In this document: positions 1 to 64,000 of the stretch, piece after piece
Position numbering within the stretch: position 1 is the stretch's first letter
Layout: each line of letters opens with the position of its first letter
Assembly: GCF_015706575.1 (NCBI RefSeq)
Contig: NW_024037076.1
Coordinates: 22,669,286-22,733,285 of the forward strand
Length of the DNA: 64,000 bases
Direction: 5' to 3'
DNA from: Patiria miniata
Lineage: Eukaryota
Notes under the pieces: generated by a model
Database searches by the model: none
Told to the model about the DNA's origin: nothing
Seen by the model: the letters and a program-made list of their open reading frames with translations, nothing else
Translations under genes and position numbers: made by a program

Positions 1-167
1 ATTGCCTAAAGGCATTCTAGAAAATCAGCAATCTCTGGTATGCAAAAACAGGCTCAAAAGAATTCAGTATGAATTATTATTTAAATTTTTCATGAACAGT
101 CCACTCTTGATAAAGTAAATTAAATCAAATCAAATGATTGGGGAAGATGTGAAATACTGAGTATTAC

Positions 168-322
168 CTGAGGAAAAACAGTGAGTATGGGCAAGCAGTC
201 AATATAGCAAATGTAATGAAGACATCCTCATAGTAGGGGTTACATGGAGGAATGCGACCAAAACATGCCAAGACGACAAAACAACAGGACAGTAGAAACA
301 TCGCTTTGGCTGGTGCTAAAAT
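168..322 (-). CDS. TRPV: TRPV-like channel, possible S4 exon (tentative)
   Basis: Phase-0 acceptor tacag|ATT and donor ctcag|gtaata. Translates ILAPAKAMFLLSCCFVVLACFGRIPPCNPYYEDVFITFAILTACPYSLFFLR, hydrophobic and TM-like, but only weakly similar to TRPV S4. The gene continues past the window start. Confidence 0.3.
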
Positions 323-563
323 CTGTATAATAAGTCATCATGGAATGTTAAAAAAAGGTGATATTTCATATCTTCAGTCTTGGCAAATACAACTATGAAT
401 TTCTAATTCACATGATGAAAAAACAAAATAACTATAAAATGCTGTCCATCACAATAACCAAATTTCAACCGACATCTTGAAGAATGTCTTTACTTTATTT
501 GTTATACATGTATAAACAATGTCAATACTAGGTCTATATTAAAAAAAATGACAATAAAGTTAC

Positions 564-671
564 CATAAGATCCATGAAAGACCATTTTCCGAGGTGGTAC
601 AGCTCCTTTGCCGCGTAGAAGAGGTAAATGATTGATCCGATCAAAGTGATGATCTCAAACACCACACGTGC
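564..671 (-). CDS. TRPV: TRPV-like channel exon (S3 region)
   Basis: Acceptor acacag|GCACGTG, donor ATG|gtaact. Translates ARVVFEIITLIGSIIYLFYAAKELYHLGKWSFMDLM, aligning to the TRPV S3 helix. An alternative acceptor further upstream (including KNIGFKGAFLCQTQ) is possible. Confidence 0.45.
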
Positions 672-757
672 CTGTGTTTGACAAAGAAAAGCTCCTTTAA
701 AACCTATATTTTTTCTCATCACAATTGTATTTAAATATCATTTCTGCACCTTCCTAC

Positions 758-994
758 CTGATCTGTAGGTGTGTCTGTGTACAGCAAATAGCAAGGCTCT
801 GTTATTTCTGTTTCTGCGACGATGACTGAGCCATTCGGTTGAGTTACATTGTCGGATACAGTGAATGCCCTAGGATCCTGAGGGGAAAAAATAGAATAAA
901 AATATGCAATTGATAGAGTCTGTACATTTAGAGAAATTAGTTCAAATACCTCTGAAGCCAATTGCAGCCATTTTTTATCCCAAAAAAATGTAAT
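758..994 (-). CDS. TRPV: TRPV-like channel exon (S2 plus extended S2-S3 linker; 3' boundary uncertain)
   Basis: Acceptor aaacag|ATTACA. ITFFWDKKWLQLASEVFELISLNVQTLSIAYFYSIF aligns to the TRPV S2 helix (YLRLAGEVITLFTGVLFFF). The ORF stays open to a strong donor gatcag|gtagga at 757. A shorter exon ending earlier cannot be excluded. Confidence 0.4.
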
Positions 995-1027
995 CTGTTT
1001 CGATAGAAATATTTTTTCAATGTATAC

Positions 1028-1186
1028 CTTTCCAGGCCGAAGATAGAATGCTGTTGTGATCACAGCGAGGTAGAGAAGAAAGAATGCCAGACGAGCACAG
1101 AAATTGAAACGACCAAATGTCTTCCATTTCTCATCCAGCAGTTTGTAAATGACACCTTTCAACATCTGTAGATGCTCCTTACTAGT
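1028..1186 (-). CDS. TRPV: TRPV-like channel exon (pre-S1 and S1)
   Basis: Translates TSKEHLQMLKGVIYKLLDEKWKTFGRFNFCARLAFFLLYLAVITTAFYLRPGK. This matches the TRPV LLRDKWRKFG pre-S1 motif followed by the S1 helix. Boundaries tatag| and |gtatac. Confidence 0.7.
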
Positions 1187-1623
1187 CTATAAAAAGGAAC
1201 AGAAATATCAAAAGTTGTTAAATTATTAAAAAGACCACCATTTAATCTTCTTAAACCATAAAACCATAAAAATGTAGGTGATAGGCCTATTACATACATA
1301 ATTATATTATGTATGCACATGTCCATGCCAGTTCTGTCTTCTGTTCATGGCGGTTGGGTGCGTTTATCACCTGCAAATTTACTACAGGTGCACATGCATT
1401 ATACACAAATATCGTGCACCATTTCCCCTCATTTCCATAGTTTCATGAGCACTGACTAACCAGAGACAGCATATGCAACGGGTCGAGCCACATAACGCAC
1501 AAAACAATCCCACAGAGTGATGGACATAACTTAACATAATGAACATAATTATAACATAATCAATTAAGATGCGCTTGGGGTTTCATGCACTTAGCCACAC
1601 TCTTCCGTTAATTACAAACTTAC

Positions 1624-1875
1624 CTGGTTCACAATGAGATGCAAGGATGATTTATTATTGATGGAACCATCGTAGTTAATGCTATCTAGTCCATCCAGGG
1701 CATACGATGCACAGGTGACACTGCCATACTTCCATGAGAGTTGACGTTCTAAGAATAGGATATGCTCAAAGAGGTCTATTCTATGTAGCTTAGCAGCAAG
1801 GGATAGCGGAGTATAACCTTGCTTGTTCTTGATGGTACAGTCGCCACCTAACTCATACGCCAACGTGAACATATC
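1624..1875 (-). CDS. TRPV: TRPV-like channel exon (last ankyrin repeat and linker)
   Basis: Translates DMFTLAYELGGDCTIKNKQGYTPLSLAAKLHRIDLFEHILFLERQLSWKYGSVTCASYALDGLDSINYDGSINNKSSLHLIVNQ. The ankyrin motif GYTPLSLAAK is present. Boundaries cag| and |gtaagt, 252 nt in frame. Confidence 0.75.
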
Positions 1876-2379
1876 CTGACAGGAACAAAAAAGAAGTGAA
1901 AATCTGCAGTATTATTCTCATTTTTTTCTGCTAAGGTAACCAATTTGCTAAACCTCAGATAATTATTCTTTCAAAACTAACAAAAGAACTTAACAGCTAA
2001 AAACGCTTATCTTTGCCAGCCTGGGTGACATTCAAACCCAGAATACAAAGGTGGAAGGTGAAAGAAGAACCATTTTGCCAACCTGATTTTTTTTACATTT
2101 TTTTTGGTAATTTTTTTTTTTTTTTTACATATTTGTGCCTTTTTTGTCTTTCAACATATAACTGGCATTTTTTTCCAAAATATGTGTCAACATATTTCCT
2201 TGAATTGCTGAAGACAAAATACATCTTCAATTAATATGTGTATTCTGAGTAAGCCCCAAATGTATAATAAATTGTCAATTTATTAAAACAATTACGCATC
2301 CAAGACATTCTCCAGCAAACCACAAGACCCTAATGACACCTGACTCAATAACCTGCTACACAAGAGTCCAATCAATTAC

Positions 2380-2533
2380 CTTTTTATCTTGCAAGACCAT
2401 CATATGCAGCACAGTGTTGCCATTAGTGTCTTGGGTGTTAATGTCACATCCCTTCACCCATAAAGAACGGAAAACGTGATTCAGATCTAAACAAGCCGCA
2501 AATGTCAATGGTGTTTCTCCCCAATAAGTCAGT
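2380..2533 (-). CDS. TRPV: TRPV-like channel exon (ankyrin repeats)
   Basis: Translates GLTYWGETPLTFAACLDLNHVFRSLWVKGCDINTQDTNGNTVLHMMVLQDKK. The ankyrin consensus G-TPL--AA and GNTVLH are present. Boundaries cacag| and aag|gtaatt. Confidence 0.7.
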
Positions 2534-2799
2534 CTGTGGAGAAGATGAACATGATAACGAACAGTTATGTATCATAACAATGAGAAAAAAATATGTACAT
2601 GTAGTTGTAGCCATATGATATTTTATAGACTCGTTTTCATTCATGAACTACTGCACATCTGAAACTTTAAGAATTAGCTTTAAATGCCCAATGATTGTAG
2701 CTCCTTTCACCAATGCAGTTAAAAAATATCAAAGATGCTACCCAAACTTTATATTTTCCCCTTAAACATTTAATAAATTGTGTCTGATGTTATACTCAC

Positions 2800-2989
2800 C
2801 CTTCATAGTTGGTCTTTTTGTACAAGATAAAGTGTTCGTGCTCTAGTGAGTCCACACACCACGCCTTTTGGTCATCTGGTCTGAAGAATCTCCCATAGCA
2901 ACGGACGTTCAGATCAGCTCCATTCTCAATCAAAAATTTGATCATACTGATGTTCTCATTCACAATGGCTTTGTGTAGACATGTTTCAC
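2800..2989 (-). CDS. TRPV: TRPV-like channel exon (ankyrin repeats)
   Basis: Translates GETCLHKAIVNENISMIKFLIENGADLNVRCYGRFFRPDDQKAWCVDSLEHEHFILYKKTNYEG, comparable to the TRPV segment GQTALHIAVVNQN..LL..GA.V.AR..G.FF. Confidence 0.75.
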
Positions 2990-3355
2990 CTTAGTAAAAT
3001 GTGAAAGAAAGTGGCATTAAAGATCTGTGATACTGGCTTGCAAAACTTCTACAGAACAGTTCTACATCTGAAAAACACTTTTGTTAGCACAGCATTTAAA
3101 GATTTAAACCCAATTGTTTTGAGGGGGTGCAGTTGTATAAATGGTTTAAGTATTTTTACTTACATACCATTTTCAAATTTGTTTTAGTAAGTATGCATAA
3201 TTGAGGAAACTCAAAAATCAAGTTCATTACAGTTAATAGGAGGGCAACTAACAGCCCTTTGAAAGCACCGCTGTTGCACACAGACAGTAAAGGTGTTTAA
3301 ATGATAGCCAATCCCCTTTGGGTGGATTTTGGTAAGCATAATCCATCATTTTTAC

Positions 3356-3532
3356 CATAACTTTCAGTTCCAAGGATGAAGTCATTGATCATCTTTGGCC
3401 ACGCCTTGATGAGATGCTTGGCAATCTCAAAGTTGACATCTTTGTTGTGTGGACTCATGAAGCAAACATGAAGTAAAGTTTCTCCTGAATAGCCACGTCT
3501 GTCAATGTCCCAGCAAAACTCTCGCTGGGCTT
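3356..3532 (-). CDS. TRPV: TRPV-like channel exon (ankyrin repeats 1-2)
   Basis: Translates EAQREFCWDIDRRGYSGETLLHVCFMSPHNKDVNFEIAKHLIKAWPKMINDFILGTESY, comparable to TRPV5/6 RGAMGETALHIAALYDN...ELYEG. Boundaries cag| and |gtaaaa. Confidence 0.75.
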
Positions 3533-3963
3533 CTGAAAATTAACAAAAATATCAAATAAATTTGTCATCATCCTTATGACACCCACTTTGGTTACCGTGT
3601 CAAAATAATTCATCTTCCAAAACCTGTTCAAAGGCTCATCAAGCGTTACTCTTTCATAGGACTTTAAAAACCTGGCACAAGTTTATCTTATTCATTTTAT
3701 CTTAGCTGTCATAATCCATTTTATCTTATCTCTCATAATCCATATTACCTTTTTTCTATTATTTCTAGGTTATCTGTTATCTGATCTTACCAATCTCTTA
3801 TAAACATTATTATCATCATACTTATCAACATCCATCCTCCATAACTACATAGTCACCATAATTACATGTACACATTTTTAATCACCACTTACAATTATCA
3901 GAGTATCTTAACCATCACCACAATGACCACCATGATCACCATCTTTATCAACATCATCATTAC

Positions 3964-4318
3964 CTTGTTCAGATCCAACCTTGTTGGTGCTCCCAAGTGA
4001 CCCAGTCACCTTCTTAGACTTAGAAATTGGTCTCCTCTTCTTCTTCCGATCTTTTGCATCCACCACATCATTATCAATCCAGTTATCCTGGTTTCTGATC
4101 TTCACCAATGTTTTTATGGGTACCATCTTTCCATTTCCACCCTCATACAGGAATTTGCTGATTTCAGGCCCCCGTATCTTTTCTTCAAACGCCGCTTGTG
4201 CGAGGTGCGATTTTCCTGCCTCCCTCGCCAAATCAACAAGGTCCTCGTACAGTTCATAGATCTCCATGCAAACATTGGCATGACTGTCACAATTTCCATA
4301 TTTCACATCTGCCTTCAT
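3964..4318 (-). CDS. TRPV: TRPV-like channel, putative first coding exon (N-terminus)
   Basis: Continuous minus ORF from an ATG at 4318 to a donor caag|gtaatg. Translates MKADVKYGNCDSHANVCMEIYELYEDLVDLAREAGKSHLAQAAFEEKIRGP...RKKKRRPISKSKK...GSEQ. The N-terminus is divergent and only the phase fits the next exon. An upstream in-frame ATG at 4369 is also possible. Confidence 0.5.
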
Positions 4319-4908
4319 GTTGTAACCTGATCTTTGGTAGAATAACCTGATCTGTGGTAGAATCACCAATGTACAAATTACAGATCACAGGATGATGGAA
4401 TGTAAATTTTGCTCCATGATCAGCGTTCGGGTTCTGACAAGATCAAGTCCGTTTGTCACAGTACTCGCACTCTCTCCCCGATAATGAACGCGAGATAATA
4501 CGTACATTCGTGCTCATACGTGTATAAGCTCCGTCTTGATGGAGAGAACGGAAGTAGCATATCTCCTCTCATCAACTCCCTCCTCGCCCCAGCCCGTCAT
4601 CATCACATAACCAACATCACTTTACCCATCCTCAGTGCGCTTGGTTTACTCCATGGCATGCTCAATGCACCGTGTCGACCTCATTTGCCTATCAAATATC
4701 ATGCCCTTTACTGTTCAATCTATCCCCTAACAACTGCATAATGAGCTACACTGACCGTGTCTAGCAACGACCCTCGTACCTTGCCCACACAACACAACAC
4801 ACAGCCACCTGCCAGCGCGCCACGCCACGCTCACCAAACGCGACAATTTCTCTCAGATTCATCTCTAAAGTAACATTTTCCGAGAGTTTGCGAAACTAAG
4901 CTGCCAAG
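4319..4908. promoter_or_regulatory. Putative bidirectional promoter between the TRPV-like (-) and FAM166-like (+) genes
   Basis: The two start codons lie 590 bp apart in head-to-head orientation. The interval has locally CpG-containing sequence (gccagcgcgccacgccacgctcaccaaacgcgac). Confidence 0.3.
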
Positions 4909-5000
4909 ATGATGAACACATCGATGCCGAATTCCACTACGTGGAATGTTAAAAGAAGGAGGGATTTTAGTCAACTTAATCCGGGAACTGAACTTCCAGG
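4909..5000 (+). CDS. FAM166/CIMIP2-like (DUF2475) protein, exon 1
   Basis: ATG at 4909. Translates MMNTSMPNSTTWNVKRRRDFSQLNPGTELP. Donor ccagg|gtaagc. Confidence 0.6.
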
Positions 5001-5541
5001 GTAAGCAAACTTGTGTGGACGACCATCGGGGTTATCATAATGTAATCGTATTCCGCCGTGAATATAATTGATTGATTGAAGTATTACACCTGTATTGGAT
5101 TGTCGTATTTACCATGTCGGTGGCCATGGTGATAGTATGAAATACAATTTTCACAATCACCGTCGGGCGAGGTGATATCGTTCTTGTTATCTTAAATAAT
5201 AAATGAAATAACTATTGAAATGAATATACATGTATATATTTCGTAATTTCCTGACTGGTGATAAATTATAGCTCCAATGTGATAATGAATATGAATAATG
5301 CAATTATGTGCTAAAATTTGATGTTCAGAAACTTAATATTCATACATGCATTTTTTCCCCAGTTGAACAGCAAGCTGTGTTTAAAGATGTTTTAAACTGA
5401 TTGGAAATTAAAAATTTGTATAGTCAAACTCTCCTTTATAATTTTTATCAATATTTAAAATTTGTTCTATTTCAATTTGATTTTAAGTTATGTATGCATA
5501 TTTTTTACGCTTATTATTTTATTTATGCTCATTTTCTATAG

Positions 5542-5617
5542 GTACCGAGGATACATAGAGCAGTATAAATATCATGTTGGTGACACATATGGCAATGCAA
5601 CAAACAAGTTATCAGAG
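5542..5617 (+). CDS. FAM166/CIMIP2-like exon 2
   Basis: Acceptor tctatag|. Translates GYRGYIEQYKYHVGDTYGNATNKLSE. The splice junction creates the motif LPGYRGYI. Donor |gtaaaa. Confidence 0.65.
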
Positions 5618-5913
5618 GTAAAATATGAAAATGGCTCGTTATAAAATTATATTTATTAAATAGTAAATATTTATTTTGATGGATAACAAGCTGCTGCAAA
5701 ACTTGAATGACCTGAAATGTAAAAGATGAGAAGGCCTAATCAGCAAAATAAGTCAACTTTTTCACCCAGGCAGTCTCATTCATTAACATATTTGTCCCAG
5801 AAACAAAATGTTGGGCTCTCCTGAATTTTATGACTTCTACTAAGGGAATCTTTACAAAATCCTTAAAACTAGCACCATAAAACTCAAACTTTTGCTCTCT
5901 TTCATCTAAACAG

Positions 5914-6103
5914 AAATGGAGGACCAGGCATCCAGCATATACAGCATCTCCACAGAACTACTTTGATTCCAAGACAACCTTTGTCGGTACAGGGCTTAGT
6001 GGTCCGGATGATGTAGATGGAAGTGGCACAAGACGAGATCTCAAACTTCCCAAGTCAACTGGAGACAATAAACTGACGGAGAAAATGGTTCCTGGATACA
6101 CAG
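5914..6103 (+). CDS. FAM166/CIMIP2-like exon 3
   Basis: Translates KWRTRHPAYTASPQNYFDSKTTFVGTGLSGPDDVDGSGTRRDLKLPKSTGDNKLTEKMVPGYTG. The motif MVPGYTG spans the junction into the next exon. Confidence 0.7.
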
Positions 6104-6806
6104 GTATCAGGCGCAGTTCTAGAGCCAATATAATTTTTTTTTGGGGGGGGGGGGGGCGCTAGCAAGGTGGATCCAGATTTTTTTTCAGGGAGGCATGCTG
6201 AAATGCAGTCATATGGACTCGTGCCATATTTTCAGTGGGGAGCGCTGATAATATCCTACAATCAGACACACTATATTAACTAAAAGTGTACAAATGCACC
6301 CTTCTCATTTAGGGGGAGACCGTTCCCATGTAGGTCAAATTCTTATATTTTGCTAGTGCATTTTTTTTTTTTATGGAATTTTTTTGTGGGGGGGGGGGGG
6401 GCTAGACAAAATTTTGCCTAGCCCTCCCGTAGAAAAGTTCTGAAGCTCCCACATCTCCCCTCCCCTAAAAATGCCTTCATGTCAATATTTCAACCGAATA
6501 ATCTTATTTCCTAAAAATGGCCAGAATTCTAGAAGCTGTGAAAGGGTACAAAAATCAGTAATGAACAGTTTGTTTCCTTGCAAAACATTATCCCCTCTCC
6601 AATAATTTTCTAAAAAATCATAGAATCCTCAAATTATTTACCTAGACTACAAAGACACAATTTTCTTTTGGTTCTCTTTCAATAAAAATGGATTAAAATT
6701 TCTCTAGTTTAATTGAGCCACTAATGCTGTTAGTCCAATTCTGTAATCCTTCCACTCAGTTGTAAACGCTTTATTTCTCTAAATCTTAATTGTTTTCCCG
6801 TCACAG

Positions 6807-7034
6807 GCTATATTCCCAGAATGCCGTTCAAGTTTGGCAACACCTACAAGGAAGATTGTGATGTCTGCATCGATGACTTCATGAGAAACACAAAAGAACA
6901 TGACACTAAGGTGCACACACTACGGAAGGCGCAAACGCAGATTAAACCACTGAGGCCAATGACAGATGAAGGAACAGTCATCAATAGATTGAATCAGTAT
7001 AGGGATAGACATCCAACCTCCAAAATACTTCTAG
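6807..7034 (+). CDS. FAM166/CIMIP2-like exon 4
   Basis: Translates (G)YIPRMPFKFGNTYKEDCDVCIDDFMRNTKEHDTKVHTLRKAQTQIKPLRPMTDEGTVINRLNQYRDRHPTSKILL. This completes PGYTGYIPR, the FAM166 family signature. Confidence 0.7.
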
Positions 7035-7136
7035 GTTAGTCATTATTGTTACTATTCAAATTCACGAAAAGTGAGCCAGGGCTAGCCTGGGTCAGGTTTA
7101 GTTCATGAGTTGTAATTCAAATTTATACCTCAAATT

Positions 7137-7490
7137 AGGGGTGTGCATTTACGGTTAGTGCGTGAACCGGTTACCCGATTGAAAACAAAAAAATGGTTAC
7201 CTAGGTACCCGTTAAAGAAACCCAACCCCAAAATTCAAATCATGGAATTTGCTGTTCAGATTGTTCATAAAGGTCCACATGATGATACTACCACATTGGT
7301 GTGACAAGAGAGCTGGTGTGGACAGTGAGCTTTATAGAGCCATGTAGCCTGGTTTTCATTTTGAAACTCCCCCACAAATGACATTCAAGTTGGTTACGCG
7401 TAACCGATCTCATAATCTGGAACCAGTTCCTGACATCAACAGTCGGGTACTCAGGTACCCGGTTCCGATGCACAGCCCTACCTCAATTAA
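7137..7490. mobile_element. MITE-like element with ~40-bp imperfect terminal inverted repeats, in FAM166-like intron 4
   Basis: Left end GGGGTGTGCATTTACGGTTAGTGCGTGAACCGGTTACCCG. Right end CGGGTACTCAGGTACCCGGTTCCGATGCACAGCCCTACC, an approximate reverse complement of the left end. Confidence 0.45.
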
Positions 7491-7855
7491 TTAAATCACA
7501 AAGAACAGTTGTCTGTTCTCTAGCAGACTCTGTGCACAGAGGGCCGTCACTGAAGACAGGTTTTGTTATTTAAATTCAGTGACAATGGAAGTACAAAAGT
7601 GTCTACTCATGTACTCATGTGTACCCCAGAGAAGCAAAGACCTGTCCTCAGTGAGGGCGCTCAGTGCAAGGAGTCTATTGTTGTTGTTTCTTTATTATAT
7701 TTTGAGTAAGTACAATGTATGTACATGTATTGGTAAAGCCATGATTTGACAAATGTTTTGGAAATTCTGCCTGATGCAGAATGGAGCATACCCAAATTCA
7801 CAAGTTTAGTGATACCGATATTATGATCTTTTGTTTTCTATCTTTTTTTCGTCAG

Positions 7856-8036
7856 AGGACAAACGTGAATCCAGAGAAGCCCCAATTCCGGGTTACGATG
7901 GTTTCATCCCTAGACAAGGCGTATCAGAGCTCGGCCTAGGAGCTCGCTATCATACCATCTGTGATAAGTCTCTCAATACCTTCTATGATGAGACAGACAG
8001 GCATGCAGAGAGGATTGGACGAGCCTATGTACCAAA
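7856..8036 (+). CDS. FAM166/CIMIP2-like exon 5
   Basis: Translates EDKRESREAPIPGYDGFIPRQGVSELGLGARYHTICDKSLNTFYDETDRHAERIGRAYVPK. A second IPGYDGFIP motif is present. Confidence 0.7.
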
Positions 8037-8315
8037 GTAAGTGTAGGAGTTAGAAAGTTACTGTGTTACAATGAGGAAGCAAGTAGAATCTAACATTCAC
8101 CAAATTTTTTAATAATTTTTATTCAGTCCAATAATATTAACATTTTATTTCTAATAAGTAATATTTCCTATCTATAGGAATATTACTCACTTAACACCTT
8201 AAAGGTAGTTTTTTTGGAAAGGCAAGATCCTTTTGTTTATCAACGGCAAAAAGAGCACCAATCATTTTGTGTCAATTGTTAAAGTCTTTGCCTTCTTCCA
8301 TCTTGTTTTTGCTAG

Positions 8316-8443
8316 AACCAATGTACCAGATGACCAAGCCAAGGCTTCCATCCAGCTCACCAGAGAAGATCGAGATGTTTTGATGCAAAGACGACTCTAC
8401 AAACGTATTGGAATGGTTCCAAAGTACACAGGATATCTGCCAC
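8316..8443 (+). CDS. FAM166/CIMIP2-like exon 6
   Basis: Translates KTNVPDDQAKASIQLTREDRDVLMQRRLYKRIGMVPKYTGYLP. A third motif copy is present. Confidence 0.65.
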
Positions 8444-8598
8444 GTAAGTAGCAGTGTGGTATTTCAAAAGGAATGTTTTGTATCCAAATGACCAACTTTG
8501 TAAAAAGGATGTCATCATTGGAAATGCCAAATTTCATAATGGTTTTTGATTCCACCTCACAACTCATTTTATTTTTTATTTTTTTGAAATTTGAACAG

Positions 8599-8714
8599 AG
8601 ATTCGATTTCAGTTTGGCCAGACCTATGGTGATACGACTCGTTCACTGCCTGTGTGCTTCCATGAGCAGCCAACGTATGGTCAGCATCTATCCACAGTTC
8701 AACAATCAGTTTGA
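8599..8714 (+). CDS. FAM166/CIMIP2-like last exon
   Basis: Translates QIRFQFGQTYGDTTRSLPVCFHEQPTYGQHLSTVQQSV, ending at TGA 8712-8714. The total protein is about 335 aa. Confidence 0.55.
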
Positions 8715-8934
8715 GCCTGCAGAAGCCTCCATTCATCACAACGTTTGTGTCACACTAATCGTGGTGCGAAATACAACCGCTAACTGTATATCAGTCATTT
8801 CAAGTAAAACACCCACCGAGTGATAGACAAAAATTCTGTCAGACAGTTGACTTGCAGTTTAATAATCATGTAATTTTCAATCAAGCTTTGAAATAAACAA
8901 ATCTGAATTTCTAAGTGACGCATGTAAATGAATA

Positions 8935-9540
8935 TACTACAGCGCGTCCCAAAAATATCCGCAATATTTTTTAAGAGGCTCTAGCGTCGCCACGGAAACA
9001 CGTACCGCCATTATTTTTATACAAATTTAAAGCTTGGAATCTATATGTACATGTAGTTGGGTTTTTTTTAAAGGGTTTTGAAATAGACGCATGTCAAAAA
9101 CAAACTCAACCAATTTCAAGGAAAATCAATCATGCGATTTTTTTCTAATGTGGAAATGGTTCATCATGTTCATGATGTGACGATATCATTGCCTTTTACT
9201 GTCTGTGTTTCCTATTCTTTTAGATCAATGTAGACTACACTTTAAATGAATTTACAATATTGTTCTTCGTTTCAAGCTCAATTTTGAAATTCACGTGCCA
9301 GTATGTACCTATTCAAAAAATGCGCTCACAGTTCGACTTGAGTTTGCATCTGATGTACCGCATCATCGATTTTCTTTGAAATCGGTTGAGTTTTTTTCAA
9401 AATGCCTTTATTTGAACATGAATAATTTTAAAACTCTTTTAAATATCAACCCAATACCCGCCAGGGATAAAGTTCAGATTTTGCGTCGACTCAAGAGCCT
9501 TGCAAAACAAGCTGCGGGTATTTTGGGACACGCTGTAGTA
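8935..9540. mobile_element. Non-autonomous DNA transposon (Tc1/mariner-like, ~28-bp terminal inverted repeats, candidate TA flanks)
   Basis: Left terminal repeat TACTACAGCGCGTCCCAAAAATATCCGCA. Right end ...TGCGGGTATTTTGGGACACGCTGTAGTA is its reverse complement. TA dinucleotides sit at both junctions. There is no intact transposase ORF. Confidence 0.4.
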
Positions 9541-9884
9541 CATGGACTAAGTGCATTTCTTTTCCCTTGCTTAACAATTATTACAGAACACCTGAAATAA
9601 TCCTTGTCATGTGATTGGTGGGTCCTTGATCACGTCATAGAATTATTTGCCCAAACACACGGCGCGGCCACACTGCAAAAATAGAAATTCCATTCCACGG
9701 TGAATAAACTTCCATTGCACTGTCACACTATCGGTTGCGCTATAACACAGCTCTGATAGCTCTGATGCTGTACATTCATAGTTCCAGTTTACAAGTTACC
9801 AATCGGATGACGAGGATTTATTCAGGCATTGTATAAAACAAATAAGAATGTTCATTATATTGCAATGGAAATAATAATTTCATT

Positions 9885-9965
9885 CAGTGACAGATGGAAT
9901 TTTTCATTTCACTCGGCTTCGCCTCGTGGGAATGGAACATTCCATCTGTCACCTCATGAAATTAT
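9885..9965. repeat. Short hairpin element with CTCGGCTTCGCCTCG loop
   Basis: CAGTGACAGATGGAAT...CACTCGGCTTCGCCTCGTGGG...ATTCCATCTGTCAC. A ~30-bp stem encloses the same loop motif as the hairpin at 33545-33716. Confidence 0.5.
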
Positions 9966-10882
9966 TCTTACCATTGCACTCATAAAAATTCATTAGTGTA
10001 TGCTATTTTGTAGACCATAGTTTACAGCAATACTTTTGATACTAATGTGCATTGATGTGGTTTTCCAAAATGTGCTACATGAAAAATTAGATTAAACACA
10101 AAGTTGATTGTTGATAAACAATAAACATAATATAAACCCAAAAGAACTACATAAAAGCACTGCATAAAGTAATGACAAAATCAGAATGAAGAAAAATGCT
10201 CATTAATGCAGACAAATCGAGGTGTAAAAAATCATGTAAATATTTTGTAAATTACTTTTCTAGATTGAATCCATAATGAAAAGCTTTTTCTTCCAAACAA
10301 TGACAAATTAAGCAGCACAACTTTATTAATACAATGTAGTATTAAGCTTGTCCTACAAAAAATAAGCCAAAAAGTGTAAAAGTATGACTGAAAAATATGA
10401 GCTTCTTGCAGATGAATACATTATATTTTTATATTTACAATTTCAAATGTTCACAACATAGAAAAAATAGTGTATTAGGGTTGCTTTAGATGAAGAAAAA
10501 CTACGAAAAGTCTAAATTCGGTACCTGTTGATATCAATATCATACAAGTTTATGGTATACATATGTACTTTTTACTTTTTGTTACACTCTGTGATATTAT
10601 ACAATTTTTAATCAGAGCAAGGTTATTTTGACGTAAAGTTTCTTCCAAAAATGAATTCAGCTAATTTATCATTACCACAACTTCAAATGGACTGTGAGCA
10701 AATACGAGCTGTATCTAGATCAAAAGTACCACTTTTGCAAAGTTCAGAATTTTTTATGCTTAATTTTGAAGAATAAAGTTTAAATGTCATCACTCCTAGA
10801 TTCTGTGTAAGTTATTGTACAAATAAAAGTGTGAATCTAATGATGGTACGATTTCAGTCTTGATTTGATTAGGTTCATGTTT

Positions 10883-11146
10883 CTATTTCTTGTCCTTGGG
10901 TACCCTTCCCATCAAATAGAACTCTTTATTGGGTCTCATATCAGTAAGATGAGCCATGCGATTAGACATTGCAAAAAATGCAGCTATAGCTCCAATGTCC
11001 CAAGCATCTTCACGATCCAAGCCGTGTGCTTCGAGTTTCTTGAAATGTTCCTCGGTGATTGTCTCTGACTTGCAGACAGCGATTGCAAACTCAACAATCG
11101 CTCGTTGTCTTGGATCCAACTCTGCACACTCCCAATTGGCAGCAAC
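10883..11146 (-). CDS. AhpD/carboxymuconolactone-decarboxylase (CMD) family 'peroxidase-related' protein, last exon
   Basis: Translates VAANWECAELDPRQRAIVEFAIAVCKSETITEEHFKKLEAHGLDREDAWDIGAIAAFFAMSNRMAHLTDMRPNKEFYLMGRVPKDKK*. This is a second CMD half-domain. Acceptor ctcag|GTTGCT. Confidence 0.75.
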   Translation of the reverse strand, partial: VAANWECAELDPRQRAIVEFAIAVCKSETITEEHFKKLEAHGLDREDAWDIGAIAAFFAMSNRMAHLTDMRPNKEFYLMGRVPKDKK

Positions 11147-11541
11147 CTGAGCAATATGGAGATTAGCTTCAACTTTAATACAGACCTGCTCTTGTCAAGA
11201 TTTCCACATACCGAGCATTTTTAAAGGCTCTGATTTATACCAAGTTATCATGACGCAGTGGACATACTTGGATCCTGAATTTTCTTACAGGAGTAACCAA
11301 ACATAGATCCGTAACACAGAAAAAACAAGAGTTATGTTCCTTCATACGTGTAGTGCAGATTTTTATTGATATTTTTCTAATAAAATCTACTGGAAAAAAA
11401 ATGGACTTATTGTCAGCCACTACATGTAGGTTTCACTTTCAGCAAATAAAGGGTCTTTTTTGTTTTAGTAATTGAACACCCATTCCAACTTAAACTTTAC
11501 CAATCTAAGAAAGTATTAATAATTTTTGAAGTTGTTCTTAC

Positions 11542-11772
11542 CTGGTCAGCTAGGGTAGGATTCTTGGAGTAGATCCTGAACAGTGCCGAGTGTGATATAA
11601 CGCAATACAAGCAGTTATTGACGGAGCTGGTTGCCACAACAATCATCTCTTTATCTGCTTTAGTGAGGGATCCTGTCTCTTTGGCCATGAGTGCATCATA
11701 ATACATGAAGAAGGCACGGAATTCATCAGGCCGATGGGCGAGTGCTTGGAAGACATTTGGTACAAAGCCAGA
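11542..11772 (-). CDS. AhpD/CMD-family protein, middle exon with catalytic CxxCxxxH motif
   Basis: Translates SGFVPNVFQALAHRPDEFRAFFMYYDALMAKETGSLTKADKEMIVVATSSVNNCLYCVISHSALFRIYSKNPTLADQ. CLYCVISH is the AhpD-core C-x-x-C-x-x-S/x-H signature. Boundaries tttcag| and cag|gtaaga. Confidence 0.75.
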
Positions 11773-12083
11773 CTGAAAGGAAGATATTCATGTAAAATGT
11801 TAACAACAACCCTTGAATGTGTTGGAAACCAGTTCACCCAGAAGTTAGACTGGTCTCTGCCAAACTTTCCTGTACTTAAAACAGGGCAACAATTTTACTA
11901 TTGAAGAGGAAATGTAATTTTTCTTTTGGAAAAAGAACTTGAAGACATTAAAATTGGGAGCATTTCAAGGGGAACTAAGGCCAGGACCTTGGAAACGAAA
12001 CTCCAAATCTGATGTTTACATTATATTTTAAGTTTACATTTAAAAATTTATCTGGGATACATGAAGATTATTAATCCCAATAC

Positions 12084-12230
12084 CTTCTCTGCTACTTCAT
12101 TGATGAGATCTTGCATATCTTGTGGGAGTTCATCCTGATTAGGAACAGGATAACGACTGATTGGATACTCTGCTTCACTGCAATACCCTCGGTTTACAAT
12201 GGCAACAGGCTTTGCAAAGTTTAGGGATAC
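12084..12230 (-). CDS. AhpD/CMD-family protein, upstream internal exon (start-codon exon not resolved)
   Basis: Acceptor ttttacag|GTATCC, donor gagaag|gtattg. Translates VSLNFAKPVAIVNRGYCSEAEYPISRYPVPNQDELPQDMQDLINEVAEK in 147 nt. The ATG-bearing exon lies further upstream and was not identified. Confidence 0.6.
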
Positions 12231-12663
12231 CTGTAAAATACAAAATCAGGTCGTAAGCAAACTTTGATGAAAGCATACAGTCCAATTTATCAAGTTTGGT
12301 TAGTTTTAGTTATTTTAAGCTGAGGTGAGGGGCCTACTTGTTTCATTATTTGCAAGTGAAACAAAAATAACTTGAAACTCAAAACCAATTTAAGATTGGC
12401 AGGAAGCACCTGCATGATTTTATACAACACTGCCATCACAGCACAGGGAATGATTTGGAAAGAATTCCATACATGGACAACTTGCAAGTGTTTTCTCAGT
12501 AAATGCTTAAATATTTTCTCAGCTAAATTTGAATTTTTAGCACATGTTATTTCTTTCTGATGGTTGATAGGTCATTGCAGGGAAAAATTAGTGATGGCCA
12601 TATGGAATTCTTTCCCAAATGTGTTCCCTCCGTCTAGTCTAACTAGCTGACTCGTTAGTTGTT

Positions 12664-14470
12664 AAAGGGAATATACATCATTTGCTTTTGCTGTAATTTT
12701 CAAAAATGGATGGATTTGGGGGGTTGGTAATATATAGCAAATATTGTTACACTGACTTTTTTGACGTTTTGGGTTCGTAGATGCTTGAAAACCAGGAAAA
12801 ACAATATTGTTCCTGTAGTCTGGTTCCCTGACTCCATTTAAGATGAAACGGAGCAATTTATAGACATTGGGGAATTGTAAGGTTAGGGAACCAGTCTAGC
12901 TGGCTTGTACCTGTTTATAGGTGTGTAATCGATTTCAAACAAATGCGGACTAACTAAATATGGTCAATTGGGGCCAGAATTTGAAAAAAGCCAGTTTTTT
13001 CGAACGGTGGTCGGCCGACCAGCGTTGGAAATTGATACAAAAATACCACTTTTCTTAAAAATGACAGTAGGCCCTACACCAGATGCCATGATTTTACAGG
13101 ATGCTTAAGACTGTCATTCACTAACAGTCCGGCAAGGTATTTCGAAATAATTTGGTAGTTTTATTTTTGATGTTTGCAAATGTTGTATTTTCTCTTTAAA
13201 GGGAATATACATCATTTGCTTTGGCTGTAATTTTCAGAAATGGATGGAATTGGGGGGTTGGAAATATATAGCAAATATAGTTACACTGACTTTTTTGAGG
13301 TTTTGGGTTCAAAAATGCTATAAAAACCAAGAAAAACAATCATTTTCCTGTAGTCTGGTTCCCTGACTCCATTTAAGAAGAAACAGAGCAGTTTACATAC
13401 ATTGGGGAATTGTAAGGTCAGGAAACCAGTCTAGCTGGCTTGTACCCGTTCATAGGTGTGTAATCGATTGCAAACAAGTGCGATGGTCAACTGGGGCCAG
13501 TATTTGAAAAAAAGCCAGTTTTTTCCAACGCTGATCGGCCGATCAGCGTACTCCTAGAACTATGAGGCTCCACGTAGTGGAGCCTCATAGGTTCAGAAGC
13601 CCGCAAAATTGTTGTCAGCACAAAACACTAATTAAGTACAAAAACGTCCATCCCAAGCAGGCCGTTTTCCACAGAACCGCTGCACAGTTTGCCCCTAAAC
13701 TCCATACAATACCTCATGACATACTCACGTTATGTGCACCCAACAAACATCGGTGGATTCTGTCTGTTTTTCGGCAAAAATGATGAAAAATATGCCCTTT
13801 CTGCACTGAGCCAACCTAACACTTGAAACGAGCACGCGTGCAGAATGATCGCAGTTATTTTCGGTTCGATCGCTCGGAGCGCGCCGCGGGGGGTATGGTG
13901 TAGGAGCGGAACGATAGTATGCACATGCGTACAAGTGCAAGTACGTACCCCCCGCGGCGCGCTCCGAGCGATCGAACCGAAAATAACTGCGATCATTCTG
14001 CACGCGTGCTCGTTTCAAGTGTTAGGTTGGCTCAGTGCGGAAAGGGCATATTTTTCATCATTTTTGCCGAAAAACAGACAGAATCCACCGATGTTTGTTG
14101 GGTGCACATAACGTGAGTATGTCATGAGGTATTGTATGGAGTTTAGGGGCAAACTGTGCAGCGGTTCTGTGGAAAACGGCCTGCTTGGGATGGACGTTTT
14201 TGTACTTAATTAGTGTTTTGTGCTGACAACAATTTTGCGGGCTTCTGAACCTATGAGGCTCCACTACGTGGAGCCTCATAGTTCTAGGAGTACGATCAGC
14301 GTTGGAAATTGATACAAAAATACCACTTTTCTTGAAAATGACAGTATACCAGGTGCCGTGATTTTACAGGATGCTTTACACTGTCATTCACTAACAGTCC
14401 AGCAAGGTATTTCAAAATGATTTGGTAGTTTTATTTTTTGATGTTTGCAAATGTTGTATTTTCCCTTTAA
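12664..14470. repeat. Two tandem copies of a ~534-bp unit, the second interrupted by the foldback element
   Basis: Copy 1 spans 12664-13197. Copy 2 spans 13198-13548 and resumes at 14293-14470. Identity is about 90% (GGGAATATACATCATTTGCTTT...TGTATTTTC[T/C]CTTTAAA). Confidence 0.7.
13549..14292. mobile_element. Foldback (long perfect palindrome) element with 9-bp TSD CGATCAGCG
   Basis: A 744-bp element begins TACTCCTAGAACTATGAGGCTCCAC and ends GTGGAGCCTCATAGTTCTAGGAGTA. The arms (~345 bp) are near-perfect reverse complements around a ~54-bp central loop near 13900-13950. CGATCAGCG sits on both flanks (13540-13548 and 14293-14301). The unduplicated copy 1 of the host repeat shows the empty site. 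Confidence 0.75.
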
Positions 14471-15324
14471 ATGCCATCGACTAGCTGTTATGATCATGCC
14501 GCGCCTTTGCTTTGCACGCCCACTGTTGACTGTGTCTGCTGCCCCCTATCGACAACCAATTATTATATTAAGGCCAAATTTTAGCTCATTTTTTAATTGC
14601 TGAAATTCAACTACTAAAATAGCCTTGCATGCGATATTCATTTATCGAAACTACCTTCGGCACCCAGCTGATGTTTTGTCCATTTTTACAGTGGTTAATT
14701 GATGACAAGACCGACAACTGAGACTTGGAATTCCTGCACAGCTGACGGCAAAAAATTGAGAACATGTGAGCCGCCATGTTGATTTTGGTCTGGTTTCCTA
14801 CTCATTCTTTGGTGTAGCCTTTAGGTACGTTTTATGTCAGTGGATCCAGACTGTAACATTCGTCAACATTTTGCACGCGATCACCGCGCACCGGACCGAA
14901 ATGATGGCGAGTTCTCTCTTTTGCAAGATTATGCCGAGGGGTTTGAAGGTAAAGAAGCCCATTGTGCATGTTTGCAATATTTATGTGGATTTTCCGGAAT
15001 ATCTTTACTTTCGATGTTTTCTATCATCGAAAACTGCTCTGTCGATATGTCTGTATGTCTGTCTTACTTGTCTGTCCGCACGTAATGTGTTTTATTTCTC
15101 CATGGTCTGACCGTCTGACATGTCAGATCAGTGTGTCAGTCCATGGAGGAATAAGAACACACCCTCCATGGTCAGTCTCAGCATAGGCCCTAGAGCAAGG
15201 AACTCGGAATATCATTTGATTTTAAGATTTTCAGTGTGCCATGTGTGTAGAAACTGCTTTAGTAGTAAGACTACTATCATGACTATGGGGGAAATGATCC
15301 ATTGTTTTTTTTTTTAGTAGATTC

Positions 15325-16732
15325 TAGGCCTGTGCGACTAGTGTGACTAGTCGCCTAGTCGCCAATACTAAAAAGTATTGGTAGTCGGGACTATCAATTT
15401 CTGAATAGTCGACTAGTCGTGTGACGTGACTAGTCGCGACTACTGAAAGTAGTCGTGACTACTGAAAGTAGTCGTGACCATTGAAATTCACTAGTCACCC
15501 ACACCTGGAAGGGGGGTCAGACAAGTCGACCGTTGAGACAACTCGACTCGGGACAAGTCGACCGTTGAGACAACTCGACCGTTGAGACAACTCGACCGTA
15601 TGTGCGATAAATGGAAAGACAAGTCGACCGTTGAGACAAGTCGACCGTTAAGACAAGTCGCCGCCTCGCATGTTTTTGTTGCTAGTTTTGGGGATAGTCG
15701 CGGGGATTTTGACGGCGGCTGATCGCCGTTTGGGAGTGATGACACATGAGTTGTTTTTTTGTTGTTGGATATAACCATGATAACAGAGCCGATATAGCGC
15801 AGCCGGGCCTGTGCGCGCACTTATCCCCGGTCAGCGTCGGCCGTACCGTGCACGGTGACATCGTTTATGCCGGGCCTGTGCGCCCACTTGCCGCCCCGGT
15901 CGACGTGCCCGCGTGCCGGGCCGGGCCCGGTCCTCGCTGGCGGGGCGCGCCGGCCCGACGCGACGGCCACCGGATTGGAACGCCCTCTGTGCATCAAGTA
16001 TGCCCGCGCCGCGTCCGGGATCGCAACATTTTCCCGCTCCACGTGTATACATTTCCGCTAAGTCGAGCTGTCTCAACGGGCGAGTTGTCCCGAGTCGAGT
16101 TGTCTCAACGGGCGACTTGTCTCAACGGTCGACTTGTCCCGAGTCGAGTTGTCTCAACGGTCGACTTGTCTGACATCCTGAAAATGTGTGATCCAAGTAC
16201 ATGTAATTAAAAACGGCCCAATAAAGATGCTTAAGGAAGAAAGATTTAATAGTAACATTAAACAATGACAGAACATGAATGCCAAGTTCAGAGGCAATGC
16301 ATATTTTCTAATGTGATCACTCACAACTGAGTAAATCGGGGTTATCCCTACAAAGTACAATGAATGATGTAGTACTCACATGACACATGTGATTCCGTCA
16401 TTACTTTGCAAGCGTACATGTATCAAAGGCTTTATGCTTTTGTAGTACGCAGACTTTACTTTACACGATATTTAATTATAATAATCAATTCTGTCAAAAT
16501 ACCCCTAAACAATATGAAACCGTCTGATCACGACAAACTGACCTCCTTGTTTTTTTCTGGCCCACATGCTCATTGCACATGCGCAGACCGATATATTAGA
16601 TGTACTGCTGCACTGATTAGAGGTGTTTCTTGATAAATAAATAATGTGTTACTAGTCGCGACTAGTCCACTAGTCGTGACTATTTATCGCAACTAGTCGC
16701 GACTATTGAAATTCACTAGTCGCCCAGGCCTA
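15325..16732. mobile_element. hAT-like non-autonomous DNA transposon (8-bp TSD GTAGATTC)
   Basis: Terminal inverted repeats TAGGCCTGTGCGACTAGTG...CACTAGTCGCCCAGGCCTA. GTAGATTC flanks both ends (15317-15324 and 16733-16740). The subterminal region carries GACTAGTCG repeats. Internal tandem GACAAGTCGACCGTTGAGACAA repeats (15520-15660) recur inverted at 16060-16180. A GC-rich core spans 15780-16060. There is no transposase ORF. Confidence 0.65.
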
Positions 16733-16969
16733 GTAGATTCACGTAAATAATTTATGCTATCCTTGACCTTGTGGATGGCAGTATTAATTATTATTGGCAT
16801 ATTATAAAATAACACAAAATTGATGATAAACAATAAACATGATATTGCATTTGTTAAATGACGAGGAAGGAAAAGTAAAAAACAAAAAATAAAAATTAAA
16901 ACTAAAATAAAAACTAAAACTAAAACAAAAACACTAAAGAACTACTAATGCGGTATATTGTTTTCACAG

Positions 16970-17029
16970 TTACCCTCATGCCACCTGGTCCGAACTCTAA
17001 CAACCAGTCAAGTTTGTCATAAACCTGTG
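16970..17029 (+). CDS. IDH3B: IDH3B candidate upstream exon (mitochondrial presequence region)
   Basis: Acceptor ttttcacag| and donor ctgtg|gtaagt. Translates LPSCHLVRTLTTSQVCHKPV in phase 0, joining in frame to APAAQPD.. at 17585. It resembles the presequence region of IDH3B. The ATG exon was not found. Confidence 0.4.
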
Positions 17030-17584
17030 GTAAGTTGTATAGGCAAGTGTATATGTGTATGTTGTTGAAGATGGACACTGTTTAAGATATGTTATGTTGT
17101 GTGCGCAAAAACAAATCCAGTTCTCTTCCTGCCACGAAATTGTTCAGTGGTCAACATACAGAGAATAAAGTGTTTTTTATCTTGAGTGAAATTCTTTTTT
17201 TTTCCGGTTCTTAGCAGGCATTTAAGTTCAGTTTTGATTGCTTGCATAAAACTGTATTTTCTTTTTGTCTCAGACTGTTTCTTTACTTTACTGGTTTTTT
17301 TTTTTTTTTTTTTTGGTAGGTCGTGCAGTTTCGTTCTATATAAGAGAACGAAGAGACACTTTTGTGTTTTTGGACGTAATACCTAAACATTTCGCAATGA
17401 TACAAGCAGGAAAAGTCACTGGATGTGTCTGGAATCATCCATATAGTTTGCTACGATACCATGTTGAGTATCTGCTAGCTTAATGTTGTGGAAATAGCCA
17501 ATGGGACAGGGTTTTGATTTATGAACCGAAATTTTATGTGTCTTCAACTTGTTTTAGTAATCACATTTTTCTATTTTTGTTCAG

Positions 17585-17724
17585 GCCCCGGCAGCCCAAC
17601 CAGACACTAAGAGAACTGTCACATTAATCCCAGGAGATGGAGTTGGTCCTGAACTCATGTTATCTGTCAGGGAAGTGTTCAAGAATGCTGGAGTGCCGGT
17701 AGACTTTGAGGAATTATTTGTCAG
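17585..17724 (+). CDS. IDH3B: NAD-isocitrate dehydrogenase subunit beta exon
   Basis: Translates [46 protein letters not shown], matching the IDH3 N-terminal motif TxIPGDGIGPE. Confidence 0.85.
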
Positions 17725-17939
17725 GTATGCTGTGCCCTTTGAGTAATTCACTGGAAATTCAGAACTGAAATGTGGCTGTGGTCTAAGGCCAGGTCCAGTA
17801 CTTAGCTATTGCTCGCAAAAAGTATGTACCTTTGCAAGTGGTTCAACACACTTCCCATAGACATATGTGTTACTGTCGGCCATAGTCAGGTTATTCAGAT
17901 GTGAACTCATTTTGTAAACACTGTTGTTTTCCTCCACAG

Positions 17940-18077
17940 TGAGGTGCAGGTAGGGAAGAGTGCCACCATTGCTGAAGTGATAGATTCCTTCAAGAGGAAC
18001 CAAGTTGCACTGAAAGGAATCATTCATACACCCTGGGGAGGAGGTGGTGAACTACAGACACTCAACATGAAAATCAG
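17940..18077 (+). CDS. IDH3B: IDH3B exon
   Basis: Translates SEVQVGKSATIAEVIDSFKRNQVALKGIIHTPWGGGGELQTLNMKIR. Confidence 0.85.
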
Positions 18078-18249
18078 GTTTGATAACAGTCAACTCTCTG
18101 TATGTTTTTGTAATGGAGGCCATCACTAGAATTTCAAGACCTTCTTGAGTAACTTCATCTTCAAGATTGAAATGTGTTCTCATTCTTGGTGTTGACAACC
18201 AGAGCAAATAACGTCTTTGATTTTAACCAAACCTTTGTTTTTCTTGCAG

Positions 18250-18382
18250 ACGAGAATTAGACCTCTTTGCCAATGTTGTCAGATGTCGCACTTTACCTGG
18301 AATTCAGACAAGACATACTGATCTAGACTTTGTTGTCATACGTGAACAAACAGAAGGAGAATATAGTGCACTTGAACATGAG
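18250..18382 (+). CDS. IDH3B: IDH3B exon
   Basis: Translates [45 protein letters not shown], matching human IDH3[20 protein letters not shown]...[16 protein letters not shown]. Confidence 0.9.
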
Positions 18383-18639
18383 GTAATCTTACAATATCTG
18401 TGTTTGACTCTGTGCCTTGCATTTGTGTTGGGTCTGAAGTGCCATTATATTATCCTCTGATTAACTGCATCACCGACTGAGACTCTGAGTATGAATAATG
18501 TCCTGAACTGAGACTTGAGGGTCCAGCTCGGCTACGCTAGCCTAGTCTTGTTGATAGACAATATTCTAGATCATTGAAAAGATTTCTCATTGTTAATTTG
18601 TACTTATGCTTGCTGGTCACACTTATTATTACATTTTAG

Positions 18640-18773
18640 AGTGTTCCTGGTGTGGTAGAATGCCTGAAGATCATTACAAGAGCTAACTCCCTGCGGATTG
18701 CCAAGTTTGCCTTTGATTATGCCAGAAGAAATGATCGTCAGAAGGTAACTGCTGTACACAAGGCAAACATCAT
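18640..18773 (+). CDS. IDH3B: IDH3B exon
   Basis: Translates [45 protein letters not shown]. The IDH3B-specific motif SVPGVVE...AKFAFDYA is present. Confidence 0.9.
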
Positions 18774-19034
18774 GTGAGTTTACTGCTCAATCTATGATCT
18801 TCTTTGATGTAATACTTCATATAATACTCCATCATATAGTTTCCAATTGTTTATTTTTACTTTTTCTTTTAAGTAGTCCAGAGAATGTTTAAGTATATTT
18901 TCTTGTCCAGAAATTTGTCATTAATCAGGGTCAGGATATCATATGGAGCCCTTTGATTTGGCAAAATAAAATGTTATTACAAATCCTAATATTATTATGT
19001 TGATTTTTACAACTCCTTCTTTTCATCCTTCTAG

Positions 19035-19284
19035 GAAACTTGGGGATGGTCTCTTTCTTGAAAGTTGTCGTCAGATCTCCACTTTGTATCCCAAGATTCA
19101 GTTTGAGGCTATGATTGTTGACAACTGTTGCATGCAGCTAGTGTCTAACCCTCATCAGTTTGATGTGTTGGTCACTCCAAACCTCTACGGCAACATTGTT
19201 GATAACTTAGCGGCTGGTCTGGTTGGTGGGGCTGGAGTGGTTCCTGGCGAAAGCTTCTCATCAAAATACGCAATATTTGAACCT
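19035..19284 (+). CDS. IDH3B: IDH3B exon
   Basis: Translates [83 protein letters not shown]. Confidence 0.9.
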
Positions 19285-19647
19285 GTAAGTTTATGCAGAA
19301 TTGTATACATTATCTAACTGCAAGCGCAAGCCTGTAGAAGAATTGGCTGAAAAGTTACATTTTTTAACTGCTAGTTAAAATTTCTATCAATCAAACAATA
19401 AATAGTTCAAATATCTTAATTCTAGATTTAAGGGCTTTTGATCATTTTGTCGATGTGTTTCAGATACTATCATTGCTGTCCACTTTTGCTACTTTTCTGC
19501 TATTAGTAGCAGTTAGCTCCATTTGTGAATTTCCTGTAGTTACATTTCATTTCACTGACTCAGTTTATAGATCTTTCTGTTGATATTAGATGTGTTGATA
19601 GATAGGTTCATTATTAATAATTTGTATTTTTTCCTTGGACTGATCAG

Positions 19648-19742
19648 GGTGCTAGACATACCTTCTCTCAAGCTGTTGGTCGTAACATTGCCAATCCCAC
19701 AGCTATGCTGCTTTGTGCTGCCAACATGCTCAAACATCTTCA
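19648..19742 (+). CDS. IDH3B: IDH3B exon
   Basis: Translates [31 protein letters not shown]. Confidence 0.85.
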
Positions 19743-20199
19743 GTAAGTATCAAGTACAAATCACTCTTTGATTTTGTTTCTTGCCCAAAGATTTTACAAC
19801 AACCCATTCTAATTTCAGTATTGATGCACACTCAATAGTGCCATACGATTGGTCAAACACTTTGCTCAAAGGATCAGGATATCCTCAGTCAAACCATATT
19901 TTTCCAAGACTTTTTTTTCCCATTCAGTTTATCAAAATTCTTAGATGAATGATTAAGACTAATTTTGTGAATGATTTCTTAGTCTTAGTTTAAATTAAGA
20001 TCTGGTTAAGTTTGCCTGTATCAATATGGAGTTGGTGAGTAGAGATAATGTGTTGTATGGACTTAAAATACCTTCACTGCCAACAAAATGTATCAACCTT
20101 TGTTAATTGAATACAAATGTATACCCATGAAATGTTTCCAACTTAATCCCTCAAGTCAAACATCTAAAGTTGTCTTTTCATTGAATGACTAAATTACAG

Positions 20200-20260
20200 C
20201 CTGGATTCACATGCCAAGCTTATTCAGACTGCAGTGGAATCGGTTCTCAAAGCAGGCAAG
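20200..20260 (+). CDS. IDH3B: IDH3B exon
   Basis: Translates HLDSHAKLIQTAVESVLKAGK. Confidence 0.8.
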
Positions 20261-20895
20261 GTAAGTCACATACAACTCTTGACTATATGTTTGTTCTTTT
20301 GGTCATCATTATCTCCACTGGTAGAGGGTAGGAGGCTGAAACTCGTGTAAATTTACACACAATTCAAGGGTGAGATTTTTTTCATGATTAGAAGTTTTCA
20401 TCTTGTATTTCCCCCCTTTCTGTGGGAAAGATTTATGTGAAAGAATTGCAATGGGTAGTTTTTAGGAGTGCCTATGTAGGCAAATAGTACATATAGATAG
20501 ACCCTGTGTTGCTCTTTGGAACCACCAAATATATTTCATTCCTTTTTATGTCCCTCCAAATCTTACCCCTGACAATTATCTATGTTGTGTGTGATACATG
20601 CACTATACTCTGCAGTATGAGTCATTTGGTTGATGACATGCAAGCTTAGAGATCATTAAAAAAATTCCAGAAAGTTCAAGGTGTCAGCAGGAATTCTTCC
20701 ATTGTCCCAGTTTTTTTTCTTGGTGCCCACTGAAATATTTCCATAGCCATTATGATCAGTTAAGTACCCTTTTTTGTAGCAATAAATTATGATGGTTGAC
20801 TCGGATCAAAATGAGCTGGATGTAGAGTAAATGATTGTTCTCTGTATGCAAGAAAACATTTTTATTGCTCTGTTCATTATTTTATTCAATCCAAG

Positions 20896-20970
20896 GTACG
20901 CACACAAGACATGGGTGGATATGCTACAACAAGCGAGTTCACTAATGCAGTCATGAATAATCTGAGGTAA
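20896..20970 (+). CDS. IDH3B: IDH3B last coding exon
   Basis: Translates VRTQDMGGYATTSEFTNAVMNNLR, ending at TAA 20968-20970. Human IDH3B has VRTRDMGGYSTTTDFIKSV. Confidence 0.85.
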   Translation, partial: VRTQDMGGYATTSEFTNAVMNNLR

Positions 20971-21394
20971 AAAGCTGCAATAGATGTATTGATAGACAAC
21001 AAGAAAACACAAGAAAATTGGTCGTTTCAGTTGATATATATATTACACATATATACATATGTGCATTCATATTTATAATCATCAAACCCTCTGTTTGATT
21101 TGCCAAAGTTACAAGTTAATTCAGTTAATTCTATTAATCATCTACTTAAGATTGATAAAAGCAAATTGGGTGCTAAACAGTTCAGGAATGTTTGAAAAAA
21201 TGTGATACGAAACATTTATCTTAGGAAGCAATATGCATTTAAAAATGTGTAGCCACCATTACAATAGGTAAACAGAAAACAGATATGACATATGGGAAAG
21301 ATCTTTTTGGGATGCAAAATAATTTTTGCATTTTTTTATCTCTGTATTCTATATATGTTTTGGATATTGAATAAATATAGACCATTTTTAAAGG

Positions 21395-31990: not shown

Positions 31991-33140
31991 GGTGAGTCCT
32001 CGTTACTCACTATCTCATGTTATGGAGTAGGTGATATCAGAAAGCTAGCTTACTTTGTATCATCTATCGATGCTGACTATGTACCAGGCAAGGTGAGTCC
32101 TCGTTTCTCACTATCTCATGTTATGGAGCAGGTGATAACAGAAAGCTAGCTTACTTTGTATCATCAATCGATGCTGACTATGCACCAGGCAAGGTGTGAT
32201 AACAGAAAGCTAGCTTACTTTGTATCATCAATCGATGCTGACTATGCACCAGGCAAGGTGTGATAACAGAAAGCTAGCTTACTTTGTATCATCAATCGAT
32301 GCTGACTATGCACCAGGCAAGGTGAGTCCCCGTTACTCACTATCTCATGTTATGGAGCAGGTGATATCAGAAAGCTAGCTTACTTTGACTCATCAATCGA
32401 TGCTGACTATGCACCAGGCAAGGTGAGTCCTCGTTACTCACTATCTCATGTTATGGAGCAGGTGATATCAGAAAGCTAGCTTACTTTGACTCATCTATCG
32501 ATGCTGACTATGCACCAGGCAAGGTGAGTCCTCGTTACTCACTATCTCATGTTATGGAGCAGGTGATATCAGAAAGCTAGCTTACTTTGACTCATCAATC
32601 GATGCTGACTATGCACCAGGCAAGGTGAGTCCTCGTTACTCACTATCTCATGTTATGGAGCAGGTGATATCAGAAAGCTAGCTTACTTTGTATCATCAAT
32701 CGATGCTGACTATGCACCAGGCAAGGTGAGTCCTCGTTACTCACTATCTCATGTTATGGAGCAGGTGATAGCTTACAAAGAAAGCTAGCTTACTTTGTAT
32801 CATCAATCGATGCTGACTATGCACCAGGCAAGGTGAGTCCTCGTTACTCACTATCTCATGTTATGGAGCAGGTGATATCAGAAAGCTAGCTTACTTTGTA
32901 TCATCTATCGATGCTGACTATGCACCAGGCAAGGTGAGTCCCCGTTACTCACTATCTCATGTTATGGAGCAGGTGATATCAGAAAGCTAGCTTACTTTGA
33001 ATCATCAATCGATGCTGACTATGCACCAGGCAAGGTGAGTCCTCGTTACTCACTATCTCATGTTATGGAACAGGTGATATCAGAAAGCTAGCTTTCTTTG
33101 ACTCATCAATCGATGCTGACTATGCACCAGGCAAGGTGAG
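31991..33140 (+). repeat. Tandem array (about 12 units of ~100-104 bp) copying the 3' 63 nt of MVP exon 14 plus ~36 nt of the downstream intron
   Basis: Unit GTGAGTCCTCGTTACTCACTATCTCATGTTATGGAGCAGGTGATATCAGAAAGCTAGCTTACTTTG[A/T][A/C]TCATC[A/T]ATCGATGCTGACTATGCACCAGGCAAG. Two shortened units at ~32180-32310 lack the intronic part. A further diverged unit follows a hairpin insertion at ~33718-33815. Confidence 0.85.
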
Positions 33141-33544
33141 TCCTCATTACTCATTATAACACCACACCCACAGATTCTGTGTCTTGATTGGCCGAGAGCG
33201 ATTCACATGTTACTTTCTAATTTTGCTATCTTTCTATGCACGGCCAAAAGTACTATGCGCATAGCAACTAAAGTACTATACCATTAGCAACCAAAGTACT
33301 ATTTCCATGGCGCGGTACTTGTGTGCAAATGCATGCTGGTGTGCGCGTTGCACGTTGTGCGTAGCGCGTATTATTCCAAAGAGAGCGCGCCGCAGACTTG
33401 GGTTCAAACATTTCGTGAAGGGTTAGTTTTTAAAGAGAGAAATACATTTTCCACCAATTTTGTATTGAAATTGAAGTTTATTTCAACTGTGTTCAATAAT
33501 GTAAAATATTAAAATCAAGCAGAATCTGTGGGTGAAGTGTTATA

Positions 33545-33716
33545 AAACAAATATTGAATGCTTTATCTCGTGGTGAAGTAAAACTAGCCTCCCTCGGTGA
33601 TCCATGGACCATTCTATTTTCCCTCGGCTTCGCCTCGGGGAAAATAGAATGGTCCATGGATCACCTCGGGAGGCTAGTTTTACTACACCACTCGAAGCAT
33701 TCAATATTTGTATACT
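33545..33716. mobile_element. Hairpin MITE inserted after the exon-14 tandem array
   Basis: ~75-bp palindromic arms (GAAGTGTTATAAAACAAATATTGAATGCTT...GTAAAACTAGCCTCCC) enclose a CTCGGCTTCGCCTCG loop. Confidence 0.6.
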
Positions 33717-33896
33717 ATCTCATGTTATGGAGCAGGTGATATCAGAAAGCTAGCTTACTTTGAATCACCTTTGGAAGCTGACTAAGTGACTTTGCACCAG
33801 GCAAAGTGAGTCCCACCTTATTCTGTTCATACTATCAGCTGCAACTATTACTATAACCAAACACAGTCATTATTTCTGCTCTTTGTTCAATTTTAG

Positions 33897-33953
33897 ATCC
33901 GAGATAAAACCAGAGTGGTGAGATACCGTTGCCCTGGAAACACAGCTGTGCAG
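33897..33953 (+). CDS. MVP: MVP exon 15
   Basis: Translates IRDKTRVVRYRCPGNTAVQ. Human MVP has PRNKTRVVSYRVPHNAAVQ. Confidence 0.85.
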
Positions 33954-34058
33954 GTAAATACATCAGATTTTTAGAATAATCTATAGAGTACCTCATCAGT
34001 TAATCATGGGAGATCCACTTGTTTCATTTTGTGTTTTTTCCCCCTCTGCTGATCCAAG

Positions 34059-34155
34059 GTTTACAAGTACCAGGAGAAGACAGCCCGGGTGGTGTTTGGC
34101 CCTGACATGGTCATCCTTGGACCTCAAGAGGATTTTAATGTCCTCAGCTTGAGTG
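34059..34155 (+). CDS. MVP: MVP exon 16
   Basis: Translates [32 protein letters not shown]. Confidence 0.85.
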
Positions 34156-34416
34156 GTAAGTCATTGTGGAGACAGAGAAAGTGTTCATGTCAGAAGAAAT
34201 GATGGCAAATTTCTGCTGTGGTTTTGCTGTCAAAATTATGTTTTCAAATACAATTCTTCCAGCAAAAAGATAATTAGCATGATTTGTCTTTGTTCCTAGA
34301 GGAACAGATAGTTTACGTAAATTGTACATGAATACTAAACCATTCAAATGGATATTTCCAGATTGCTATATTTTGTCATGAGTGACTGCTTATACTTTAT
34401 TTATTTTGTTGCCCAG

Positions 34417-34496
34417 CTGGTAAACCTAAGGTAGAGAATGCTCTGCAGACCATCTGCCTCATGTTGGGACCTGATTACATCACTGACATCCTAGAG
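34417..34496 (+). CDS. MVP: MVP exon 17
   Basis: Translates AGKPKVENALQTICLMLGPDYITDILE. Confidence 0.85.
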
Positions 34497-34773
34497 GTAC
34501 ACTGATATCATTGGAATTAATATGCCAATCATATCATTTCGTTCATCTTAAAATATGCTGGTTCTATCAAATCCATTGTTTTATAAGTGCTGTAAAACGT
34601 TAATTGTTTTACTTTGAAGTATAGTCTGATGGTGTTCATTATTAGAGCAAATTTATATTGTGGAATATCATGTCTAGTGTGAGCTTTCCGAGATTTAGAG
34701 TTTTACAAAAACATTTTTCTGTTGTCACCCTTTGTTTAGAAACTTTCAATTTTTTTTTCAAATTTGATTTTAG

Positions 34774-34833
34774 GTTGAGACATCGGACCATGCAAGACTG
34801 AGGGTTCGGATTGCTTTCAACAACTACTTTGAG
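34774..34833 (+). CDS. MVP: MVP exon 18
   Basis: Translates VETSDHARLRVRIAFNNYFE. Human MVP has ETADHARLQLQLAYNWHFE. Confidence 0.85.
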
Positions 34834-35162
34834 GTCAGTATTGTTTACATTTGAAAGCAATTTCAACCTATTTTGCACTTCTACTTTCCATTTTTATCCT
34901 TTTTAATGGAATTTCTTCAATCCAATTGCATCACTGAGATGAAACAAATCCAAAGACTGAAGTATTTAAGCTGTCTGTGCAAGTGCCACATAATAACTGA
35001 ACATTAACTTCACTCCCTGCCATTTTTTTTTTTTAAAGATGAACCTACTGAGAAATCATTCACATGGTGTTACCCCAAACCTCCCATTAAACAAACACAA
35101 AACATTCTTTACTCCTGACCTCTAATGATAAACATTTTATTTTGTATTATTTCCTGATTTAG

Positions 35163-35241
35163 TTTGAAGGTGGCAATGAACAATCAGAGAAATCCATCTT
35201 TTCTGTTCCTGATTTCATTGGATTTGCTTGCCGGCAAGTAG
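35163..35241 (+). CDS. MVP: MVP exon 19
   Basis: Translates FEGGNEQSEKSIFSVPDFIGFACRQV. Confidence 0.8.
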
Positions 35242-35554
35242 GTAGGTTTGAAAGGAAACTCCCTTAATGGTTATCTTCCCTGCAATGCTGCATGCTTTCT
35301 CCTCATTATTTGCAATTGCTTAATTAAAAATTCTTAATTTAAATGGTTTAACAGGTGAAAAGCTACCCCCCCCCCCTCCTGCCAAAAAAGAAGTATTTTT
35401 GCTTAATTAATTTAAAAGAAAGAAATATACAAGATACAGATAATATTTCATTTGTTGAACAATCCTGATCTTTATTTGCCATTCACTATATTTTGCTTGT
35501 TGTACTGATAGTGAATTACTGTAATGAAGTCAACTGATGTTTGTTGTGTTTTAG

Positions 35555-35697
35555 GTAGTCGCATTCGTGGAGCAGTTTCCAGAGTTCGTTTTGATGAGTT
35601 TCATCGTCATTCTAACAAACTTCTACAAGGTGCTGTCTTCGGCTTTGATGCTGATGGAAATATCAAAAACAGACTGAAATTCAAAGCTAACAAACTG
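35555..35697 (+). CDS. MVP: MVP exon 20
   Basis: Translates GSRIRGAVSRVRFDEFHRHSNKLLQGAVFGFDADGNIKNRLKFKANKL. Confidence 0.85.
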
Positions 35698-35784
35698 GTA
35701 AAGTTGCTGTTTCTTGTGTCATATTGGTCATGACAAATTTAACAGTAACCTATTGATTTGTTTTGCCTTTCTTTTTAAAGATTA

Positions 35785-36345
35785 AAGGGGCCATGGGATG
35801 GATTTTTCTGAGGAGCACATTTTGTGCAACTTTGTAATCCTCGTAAATGTATCACAACTATTTGTTATTCCCTTTTTGGTAAATTTTATTGAAAAGTGCT
35901 CTTCTTTAAACATTTAAAATTGTCCATGCTTTCCCGGACAACTGAGGACACTGTTGCTGTGATATCAGATAGACACTATTCAGTTTAGGAGTTTTCTGTT
36001 CAAATTGTGAACACAAAAGTTGCTCAATGAAGCCATTTGTGAGGAAGGGTTGCTTATTGGCTCACTGTCATGTACTGACATAACAACGAAAGAACAGAAC
36101 ATTTACAGCAAAATATCAAATATTCTAGCAACTTTTTGTTCTGAAATAGCTGTAACATTGAGGTTTCTGCCCGGAATGACATCAAAGATTTGCTCATGAA
36201 TATGAAAATTGCAATAGCATTAAAACCAAAAAGGCACCAAAATAACCCTTCCAACTTGCGAAACAAAAATTGAAAAAGGTTAAATGGGACACAGAGATGC
36301 AATTGAAAGGAGAGCGTTAAAAAATTACATTGAGTGGCTCTTTAA
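35785..36345 (+). repeat. Interspersed ~560-bp repeat, copy B (in MVP intron 20)
   Basis: About 75% identical to 21395-21960 in the same orientation. Confidence 0.55.
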
Positions 36346-36856
36346 GTGTTTGTTTACAAACTGAATACTGAATATTCATTTGACAGGTGTGTTTTGGGAG
36401 AGACGGCTCTGTTGAGCCAATTCAAGTTTCAACGCTTTGTCTCCAGTTATTTGTCAACAATTAACTCGGTCCAAACATGTACCTTCATAGTGCATTTACG
36501 GATCACCAACAGTCGTAAAAGCTTTGCTGTACGTTATTACTTCAAGTTGATATACAAGGTGTCTTTAAATAAAGTATATCCATTTTTAAATGTAATCAGA
36601 AATGTACTGAATTTTTGAGAAAGACGCAACTACTGGGAGAAAGGCCAGGATGTCATCTATCCAATGATAGTAATTTCATTACGACATGGATGAATGAGCA
36701 AACAAGGCCTCTATGGTATGCGCTATTTTGAGACAACTTCTTGTCCAGTTCACCTGTTTTTTTTGCCAATTGATTTGAAACAATTAATAAAATAGCAAAC
36801 CCAAGTCATTACCACTGCCAGTGGAGTTACATTTCATTGTTATATTCTCACTGTAG

Positions 36857-36957
36857 GTGATAAGCAACGTTGACATTCAAGGCATAGAACCTGTGGATCT
36901 CACCATGAGAGACAGTTTGATCAAATCTGTGCAGATGGCTATTGAAATATCAACCAA
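36857..36957 (+). CDS. MVP: MVP exon 21
   Basis: Translates [33 protein letters not shown]. Human MVP has [33 protein letters not shown]. Confidence 0.85.
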
Positions 36958-37426
36958 GTAAGTATTAATTTGTAACGTGTTAAAAATCCATCATATTAAA
37001 TGCTTGCATTTTTTTCTTCATTGGAACTGTTGTCTTTGTATTGCAATATTACTCTGGGGTGCTCATTGCCTTTTTCACCTATGCATTTGTTACACATGAT
37101 TGGATTTGTTCCACATGTGCTCCTTTTCAGTTTTAGAGTCTGTTTGTTCAACTTTGTGAGAATTAGACAACACATTATGATTTTTAACAGGTGAAAAATT
37201 GCAGCATGTATTCTGATGCAAAAATATCGCTAGTTCTTAATCTTGATAAAAGGAGTCACTATACGTTATGAGTCTACAGCAATATCAGCTTTACAGTCAT
37301 TCTGGGTTAGTTTTAGGGCATATAGTCTGATCATCTTACGTCACATGTTCACCTGTTTTGGTTCAAGTGTTTCTGCGATATTCTTGTTTATCTGTTTATC
37401 ATTTCAATACATTATTTCAATCGCAG

Positions 37427-37607
37427 GTCAATTGAGAGAGCTGCAGCCCATGACGCTGCCAGGAAGGAACAAGAATCTCGAGGTTTAATAGATCGACAGA
37501 AACTCCTGAATGAGAAAGAAGCAGAACAGCAGAGAGCCAAGCTGTTTGAGTTACAGGCAGAAGCTGCGGCGATTGAGTCAACAGGGCAAGCTAAAGCTGA
37601 AGCACAG
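37427..37607 (+). CDS. MVP: MVP exon 22 (coiled-coil region)
   Basis: Translates KSIERAAAHDAARKEQESRGLIDRQKLLNEKEAEQQRAKLFELQAEAAAIESTGQAKAEAQ. Confidence 0.85.
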
Positions 37608-37713
37608 GTAGGAGGAGAGATTTGAACTAAGAGTGCTTCTGCTAACTCACTCTTTATTATAAGCGTGTAATTCTGAAATTTGAACACTCATGAGTCCATT
37701 CTCTCACTCACAG

Positions 37714-37905
37714 GCCCGTGCTGAATCTCTCCTCATTGAATGTCACAGCGCTATTGACTCAGCTCGACTCAAAGCCCAAGCTGACGAGGTCATTCATGAA
37801 TCGGAGCTGCAGTCTCGGAATCTACTTCGTATGTCAGAACTTGGCTACAAACGGCGACTGAATGAGACAGAGATTAATAAAGCCGATGAACTCTGTGGTA
37901 TCGAG
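37714..37905 (+). CDS. MVP: MVP exon 23
   Basis: Translates ARAESLLIECHSAIDSARLKAQADEVIHESELQSRNLLRMSELGYKRRLNETEINKADELCGIE. Confidence 0.85.
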
Positions 37906-38105
37906 GTAAGATTATGGAGGAGTTTCATTTATGCATCCCTTTATTTTCCTCGTAATCTGCTCAGTGTTATTCCTTTTGTTGTTCCATTGTTTCATGTGTT
38001 TAATGTAAGGATTCATAGACCAGTTTTATACATTGTGCCAATTTATAAATCTTTTTCCAGAGAACTATAGAGACAGTTTCATATCCCATGTTTCCAAACT
38101 CTCAG

Positions 38106-38186
38106 GCATCTCGGTTTGACGCCATGGTGAAGGCTCTAGGAGCAAGTACCATCGCAGCTATCGCAAGCGCTGGACCCAAACTTCAG
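38106..38186 (+). CDS. MVP: MVP exon 24
   Basis: Translates ASRFDAMVKALGASTIAAIASAGPKLQ. Human MVP has [27 protein letters not shown]. A longer in-frame alternative acceptor at ~38061 was rejected. Confidence 0.75.
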
Positions 38187-38499
38187 GTCAGTCATTTTAT
38201 CTCTGTCAGACATCAATATTCAAGCAACTATCACTTGTTTCAGACTGGTGTTCTCAAATCAAATCTGATGTTTGCACATTCACCATTGTACACTAGTAAA
38301 CAAAAACATCGAGTGTGACAATCTCGGTTTGACTCAAGAGTCAAGTCAATAACCATAGAGTTATATTAACTTGCTGGAGCGCTAACTCCCTGCACAAAGT
38401 GAAGCCTGCTGGGTGCATCCGTGTTTGAGCACAAACCTATGGAAAACTTGACATTTAGTACGGCTTTAGTACAGCTATTTGCATATCTGTGTGTGTATT

Positions 38500-38800
38500 C
38501 TATACTGATGCGTTATGGAAGCCGATACACCTTTTTTTTACTGAAAAATTCCAAGGGTTTAACGTTGAATTTTCCTTCGAAATTGCAAGGGGTTAACCTT
38601 ATATATGTTTTTTTTTATTTCAAATTGAAACCGGTGAATCTTATTTTTTTTTATCAAAAGCTGCAAGGGGTTAACCTTACATTTTTCATTAAAATATACA
38701 AGGTGTTAACCTCGTCTTTTTTACTAAAAAATTCCAAGTGGTAAGCTTGTGTGCTTTATTACAAATTGCAAGGGGTTAATCTTACACTGCTTTTATATCA
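38500..38800 (-). repeat. Inverted partial copies of the 54-bp satellite inside the last MVP intron
   Basis: Several CAAGGGGTTAACCTTACATTTTT units appear here. This is the reverse complement of the satellite core AAAATGTAAGGTTAACCCCTTG. Confidence 0.7.
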
Positions 38801-39244
38801 AATTCCAATTCCAAACACACAATCAGTAAAGGAGGGTTTCATTTTGCTCTACACAAACAACGCAAATGCAAACATGTGCGTCATACTCAAAGAAACACCC
38901 TTACATTGTTTGCGTATGTTGTACTTGCGCATCACATTTACAGTATATTCCAAATTCATTCCTTCTGATTTCATTATGCTCTACAAACACGCACGTGAAT
39001 TCAAAATGCCTGTGCTCAGGACAGCTTCAAAGTATCTCCGCGGGGAATGAGGAGTTAGCGCTCTAGTAATTTAATATAGATCTCTGTCAATAACCCAAAA
39101 TCCTTTTAGGGCAACTATTTAGGGTTGCTGCAAATAATTGTCGTGCTTTGATGTGACTTGGGAACACCATGCTGAGATTCATCATTGCTCCAAAGAATGT
39201 CCTGTACTCTAAATTGGCAAGTTGTATCTTTACCCCATTTGTAG

Positions 39245-39358
39245 GCGGAGCTTCTGGAGAGTCTTGGGATTGAGTCAACACTCATCATGAGCGGTGATAA
39301 TCCTATCAACCTGTTTAAGACGGCTAAAGGAATGGTTCCAAGTGCAGGGAACCTGTGA
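39245..39358 (+). CDS. MVP: MVP last coding exon
   Basis: Translates AELLESLGIESTLIMSGDNPINLFKTAKGMVPSAGNL, ending at TGA 39356-39358. Human MVP has [32 protein letters not shown]. Confidence 0.85.
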   Translation, partial: AELLESLGIESTLIMSGDNPINLFKTAKGMVPSAGNL

Positions 39359-40555
39359 AAATATTAGCAAATCCTGATAATAAACTAATGTGCATATATT
39401 CATCAGCTGACTTCTTTTCAAATGATTTTCCCAATGAGTAACACAAAATATCATACCTCATAGGTAAGGTATTTGCATACTATCTTTTATGAACTGATTG
39501 TGTGAAAATAAGACTTTTCACTGAAATTTATGAATGGCAGAGAATGTGGGATGTACATTGCTTGTCGTGCTGCATTCTTCTTGTTTTTTGTTTCAAGTTA
39601 TTTTTGGCCAACAGATTTTCTTTTTTGTCACATATAGCTTAAAAGTTGTTTTCTTTTTATTGTCTGCCAGTTGAAATCAGATAAGCAGACAGTGGAAGCC
39701 ATGTTGAGATAATTGGAGCATTTCACAATTTTCCTGGATTAAATTTTGCTTTAGTTTTTGCAACAAAATTTCACAAAAATAACTGCCAGTTCAGGTACCT
39801 AAAATTACTCCTGAACCATTGTGATATTGTGCCTTAGTGGATATATGTGTGTGTATCATTGAAAGTTGATCTGTACAGGTCATGACTGATTTCCAAGTAA
39901 CGAGTATGAATAATGTAACCAGTTAACCAAGTACTAAAAGCAATATTCATATCTACACAGGTCAAGTTAAATTGCAAGGAGAACAATACCTAGAAAGTTG
40001 AATAGTCAGTGAAAGATTTTGTTTTCTAGAAATAATGCAATACACTGGATGGAATCATGAATGTCTTTGTCAATTTTAATTGATAGGTATTTCATACTTG
40101 AGAGATTTATTTGTAAAGTTACATGTATTTAGATTTTGTCTCATAGATATTTTTTCTATATAACAGAATAATGATGTGTCTTTGAAAATTACAACAAAGG
40201 ATGATGATTTAAAAGAAAGGAGAATGTTTTTCCTAATCCGACTTTACTTATTAAAAGAATGTAACGTCTTGAATAAGCCGAGATTATGTAAACATGCATT
40301 GTTGTTTTATTTGAAAGAGGTTGACCCTGGGTTAACCTTACATTTTAACAATTTAAACATTTTAACAATTTAAACATTTTAACAAGTATTTTCTTATTTC
40401 CAATTACAAGCTGTTACGGCTGATTTTTATAACAAATTTAAGGGGTTAAAGCTATAGTCCATCATTTGCAGCCATCCGAAAAGTAACTGCCGTAATTAAT
40501 GTTGAAAAACATACTTGGTTGAAAGATAGTAAGTGGACTAAACTCCCTGTGAAAT

Positions 40556-43500
40556 TATTCTTTCTGGCAAGCTGTCATTTTGCAATTTTTGATGAAAAAT
40601 GCCGAAAAATGTAGGGTTAACCCCTTGCAATTTTTGATGAAAAATGCCATTTTTGATGCAAAATGTAAGGTTAACCCCTTGCAATTTTTGATGAAAAATG
40701 CCGAAAAATGTAAGGTTAACCCCTTGCAATTTTTGATGAAAAATGCCATTTTTGATGCAAAATGTAAGGTTAACCAATTGTTATTTTTGATGAAAAATGC
40801 CATTTTTGATGAAAAATGTAAGGTTAACCCCTTGCAATTTTTGATGAAAAATGTCGAAAAATGTAGGGTTAACCCCTTGTTATTTTCGATGAAAAATGCC
40901 GTTTTTGATGAAAAATGTAAGGTTAACCCCTTGTTATTTTTGATGAAAAATGCCGTTTTTGATGAAAAATGTAAAGTTTACCCCTTGCAATTTTTGATGA
41001 AAAATGCCATTTTTGATGAAAAATGTAAGGTTAACCCCTTGCAATTTTTGATGAAAAATGCCATTTTTGATGAAAAATGTAAGGTTAACCCCTTGCAATT
41101 TTTGATGAAAAATGTAAGGTTAACCCCTTGCAATTTTTGATGAAAAATGTAAGGTTAACCCCTTGTTATTTTCGATGAAAAATGCCATTTTTGATGAAAA
41201 ATGTAAGGCTAACCCCTTGCAAATTTTGATGAAAAATGCCGGTTTTTTTCCATGAAAATTGCCGTTTTTGATGCAAAATGTAAGGTTAACCCCTTGCAAT
41301 TTTTGATGAAAAATGCCGAAAAATGTAAGGTTAACCCCTTGTTATTTTTGATGAAAAATGCCATTTTTGATGAAAAATGTAAGGTTAACCCCTCGCAATT
41401 TTTGATGAAAAATGCCGAAAAATGTAAGGTTAACCCCTTGTTATTTTCGATGAAAAATGCCGTTTTTGATGCAAAATGTAAGGTTAACCCCTTGTTATTT
41501 TTGATGAAAAATGCCATTTTTGATGAAAAATGTAAGGTTAACCCCTTGCAATTTTTGATGAAAAATGCCGTTTTTGATGAAAAATGTAAGGTTAACCCCT
41601 TGCAATTTTTGATGAAAAATGCCATTTTTGATGAAAAATGTAAGGTTAACCCCTTGCATTTTTTGATGAAAAATGCCATTTTTGATGCAAAATGTAAGGT
41701 TAACCCCTTGCAATTTTTGATGAAAAATGTCGAAAAAAGTAAGGTTAACCCCTTGTTATTTTCGATGAAAAATGCCGTTTTTGATGAAAAATGTAAGGTT
41801 AACCCCTTGCAATTTTTGATGAAAAATGCCATTTTTGATGAAAAATGTAAGGTTAACCACTTGTTATTTTCGATAAAAAATGCCGTTTTTGATGACAAAT
41901 GTAAGGTTAACCCCTTGCAATTTTTGATGAAAAATGCCGAAAAATGTAAGGTTAACCCCTTGCAATTTTTGATGAAAAATGCCAATTTTGATGAAAAATG
42001 TTGAAAAATGTAAGGCTAACCCCTTGCAAATTTTGATGAAAAATGCCGTTTTTTTCCATGAAAATTGCCGTTTTTGATGAAAAATGTAAGGTTAACCCCT
42101 TGCATTTTTTGATGAACAATGCCATTTTTGATGCAAAATGTAAGGTTAACCCCTTGCAATTTTTGATGAAAAATGCCGAAAAATGTGAGGTTAACCCCTT
42201 GCAATTTTTGATGAAAAATGCCATTTTTGATGCAAAATGTAAGGTTAACCCCTTGTTATTTTTGATGAAAAATGCCAGTTTTGATGAAAAATGTAAGGTT
42301 AACCCCTTGCAATTTTTGATGAAAAATGCCATTTTTGATGAAAAATGTAAGGTTAACCCCTTGTTATTTTTGATGAAAAATGCCATTTTTGATGAAAAAT
42401 GTAAGGTTAACCCCTTGCAATTTTTGATGAAAAATGTCGAAAAATGTAAGGTTAACCCCTTGTTATTTTCGATGAAAAATGCCGTTTTTGATGAAAAATG
42501 TAAGGTTAACCCCTTGCAATTTTTGATGAAAAATGCCATTTTTTATGCAAAATGTAAGGTTAACCCCTTGTTATTTTTGATGAAAAATGCCATTTTTGAT
42601 GAAAAATGTAAGGTTAACCCCTTGCAATTTTTGATGAAAAATGTCGAAAAATGTAAGATTAACCCCTTGTTATTTTTGATCAAAAATGTAAGGTTAACCC
42701 CTTGCAATTTTTGATGAAAAATGCCATTTTTGATGAAAAATGTAAGGTTAACCCCTTGTTATTTTCGATGAAAAATGCCATTTTTGATGAAAAATGTAAG
42801 GTTAACCCCTTGCAATTTTTGATGAAAAATGTCGAAAAATGTAAGGCTAACCTCTTGCAATTTTTGATGAAAAAAGCCATTTTTGATGAAAAATGTAAGG
42901 TTAACCCCTTGTTATTTTCGATGAAAAATGCCATTTTTGATGAAAAATGTAAGGCTAACCCCTTGCAATTTTTGATGAAAAATGCCATTTTTGATGAAAA
43001 ATGTAAGGTTAACCCCTTGCAATTTTTGATGAAAAATGCCATTTTTGATGAAAAATGTAAGGTTAACCCCTTGCAATTTTTGATGAAAAATGTCGAAAAA
43101 TGTAAGGTTAACCCCTTGTTATTTTTGATGAAAAATGCCGTTTTTGATGAAAAATGTAAGGTTAACCCCTTGCAATTTTTGATGAAAAATGCCATTTTTT
43201 ATGCAAAATGTAAGGTTAACCCCTTGTTATTTTTGATGAAAAATGCCATTTTTGATGAAAAATGTAAGGTTAACCCCTTGCAATTTTTGATGAAAAATGT
43301 CGAAAAATGTAAGATTAACCCCTTGTTATTTTTGATCAAAAATGTAAGGTTAACCCCTTGCAATTTTTGATGAAAAATGCCATTTTTGATGAAAAATGTA
43401 AGGTTAACCCCTTGCAATTTTTGATGAAAAAAGCCATTTTTGATGAAAAATGTAAGGTTAACCCCTTGCAATTTTTGATGAAAAATGTCGAAAAATGTAA

Positions 43501-45790
43501 GGCTAACCTCTTGCAATTTTTGATGAAAAAAGCCATTTTTGATGAAAAATGTAAGGTTAACCCCTTGTTATTTTCGATGAAAAATGCCATTTTTGATGAA
43601 AAATGTAAGGCTAACCCCTTGCAATTTTTGATGAAAAATGCCATTTTTGATGAAAAATGTAAGGTTAACCCCTTGCAATTTTTGATGAAAAATTCCATTT
43701 TTGATGAAAAATGTAAGGTTAACCCCTTGCAATTTTTGATGAAAAATGTCGAAAAATGTAAGATTAACCCCTTGTTATTTTTGATCAAAAATGTAAGGTT
43801 AACCCCTTGCAATTTTTGATGAAAAATGTAAGGTTAACCCCTTGCAATTTTTGATGAAAAATGTCGAAAAATGTAAGGCTAACCCCTTGCAATTTTTGAT
43901 GAAAAATGCCATTTTTGATGAAAAATGTAAGGTTAACCCCTTGCAATTTTTGATGAAAAATGCCAGTTTTGATGAAAAATGTAAGGTTAACCCCTTGCAA
44001 TTTTTGATGAAAAATGCCATTTTTGATGAAAAATGTAAGGTTAACCCCTTGCAATTTTTGATGAAAAATGTCGAAAAATGTAAGGATAACCCCTTGTTAT
44101 TTTTGATGAAAAATGTCGTTTTTGATGAAAAATGTAAGGTTAACCCCTTGCAATTTTTGATGAAAAATGCCGTTTTTGATGAAAAATGTAAGGTTAACCC
44201 CTTGCAATTTTTGATGAAAAATGTCGAAAAATGTAAGGCTAACCCCTTGCAATTTTTGATGAAAAATGCCATTTTTGATGAAAAATGTAAGATTAACCCC
44301 TTGTTATTTTTGATCAAAAATGTAAGGTTAACCCCTTGCAATTTTTGATGAAAAATGCCATTTTTGATGAAAAATGTAAGGTTAACCCCTTGCAATTTTT
44401 GATGAAAAATGTCGAAAAATGTAAGGCTAACCCCTTGCAATTTTTGATGAAAAATGCCATTTTTGATGAAAAATGTAAGGCTAACCCCTTGCAATTTTTG
44501 ATGAAAAAAGCCATTTTTGATGAAAAATGTAAGGTTAACCCCTTGTTATTTTCGATGAAAAATGCCGTTTTTGATGAAAAATGTAAGGTTAACCCCTTGC
44601 AATTTTTGATGAAAAATGCCATTTTTGATGAAAAATGTAAGGTTAACCCCTTGTTATTTTTGATGAAAAATGCCATTTTTGATGAAAAATGTAAGGTTAA
44701 CCCCTTGTTATTTTTGATGAAAAATGCCGTTTTTGATGCAAAATGTAAAGTTTACCCCTTGCAATTTTTGATGAAAAATGTAAGGTTAACCCCTTGCAAT
44801 TTTTGATGAAAAATGCCATTTTTGATGAAAAATGTAAGGTTAACCGCTTGCAATTTTTGATGAAAAATGTCGAAAAATGTAAGGCTAACCCCTTGTTATT
44901 TTTGATGAAAAATGCCGTTTTTGATGCAAAATGTAAAGTTTACCCCTTGCAATTTTTGATGAAAAATGCCATTTTTGATGAAAAATGTAAGGTTAACCCC
45001 TTGCAATTTTTGATGAAAAATGCCATTTTTGATGAAAAATGTAAGGTTAACCCCTTGCAATTTTTGATGAAAAATGTAAGGTTAACCCCTTGCAATTTTC
45101 GATGAAAAATGCCATTTTTGATGAAAAATGTAAGGCTAACCCCTTGCAATTTTTGATGAAAAATGCCATTTTTGATGAAAAATGTAAGGTAAACCCCTTG
45201 TTATTTTCGATGAAAAATGCCATTTTTGATGAAAAATGTAAGGTTAACCGCTTGCAATTTTTGATGAAAAATGTCGAAAAATGTAAGGCTAACCCCTTGC
45301 AATTTTTGATGAAAAATGCCATTTTTGATGCAAAATGTAAGGTTAACCCCTTGTTATTTTTGATGAAAAATGCCATTTTTGATGAAAAATGTAAGGTTAA
45401 CCCCTTGCAATTTTTGATGAAAAATGTAAGGTTAACCCCTTGCAATTTTTGATGAAAAATGCCGGTTTTTTTCATGAAAATTGCCGTTTTTGATGCAAAA
45501 TGTAAGGTTAACCCCTTGTTATTTTCGATGAAAAATGCCATTTTTGATGCAAAATGTAAGGTTAACCCCTTGTTATTTTCGATGAAAAATGCCATTTTTA
45601 ATGCAAAATGTAAGGTTAACCCCTTGCAATTTTGGATGAAAAAATGCTGTGTTTGATGAAAAATGTAAGGCTAACCCCTTGCAAATTTTGATGAAAAATG
45701 CCGTTTTTTTTCCATGAAAATTGCCGTTTTTGATGCAAAATGTAAGGTTAACCCCTTGCAATTTTTGATGAAAAATTTCAAAGGGACATT
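40556..45790 (+). repeat. 54-bp AT-rich satellite (~95 copies, 5.2 kb) with higher-order periodicity, downstream of MVP
   Basis: Unit CTTGCAATTTTTGATGAAAAATGCCATTTTTGATGAAAAATGTAAGGTTAACCC, with variants (CCGAAAAATG in place of the second sub-repeat; 35-45-bp short units). A marker variant AAGATTAACCCCTTGTTATTTTTGATCAAAAATG recurs at ~42655, 43310, 43765 and 44290, giving ~455-655-bp spacing. The long ORFs on both strands are repeat artefacts. Confidence 0.9.
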
Positions 45791-47517
45791 AACCTTGCAT
45801 TTTTCATAAAATAACAAGGGTTTACGTACCATTTGACTTCATTTTGTCAACATTTTAACCCCACACGCCACTAAAGTAAATGAGATGTTTAAATCCTCAA
45901 CTATACTTACAAATTTTAATTTTTTCATATAACAGGTTACAGCAACTCTGCAAAGTTTCATTCATCAATTACTATTTTCTTTTGTGCGTTCTCTCACATG
46001 GCTGTACACTACCAGCTTATGTCACATATAGGTATACACAACAGGTATACACAACAGGTATACACATGAATAAATATAAAATTACCACCTCGTGAGTTTT
46101 TTTTTCAAATTGTATAACCATTTGTGGGGTGTACAAATGTAATACTGCTTGCAAAAATTCAAAATTAAAATCCTGTCGTCTTTTTTTTGTTTTGCATAAA
46201 TTGAATTCAAAATAGTCACAAAATACTAAAAATAAAAACAAACTTCCTCAAAGATTTTGAAAAACTTATCCACAAAGTTACCTTCAATATCACAAACACT
46301 ATGTAAAACACCAAGTCTCTAAATATTCTGAACATCAACTGATAGTTTGACGTAACACAATATTGAAGACATTGAAGAAGACATGAGTACGGCAGCAACT
46401 CAGAATTCAAAATTCCACTGGAAATACTGCTTGATTAGATTGATTAGAAAACACTGTTTTCAACTGAACAGAGCCAGGGAAATGTTACTCCTTTTTTGCT
46501 GGATTTGTTAGAGAATCTGACCTGATTACGAATGAACTGTATTCTGCCCCAAAACATCAGGAAAATTCCAGGTTTTGACATGCTGCATTTAAAGCAAATC
46601 CGTATGGAGTTGAACACCTTAATCACAAATCTATGATTACTCAAGTATATCGTTTACACAAGTAGTCTGAACCTTCATTTGCATGGTTAACTCAATCTTA
46701 ACCAGTCTGTAAACCACTGCAATACAACATATGAACACAGAGTTATTTTACCACAAAGAGAAACTCATTATACAAGGGCTGATCTTTAGAGTTGCTACTA
46801 AATGAATATCGGACTCAACTGTTAGCCCTGCCTATTGCTGTACTGCCCGAAACCACTCCAGCACTCTATGGTTTTATTGATCCTTTAGTGAGTAAACAAA
46901 ATGCACGGCAATATAGTACAAAGTGCTAATGGATTTCAAAGTCAAAGGGAAAAGCTAGTGCAGAGAATCCTAATGTTTGTATTATGCCGAGTGCATATTT
47001 CTCAACACACAAGTGAAGGCATCGTACTATTAATGCACCGAAAAATAAGAATGTGAAGATGACTGATATGTGAAGCACTTCTGTGTCAATACTTGAGTGC
47101 ATTCCTCTCACAAAAACATTTGCAAAAGATAAATAAATTTGGGCACACTGGGACGGAAATGGTTGCACACACAATGAAGTCACAGCAAAGAAACCGTTTA
47201 GCACATTTCATGTTTACTTTAACCTATGAACTTTACTCAGGATATAAAATGTATGAAAGTCTCACACAGGCATTTGTATTAACGGCTATGCAATGCAAAG
47301 CATCTGTGTCCTAAACAAAGCCGCAGCCACTAAATACGCGATTCAGAAACAGATTCAGCAAGTCGTACAATTTTACATATATTTTTCTTTTAAAAAAGTT
47401 AAAGGAAGAGGTGAAAATGCATTCACAAATAAACAATACAGTACCTTGAAAGAAGAGTACATGTACTCCATGGCCCTCATAGGAATAATACAAATGGTGT
47501 TACTTCTATGTCCGACA

Positions 47518-47614
47518 TCACAAACCCTTATTGAAGTAGACCCTATCAATACCTCCGCCCCTTTCTTTGATGGTTGCTTGGAGTTCTGGTTCTAACCGGC
47601 TGGATCCAATGGAG
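47518..47614 (-). CDS. SFXN1: Sideroflexin last coding exon
   Basis: Translates (S)SIGSSRLEPELQATIKERGGGIDRVYFNKGL*. Human SFXN1 has SSMSVTSLEAELQAKIQESHPELRRVYFNKGL*. Confidence 0.85.
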
Positions 47615-48319
47615 CTGTATCATACAAACAATCAAAAGAGGAATATGGCATCAATTAAAAAGTCACACAATGAGTTATTAACAGGGTAGTTAACAATCAG
47701 TACAGCCTTTGTACCAAGCAGCCCCTTCAACGAAATGCACACAAAGAATGTCTTGGGAATATTGCATTGCAAAATGGCATGACTAACAAATCTGCAACAC
47801 ACTGGCGCATGCTCTTTGACAGAAACAAAAAAGCTGTTCTGAAAAACGTTAGTCACATACACGTACACATGCAATTGATGGCACTAGGCGTTGACCACAG
47901 GTCGATCACACGGTTCGGTAGAATCAAGGCCACGTTCAAATTGATCTATTGATCAGGCCCAGTTTCTTTGCTGCACAATTTTTTTACAGGCTTGCTTGCA
48001 AGCTGTATGATACATGCGTGGCTTCAAAAGCTGCAGTGGGCCAAAAGTGCAGAAACCAGGCATGCTCGTGTCACACACGCATGTGCACACTCAAATCTGC
48101 TCGGGAAATCCCAAGCAGAAATGTCAAGTTCCCAAGACGTTCTCTGCGGCCTGTTGGCATGTGTGTAAAGGGCCCTCGCTTCAATAAATCCCTGCATAGT
48201 CCAAAACCCTGTGAGCGCTAATACATCGCGCCTCTAAGGACGTTATGGATTTAAGACTAACCAACTATGAGTAAATCAACTCAGTGCATGGAGGAATGGA
48301 GATCTCAAACATCACTCAC

Positions 48320-48367
48320 CTTTTCTGAGGGAAGAGAGCACAGCACATGGGTGTTGCAAAAACCAGT
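48320..48367 (-). CDS. SFXN1: Sideroflexin exon
   Basis: Translates (T)LVFATPMCCALFPQK. SFXN1 has CLVFATPLCCALFPQK. Confidence 0.8.
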
Positions 48368-48730
48368 CTGAAGAGGTAACATCAAAGAATTACAATTAGC
48401 TTTAACATTTATTTAAAAACGTTCAATATTCACACCCAAAAAGCGTCCTTCCCTTGTACCATACCTTGTAATGACTCCCTACAATGGAAACTGTACAATT
48501 ATTTCGATTTTAATTTTACCAAGAAAACAAGGCAAGATGTAAATGGCAAGAACCATAAAGTACAATGTGTTGGATGGCAACAGGTTCTAATAACATTGCA
48601 GTGATTTAAGTATATAGATTAAGAAGTTGTAGTTGTACCCAAGTGTTTAAAAGCTGATTTTCAATCACCTTGTATGCTCCTGGTACTTATAGACAACCAC
48701 ATTGCTCAACCAAGCTTGATCAATACTCAC

Positions 48731-48830
48731 GTCAGACCAACTAGAAGGACTTGTATGGGTGCATTCATGACTGGGTATCGCTTCAAGAAAGAACCTTGCT
48801 CCATTTTATGGATGATAATTGGTGGTAAAC
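48731..48830 (-). CDS. SFXN1: Sideroflexin exon
   Basis: Translates SLPPIIIHKMEQGSFLKRYPVMNAPIQVLLVGL. SFXN1 has [33 protein letters not shown]. Confidence 0.85.
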
Positions 48831-48995
48831 CTACAACAAACATAAAACAGCAAAAAATAATCTTGGTGAATGATGATTGACGTTCTAAACTCTCCTTTAG
48901 CGAAAGCATTGGACAAAGCAAAGATTTACAAAATAAAGAAACCAACATACATACAATGGGAGTAATGGAACATAGACTTGCATCAGTCTACTTAC

Positions 48996-49209
48996 TCATG
49001 CCAGGTAAAGCCATGCATATCCTGGAGAAGACAACTTGTGTAATTGCTTTACGCGCTGCAATCTTGGAATCTCCAATCCTGTTACCGTCTTTGTCAAATA
49101 CTGGGATGCCGTTCTGTAATTCCTGTTTCCTCATCATTGGGATGTTGATGCAGTTGGCTGCTGCGACGGCAACGAAAGGAACAAACCGACCAACAATCGC
49201 TGGAGCTTT
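48996..49209 (-). CDS. SFXN1: Sideroflexin exon
   Basis: Translates [75 protein letters not shown]1 has [60 protein letters not shown]. Confidence 0.9.
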
Positions 49210-50230
49210 CTGGAGAATTTAAAGAAGGGAATCAATAGTTAGATTAATCAATTGATCAAGTAAACTGGCTAAACTGCCATAGTTGTAGTCAAGTTAACTT
49301 AAGTCAGGCCACAACTGACAACGGATGAAAAAAGACAAAGGATTGACTTTGTCGAAATGGTTTCAATATATTAGCTTATGACTTTTGAAGACACAGTGCC
49401 ATCCATTAAATCGTCACCGACACCAGGAAGTAACACTCCACGTGTTAAACCATATTTTTTTATTTTCAGTTTTTCACATTTTTAAACATTATTCATCAAG
49501 GCCTACCATTACACAAAGTTTCAAAGCTTCAAGAGCTTTACTTTAATAATTACGCTTATTATCCATGGCAACATTTGCGCAAAAGTGACAATTTTCGTTT
49601 TCACGAAGTAACACTCAAGTTCCATTTACCATTGTAATGCATGGCGCGCACTCTGCTCAAATGCGAGAAAAATCGTTTTCATGAAGTAACACTCTCCTTG
49701 TATGAGCGCACGCACTCTGACCTGAAGTAGCACTCTCCTAGTGTTGCTACTTCGTGAAAACAAACTTTACAGTTTTGCAGCTTTTTCGGTTCCACGAACT
49801 AGCACTAACCTTTTTTCTCTTATTTCTTGTTGATTTATTATAGAAACGGGCAAAAAACAGCAAATTTAATCAATTCAATACATCAAGTGTCCACAACGAG
49901 AAACCCCACTGAAAATACTCTGACGTTTTGACACAAAGTGTTGTTTTAGAAGGCGTTCAACTTAAGATGCCGTTTTCTCCGATTGCTAGTTTTTACTGGC
50001 ATGTACATGGGTGTTACTTCGTGGTGTCGCTGACGAAATGTTTGACATTTACAAACACTAAGACTCATCTTTCTGTTAATGGTATTTGATGAGAATTGTG
50101 AATTAAATACATGGAGTATGGAATGCAAAAGCAACAAGCTTAAAATTATTATCAATAATTTTTTTAACGAAGCTATTTCTTGAATGATTTGAGGTAAAGG
50201 AGGGAGTCATCTGACAAACGATAGGCTTAC

Positions 50231-50306
50231 CTTAACTACACTGTTTAAACCTACAGCTGTTGTGACTGCACCAGTGGTTGCTAGTGTGTATGATAGACCA
50301 AGTTGG
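50231..50306 (-). CDS. SFXN1: Sideroflexin exon
   Basis: Translates (S)QLGLSYTLATTGAVTTAVGLNSVVK. SFXN1 has ELGTAYVSATTGAVATALGLNALTK. Confidence 0.85.
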
Positions 50307-50731
50307 CTAAAACATGAACATGAAAAACAACATTTAATGTGTTGCTTGTGAAACAAAAATAACAGGTATGGACAGGTTTAGTTCAATAGAATTTGATGGA
50401 CCCTGATGGGATTAAGGAGGATAAAAAGGTGGCACCAAGTTTTAAAAAATTGGAGTGATATGGTATTGATTGAAATGAAGAACAATGATGTTGGAAATGT
50501 TATGACAGGGCTGGTGGCTTTGTGTGATCATTAAATATTCAAATCGATTTGAAAAATAAAAATATCTGAATTGAATACTAAAGTTGTCTAATATTATAAG
50601 GTAGACAAATATGAGCTTAAATTTAATCGTGAGACAATTTAATTAACAAATATCTGTGAAGGGAAGATTGCTTTCTGGAGTAAAGATCAACATGTATGTC
50701 GGATTGAAGCCATTTATTGACACATACATAC

Positions 50732-50830
50732 CTGTTTGATATCGGTGAGTCACCACTTCTGTTGGTGTAATTAACGACTGCATTGAAGGATTGATTGAAC
50801 CACTGCCAAAATAAGACTGCTGGTGTGGTT
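50732..50830 (-). CDS. SFXN1: Sideroflexin exon
   Basis: Translates (R)[32 protein letters not shown], identical in core to [32 protein letters not shown]. Confidence 0.9.
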
Positions 50831-51305
50831 CTGAAAAAAAAAAAACCATAATAAATAACAAAAATGTACCACATAGAAAAAAAATTTACAGGCAAGGCAA
50901 GAACCTAACATGAATATACTTACTTTTCTTCATAATACGAAAAACAACAATGTATTAATGTAAACATTATTTTAAAGTGTGCAAACATTCTTGTCGTTCT
51001 TTGTTTTGTGTGTAAAAGTAATAATATTAAGGCTGGACTTCAGAAAAATAACTATGAAGTAAAATATTACAGGGAAATAAAAGCATAAATTTTGTTTTAA
51101 TGAGAAGGAGCAGTTCATATGTTTGTCTTTTTTATATCTTTTTGTATTTACTTTCTACCTTGTTCCAAGTTTAACTGTAATTATTTTGATGAATAGTTTT
51201 TGATAATATGTAACTTGAATGAAGGAACAATGTCTTATAGTTACATGTATTAGGTACAACATAATTTGATTGATTTGTTCTTGAAGAAAGAAAGATCAAT
51301 CTAAC

Positions 51306-51473
51306 CTGTAGAATGTCAGCATGCATCCAGTAATGGTCATATTCATAGGAACCTGTGCTGACATCCTGCCTATTAACATCATCTTCTCCTTCGTGTCTGG
51401 ATGAAACGCTGAGTCATAGCGATACTTAGCTTGCCATAGTTGGGCTTCCGTAGCATTCGGCAATTGACCGCGT
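51306..51473 (-). CDS. SFXN1: Sideroflexin exon
   Basis: Translates (K)[59 protein letters not shown]1 has [44 protein letters not shown]. Confidence 0.9.
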
Positions 51474-52275
51474 CTTAACCATGGAAAAAGAATTGATGAT
51501 GAAGATGTTTATATGAGAACACACCACATTTCACATATTGCCTTGTATGCCTTTTTTGCTGTCACTGAATTTCACATTAATAAATCCTTTCCATATCTTT
51601 TCACATAAAATGTACTTTAAATACAAGCTGTTATGACATAATTAAGTGTCTCTTAATAATGAAAGGTTTGCGGAAACACCATGTGCGAATAATTTCTCAA
51701 CTAAGAGAATGGTCCTGAAAAGAACCTGAGGTAGGTGTCTCTTGAGTTCAGTAATCTTCCTTCTTTCCTTGCATACGGATCACGCCATACAGCAACATTC
51801 AATAGTGTTCTGCTTGTCTGCTAGTCAGTCTTTTTCTTGCATCATCTGTCATCAAAGTTTTACTTATTTTGTATTTCATCTATATTCTCATTCTTTACTA
51901 GCCCCACAAATGTGGCTGAAGTACTGGACTTCCTCCGTACTAGTAAGCCACACAACCTTGATACACTATGTCACTGATGCAATTTGGCAAAGTTGACGTA
52001 TGCTTATTGGAAAGCACGGGTATCATGACCCTTGACCTCAACCAGATTACAGGAATATGGATGCTACGGTTTTTTTCTGCCCGAAAGCCGTCCGACTTTT
52101 GACCAATATTACAGGATAACTAGACCTCTGAATATACAGAATTCAAAGTTTTTTTAACTTGGGTGATTTTCAAGTGACGGCCATATCCACATACATAGTA
52201 AATCATGGTTGTGCGGTTTACTAGTACAGAGGAAGTCTACTTAAGCCACATTTATAGGGCTCATTCTTTACTTAC

Positions 52276-52439
52276 TTGTAAGCTTCAACGGTGTTCTTTG
52301 CCTCGTCAAGTTCAAGATTTGTCAGAAATACATTCAGAGGATTTGTGACAGTAAAGAAATGTTTGGCTCGTCCAAGGTACGTGGACTGGTCCCACTTTGG
52401 TTCATTTAGGTTCAGCTTAAGTGCAGTGGCGTCTGTCAT
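52276..52439 (-). CDS. SFXN1: Sideroflexin first coding exon
   Basis: ATG at 52439. Translates MTDATALKLNLNEPKWDQSTYLGRAKHFFTVTNPLNVFLTNLELDEAKNTVEAY. SFXN1 begins [51 protein letters not shown]. Confidence 0.85.
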
Positions 52440-54989
52440 TTTTAGTTGTCAGCCTCGCTGGTATGGCTTTGGAAAGTAAACAAAACATAACAAGTGAACT
52501 TAAGGTATGATTGCCCATAGAATGTAGTGCAGTGTGTTCATGCACACTGCAGTCTGAATAACTTTACTGGTGTCTTCTCTTCTTCATGAAAAAACCTTTA
52601 ATGGTTTACAATATGATAAAAATAAATCATAACTTGCAAAAAAGGAAATACATAACTTGGAAAAGAAATACATAACTTGGCATGGAAATATACAACTTGG
52701 CAAAGAACCAATTTGCTTGTCTATTCAGTTTGCCAATTGTGATTAACATGAATTGAGGAAGTTCATTCAAGGGTACCACAATGTATGAATCATTCTTGTG
52801 AATGCCACAGACCTTATTGTGCATATCAGTTGAGCAATTAGGAAAGAAAACAAGTCAGGCAAGGACATTGCATTTTATCTATTAAAAATATTGTTCAAGA
52901 TAAGCTAAACTTGGTATGGACTAGACCCGCTTACCATGGCATCAGAACTCCTTTTTTTCGAATTGTTTTATTCGGTCTGTCGTCTTAGCGCCCCAGTTAG
53001 TGGGTCTAGGTATGGATTTGGTTGCTAAAGTCAAATTATGTGTACCAGGCGCGGACCCAGAGGGGAGTTTTAGGGGTCGGAAAAAAAACCTGCTCTGACA
53101 CACACACACACAGAACTTTTTTCTACAGCACTTTCAATTGGTCTTTCTGGTCTTACAGTTCTGGAAGTGGGGTTTGTGCACAGGGTGACAAGTGATGGCC
53201 AGATATGGGAATCATTCCGGTACTTAAGTAAAATTGGCCTAATTTATTTATGGGGCTAATCTTCCCGTATATAAGATCTTTGCCGGAAAGAATTCCATAT
53301 ACGTACGCCACTTGACACCCTGTGTACAAACCCTATGATACTGGTCTGAAAAATTCTAAATGTTTTCCAACTAAAAAGTAAATGCTTCAAATTATTTTCC
53401 CTGCTAAATTTCACTATTTAGGACATGTTAATTGTTATCCCTCTCTGATGATGAAGGAATCATTGCAGGAAAAAACTAGTGGCGTCCATATATGGAATTT
53501 TTCCTAAAGTAAAAGAAACACTTTGGAAAGATTCCCATATCTGGTCATCACTTGTCACCCTGTGCACAAACCTTATGAGACTGGTTGGAAAATGTTTGTG
53601 TTTTCTCAGTAAATATTTCAATATTTCCCAGCTAAATTTGATTTTTTTTAAGGGCATATTATCATTTTCTGATGGCTAATAGATCACTGAAGGGAAAATT
53701 GGTGATGGCCAGATATGGGAATCTTTCCAACACTTTTAACAACTTATTTTTGACTCACGAGTCTGAATCAATAACATCAACAAATATCACAACTGGTCAA
53801 CGACATGCACAACGTGAAAATCAAAGGTTCGTCATATTTTCCCCCCATATTTATGATTAAAGCCTATATTTATTCAGCATAAATCCTTCCGTTATTGTAC
53901 ACAAGTGTATACTTTGTTCTCTCAGTGACTTGATCAATGTCAGTGTTTACTTACCAATTTTCCGAAAAGAAATCAATTTTTTTCAAGCCAGACGTTTCGT
54001 TCGCCGGTCGAGAGCAAATACCGAACGCCCTCAACGACTCGACTACTACGTACGCGACGAGTGCCGATTGGTCAGGTTGGGAGGTGTGGCACTTAATATT
54101 CATACAAGTATCTGTCACAAGTTTTGATATTGATCACGAAACACGAACTTTAGTTAGTACAGAAAATATGCAAATCCTAAATGAGGATATGAGAAGGGCA
54201 AAGACATAAATTATATAATAAAAAAACCATCCCACTTTAACAGTTACCGTATATTGTGACTAGTTGATTTTCCACTGTGGAAATTGAAGGGAAAAACAGT
54301 AAATGTCAAACCTCAATGGAACAGGTTCAAAATTCGACCTAAGCAGAGTTTCGAGTTAAGCAGGCCGGGTTGTATATCATTGTTATACTACTGAAGGGAA
54401 TAGATTCTTTGTTCGTCTTAACAGTTGTTTTGAGTTATCAGAGTTTGACTTATCAAGATTCCACTGTAGTATAGCTTAAAGAAGTAATTCAATCTGAGGA
54501 TCAGGTCATTTAGTTGCCCATTTTACATTCAGGCATCACTTTGGATCCAACTTGATGTTCAGCTATAAACAACCAGCTTTTGTCTGAAGTAGTATTTTAA
54601 TGAAAGTTTCTCCCTCCAACAAAACTCTCACTGTTTGCCAATGTTATAATGGTTTGATAGCATTCGTCATGGAATAATTCAATCAAAGAAATATAGTCAT
54701 ACAAGTAGGAATAAGAAATAATACAAAGAAAAGGCTCAGTTTATTTCACGATTGAGTAAAAAGTAGAAAAAATATAACTTCCAAAAATGAAAGAACACTT
54801 GATTAAGCAACCCAAGAACACTTCCAGCATTCTTTAACCCTAACTCTCTAGGAGGTGTGCAAAATAATATTAAAATTGGAGGATTCAGGACTGTTACGGC
54901 TATCTACTATAATAGAAAGTAAGCTCACAATTAAAACTTGCAGTTTATCAAACACATAAATTCAAACTCAAATATTCAGTTCTGTATTA

Positions 54990-56280
54990 ATCTACAGAAT
55001 GATAAGAGTATTACTACCCATTACACTAGAAATCTACAGAAAAATGGGTATTACTATTACTACCCTTCAGACAAAAACTCTTTGTTTTAAATATAGTCTC
55101 ATCCCTTACATCAGTCTTTCAAATTCTCAGTAACTCTGGCCAAATCAACTCTTATAGTATTATTATTAGTTTATTACTACCCATCACACTAGAAATCTAC
55201 AGAAAAATGGTTATTACTAGTACTACCCTTCGTACAAAAACTCTTTGTTTTAAAAATAGTCTCATCCCTTACATCAGTCTTTCAAATTCTCAGTAACTCT
55301 GGCCAAATCAACCCGTATAGTATTATTATTAAGGGAATAAATGTGTGCTCCGGAGGTTTTTATCACTCGTTTAATACCGCTTAGAGTCTGGGTGCTGATA
55401 ATTACCCGAGCCGGAGGCGAGGGTAATTATCAGCACCCAGACTCTAAGCGGTATTAAACGAGTGATAAATACCGACTGAGCACATATTTATTCCCATTCA
55501 TAAATACCTTATCCGTAGAAAAATTTCAAATAATTCGTTCAAAAAATCCCGATTTTGTTCAACAAGTTCACTTTATGCTTTTTGAAACATCCCTCTAGCA
55601 AAATAATGGAGTGTTCAGCTGGCGAGTAAGATGTAAACAACCCTTTTATGGAGATTGACGCGCGCGTAACATGTTCTGCGTGATGTCACGCAGAACGCAC
55701 CTGGGGCGTTGCGTTTTGAATTTAGAACTATAAAATTCTGACTCGCTTGTAGTGTTGCGCATGCCTACGTGAGGATTGTGAACGTTCAACCAATGAAACG
55801 GTAAGAGGCACTGGATTTTTAGGAGTCCACATTTTATTGTGACACTGGAAAAGTGTTTAAGACCAGCTAGCCATGTCTTTATCATCCGTTTAATACCAGC
55901 CACGTGACGGGCTCTCGACCAATAGGAATACCTAAACTGTCTGAGGTATTTATGAATAGTATATTACTACCCATCACACTAGAAATCTACAGAAAAATGG
56001 GTATTACTAGTACTACCCTTCGTACAAAAACTCTGTTTTAAAAATAGTCTCATCCCTTACATCAGTCTTTCAAATTCTCAGTAACCCTGGCCAAATCAAC
56101 CTGTATAGTATTATTATTAGTATATTACTACCCATCACACTAGAAATCTACAGAAAAATGGGTATTACTAGTACTACCCTTCGTACAAAAACTCTGTTTT
56201 AAAAATAGTCTCATCCCTTACATCAGTCTTTCAAATTCTCAGTAACCCTGGCCAAATCAACCCGTATAGTTTTCTTATTT
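54990..56280 (+). repeat. ~170-bp tandem repeat (at least 5 copies) interrupted by nested insertions
   Basis: Unit TACTACCCATCACACTAGAAATCTACAGAAAAATGG[G/T]TATTACTAGTACTACCCTTCGTACAAAAACTCT..TCATCCCTTACATCAGTCTTTCAAATTCTCAGTAAC[T/C]CTGGCCAAATCAAC. Copies start near 55010, 55180, 55960 and 56130. Confidence 0.8.
55333..55495. mobile_element. Palindromic MITE nested in the 170-bp tandem array
   Basis: GGGAATAAATGTGTGCTC...CGAGCCGGAGGCGAG...GAGCACATATTTATTCCC. The ~75-bp arms are near-perfect reverse complements. A second element with CATTCATAAATACC / GGTATTTATGAATAG termini follows at ~55496-55956. Confidence 0.6.
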
Positions 56281-56583
56281 TATTGCCGAACAGAAGAGAC
56301 CAGATGTTCTTTTGCATTTTTGCTGTCATGTTTACCATTTATATTTAAATTTCAACTTCACTGTTGGCATTAATATTATGTATATAATATCGTCCACTTT
56401 AAAATGTATTACTTTTGTTAATAAAAATGATAATTTTTATATTTGTAACCATGTGCAATCTATAGCCGCAAGGATTGGATATTGGACACTATAAACCAGA
56501 ATAATGATGTGGTGTATTGAAGTTACAGGTCAGTTATAACTGATCATGTTACACATGTAAGTACCTGGCACTGAGCTATCAAT

Positions 56584-56736
56584 CTAAGATGCTGAAATTA
56601 TGTCAAAATTATCAAACTGCGCTGATGCATAGTTAGGCATTCCCATGGCAACGAATCCATGACTGGGGATTGTCTTAGGATCTAGTGATGCAGTGAACAC
56701 CGTCTTGCCTTGGACGAATCCTGTAGCTTTGCTGTC
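56584..56736 (-). CDS. GALC: Galactocerebrosidase last coding exon
   Basis: Translates DSKATGFVQGKTVFTASLDPKTIPSHGFVAMGMPNYASAQFDNFDIISAS*. Human GALC ends ...[33 protein letters not shown]. Confidence 0.8.
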   Translation of the reverse strand, partial: DSKATGFVQGKTVFTASLDPKTIPSHGFVAMGMPNYASAQFDNFDIISAS

Positions 56737-57105
56737 CTAGAGGCAACACAGAGAAAATAAAAATGAAAACAGTGACCATCTGTGTTCAATACAAATTCGT
56801 TTACCTCGTGCTCAAAACTGCAGTTTCAAATGTATTGTAATACTAAATCTTTTAAAACTGGAATATTGTAATTTTTTAATATTTTAATGACAACTGATCC
56901 GAGGTTCATGTCAATAAAACAAATAACAAATATTTTAATTATTATTTCATAACTTGGCCAATTCAAAATCGTTAATAATAACTATCAAAATATTACAATC
57001 AAACTCATCCAAATTTGAACCAATAATATACAACCATCTAATCAACACACACATAAAGCCGTTGCTAAACTGGGACATCCTGACCAACCAACGACAATTT
57101 CTTAC

Positions 57106-57182
57106 CTGAATCAGAAGCCGCATGTTGAACCACATGTCACTCTTGACATCAACTTGACCGGAATTCAGCAGGAATCGGTGAT
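57106..57182 (-). CDS. GALC: GALC exon
   Basis: Translates (H)HRFLLNSGQVDVKSDMWFNMRLLIQ. GALC has [24 protein letters not shown]. The phase links to the flanking exons. Confidence 0.7.
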
Positions 57183-57723
57183 CTGAATTGAAAAATATAC
57201 ATTAAATTGGTCACTTAATAACAATAATAAAGTGTTTTACAGTTATTACCCCTGAGACCAGTTTTCTACAGCAGCTCTAGACCAGCGCACTCTGGTCTCT
57301 ACCTTCACAGATACCCATTTATACTCCTTGATGGAGAGAGGCAATTGTAGAAAAGTCTTGCCCAAGAACACAAGCACCATGCTCCCCATCAGGGTTTGAC
57401 TCATGTACCACGGCACATGAGTCAAAACTGTAACCACTGACCACAGCGCTACAGCTTTGCCTTGACAGTAGATCATTGATAAGCCAGGTGCTTTTCTCAG
57501 CTGACTGAATTTGACTAGTCACTGTGCTTGCTAAAATTGTAATCAGACTGTTGGTGACTAGCCTGTGTATAAAGGCATGGTAGGGTAACAAGATTGATAT
57601 TTTTGACTGTCTGTGACTGTTCAGACAGCAGGAGGGTTTAATCAATTACTTAATGATTACAAAGGTAAATAGTTAATACCCAAAATAGCTGAAAGGCTCT
57701 GTGATATATAACAATAAACTTAC

Positions 57724-57881
57724 GTATGTCCGAGTAAACAGCAAATGTCCCATTGGAGTAAACAATAAAGAACAGTCCTGTTGCCACGACAACCTTACAG
57801 CCACCATCGTTGATACGTTGAGCAAGAAATGCACCGGTATTATCTCCAAGCTTGACATCAACAGAAACGTCGGCATTCTGC
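57724..57881 (-). CDS. GALC: GALC exon
   Basis: Translates (W)QNADVSVDVKLGDNTGAFLAQRINDGGCKVVVATGLFFIVYSNGTFAVYSDI. GALC has [49 protein letters not shown]. Confidence 0.8.
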
Positions 57882-58370
57882 CTACAATGAATATAAACAG
57901 CAAGGTAGTTCTTACATTACAGTGTAACATATAGGGAGAATAAATAACAAATCATTATAAATAGAATAACCAAATATACCAAATGCCTACACAAGTACCA
58001 TATTGGCAAACCAAACCTGTATGGATCGGCAAAAAATAGGCTAAAATGTTATGATGTGTCAGTCAGATGAACACTATAAAACCTCTTAGAGTTCCCTGAA
58101 ATCTAATCCCCCTTAAATCCTGCCTCCTCTTATGATAACATGTCTTATATAAGTTGATAATAAGCAGGACAAGTTCTTCTCAGAACTAATATCTTCTAAG
58201 CAGTAGTTATTAACACATGGTGTTACCGCAAAACCGAAACGATGTCTTATATTCCTCCCATCTGCAATCTGGTCTAGCTGTACCGATTCTTGATCATAAA
58301 ACACAAACTAAGGACAAAGAAAAAACAGACAGGCATACCAACTACAGACGATAAGATCAAATCCATTTAC

Positions 58371-58545
58371 CAGGAGTAGTTGCCAATGACAGAGATAGGA
58401 GACTCAGCCGCTGGACACCAATGGACTGGTGACTCAAGGACAACCTGTTCCATCACCAATTTATGAGTCGGGTCACCAGACTCTCGAATCTCCCAAACAC
58501 CGGCCTGGTCAGCAAAGTTACTAGCTTCACTGAATTCTGGGTAAT
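58371..58545 (-). CDS. GALC: GALC exon
   Basis: Translates (N)YPEFSEASNFADQAGVWEIRESGDPTHKLVMEQVVLESPVHWCPAAESPISVIGNYS. GALC has [21 protein letters not shown]...ISIIGDYNW. Confidence 0.85.
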
Positions 58546-58837
58546 CTGGAAAACAACAAATGAACTGAATGGTAAAGGTCTATCATATAAAACTTAACTG
58601 ACTATTGTTGACAATTTGCTGCTGATAACTTGAAAGCAAAAATATGAAAAGAAGAAAATGAACTGCTATTTAGAGAAAAAACATACAGAAAGAGAGAAAT
58701 GCAGCTACAAAGGCACAGCACACAGAATTTAACTGCTTCAACCTAAATACTACTACAGATTCGAAGCCTTATCAAGAAGTGAACTTTGTTAGGAGTTAGG
58801 TTAGGCTGCATAGATGATATAATTGAAAACAACTCAC

Positions 58838-58979
58838 TGTCAAAGTTATCTGAGTAAGGTACAGGGAAGGGGGCAGATGGCGGGGGTGTAGGGTAGTTCC
58901 CCTTATAACCCCTCTCAGTGGTTGTCAGGGTGTAGACCTCATCAGGATTCAGACTTAAGGTGAAACTGCCATTCACAAC
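58838..58979 (-). CDS. GALC: GALC exon
   Basis: Translates [51 protein letters not shown] has [45 protein letters not shown]. Confidence 0.9.
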
Positions 58980-59316
58980 CTTAAAAAATTAAGCAAGAGG
59001 CAAAATATTCAAATCCAGCATTAAAAAAAAACAGAGAAAATCAACATGTTTAACCAACTAGGCTTGACAAGTCAAGCAAGTCCTAAATTTAGGACATTTG
59101 ATATACTCTGTGACTCAGTCGGGGAGCCAGACAGTCAGTCAGTCAGTCAGAGGACAATTGGCCCACCCTTCAGGTCCAGCCAAAAAACAGTAGTTTCAAA
59201 CCAACAAATTTGTTTTTGCCAAGCAATATCAAAAATCTCATGCAGAAAAAAATGATTTTAAGTCTCAACCTTACATCAGATATTTTAGACAAATATTTCA
59301 GACATCAATAGCTTAC

Positions 59317-59406
59317 CTTAATTGGATTCTTCTTGACAAATATTGTTGATGACTGGCCATTGAACGTAAGCTTGGAATACCACACATTGAGACTGCTAAC
59401 TTTGGC
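59317..59406 (-). CDS. GALC: GALC exon
   Basis: Translates AKVSSLNVWYSKLTFNGQSSTIFVKKNPIK. GALC has [30 protein letters not shown]. Confidence 0.75.
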
Positions 59407-59716
59407 CTGAAAAGGTAGAAGAAAATAAGAATACAGAATGCAGACCCAATTTTGCATTGGATCAGAAATACAATTTTTGAGAAATAAATAAAAACTGTTG
59501 CAAACTTCTGACGTATTAGATCAAACTGAAATGTAAAATTATAAAATTTAGGGAGCATAATGTTTAGATTGTAGACAGATCTTTCTTTTTCAAAGTTCCT
59601 GTCACGATAAAAACATCAGGACCTCCAACTTGATTGTTTGTAGATAATGTGTCATCACAAATGTTAACTGAATTCATATTTTGCTATTGTTCTAATAAGG
59701 ACAACATTTTACTCAC

Positions 59717-59806
59717 AAAACTGCCTTGGAGAGTAAACTTGGCTGTCTGGGCTGCCACACTGTAAGGTGGTAAGTAGGGCCAGGTACACTTTGAGTGATC
59801 ATAGCT
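59717..59806 (-). CDS. GALC: GALC exon
   Basis: Translates SYDHSKCTWPYLPPYSVAAQTAKFTLQGSF. GALC has [30 protein letters not shown]. Confidence 0.85.
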
Positions 59807-60185
59807 CTGCAAAGAATACAAGTTGTGAATAAAATTGTATTGTTTATTACAAGTTTTTTTCTTGCTTGGAACTGTTTCCTTGATTCTTTTTACACTTCAA
59901 AAATGACATATCTTTAATATCTTTTAATATGAAGAGGGTCCGAAAACAGAATATTATTACACAATTTTTCTACAAACCAAAATTAAAATGAAACTTCAAA
60001 TTAACTTCAGCATCCTGTCTTTCTGCATTTTTAATATGAAGGAAAGTGAACTGTGACCTTTCACATGAAAGCAGTTTAGCAAACAATCTTTCTACAACAG
60101 GTCTTTCACACTTGAATAAAATTCAAAATAGTTTCTGTTTTATTCTGTGACAGTTGAATAGATTAATTCTTTAGTGTGTACATAC

Positions 60186-60319
60186 CATAGTCTCTATAAT
60201 TATGGTCAAATTAACACCGTCTGTCATGGATACAAAGCTTCCTCCTTTGTCAAGACGCTGCACTCCAGACTTGTGCTTCAAATACATCCATCCCGGATCA
60301 GTAAACTGAGTGGTATGAG
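60186..60319 (-). CDS. GALC: GALC exon
   Basis: Translates [49 protein letters not shown] has [43 protein letters not shown]. Confidence 0.9.
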
Positions 60320-60679
60320 CTGAACAAAAATATACAGTCAATCAGACAATTACGTGTAGCTGATTCAGAATCTGTGTCTAGGGCTACAGATGTTCACGGT
60401 AGTGTGTCAATCTTTGCCATGATGAAGTCTACATGGTGAAGTTAGCAATACGAGTAAGTTTGAGGGAGAACTACGTATGTCTGGGGGTTTGCATGGTTCT
60501 GTTAAGATCCAGGAAACTCAACATGTTGTACAGAAAGAACACTCAATAAATAACTAATTCCTAATGTGGTCTTACAACTTAGGTTATTGATACCAGCTTT
60601 ATAACTGATCAGCCTTCATAAGTCCATCATGTTAACGGCAAACTCTCTAGACGTCTTACGGAGCGCCCTCATTACATAC

Positions 60680-60842
60680 CCGATATCCAGATTGTATCAG
60701 TGACCTCAAAGTGCGAACTCCATGGCTCGTTGGCTGTCATAAGTCCGGCACGTGCATATTTCAAAGCGTCGTAGTAAGATGCGATCAGGTTCCAGGAGAT
60801 TGTAGAAGTCATCATTCCATTCACGTAGTTCTGGTTCAAGGT
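60680..60842 (-). CDS. GALC: GALC exon
   Basis: Translates [58 protein letters not shown] has [54 protein letters not shown]. Confidence 0.9.
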
Positions 60843-61146
60843 CTGCAGATTGCAAGTCAGGAATTCCAATCAATTTGCAATGAGCGATACAGGTGCAGTG
60901 CCAACAAATTTTCCTTTCAACCAGTTCTTCTGAGAGCTACACAAACTCACAAAAGAGATTTCTTTCACATGGTGCAACAACAAACTTCCTCTAATGACAC
61001 AAATTATATCAACAATCAATTTTTTTGTGGTTTATTGAACCAACAATGATAGTGTGCTTGCTTGTATACAATAATATAACTTTAAAAAAACCTACACATA
61101 TTCATTAAAAAAAAATAAAAGACAAAAACCCACCACTTTCACTTAC

Positions 61147-61264
61147 CCTGGCCCAACATCCTGCCCCAACTTCATTATTGTGCGTGTTGTAATCTTCCGA
61201 TGCCCAGATGGTCTTGCCAGTTTCCAACGTGTAGTTGGTGACATGAGTTCCGGGGTAATGCAAC
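61147..61264 (-). CDS. GALC: GALC exon
   Basis: Translates (G)[43 protein letters not shown] has [39 protein letters not shown]. Confidence 0.9.
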
Positions 61265-61801
61265 CTGTATGAAGTTTTACATTTGTTTTCATTACAATTA
61301 TGCAATTTAGAGTGCATCAACAAATTATGGTGCATAATTTTGAAAATGTCAGTTCATGATGGCCTCATAATCTTTAGTTTAGATGTAATTTATTAGCTAT
61401 TTGATCATTGTCCTCCACAATAGAAAGTTCTAATCTTTGAAAATATGCATGTCTAAACACAGATGGTGCTTAATACATGGTGCAGTGACATTTCAAAATC
61501 TTTACCGGTATTGATAATGTTTAAGTGCTTCAAGCAAACAACTTTGTAAACACAATCATAACACGTTAATTACAACCTGAGTTTAGCAAGTTTAGAGTAA
61601 CAGGAGTGATTAGTCCATTGACTATTGAAGTTAGAGTGTCATGATTACAGCAGAATGGTAGGTGCGTGGGTTTTAAGGAAACACAGGAGATCAAAGGAGT
61701 ATGAGTAGAAAATATGAAAGAAAATAATAAATGAACCTCAGCCACCGAACAGTTGCAGTCCAATTGATTGATGAAATAGGGAATACATGTGTTTGAATCA
61801 T

Positions 61802-61970
61802 ACCCAATAATAGCCACATCTTTGGCAATATCTGGGTCGTTGTGTATCGCGATACTGATGAATTCAAGATTGTCAGCTGCTACAATTAGCATCTCAGAAA
61901 GACCTTTCTAATCCAGTGTTTTTCGGAGGACTTTCGTGTATTCAACATCAAAGGGTCGTTCATTCCATAT
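61802..61970 (-). pseudogene. GALC: Decayed duplicate (pseudo-exon) of the GALC exon at 62634-62800, lying in the intervening intron
   Basis: Translates IWNERPFDVEYTKVLRKTLD*KGLSEMLIVAADNLEFISIAIHNDPDIAKDVAIIG. The true exon reads IWNERPYNSTYIKTLRSSLNKAGLSHIAVVAADGKLAISRDILMDKALAAAVQIIG. There is an in-frame TAG (61908-61910), no AG acceptor (ctgat|ATATGG) and only a GTATGA donor. Nucleotide identity is about 60-65%. Confidence 0.65.
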
Positions 61971-62633
61971 CAGATAATAAAAGAAGGAAAGTCACCCAGA
62001 AGCTATCCAAAATAAGCTTTTTGTTTGCCATGAAGGTGTGGCACATCCAAAAACATATGACAAAGTTTGAAACAAGCCAAAATACAGCTTCTCTCACTAG
62101 AACCACATATTGGGCATGTTTTCAAAGCAAGGAGGTCCAAAGATTGACAGTGCTCTCAGTCATTTTCCCTAATGACTGCAATAAAGGGTCATCACATCAA
62201 ATTGGCACCAGACAATTTGTAGCAAAATCAAGTTGGCTGCAAGTTAGTTAAATTAACTGTTAGCAAATATGAGTTGCATTTCACTAACAGAACAAAGACT
62301 GTCTAATGTTCTGAACCCATGCATTCTGAGATTATGCAATAGAAAAGTAGTTGTGTATCATATCTCCTGACGACTAGTGTAGAGTATACCGTCCGAAATG
62401 TTGACTTTCCCCCAGGTTTTTTTTCAGAACCTAACAAACTCACAAAAGAGATTTGTCAAGTGGCGCAAACGCAAATCTTTATGCCATTGCTATCTTCACC
62501 ATGCAAACGTTCAAAGTTTATCATGAGCACTGTATTCTTAATGAAATGCACTCAGTTGTTTATGTCTGCAAAACAAGAAAAATGAAATATCACCAAAGCA
62601 AGGAAGAGGAAAAGATCAACTCAAGCCTCCTAC

Positions 62634-62800
62634 CCTATAATCTGAACAGCTGCAGCCAATGCTTTATCCATCAAGATATCACGACTGATTGCTAATTTTC
62701 CATCAGCAGCAACCACTGCTATATGGCTGAGGCCAGCTTTGTTTAGAGAGGATCTCAAGGTCTTGATGTATGTAGAGTTATATGGCCTTTCATTCCAAAT
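62634..62800 (-). CDS. GALC: GALC exon
   Basis: Translates IWNERPYNSTYIKTLRSSLNKAGLSHIAVVAADGKLAISRDILMDKALAAAVQII(G). GALC has [57 protein letters not shown]. Confidence 0.9.
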
Positions 62801-63152
62801 CTAGAATTGGGAATATTGAGTTCTTCAATAAATATGGACCAATTTGTACTCTTGACTTTAAGCATCAAGTCACATACGAGTTGATAAACAAATTGAAAAA
62901 CGACAACAAATTGGTGAAAATCAAAACTCAGGCAAGCAGCAGCAACATTACCCTAAGTAATCCGATATAAGAAGCATATTGTGCTTCCATTCATTCCAAT
63001 TCTATCATTGGAAGAAAATAAATTCTTGAGAATCAAAACTTTTAAAAATGTTGGAAAAAAATTAATAAATACACAATTTGAACTCATTTCATTCCACACT
63101 ATATCTTGGCTCTTCATTTTTGTGGAAAAGTTGTAAAATTGATTTTACTTAC

Positions 63153-63317
63153 CCCAATATAATCAATGGTTAAATTGTGGTGAGTTTTTGCTCCTTGTAT
63201 CCATTTGATGATGTAGTCAACAGTGACATCGATATTGACATAGGGACTTTGTTGGCCATTCCCAATCCAGCCGGGGAAAGCCCAAGGAAGGCCATACAGC
63301 TTGATGCTTGGATTGCG
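63153..63317 (-). CDS. GALC: GALC exon
   Basis: Translates [59 protein letters not shown] has [55 protein letters not shown]. Confidence 0.9.
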
Positions 63318-63627
63318 CTGCAGAAAGATGCAACATGAAACAGTAGTGGCTAAAAAAAAACAACCAAAAGGGGAGGGGCCAGGGAAGAGACTGGGGGGGG
63401 GGGGGGGGAGGGGCGGACACCACTCCCTGCTAGAGCCAAATGAACCCCAGCCACCCCCTCCCCCTTTGGCCTGATTCGTTCCCCACCCCCCTTTCCCTGC
63501 ACTTACAAAACAGATTCAGATGGTGTACATTTTGAACATCAATCAAAAACCTCATAGGTGCTATATACAGCTGCCCCCCCCCCAAAAAAAATGTGTAAGA
63601 ACACCCCAAAACAAGTCTCTCTTTTAC

Positions 63628-63780
63628 CTTTTTAGCCTCCTTCATCAGCCACCATTCATATCCTCTCTGATAATTCTCATCGTTAGCTGAATGCATATGC
63701 GATGACTCAGTTCCGTCAGTGCTTTGTGAGTCTCCACCAATCTCAACCTTTAAGATGTGAAGTGATGCTCCAAAATTTGG
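63628..63780 (-). CDS. GALC: GALC exon (the 5' exons lie beyond the window end)
   Basis: Translates [55 protein letters not shown] has [51 protein letters not shown]. Confidence 0.9.
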
Positions 63781-64000
63781 CTGTTAACGGGCAAAATCAG
63801 AACTACATCAATTAGTTTTTTTTTTTTATTAAACTTCATTTCGTGCAATTTTCTTCTCCACAAAACAATTGATTGACAATTATGTCTGGGAAACACAGTT
63901 TTGTGGTTAAGTTTTTCATATCAATTGTGCAGCCAAAACAGTTATAAATCAGTTACAGTGTATAGCAAATAAACTGTTATTCCTTGGAAAAGGTCAAATT

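Follow-up and report, generated by a model that had tools for sequence, protein, structure and literature searches.

A four-exon gene of the sea star Patiria miniata encodes a conserved AhpD-like protein with a putative mitochondrial presequence

The window analysed here, a stretch of 64,000 nucleotides from Patiria miniata, contains a real and intact gene of the carboxymuconolactone decarboxylase (CMD) superfamily that is under strong purifying selection. The encoded protein is a member of an already annotated family and can be classified by a routine domain search. Judged from the sequence, its catalytic motif is intact, and the enzyme probably works in mitochondria, a location that we infer from an N-terminal extension.

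Structure of the CMD gene

The gene is located on the minus strand. Three exons had been recognized in the initial annotation (12230-12084, 11772-11542 and 11146-10883), which together form one 213-codon open reading frame, the other two frames of the joined exons being stop-rich. Each of the three is preceded by a polypyrimidine-AG acceptor, and the two internal ones are followed by GT donors. These boundaries and the single frame were retained, but the number of coding exons is four. The exon with the start codon, which had been reported as missing, is located at 14777-14655, 2.4 kb upstream and across a repeat-filled intron. Spliced mapping and tblastn showed that the four-exon translation is 100% identical to the 254-aa RefSeq protein of P. 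miniata (LOC119719984, here P0001).

Coding exon 1 (14655..14777, minus strand, 123 nt, codons 1-41), which was placed by exact peptide matching of P0001, spliced mapping and tblastn (100%), starts with the ATG at 14777-14775 and carries most of the presequence-like extension. Its GT donor was read from the sequence at 14654-14653. Intron 1 (12231..14654, minus strand, 2424 nt, phase 0, GT...AG ends) is packed with repeats; the repeat search revealed two copies of a direct repeat of approximately 535 bp, along with an inverted repeat of 356 nt (13540-13895 / 13946-14301) with 99% complementarity. Coding exon 2 (12084..12230, minus strand, 147 nt, codons 42-90) covers the last part of the extension and the first part of the conserved domain (PISRYPVP...). 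Its extension part (12180..12230, minus strand) encodes, together with exon 1, residues 1-58, a putative mitochondrial presequence. The core of the CMD/AhpD domain, including E132, is encoded by coding exon 3 (11542..11772, minus strand, 231 nt, codons 91-167), and coding exon 4 (10883..11146, minus strand, 264 nt, codons 168-254 and the stop codon TAG at 10885-10883) encodes the C-terminal helical part of the TIGR01926 domain.

Comparison of Patiria with Asterias gave a pN of 0.083 and a pS of 0.78, and comparison with coral a pN of 0.19 and a pS of 0.78, both indicative of purifying selection. The gene is flanked on the plus strand by a CMI2B-like (FAM166B-type)/SPMIP5 gene (5459-8037), detected with Pfam on six-frame ORFs, and by an Iso_dh gene (IDH3 beta/gamma-like) that was detected from about 17.5 kb onwards (Pfam Iso_dh, E = 4e-44), in agreement with the FAM166-like and IDH3B genes named in the initial annotation. 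A regex search for the IDH catalytic motif GD[IL]xSD gave no match. The IDH3 neighbour carries GNIVDNL in its place, and its assignment as a beta/gamma-type subunit was settled by the Pfam Iso_dh match. A candidate first coding exon of this gene is located at 14901..14948 on the plus strand (MMASSLFCKIMPRGLK, followed by GTAAG); it would be divergent from the CMD gene and 123 bp away from the ATG of the latter.

Contamination by bacterial DNA, an artefact of the assembly or a pseudogene can practically be dismissed as explanations of the gene. The one observation in favour of contamination is the approximately 62% identity to bacterial proteins. On the other hand, there are three spliceosomal introns, two of which are common to five other animals, animal genes lie on both flanks in conserved order, the GC content is animal-like, the open reading frame is intact with a pN/pS of about 0.1, and a 28.6-Mb scaffold of P. 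miniata carries an annotation of the identical protein. The earlier view that this is a host gene and not contamination is thus upheld by introns shared across animals and by the conserved animal flanks.

Family assignment, fold and active site

The assignment to a bacterial-type 'peroxidase-related enzyme' with an AhpD core, made beforehand from the sequence, was confirmed by profile searches. Both models suggested for the joined exons scored above their cut-offs: Pfam CMD PF02627 with 47.3 bits (cut-off 23, E = 2.2e-12) and NCBIfam TIGR01926 (peroxidase-related enzyme) with 200.7 bits (cut-off 81.8, E = 1.6e-59) over the complete profile (1-178 of 178). The same holds for the AhpD core domain model TIGR00778 (44.4 bits, cut-off 27.8). 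A second CMD half-domain, previously proposed for the last exon, gave no separate Pfam hit; this region belongs to the single TIGR01926 domain, of which it forms the C-terminal part. Among proteins of known structure, the bacterial 2prr was matched at E = 1.1e-75 with approximately 62% identity and Deinococcus radiodurans DR1765 (6k40) at 8e-31. In the AlphaFold model, residues 60-254 have pLDDT values above 90 and residues 1-59 values below 50. The 60-254 part of the model superimposes on 2prr with a TM score of 0.96 and an rmsd of 1.1 A, and TM scores for 3c1l, 2pfx, 2oyo and 6k40 range from 0.91 to 0.94 (6k40, 0.94).

The AhpD signature Glu-x11-Cys-x-x-Cys-x3-His is present as E132, C144, C147 and H151 (E-x11-C-x-Y-C-x3-H). 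The CLYCVISH stretch (C144-L-Y146-C147-V-I-S-H151) that had been noticed in the middle of the three exons was read from the sequence at 11590..11613 on the minus strand, in exon 3. In an alignment of 27 animal and bacterial sequences (A1), E132, C144, Y146 and H151 are invariant, and C147 is a cysteine in all rows except three placental ones. A census of the motif among the matches of the searches that listed the orthologs gave 200 sequences with CxxC, six with CxxS, five with CxxN and three that were unreadable.

A putative targeting presequence

The N-terminal extension of the Patiria protein (residues 1-58) contains seven Arg/Lys residues, no Asp or Glu occurs before residue 60, and the segment is predicted to be disordered. 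Extensions of this kind are found in 164 animal orthologs. Their median length is 49.5 aa, and the first 30 residues contain 15.4% Arg+Lys and 1.5% Asp+Glu (net charge +4.2), compared with 14.4% Asp+Glu in the mature part. A crude census detected simple MPP-site motifs in 65-86 of these 164 extensions, a share too low to discriminate. Bacterial homologs begin at about PISRYP and have fewer than 15 residues where the animal extension sits. Composition and absence from bacterial homologs make the extension a putative presequence for import into mitochondria. The supplements of a zebrafish mitochondrial localization study contain no entry for si:ch211-175m2.5, the zebrafish-type name that occurs among the fish orthologs.

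Orthologs and shared gene structure in animals

The family had been described as missing in vertebrates and of patchy occurrence among animals, which is not the case. Orthologs with 60-87% identity are present in echinoderms (all five classes), hemichordates, amphioxus, molluscs and corals, and every vertebrate class is represented at 60-73% identity, with sequences from cartilaginous and bony fishes, amphibians, reptiles, birds, a monotreme, marsupials and placentals. The placental orthologs come from 13 genera (elephant, aardvark, slow loris, pika, bat, squirrels, hamster, vole, Peromyscus, gerbil, desman and marmot). The best hits are conserved metazoan proteins, but all of them are of unknown function, and not the ordinary proteins of known function that had been considered as a counter-case at the outset. 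Literature searches for the animal family (si:ch211-175m2.5, CMD in metazoa or vertebrates, zebrafish AhpD-like, TIGR01926) yielded no paper, nor does the family appear in a sestrin review of 2024.

Gene structure is likewise shared. Six species from five phyla (coral, chiton, Patiria, Asterias, amphioxus and fish) have two phase-0 introns in common, whose positions are identical; the 3' boundary of exon 2 (...EVAEK|) coincides with the phase-0 intron position common to coral, chiton, fish, amphioxus and Asterias. The 231-nt exon 3 has the same length in Asterias and amphioxus, and in fish and chiton its counterpart is split into 100 and 131 nt by a common phase-1 intron. An intronless RNA-type contig of 1.6 kb encodes a full-length coral-like ortholog. 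Linkage of the CMD gene with an Iso_dh gene is common to sea star, amphioxus and chiton, that is to three phyla, and in amphioxus the same head-to-head CMD/IDH3 pair is found, also with a short first exon. Synteny with CMI2B/SPMIP5 is common to Patiria and Asterias.

The orthologs across animals, the shared introns and the IDH3-type linkage together indicate that the CMD gene is ancient in animals and has been inherited vertically. A lineage-restricted redox enzyme, as suggested initially, or a recent transfer was rejected, given orthologs from corals to mammals and shared intron positions.

Origin of the animal gene

A bacterial origin by ancient transfer is possible and compatible with the distances and the tree. 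In its specific form, a Burkholderiales-type proteobacterium would have donated the gene to a stem animal prior to the divergence of cnidarians and bilaterians, introns and targeting sequence having been acquired later; we give this scenario somewhat less than an even chance. Animal proteins are 59-64% identical to proteins of Burkholderiales and other proteobacteria, and the mean corrected distance between animals and bacteria (0.62) is close to that among animals (0.53), compared with 1.00 between animals and protists. The phylogeny proposed in the initial annotation was calculated as a neighbour-joining (NJ) tree, in which animals stand apart from the protist clade (together in < 1% of bootstraps) but the backbone is weakly supported: animal monophyly received 41% and the sister relation to particular bacteria 9-13%. 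This tree is distance-based, comprises 192 columns and does not contain sponges, ctenophores, placozoans, choanoflagellates or fungi. Slow evolution of the CMD protein could mimic recency. A separate transfer of a TIGR01926 gene from a proteobacterium to a protist has been published (PMC5447177).

According to the other scenario, the gene is an old eukaryotic one, for instance from the mitochondrial ancestor, which animals and a few protists have retained, which was lost many times elsewhere and which owes its bacterial look to slow evolution. Non-animal homologs with presequence-like N-termini, namely from the foraminiferan Reticulomyxa filosa (245 aa), a EukProt entry and Tara/BOEU eukaryote-type metagenome contigs, speak for this, as does the presence of alphaproteobacteria (Afipia, Sphingomonadaceae, Beijerinckiaceae) among the close bacterial relatives. 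However, these relatives are mostly Burkholderiales rather than alphaproteobacteria, the distribution among non-animal eukaryotes is very sparse in the lists obtained, and the failure of animals and protists to cluster in the NJ tree points the same way. Retention from an early eukaryote is, in our estimate, less likely than not. Cluster look-ups for homologs with presequences yielded mainly metagenome or SRA proteins, and one cluster with a long N-terminus (P0216) proved to be bacterial, judged by its neighbouring genes. As a candidate for ancient gene transfer from a bacterium to an animal, the gene is a clean one, in which the gain of introns and of the presequence can be dated.

Proposed function

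We infer location, redox activity, substrate and reductant from the sequence, and on balance we favour a role of the Patiria protein as a mitochondrial CxxC thiol-disulfide oxidoreductase or peroxidase. The 254-aa precursor, consisting of a presequence of about 58 aa and a complete TIGR01926 AhpD-like domain, would be imported into mitochondria and the presequence cut off. The all-helical domain would then act as a thiol-disulfide oxidoreductase via the C144-x-x-C147 pair, with E132 and H151 as a putative proton relay as in bacterial AhpD. Peroxides might be reduced directly, or reducing equivalents might be handed to a thiol peroxidase, and a mitochondrial dithiol donor, either thioredoxin 2 or protein-bound dihydrolipoamide, may serve for re-reduction. 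According to the passage in PMC8945050 that cites Zhao et al. (2020), D. radiodurans lacking DR1765 is sensitive to H2O2, and rescue requires the CxxC cysteines. A protist TIGR01926 gene is highly expressed (3,986 TPM) and was listed with the stress-response genes in a study of expression at high salt (PMC5447177). Enzymatic data for an animal member were not found in our literature searches.

Within 2.5 kb around the 80 closest bacterial homologs, no ORF contained the AhpC active-site motif. Recurring neighbours were of the housekeeping type, namely an upstream MsbA-like ABC transporter (31 of 80), an RNase E/G-like gene (13 of 80) and a DNA polymerase III alpha-like gene (8 of 80), with no redox partner gene among the neighbours of these 80 homologs. 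Since the closest bacterial genes are not located beside ahpC, a peroxiredoxin partner for the Patiria protein is a guess.

It is unlikely, in our view, that the protein is non-redox or non-mitochondrial, for example a decarboxylase of the gamma-carboxymuconolactone type, a Bmp8-like thiol-dependent dehalogenase or a sestrin-like cytosolic sensor. To our knowledge, animals lack the beta-ketoadipate pathway, which counts against a decarboxylase, and no PcaC decarboxylase model was matched among the NCBIfam hits at E <= 0.01. The CMD superfamily does include decarboxylases, the dehalogenase Bmp8 and sestrins, and Bmp8 (6ohi) as well as a weak signal of the sestrin PA26 appeared among the distant matches. 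However, Bmp8 is only about 21% identical (TM 0.58), and the sestrin model PF04636 scored 16.7 bits, short of its cut-off (29.4). The C-x-Y-x4-H spacing of the Patiria protein equals that of C125/Y127/H132 in sestrin-2 (PMC11429811). Placental orthologs without the second cysteine have been retained, and therefore some function may need no dithiol. Outside placentals, by contrast, the full CxxC and the Glu/His relay are invariant.

The redox reading may be extended to a joint one, which we offer as a long shot. Animals would have obtained an AhpD-type thiol peroxidase/reductase module for their mitochondria from proteobacteria before cnidarians and bilaterians diverged. This module would be re-reduced by lipoyl groups of the 2-oxoacid dehydrogenase complexes, as in the mycobacterial Lpd-DlaT-AhpD-AhpC system, and co-regulated with IDH3, an enzyme of the TCA cycle, via an ancient bidirectional promoter. 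It might have escaped notice because CxxC has degraded to CxxN/S in placentals and model mammals apparently lack the gene. If the protein is indeed an AhpD-like oxidoreductase of mitochondria, the peroxide and thiol metabolism of animal mitochondria has a further component of bacterial type, one that studies of human and mouse would miss. Embryos of zebrafish, Xenopus, chicken or sea star would allow a direct test of such a component.

Comparison with known systems

In fold and in the E-x11-C-x-Y-C-x3-H motif, the Patiria protein resembles the TIGR01926 structures (2prr of Cupriavidus/Ralstonia, 3c1l, 2pfx and 2oyo). These bacterial structural-genomics entries are likewise without an assigned function. 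Unlike the bacterial proteins, the animal one is encoded by a gene with three introns and has a presequence-like extension of about 58 aa. Among relatives for which a phenotype is known, DR1765 is the nearest; it shares the subfamily fold and the CxxC at 34% identity but is bacterial and cytosolic.

AhpD of Mycobacterium tuberculosis (Rv2429; PDB 1knc) is an AhpC reductase coupled to lipoamide. It belongs to the same CMD superfamily and has the same Glu-x11-Cys-x-x-Cys-x3-His signature, with C-x-H-C where the Patiria motif is C-x-Y-C, a Tyr in place of the His. Foldseek matched 1knc to the Patiria protein at E = 0.1 with approximately 10% identity and a TM score of 0.40-0.57, and no AhpD equivalog model was found among the NCBIfam hits at E <= 0.01. 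Canonical AhpD genes are linked to ahpC, whereas the Patiria gene is flanked in the window by CMI2B/SPMIP5-like and IDH3-like genes. The Patiria protein is not a canonical AhpD of the M. tuberculosis type. The putative CMD structures 2q0t and 2qeu were matched at E of about 0.2. Sestrins (PF04636), the AhpD-fold proteins already known from animals, have a distantly AhpD-like fold and, in the case of SESN2, the Cys/Tyr/His spacing in common with the Patiria protein (PMC11429811). The latter is a single small domain without a DDYDY hinge, whereas sestrins consist of a fused double domain.

Gene structure of the CMD gene

The minus strand of 10400-13400 was read for splice borders and the exons were joined by script. 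Three exons with AG/GT borders had been proposed in the initial annotation, and both approaches bore them out. Coding exons 2 (12230-12084, 147 nt) and 3 (11772-11542, 231 nt) are preceded by AG and followed by GT, whereas coding exon 4 (11146-10883, 264 nt) is preceded by AG and ends with the stop codon TAG at 10885-10883. A pyrimidine-rich tract and AG precede each of them, and across the 642 nt of joined exons a single frame only is free of stops. The CLYCVISH motif, also claimed earlier, is encoded at 11613-11590 (minus strand) within the 231-nt exon.

Searching protein collections returned the 254-aa 'uncharacterized protein LOC119719984' of Patiria miniata from a 28.6-Mb scaffold, which is identical across the full query. 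Spliced mapping rebuilt this entire protein; it uses four exons (123, 147, 231 and 264 nt), and every intron is in phase 0. By this mapping the start exon, which the initial annotation had failed to locate, lies at 14777-14655 (minus strand), encodes the 41 N-terminal residues and ends at a GT donor. It was missed by eye because intron 1 (12231-14654, minus strand) is full of repeats, namely a direct repeat of approximately 535 bp in two copies (12662-12947 and 13196-13482, 91-92% identical) and a 356-nt inverted repeat (13540-13895 / 13946-14301, 99% complementary, 50-nt spacer). The inverted repeat resembles a foldback or MITE-type element that inserted recently.

No second copy of the CMD gene was found within the window. 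On another scaffold, P. miniata LOC119742814 encodes a partial paralog (P0004) that is 96% identical across exons 2-4, carries an unrelated lysine-rich new N-terminus and is truncated past ...EEHFKKL. Probably this paralog arose by recent partial duplication or is a chimeric gene.

Family assignment, fold and active site

The translation of exons 2-4 exceeded the cut-offs of Pfam CMD (47.3 bits vs 23), of NCBIfam TIGR01926 'peroxidase-related enzyme' (200.7 bits vs 81.8, all 178 model positions covered) and of the AhpD core-domain model TIGR00778 (44.4 bits vs 27.8). Among solved structures the top match was 2prr from Cupriavidus/Ralstonia ('AhpD core: uncharacterized peroxidase-related protein', E = 1.1e-75). 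Taken for themselves, the gene model and the membership of the protein in Pfam CMD and TIGR01926 are practically certain.

An AlphaFold model calculated from a 27-sequence alignment is entirely alpha-helical with pLDDT >90 for residues 60-254, and has pLDDT <50 for residues 1-59. Foldseek placed the model on 2prr (TM 0.96, rmsd 1.1 A) and on DR1765 of Deinococcus radiodurans (6k40, TM 0.94), with 3c1l, 2oyo and 2pfx about equally close. Streptococcal AhpD, the debrominase Bmp8 and PA0269 were more remote matches, and M. tuberculosis AhpD matched weakly (E = 0.1). E132, C144, Y146 and H151 are invariant in the 27-sequence alignment; E132, C144, C147 and H151 form the AhpD signature Glu-x11-Cys-x-x-Cys-x3-His. 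The protein was rejected as a canonical AhpD, as a PcaC decarboxylase and as a sestrin, since for each of these one defining property (a score or a linkage) was checked and did not hold.

N-terminal extension

Bacterial homologs start a few residues ahead of the PISRYP motif. Among the matches listed in two homolog searches, at least 164 proteins have an extension before this motif, with a median of 49.5 residues. In these 164 proteins the first 30 residues contain 15.4% Arg+Lys and 1.5% Asp+Glu (mean net charge +4.2), compared with 14.4% Asp+Glu in the mature part, and in 77% of them the first 25 positions are free of acidic residues. The Patiria protein has seven basic and no acidic residues ahead of position 60. 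Compositional criteria for mitochondrial matrix presequences are well established, and the composition of the extension is that of a putative presequence of this kind. Simple MPP-type cleavage motifs, counted crudely, occur in 65-86 of the 164 extensions, a share that does not discriminate.

Distribution and vertical inheritance

Orthologs were collected from the matches listed in one search with the Patiria protein and a second one seeded by the Tasmanian devil ortholog. The first yielded, at 60-87% identity, sequences from other sea stars, a sea urchin, a sea cucumber and a crinoid, two hemichordates, amphioxus, the corals Montipora, Porites and Orbicella, molluscs (a chiton, a bivalve and gastropods), many fishes (where the gene bears the name of the zebrafish locus, si:ch211-175m2.5), a chimaera, frogs, lizards, birds, echidna and marsupials. 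The second added sharks, lungfish, caecilians, salamanders, turtles, crocodilians and at least 13 placental genera, including elephant, aardvark, slow loris, pika, horseshoe bat, squirrels, marmot, hamster, Peromyscus, vole, gerbil and desman. The family had been described as absent from vertebrates and patchy in animals. The former is contradicted by the orthologs in fishes, amphibians, reptiles, birds and mammals, and the latter does not apply within deuterostomes, where echinoderms, hemichordates, amphioxus and vertebrates are all represented.

All ten placental orthologs with a readable motif (proteins P0126, P0132, P0153, P0167, P0169, P0172, P0175, P0178, P0180 and P0204) have CxxN or CxxS instead of CxxC; CxxC is retained in marsupials, echidna, birds, fishes and every invertebrate examined. 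Placentals still keep the Cys-x-Tyr-x4-His spacing, which is the same as in the active site of sestrin-2 (PMC11429811). No human or mouse ortholog was among the 120 matches listed in the Tasmanian devil-seeded search, an absence that is at most suggestive of a loss of the gene in both species. Judged from these sequences, the family may have taken on a different function in placentals, and some placentals may have lost it. A snail paralog from Biomphalaria glabrata (P0218, 384 aa) has an extra N-terminal region of approximately 190 aa fused to the AhpD-like domain; one member of its cluster is called a BED-type domain protein by its source.

Exons were mapped at the genomic loci of five orthologs. 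Two phase-0 introns in the conserved domain (after ...EVxEK and after ...LADQ) occupy identical alignment positions in all six species compared, i.e. Patiria, Asterias, the coral Porites, the fish Chanos, Branchiostoma and the chiton Liolophura. In the fish and the chiton an extra phase-1 intron cuts the 231-nt exon into 100 and 131 nt. Synonymous sites are saturated (pS 0.78-0.90), and pN amounts to 0.08 in the comparison with Asterias and to 0.16-0.22 in those with other phyla; selection on the gene is strongly purifying. Assembly of a sequencing run gave a 1.6-kb contig that encodes a full-length coral-like ortholog without introns, and the orthologs are therefore taken to be transcribed and spliced. 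The common introns and the gene order are evidence that the gene is old and vertically inherited in animals. Together with purifying selection they exclude contamination, a pseudogene and a recent transfer, in line with the earlier view of a host gene.

Origin of the gene

A prokaryote scan with one genome per species gave at least 587 loci. The best 80 of these are 50-64% identical over the best segment and come mostly from Burkholderiales (Cupriavidus, Piscinibacter, Caballeronia, Paraburkholderia), with a few alphaproteobacteria, Myxococcota and others. Outside animals, homologs with presequence-like leaders occur in Reticulomyxa filosa, in a EukProt entry and in metagenome contigs of eukaryote type. 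A neighbour-joining tree with bootstrapping gave the protists as a group with 100% support. In the best tree, animals and two invertebrate-like sequences formed another, with 41% support on a weak backbone.

Animals and protists united in <1% of replicates, and mean distances were 0.53 between animals, 0.62 from animals to the nearest bacteria and 1.00 from animals to protists. By these values descent from the first eukaryotes is the less likely of two readings, and acquisition by a stem animal from a proteobacterium is favoured. The weak backbone, and a tree that leaves out early-branching animals and unicellular relatives, limit the latter reading, which we hold tentatively, at slightly less than an even chance. 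The gene is a good candidate for an ancient bacterial acquisition.

Neighbouring genes and a possible shared promoter

A Pfam search on concatenated six-frame ORFs of the flanks showed that the neighbours had been correctly described as FAM166-like and IDH3B genes. A ciliary microtubule-inner-protein gene of the CMI2B-like (FAM166B-type) and SPMIP5 kind (5459-8037, plus strand) is convergent with the CMD gene, as CMI2B/SPMIP5 is in Asterias rubens. Ankyrin-repeat exons at 2799-3296 (minus strand) possibly belong to a TRP-type channel gene, because the gene at the corresponding place in the chiton, upstream of the CMD gene, has Ank and Ion_trans domains. An isocitrate dehydrogenase gene (Iso_dh, E = 4e-44) starts from about 17.5 kb on the plus strand. 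Its peptides lack the catalytic GDILSD, and presumably it encodes an IDH3 beta/gamma subunit; they are 62-82% identical to the Iso_dh genes of amphioxus and chiton.

A short ORF, MMASSLFCKIMPRGLK, at 14901-14948 (plus strand) is followed by GTAAG and could plausibly serve as the first exon of the IDH3 gene. If so, the start codons of the CMD and IDH3 genes would lie head to head, 123 bp apart. In amphioxus (locus L004, 9440-10001) an Iso_dh gene is likewise head to head with the CMD gene, and 407 bp separate the two CDS starts; in the chiton it lies 4 kb downstream. The divergent pair in sea star (with the candidate exon) and amphioxus, and the proximity in chiton, suggest an ancient common promoter of the CMD gene and the mitochondrial TCA-cycle IDH3 gene.

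In the putative first IDH3 intron, two arrays of a 17-nt tandem unit (15519-15660 and 16062-16171), reverse complements of one another, flank a core of approximately 60% GC in a region of 37% GC; this element looks transposon-like. In vertebrates the CMD gene adjoins a WD40 gene (Chanos chanos locus L003; names of proteins P0085 and P0195), and automatic annotations sometimes mis-merge it with 'DCAF10' (echidna, mandarin duck). The DCAF10 vicinity is where human and mouse remnants would be sought.

Proposed function and comparison with known systems

An intact, selected gene encodes a TIGR01926 AhpD-like domain with a complete Cys-x-x-Cys/Glu/His site and a presequence-like leader. RefSeq and UniRef already list the identical sequence as an uncharacterised CMD-domain protein; detection of the gene is routine, and it is unstudied. 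No published study of the animal CMD/TIGR01926 family was found in a literature search, and a 2024 review on sestrin ancestry treats bacterial AhpD-like proteins without the animal family. The protein is a conserved orphan enzyme that studies of human and mouse would miss.

We propose that the precursor would be imported into mitochondria and act there as a dithiol oxidoreductase or peroxidase, with Trx2 or lipoyl proteins as candidate reductants. As a whole, this proposal appears fairly probable. A TIGR01926 gene of a protist is very highly expressed (3,986 TPM), and a high-salt expression study lists it with its stress-response genes (PMC5447177). According to PMC8945050, which summarises Bryk 2002, Koshkin 2003 and Zhao 2020, deletion of DR1765 renders D. 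radiodurans sensitive to H2O2, and rescue needs the cysteines of the CxxC motif; DR1765 is a far nearer relative than M. tuberculosis AhpD, the AhpC reductase that is coupled to lipoamide.

Follow-up and report, generated by a model that had tools for sequence, protein, structure and literature searches.

What is the almost perfectly palindromic 744-bp sequence that interrupts one unit of a direct repeat in the Patiria miniata genome, and how did it come to lie there? The sequence occupies positions 13549-14292 of a 64,000-nt stretch of DNA, the whole of which was analysed and which we call the window; we delimited it by reading and by self-comparison. In an ungapped self-comparison its two arms are reverse complements at 346/347 positions. 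The preliminary description had called this foldback perfect, with arms of about 345 bp and a centre of about 54 bp. The palindrome is real and those dimensions were essentially right, but the match is near-perfect rather than perfect, with arms of 347 nt and a 50-nt centre (Table 1). The sole arm mismatch sets a T at 13802 against position 14039, which reads as C in the reverse complement, so that CTGCAC in the left arm faces CCGCAC in the right, or TpG versus CpG. Except for these two positions, every non-complementary position is confined to the centre.

Folded as a single strand, the element reaches -730 kcal/mol, compared with -226 ± 8 kcal/mol in shuffled sequences (z = -60). The ORF listing does contain the mirror-image ORF pairs noted earlier, which are a trivial consequence of the palindrome. 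The only internal feature of the arms is a subterminal hairpin close to each tip, and the left one has an imperfect extension (79% over 28 nt) that crosses the element tip into the flanking duplication. The arms are otherwise unique sequence: no 8-mer is repeated within an arm, and TRF, at a score threshold of 200, was silent there.

Table 1. Features of the foldback, its insertion site, the host repeat and the surrounding intron, in window coordinates.
Feature	Position	Strand	Description
Target-site duplication, left copy	13540-13548		CGATCAGCG
Target-site duplication, right copy	14293-14301		CGATCAGCG
Empty paralogous target in sister unit	13016-13024		CGACCAGCG, one copy; from repeat search and gapped alignment
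Left arm (terminal inverted repeat)	13549-13895	+	347 nt, begins TACTCCTAGAAC; from repeat search and ungapped self-comparison
Asymmetric centre, loop of the foldback	13896-13945		50 nt
Right arm	13946-14292	-	347 nt, ends GTTCTAGGAGTA; CpG kept at 14039 (TpG in the left arm)
Subterminal hairpin, left arm	13560-13590		14-bp stems CTATGAGGCTCCAC / GTGGAGCCTCATAG, 3-nt loop, begins 11 nt from the tip
Subterminal hairpin, right arm	14251-14281		Mirror of 13560-13590
Host unit A	12662-13199	+	TTAA-AGGGAATATAC...GTATTTTCTCT-TTAA, uninterrupted
Host unit B	13196-14471	+	Second such unit, split by the foldback
Intron 1 (GT..AG) of Patiria miniata LOC119719984, CMD-domain protein	12231-14654	-	Holds the foldback and both host units

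Both ends of the foldback abut the same 9-mer, and the two copies are identical (9/9), in agreement with the 9-bp target-site duplication first proposed. Such a repeat could in principle belong to the element itself. In the sister unit, however, the 9-mer (CGACCAGCG) occurs once, and both flanks of the insertion align to either side of it. Thus, the 9-mer is host DNA that was present once before the insertion, and it forms no part of the element termini. The alignment of both flanks to the sister unit likewise bears out the claim that a filled and an empty paralogous site stand side by side in this one window.

The exact boundary deserves care. Strictly, the flanking direct repeat is 10 nt long (CGATCAGCGT) and extends the 9-mer by one T, because the first base of the element and the next base of the host are both T. 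Only a 9-nt split yields symmetric termini, TACTCC...GGAGTA, whereas a split of 8 or 10 leaves one terminal base unpaired. The repeat search also stretched the inverted repeat by 9 nt per side into CGATCAGCG, because 6/9 positions of the 9-mer match its own reverse complement by chance.

The repeat that received the insertion had been described as a tandem duplication of 534 bp. A direct repeat of about that length is indeed present: when 12662-13199 is aligned with 13196-13548 joined to 14302-14471, 482/519 positions are identical (92.9%), and there are several indels. This repeat is not, however, an anonymous duplication, but a dimer, and its unit has TTAA boundaries and inverted ends of its own. 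Each unit begins with TTAA-AGGGAATATACATCATTTGC and finishes with GCAAATGTTGTATTTTC(T/C)CT-TTAA; the inverted ends match at 23/25 positions, the termini are AG..CT, and TTAA is found at 12662 (left flank), 13196 (junction) and 14467 (right flank). A TTAA duplication combined with 5'-RR...YY-3' termini is the signature of Kolobok, as against piggyBac, and P. miniata is reported to have a Kolobok lineage with frequent tandem multimers (PMC9587614). Both marks of this signature are carried by the host unit of about 530 bp; the comparison concerns that unit and not the foldback.

From its termini and flanks, a more fitting description of the host thus appears to be a head-to-tail dimer of a Kolobok-like non-autonomous element that inserts into TTAA. 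Either a second insertion into the TTAA at its flank or duplication through unequal exchange can have produced the dimer, and the data fit both origins. Reading the host as a dimer leaves the argument from filled and empty sites intact and alters only the nature of the sister copy. Removal of the insert from unit B restores a perfect 34-nt palindrome at the centre of that unit, TTTCCAACGCTGATCGG joined to CCGATCAGCGTTGGAAA, and the equivalent palindrome in unit A is preserved at 30/34 positions. The foldback entered this palindrome one base away from its centre.

The foldback also differs from its surroundings in composition. Its GC content is 48% and its CpG observed/expected ratio 1.05; the corresponding window values are 37% and 0.53, and CpG ratios in the host units are 0.46-0.68. 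Among 619 windows of equal size, 19 reach the CpG value of the foldback and 7 reach its GC content. The arms differ from each other at 1/347 positions (0.3%), and the host units at 37/519 (7.1%). Taken together, the richness in CpG within a CpG-depleted host, the lone CpG/TpG mismatch between the arms and the roughly 25-fold lower divergence indicate that the foldback is young. Judged by these divergences, the insertion would be roughly 25 times younger than the split between the host units, unless the arms have been homogenised by conversion. The insertion is therefore recent when set against the time since the host units diverged, and the earlier proposal that it post-dates their separation holds.

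We searched the element for coding capacity. Its ORFs reach 97 aa at most, and when concatenated they had no protein homologue at E <= 0.01 among 5.8 billion proteins. An exhaustive HMMER search with a 73-aa ORF returned one match (E = 6e-4), a translated satellite repeat that we regard as spurious, and exact-protein look-ups of the element ORFs found none on record. By these searches, the foldback has no coding capacity. An RNA gene origin can be ruled out, as no Rfam family scored above threshold and no tRNA was found in the foldback; the best Rfam match, to a miRNA precursor at 28 bits versus a gathering score of 73, is explained by the hairpin shape.

Relatives of the foldback were sought in and beyond the window. 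The terminal 25-mer occurs in the window at the two element ends only (and in 0/100 shuffles), the 12-mer is otherwise at chance level, and a sensitive BLASTN comparison of one arm plus the centre with the 64-kb window found no relative. The 64-kb window thus holds no second copy. Repetitiveness is the hallmark of a transposon family, and a single foldback copy in 64 kb counts against a transposon. We found no transposase in the 64-kb window, and exact-pattern scans of metagenome contigs, prokaryotic genomes and IMG/VR gave no match to the foldback. Searches of literature text with the element end sequences returned unrelated primers only. IS10/Tn5-type elements likewise make 9-bp duplications; contamination by a bacterial IS, a vector or a phage was rejected, as the foldback had no BLASTN match among plasmids, E. 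coli genomes or phages.

The foldback and its host dimer lie in a gene. Two ORF-rich stretches at 10.9-11.8 kb of the window, translated as spliced sequence, are 99% identical to the uncharacterized protein LOC119719984 [Patiria miniata], which places the window in the bat star genome; the next best matches are from Acanthaster (90%) and Asterias (88%). The 254-aa LOC119719984 protein maps to four minus-strand exons at 98-100% identity, with differences only at the aligned exon ends. Together, the foldback and the host repeat make up about 75% of intron 1, and about 360 bp separate the right end of the foldback from the splice donor of exon 1. Further exons in the window (Iso_dh, GH59, ankyrin and CMD) mark it as a gene-rich animal region. 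Given this position, pre-mRNA of the host gene would likely carry a near-perfect hairpin of 347 bp.

We conclude that the 744-bp element is very probably a non-autonomous, foldback-shaped (MITE-like) class II DNA transposon. Its terminal inverted repeats stop exactly where the duplicated host target begins, which is the structure of such a transposon, and its want of any transposase coding capacity is what makes it non-autonomous. Inverted repeats that end precisely at a host duplication of fixed length are the footprint expected when a DDE transposase acts in trans by cut-and-paste; the transposase and its superfamily are both inferred. In the mechanism we propose, a DDE transposase whose gene lies at another locus of the Patiria miniata genome would recognise the ends of the arms, where the terminal TACTCCTAGAAC and the adjacent palindrome with 14-bp stems are the likely recognition sites. 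The transposase would excise the foldback and insert it at a target cut whose two nicks are 9 bp apart, and gap repair would then yield the duplicated CGATCAGCG. The landing site is close to the centre of the 34-nt palindrome in the older TTAA-flanked dimer, within intron 1.

Which transposase might this have been? When the transposase itself is absent, the length of the target duplication is the accepted clue to the superfamily (PMC4079207, PMC10045372). Mutator-like elements (MULEs) make duplications of 8-11 bp and typically have long TIRs, commonly of more than 100 bp (PMC6446971), and the foldback, with a 9-bp duplication and 347-nt TIRs, agrees on both counts. Animal MULEs such as Muta1 have duplications of 8-9 bp, a palindromic terminal motif and hundreds of non-autonomous derivatives (PMC5225508). 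The foldback-like element Tm1, with 9-bp duplications, carries a Mutator-type transposase (PMC3169594; cf. PMC4079207). A Mutator review mentions MULEs in echinoderms, which appears to be a slip for cnidarians, and we have not counted it as evidence. Granted that the foldback is a transposon, we estimate the chance of Mutator (MuDR) as slightly short of even, that of AcademH as substantial and that of something else as small. The label "Mutator/Foldback-like" in the preliminary description names only one of two superfamilies that fit, AcademH being the other, and the arms are without the tandem subrepeats that characterise classical Foldback elements and that most animal MULEs carry subterminally.

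The alternative that survives best is that the foldback is a non-autonomous element of the AcademH lineage, moved by an Academ transposase with a superfamily II helicase and not by a Mutator-type transposase. AcademH duplications are 9 or 10 bp long, and the direct repeat of the foldback is 9 nt and extendable to 10; nearly every Academ family begins with a pyrimidine at the 5' end and finishes with a purine at the 3' end, and the foldback has 5'-T...A-3' (PMC7165386). The TIRs of AcademH elements reach 526-575 bp, short palindromic non-autonomous derivatives are abundant, and members of the lineage are known from Strongylocentrotus purpuratus and Saccoglossus, in families that start TAG... 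(PMC7165386). However, the terminal 9-11-mers of the foldback have internal chance matches only and lie at no consensus terminus in the data of PMC7165386, a set without a sea star family, and the deuterostome AcademHP families begin with TAG where the foldback has TAC. We regard an AcademH origin as possible but hold it to be the less likely assignment.

A different superfamily with duplications of 8-9 bp, such as Merlin, hAT or P, with slightly atypical boundaries, is improbable. The 10-nt span of the direct repeat does leave room for an 8-bp duplication with asymmetric ends, but such a duplication, as hAT would make, leaves an unpaired C at one end, and the symmetric boundaries are those of a 9-bp duplication. 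In addition, hAT ends are usually YARNG, which TACTC of the foldback does not fit. Merlin elements have duplications of 8-9 bp and TIRs of up to 462 bp, but those TIRs share a conserved terminal 5'-GG (PMC8101967), and the foldback begins with TA.

We also considered that the foldback might not be a transposon at all, but an inverted duplication produced by template switching during DNA repair or replication, or else a long-read mis-assembly. One copy of the foldback is known, its arms are almost identical, as expected of a newly made palindrome, and the target is itself a palindrome and prone to hairpin formation. Against this, the inserted sequence has no similarity to anything in the window and differs from it in base composition, which argues that it is not a local inverted copy, and its ends coincide exactly with a clean host duplication of 9 bp. 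As to mis-assembly, the surrounding assembly gives the annotated LOC119719984 protein essentially exactly (98-100%). We therefore consider these origins very unlikely.

Most unlikely of all is that the foldback was not borne by a transposase but is what remains of an integrated linear DNA with hairpin ends, for example an ITR-only mini-genome of a sea-star densovirus with a deleted core; a target duplication of precisely 9 bp is the mark of a DDE transposase and not of parvoviral integration. Each end of the foldback can form an imperfect hairpin of about 56 nt, the arms resemble long inverted terminal repeats around such a deleted core, the composition is foreign to the window, and sea-star densovirus ITRs are at least 271 nt long with terminal hairpins of about 90 nt (PMC7054102); however, protein searches found no viral coding remnant in the foldback, and exact-pattern scans of IMG/VR and BLASTN against phage records, both weak tests of this origin, gave no match. 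If it were true, the foldback would be an unusual kind of endogenous viral element.

Taken as a non-autonomous DNA transposon, the foldback is a clean example of an ordinary mobile element and no new kind of system, and it will not surprise transposon specialists. Its main value is for annotation: it points to a foldback-type family of DNA transposons in the developmental model species Patiria miniata that is young and may still be mobile. The diagnostics are unusually clean for a single window, which holds a target duplication, an empty paralogous site and an age contrast. As a hairpin in intron 1, the element is also a plausible source of double-stranded RNA. If the family is active, its transposase, of Mutator or AcademH type, could be of interest for echinoderm genome dynamics and for endogenous transposon tools.

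Among known systems, classical Foldback (FB) elements have both the foldback shape and the 9-bp duplication in common with the present element. Sea urchin TU elements have the foldback shape too, and their arms are modular arrays of short tandem repeats. FB arms are modular arrays of the same kind (PMC4079207), in contrast to the present arms, which are unique sequence. A neighbouring element at 15325-16732 of the window suits the modular FB/TU style better than the foldback does.

The AcademH-N families of oysters and scallop and AcademHP-1_SP of the sea urchin resemble the foldback in their duplications of 9-10 bp and in their pyrimidine/purine ends; AcademH elements can likewise have long TIRs and short palindromic derivatives, and the lineage occurs in echinoderms and hemichordates (PMC7165386). 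The published AcademH families start CAATC... or TAG..., whereas the foldback starts TACTCC.

The resemblance to foldback and MITE elements of the Mutator superfamily is one of structure. The present element differs from them in that its arms are without tandem subrepeats and in that no transposase-encoding relative of it is known. The likenesses are several. Tm1 of root-knot nematodes, the Muta1 derivatives of Aedes aegypti and Tetris of Drosophila virilis have duplications of 8-10 bp, mostly 9 bp, as the foldback has (PMC3169594, PMC5225508, PMC4079207), and the palindromic terminal motif of Muta1 recalls the subterminal hairpin of the foldback arms. In these Mutator elements and in the foldback alike, very long arms form most of a short, non-coding element, and the insertion lies within or close to the 5' portion of a gene.

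The ~530-bp repeat that hosts the foldback (the 744-bp non-autonomous element at 13549-14292) has inverted ends of its own, matching at 23 of 25 positions. TTAA is found at all three boundaries of the dimer that its two copies form (12662, 13196 and 14467), and the unit has AG..CT termini. Together, these boundaries and termini are a Kolobok signature, not a piggyBac one. Kolobok multimers are already on record in P. miniata (PMC9587614).

Each host unit carries a central palindrome, with GGTCGG|CCGACC in one copy and GATCGG|CCGATC in the other; the differences sit at mirror-image positions. They compensate for each other and leave the palindrome intact, suggesting that it has been either corrected from a hairpin template or kept under selection.

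Repeats, elements and exons in the window
Feature	Position	Description
Exons of neighbouring genes	734-1911(-); 18970-19314(+); 37326-38067(+); 51730-51993(+); 63117-63783(-)	
Foldback host repeat	12662-14471	head-to-tail dimer, unit ~530 bp
Central palindrome, one per host unit	12998-13031; 13522-13548 + 14302-14308	34 nt
Second non-autonomous element	15325-16732 (with flanks 15317-16740)	
Internal inverted repeat of second element	15516-15596 / 16094-16174	81 nt, 17-bp subrepeats, 98%
Dispersed repeat, two copies	21388-21828; 35782-36208	83-90% identity, start TTAAAGGGG...
Tandem array	31921-33157	101-bp unit, about 12 copies, identity 94-100%
Variant block inside tandem array	32132-32324	64 bp
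Diverged satellite unit copies	38534-38786	54-bp unit, inverted orientation
AT-rich satellite	40604-45708	5.1 kb, 54-bp unit
Two repeat dimers	55009-55331; 55950-56279	161-163-bp repeat, spaced about 0.9 kb
Inverted repeat adjoining the dimers	55333-55495	80 nt, 91% complementary, spacer 3 nt

The dispersed two-copy repeat is possibly a further TTAA-inserting family, and the dimers at 55-56 kb with their adjoining inverted repeat look like another small palindromic element. Above its basic unit, the AT-rich satellite shows higher-order periodicity at 153 and 207 bp, and it gives rise to long spurious ORFs on both strands. The region holds many repeats yet is gene-dense: Pfam identified isocitrate/isopropylmalate dehydrogenase and glycosyl hydrolase 59 (galactocerebrosidase-like) among the neighbouring exons, as well as ankyrin with a score under the curated cut-off. 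Others, assigned by eye only, we take to be TRPV-like, major vault protein-like and sideroflexin-like.

The second non-autonomous element has the TIR TAGGCCTG(T/G)GCGACTAGTG, subterminal repeats of 19 bp and an 8-bp duplication, GTAGATTC; judged by the length of this duplication, it is hAT-like. Its core is GC-rich and holds a 154-aa ORF with no Pfam match.

The ends of the second, hAT-like element are also similar to those of AcademHP-1_SP (TAGCCTGACCAGAC...), a published sea urchin AcademH family.

A Mutator review mentions 'echinoderms' a single time (PMC6446971, section 5), at a point where the data it presents are from cnidarians. The review is not to be used as a source for Mutator-superfamily elements (MULEs) in echinoderms.

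Follow-up and report, generated by a model that had tools for sequence, protein, structure and literature searches.

A galactocerebrosidase-like gene of the sea star Patiria miniata carries, in the intron downstream of the exon that encodes its catalytic acid/base, a stretch of DNA that resembles this exon a second time (positions 61802-61970 of the window, i.e. of the whole 64,000-nt stretch of DNA analysed here). Is this copy an alternative exon that is still in use, an exon that has died, an element kept for regulation, or a fortuitous resemblance? A sequence-only reading of the window had favored an old tandem exon duplication, the copy of which, here called psiB, has since decayed.

The host gene and a second copy of its acid/base exon

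The GH59 gene was mapped from about 63783 to 56605 on the minus strand with an approximate human GALC query that served for exon location only. Splicing by hand at GT-AG sites yields a CDS of 594 aa within the window, which is identical at 594/594 positions to residues 73-666 of XP_038045329.1, the first 72 residues being encoded past position 64000, and the reading frame is open across all 594 of these codons. RefSeq gives a single product for the gene, the same as this CDS, which contains the exon designated A below. The protein has the GH59 catalytic, middle and C-terminal domains (PF02057, PF17387 and PF21708, precomputed for the entry P0151, the sequence of which equals that of the window CDS) and aligns with mouse GALC over 150 and 166 residues (E = 7e-50 and 5e-66). 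Its WNE and SED motifs are placed opposite E182 and E258 of mouse GALC, which act as acid/base and nucleophile, respectively (PMC4445328), and N181 is also kept. The gene and its exon cluster are arranged as follows:

56605-63783, minus strand: host gene, Patiria miniata galactocerebrosidase-like XP_038045329.1, with residues 73-666 inside the window
63153-63317, minus strand: constitutive upstream exon (RNPSIK...TIDYIG), the donor of which feeds the exon cluster
63064-63098, minus strand: candidate fourth, degraded 5' exon fragment, atag/TG TGG AAT GAA ATG..., translation VWNEMSSNCVFI
62878-63001, minus strand: psiC, heavily decayed C-type copy with AG acceptor ('gatag'), R>W, a 2-nt insertion and stops
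62634-62800, minus strand: exon A, the sole live cluster member in the window gene, residues I179-G234, including N181 and E182
61804-61970, minus strand: psiB, B-type version of the 167-nt alternative exon, no longer functional, equal to exon A in length and phase
61147-61264, minus strand: constitutive downstream exon (LHYPG...CWAR), with the nucleophile E257 and S260N at 61186-61188

The three copies psiC, A and psiB are flanked by the two constitutive exons on the minus strand, with no constitutive exon among them, and the order of the cluster is psiC-A-psiB, with a possible fragment in front. The splice signals of exon A are canonical (cag/.../gtagga). Elsewhere in the window a long satellite-like tandem repeat, with GC down to about 0.30, extends over positions 40500-45600 or so and contains repetitive ORFs in both orientations ('...KCKVNPLQFLMKNAIFDE...' and '...FFIKNCKGLTLHFSSKMA...'), a tRNA gene (25154-25226, minus strand, 45 bits) is the sole Rfam match at gathering threshold, and a 144-aa ORF that begins with 'MLKGVIYKLLDEKWKTFGRFNFCARLAFFLLYLAVITTAF...' lies at 731-1165 on the minus strand. 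The latter looks like the membrane-spanning part of a TRP-type cation channel and is probably an exon of a neighboring gene.

The minus strand of 61802-61970 translates to IWNERPFDVEYTKVLRKTLD and KGLSEMLIVAADNLEFISIAIHNDPDIAKDVAIIG, separated by a stop, and exon 62634-62800 to IWNERPYNSTYIKTLRSSLNKAGLSHIAVVAADGKLAISRDILMDKALAAAVQII(G), exactly as in the sequence-only reading. The two peptides align without gaps, with 26/55 identical and 33/55 positive positions (pairwise blastp E = 2e-15), and both copies comprise 167 nt, start in phase 0 and end in phase 2, so the collinear duplicate of a GALC exon stands. Also, residues ~195-251 of the human GALC query are matched equally well by both (52.0 and 51.6 bits), and N181 and E182 are preserved in psiB. 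The 169-nt stretch proposed initially is homologous as described, but the equivalent of the exon is 61804-61970, the remaining 2 nt being the GT of the donor, and the suggested nucleotide identity of 60-65% is revised to 49% (82/167, ungapped). Indeed, blastn of A against psiB finds a single 13-nt match (E = 0.13), i.e. no significant DNA similarity, and DNA local alignments of A with B or with the upstream intron score inside the shuffled range. The similarity of A and psiB is significant at the protein level alone, where a proper aligner does recover it. The copy also accounts, as supposed, for a spurious 108-aa ORF at 61566-61892, which starts at an internal Met of psiB and runs through its donor into the intron; for genome annotation, psiB both explains this ORF and calls for caution against being annotated as an exon itself.

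Live B exons in relatives and the lesions of psiB

In RefSeq, three isoforms of equal length each are found for another P. miniata gene (XP_038045330-332, the Patiria paralogue in the following), for Acanthaster planci, and for Asterias rubens and A. amurensis, and within each of these species the differences between the isoforms, which are predicted models, are confined to the 56 alternative codons. The isoforms X1, X2 and X3 are of type B, A and C, respectively. Two versions are present in the brittle star Amphiura and in the urchins Diadema and Lytechinus, and one version in 2 crinoids. A search with the psiB peptide matched a 72-aa ORF from marine metagenomes (P0001, 73% identity), the longest contig of which (L001, 2609 nt) contains an A-type exon (365-531) and a B-type exon (1775-1941) in tandem, in the order of the window and of 167 nt each. 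Their signals are canonical (...ccag/ATTTGG...GG/gtaggc for A and ...tttttgctccag/ATATGG...GG/gtacgc for B), and the codon at the position of the TAG in the window is CAG. Both exons are 56/56 identical to the corresponding exons of the A. rubens isoforms X2 and X1, and the contig is referred to as Asterias-like in the following. The alignment of the window with this contig is limited to the exons plus a few adjoining bases and does not extend into the introns. In the contig, a weak match (LRLLRVLLDAHS) located between the two exons was dismissed as chance, with neither the WNE motif nor the VAAD core nearby. In an exhaustive phmmer search with the intact B peptide no other B-type protein was found (isoforms are perhaps merged in 50%-identity clusters), and a scan of JGI metagenomes did not reveal a B-type exon. 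Asterias-like sea-star nuclear DNA, the exons of which equal those of A. rubens at the protein level, recurs in coastal plankton metagenome assemblies in ENA, including the SOLA series (L001-L006), and presumably stems from gametes, larvae or shed cells.

The functional tandem pair that was to be looked for in related species is therefore present in the Asterias-like contig, with canonical splice sites for A and B; its intact B exon at the same place agrees with an old tandem duplication that has decayed in the window gene, and the use of B in isoforms of Acanthaster, Asterias and the second Patiria gene bears out the proposal of a decayed candidate for a mutually exclusive exon. These data also bear on the reading that the similarity reflects chance or low complexity, or that a stray fragment of another GALC gene was copied into the intron rather than duplicated in tandem. 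The DNA identity of 49% to exon A and the blank result of blastn would suit such an origin, but the gap-free protein alignment (E = 2e-15), the identical length, phase and boundaries, the orthologous exons with splice sites in the same intron and order in the Asterias-like contig, and the B-type exons in isoforms of three other sea-star species do not. Protein homology, the tandem pair of the contig and isoform usage have already refuted this reading, which is virtually untenable.

A different picture emerges for the borders and the coding sequence of psiB itself:

61971-61973, minus strand: lost 3' splice acceptor, cTG for cAG (Asterias orthologue tttttgctccag/ATATGG)
61935-61937, minus strand: I12T; I190 is invariant in all 32 aligned echinoderm sequences
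61908-61910, minus strand: in-frame TAG, codon 21; the Asterias-like contig has CAG (Q), and both the Patiria paralogue and Acanthaster have K
61802-61803, minus strand: kept GT of the donor (GTATGA), read from the sequence

The TAG, which is a single base away from CAG or AAG, was gained where the sequence-only reading had placed it, and the loss of the AG acceptor is likewise confirmed by the comparison with Asterias. The lysine thought to be conserved at the site of the stop is present in the B exons of the Patiria paralogue and Acanthaster, but is replaced by glutamine in Asterias B. The GTATGA donor is retained as reported, but is not notably weak if compared with exon A (GTAGGA) or the live Asterias B exon (GTACGC), and the polypyrimidine tract (61974-61990) is still in place. 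A further change relative to the live B exons is E47D, while V9I and M27T, which distinguish psiB from paralogue B, both appear to be placed on the side of the paralogue by the outgroups. Apart from this, psiB matches the live B exons at 51/56 (Patiria paralogue), 48/56 (Acanthaster) and 41/56 (Asterias) positions and keeps 10/11 B-diagnostic residues. Its differences from Asterias B number 9/7/23 at the first, second and third codon positions, and the Nei-Gojobori dN/dS is 0.19 (bootstrap 95% interval 0.07-0.43), indicating that psiB was under purifying selection through nearly its whole history and that its death is recent.

Could psiB still be a working alternative exon, such that TAG and cTG are assembly errors, belong to a rare null haplotype, or are circumvented by the use of another acceptor? 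Each lesion is one base change, and the remainder of the exon is nearly undamaged, with 51/56 positions matching live B and with donor and polypyrimidine tract intact; it is also conceivable that the two lesions occur in the assembled haplotype only. By contrast, two independent disabling changes lie inside 65 nt and are accompanied by the replacement of the invariant I190, RefSeq has one product for the window gene versus three for the paralogue, and psiC represents an earlier loss of another cluster member in the same gene copy. As for other acceptors, the nearest upstream AG is 32 nt off and brings a TGA into frame, and the AG within the TAG codon keeps the frame, but drops the catalytic WNE and is without a polypyrimidine tract. 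A working psiB is therefore quite unlikely.

A regulatory role, for instance as a poison exon leading to nonsense-mediated decay or as an intronic splicing element, would fit the conserved appearance of psiB within an intron whose remainder does not align with the Asterias-like contig, and the in-frame stop is what a poison exon has. However, an exon that has lost its AG acceptor is not included by the major spliceosome, the region has no Rfam match, and the recent coding constraint (third-position bias, dN/dS of 0.19) fully accounts for the conservation, so that such a role is highly improbable. Instead, psiB has neither a functional set of splice sites nor an open frame, both of which are found for the orthologous exons in the Asterias-like contig, and it combines homology to a live exon with lesions that block inclusion or translation. 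It is thus a pseudo-exon, a former but no longer current member of a mutually exclusive exon cluster, and with the AG missing, the stop in frame and a single RefSeq product it is expected to be absent from Patiria transcripts.

Decay of the cluster in a young paralogue

The wreckage is not confined to psiB. Of five TGGAATGAA sites (W-N-E) on both strands of the 64-kb window, four are on the minus strand at 61959-63096 (1.83 are expected from shuffles for the whole window), and two of them, besides those of A and psiB, lie inside the 352-nt intron upstream of A. One belongs to psiC, which spans about 124 nt versus 167, corresponding to a net deletion of about 43 nt, plus frameshifts. From position 63001 it reads AAT TGG AAT GAA TGG AAG CAC AAT, [AT], GCT TCT TAT ATC GGA TTA CTT AGG GTA ATG TTG, and after removal of the 2-nt insertion the translation NWNEWKHN-ASYIGLLRVML is identical to paralogue C (IWNERKHNASYIKLLRATL) at 13/19 positions, including the C-specific KHNASYI. 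Past the deletion the GTTGCTGCTG (V-A-A-D) core is kept, followed by GTATGT at 62877. A tblastn search of the whole window recovers two pieces of psiC (E = 0.63 and 1.6), which lie collinearly on the same strand within the 352-nt intron. The damage to psiC is clearly older than that to psiB. The stretch at 63064-63098, the similarity of which is weak beyond about 12 nt, may be a fourth exon fragment.

The alternative exon covers the segment around the acid/base. In an AlphaFold2 model of the Patiria protein (mean pLDDT of 74 overall and 73-93 in the exon region) it comprises beta4 (176-179), the loop with N181 and E182, alpha4 (187-199), beta5 (206-210), a loop (211-214), alpha5 (215-229) and the start of beta6. 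Invariant among the versions of the exon are WNE, YI, LR, VAAD and the terminal IG, and the B-diagnostic residues concentrate directly after E182, in the beta5-alpha5 loop and in the N-terminal turns of alpha5. The catalytic face of TIM-barrel glycosidases is made up of the loops that follow the strands. The A, B and C exons probably yield isozymes of equal chemistry, with pocket surroundings that, judging from the model, would differ. Since 167 equals 3 x 55 + 2, the inclusion of zero or two cluster exons shifts the reading frame, and the frame itself would thereby enforce mutual exclusivity.

How old are the exon types, and how old is the second gene? In neighbor-joining (NJ) trees, which were built on 43-56 columns of the alternative-exon peptide, the B exons of sea stars form a clade in 995/1000 bootstraps with the 56-aa peptides, which is joined by Amphiura X2 in 872/1000; hence the B type predates the split of the sea-star orders, and it probably predates the split of sea stars and brittle stars. 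Exon A of the window gene is joined to its counterpart in the paralogue in 1000/1000 bootstraps and psiB to the B exon of the paralogue in 657/1000, and by sequence comparison the duplication of the whole gene appears recent and specific to the Patiria lineage. The trees neither placed the A/C split nor related the urchin versions to the sea-star types. In Amphiura filiformis, the isoforms X1 and X3 (P0285 and P0286) also differ in a second block around residues 500-555 (columns 498-556 of alignment A4), with 28 differences at the same length, which suggests another pair of alternative exons in the C-terminal half. In 3 gastropods, a leech and a bird an intron after '...YIK' divides the same coding segment into parts of 39 and about 128 nt, and the gastropod and leech GALC loci, which hold a single copy of it, give no date for the cluster. 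The echinoderm copies seen as DNA are all fused 167-nt units, and an intron loss before the echinoderm exon duplications would explain this arrangement.

Outside the alternative exon 39 positions distinguish the window protein from the Patiria paralogue. Polarization with the outgroups Acanthaster and Asterias assigns 23 changes to the branch of the window gene and 14 to that of the paralogue, which is not a significant difference (binomial p = 0.19). Changes at sites that are 100% conserved in 28 other echinoderm sequences make up 7/23 on the window branch and 1/14 on the paralogue branch; the seven are S260N, I274T, P301K, Y318F, H349R, H374Y and R381W. With mouse GALC numbered as in 4CCC (chain index + 14), N260 of the window protein is opposite mouse S261 and W381 is opposite mouse R380, while these sites are S and R in the paralogue as well as in 28 other sequences from echinoderms. 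The second of these codons is located as follows:

59780-59782, minus strand: W381 codon, aligned to galactose-binding mouse R380; Arg in all 28 other echinoderm sequences

S261 and R380 are listed among the residues of mouse GALC that form hydrogen bonds with galactose hydroxyls (PMC4445328). Given N260 and W381 in their place, the galactosylceramidase activity of the window paralogue is uncertain, and the protein is treated as GALC-like and not as an enzymatic equivalent of GALC; the paralogue may be either under relaxed constraint or gaining a different specificity.

Taken together, psiB is very probably a dead mutually exclusive exon of a C-A-B cluster in a young, diverging sea-star GH59 paralogue. 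The live cluster would consist of three tandem 167-nt exons, C-A-B, exactly one of which enters each transcript; for the live Patiria gene, known from protein isoforms, the order C-A-B is presumed. Three isozymes would result that have the catalytic N181 and E182 in common and differ in the loops and helices after beta4 and beta5. The gene would then have been duplicated in the Patiria lineage, leaving the window copy as a young duplicate in which exon A alone works. Exon C would have been disabled first and is now full of indels, and exon B would have been disabled recently by the change of its acceptor from cAG to cTG and of K (AAG) to TAG. The same gene copy has also swapped two galactose-contacting residues (S260N and R381W), so that the exon losses could be part of a general divergence or relaxation of the paralogue. 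This order of events is put forward as the likely course. If so, the locus offers a dated snapshot of alternative exons dying after gene duplication: about 1.2 kb hold a live exon, an exon freshly killed by two point lesions, and an old, indel-rich wreck, and the sister gene uses all three.

Comparison with known exon clusters and GALC enzymes

An interchangeable exon for the acid/base segment, in two to three versions, occurs in sea stars, brittle stars, urchins and many non-mammalian vertebrates, where it is present in RefSeq and was not found in the literature searched. Human GALC deficiency leads to Krabbe disease, and the question is raised whether the exon versions tune the use of substrates or cofactors by a lysosomal lipid hydrolase. 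The literature search revealed no paper that links GALC with mutually exclusive exons, including mammalian GALC at the same position, and two catalogues of tandemly duplicated exons in human genes do not mention GALC in their main text.

Among vertebrates, the 128-nt exon occurs a second time in the GALC locus of the bird Chionis minor (L015). This copy, at about 9429-9555, is intact, has AG and GT sites, is outside the annotated product and is flanked by the 39-nt exon and the annotated 128-nt exon, all within one gene. Furthermore, an alternative version, 'IIAADGNWE-IA...DPYLNDAVQIIG', replaces the canonical 'IIASDNLWEPIS...' in annotated entries from elephant shark, coelacanth, two caecilians, frog, lungfish and goldfish (P0038, P0225, P0237, P0201, P0261, P0248 and P0212). 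A 43-residue tree supports either grouping, with the vertebrate pair and the echinoderm cluster sharing one origin or arising separately, in 20-25% of bootstraps, and the differing exon structures (39 + 128 nt versus fused 167 nt) favor independent origins. It is conceivable but unlikely that both descend from one ancient deuterostome duplication that gave rise to catalytically distinct isozymes (“DNL” versus “DG” type) and that the Patiria paralogue is turning one isoform into a dedicated enzyme of new specificity; if true, the dead B and C exons of this paralogue and the changes in its sugar pocket (S261N and R380W) would represent more than simple decay. Recurrence of the kind that independent origins imply has been published for ACOX1, where the same exon was duplicated independently in several phyla, with chordate, echinoderm and mollusc origins (PMC8373072).

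Mutually exclusive homologous exons are recognized by adjacency, equal length and phase, and homology (PMC3228551). Like the catalogued tandem-duplicated exons (PMC8373072, PMC9741552), the copies described here are adjacent, on the same strand, of equal length and phase, and homologous, and as for catalogued mutually exclusive exons the isoforms of the relatives are identical apart from the swapped exon and the event is ancient, as most are. Unlike these, psiB is without an AG acceptor and has an in-frame stop. The GALC-like cluster also has three members instead of the usual two and spans the exon with the catalytic acid/base of a glycoside hydrolase.

The host protein agrees with GH59 GALC (mouse, 3ZR5 and 4CCC) in keeping PF02057, PF17387 and PF21708 as well as N181, E182 and E258, and departs from the mouse enzyme in that the window paralogue has N for S261 and W for R380. 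For vertebrate mutually exclusive exons that went through gene duplication, outcomes range from full retention in both copies to complete isoform separation (Abascal, Tress and Valencia 2015, PMC4494069). As in these cases, a gene duplication was followed in Patiria by the loss of alternative homologous exons in one paralogue. However, the Patiria pair is asymmetric, with all three exons in one copy and A alone in the other, and it is recent, so that the dead exons are visible at two stages of decay and are accompanied by changes of two substrate-binding residues.
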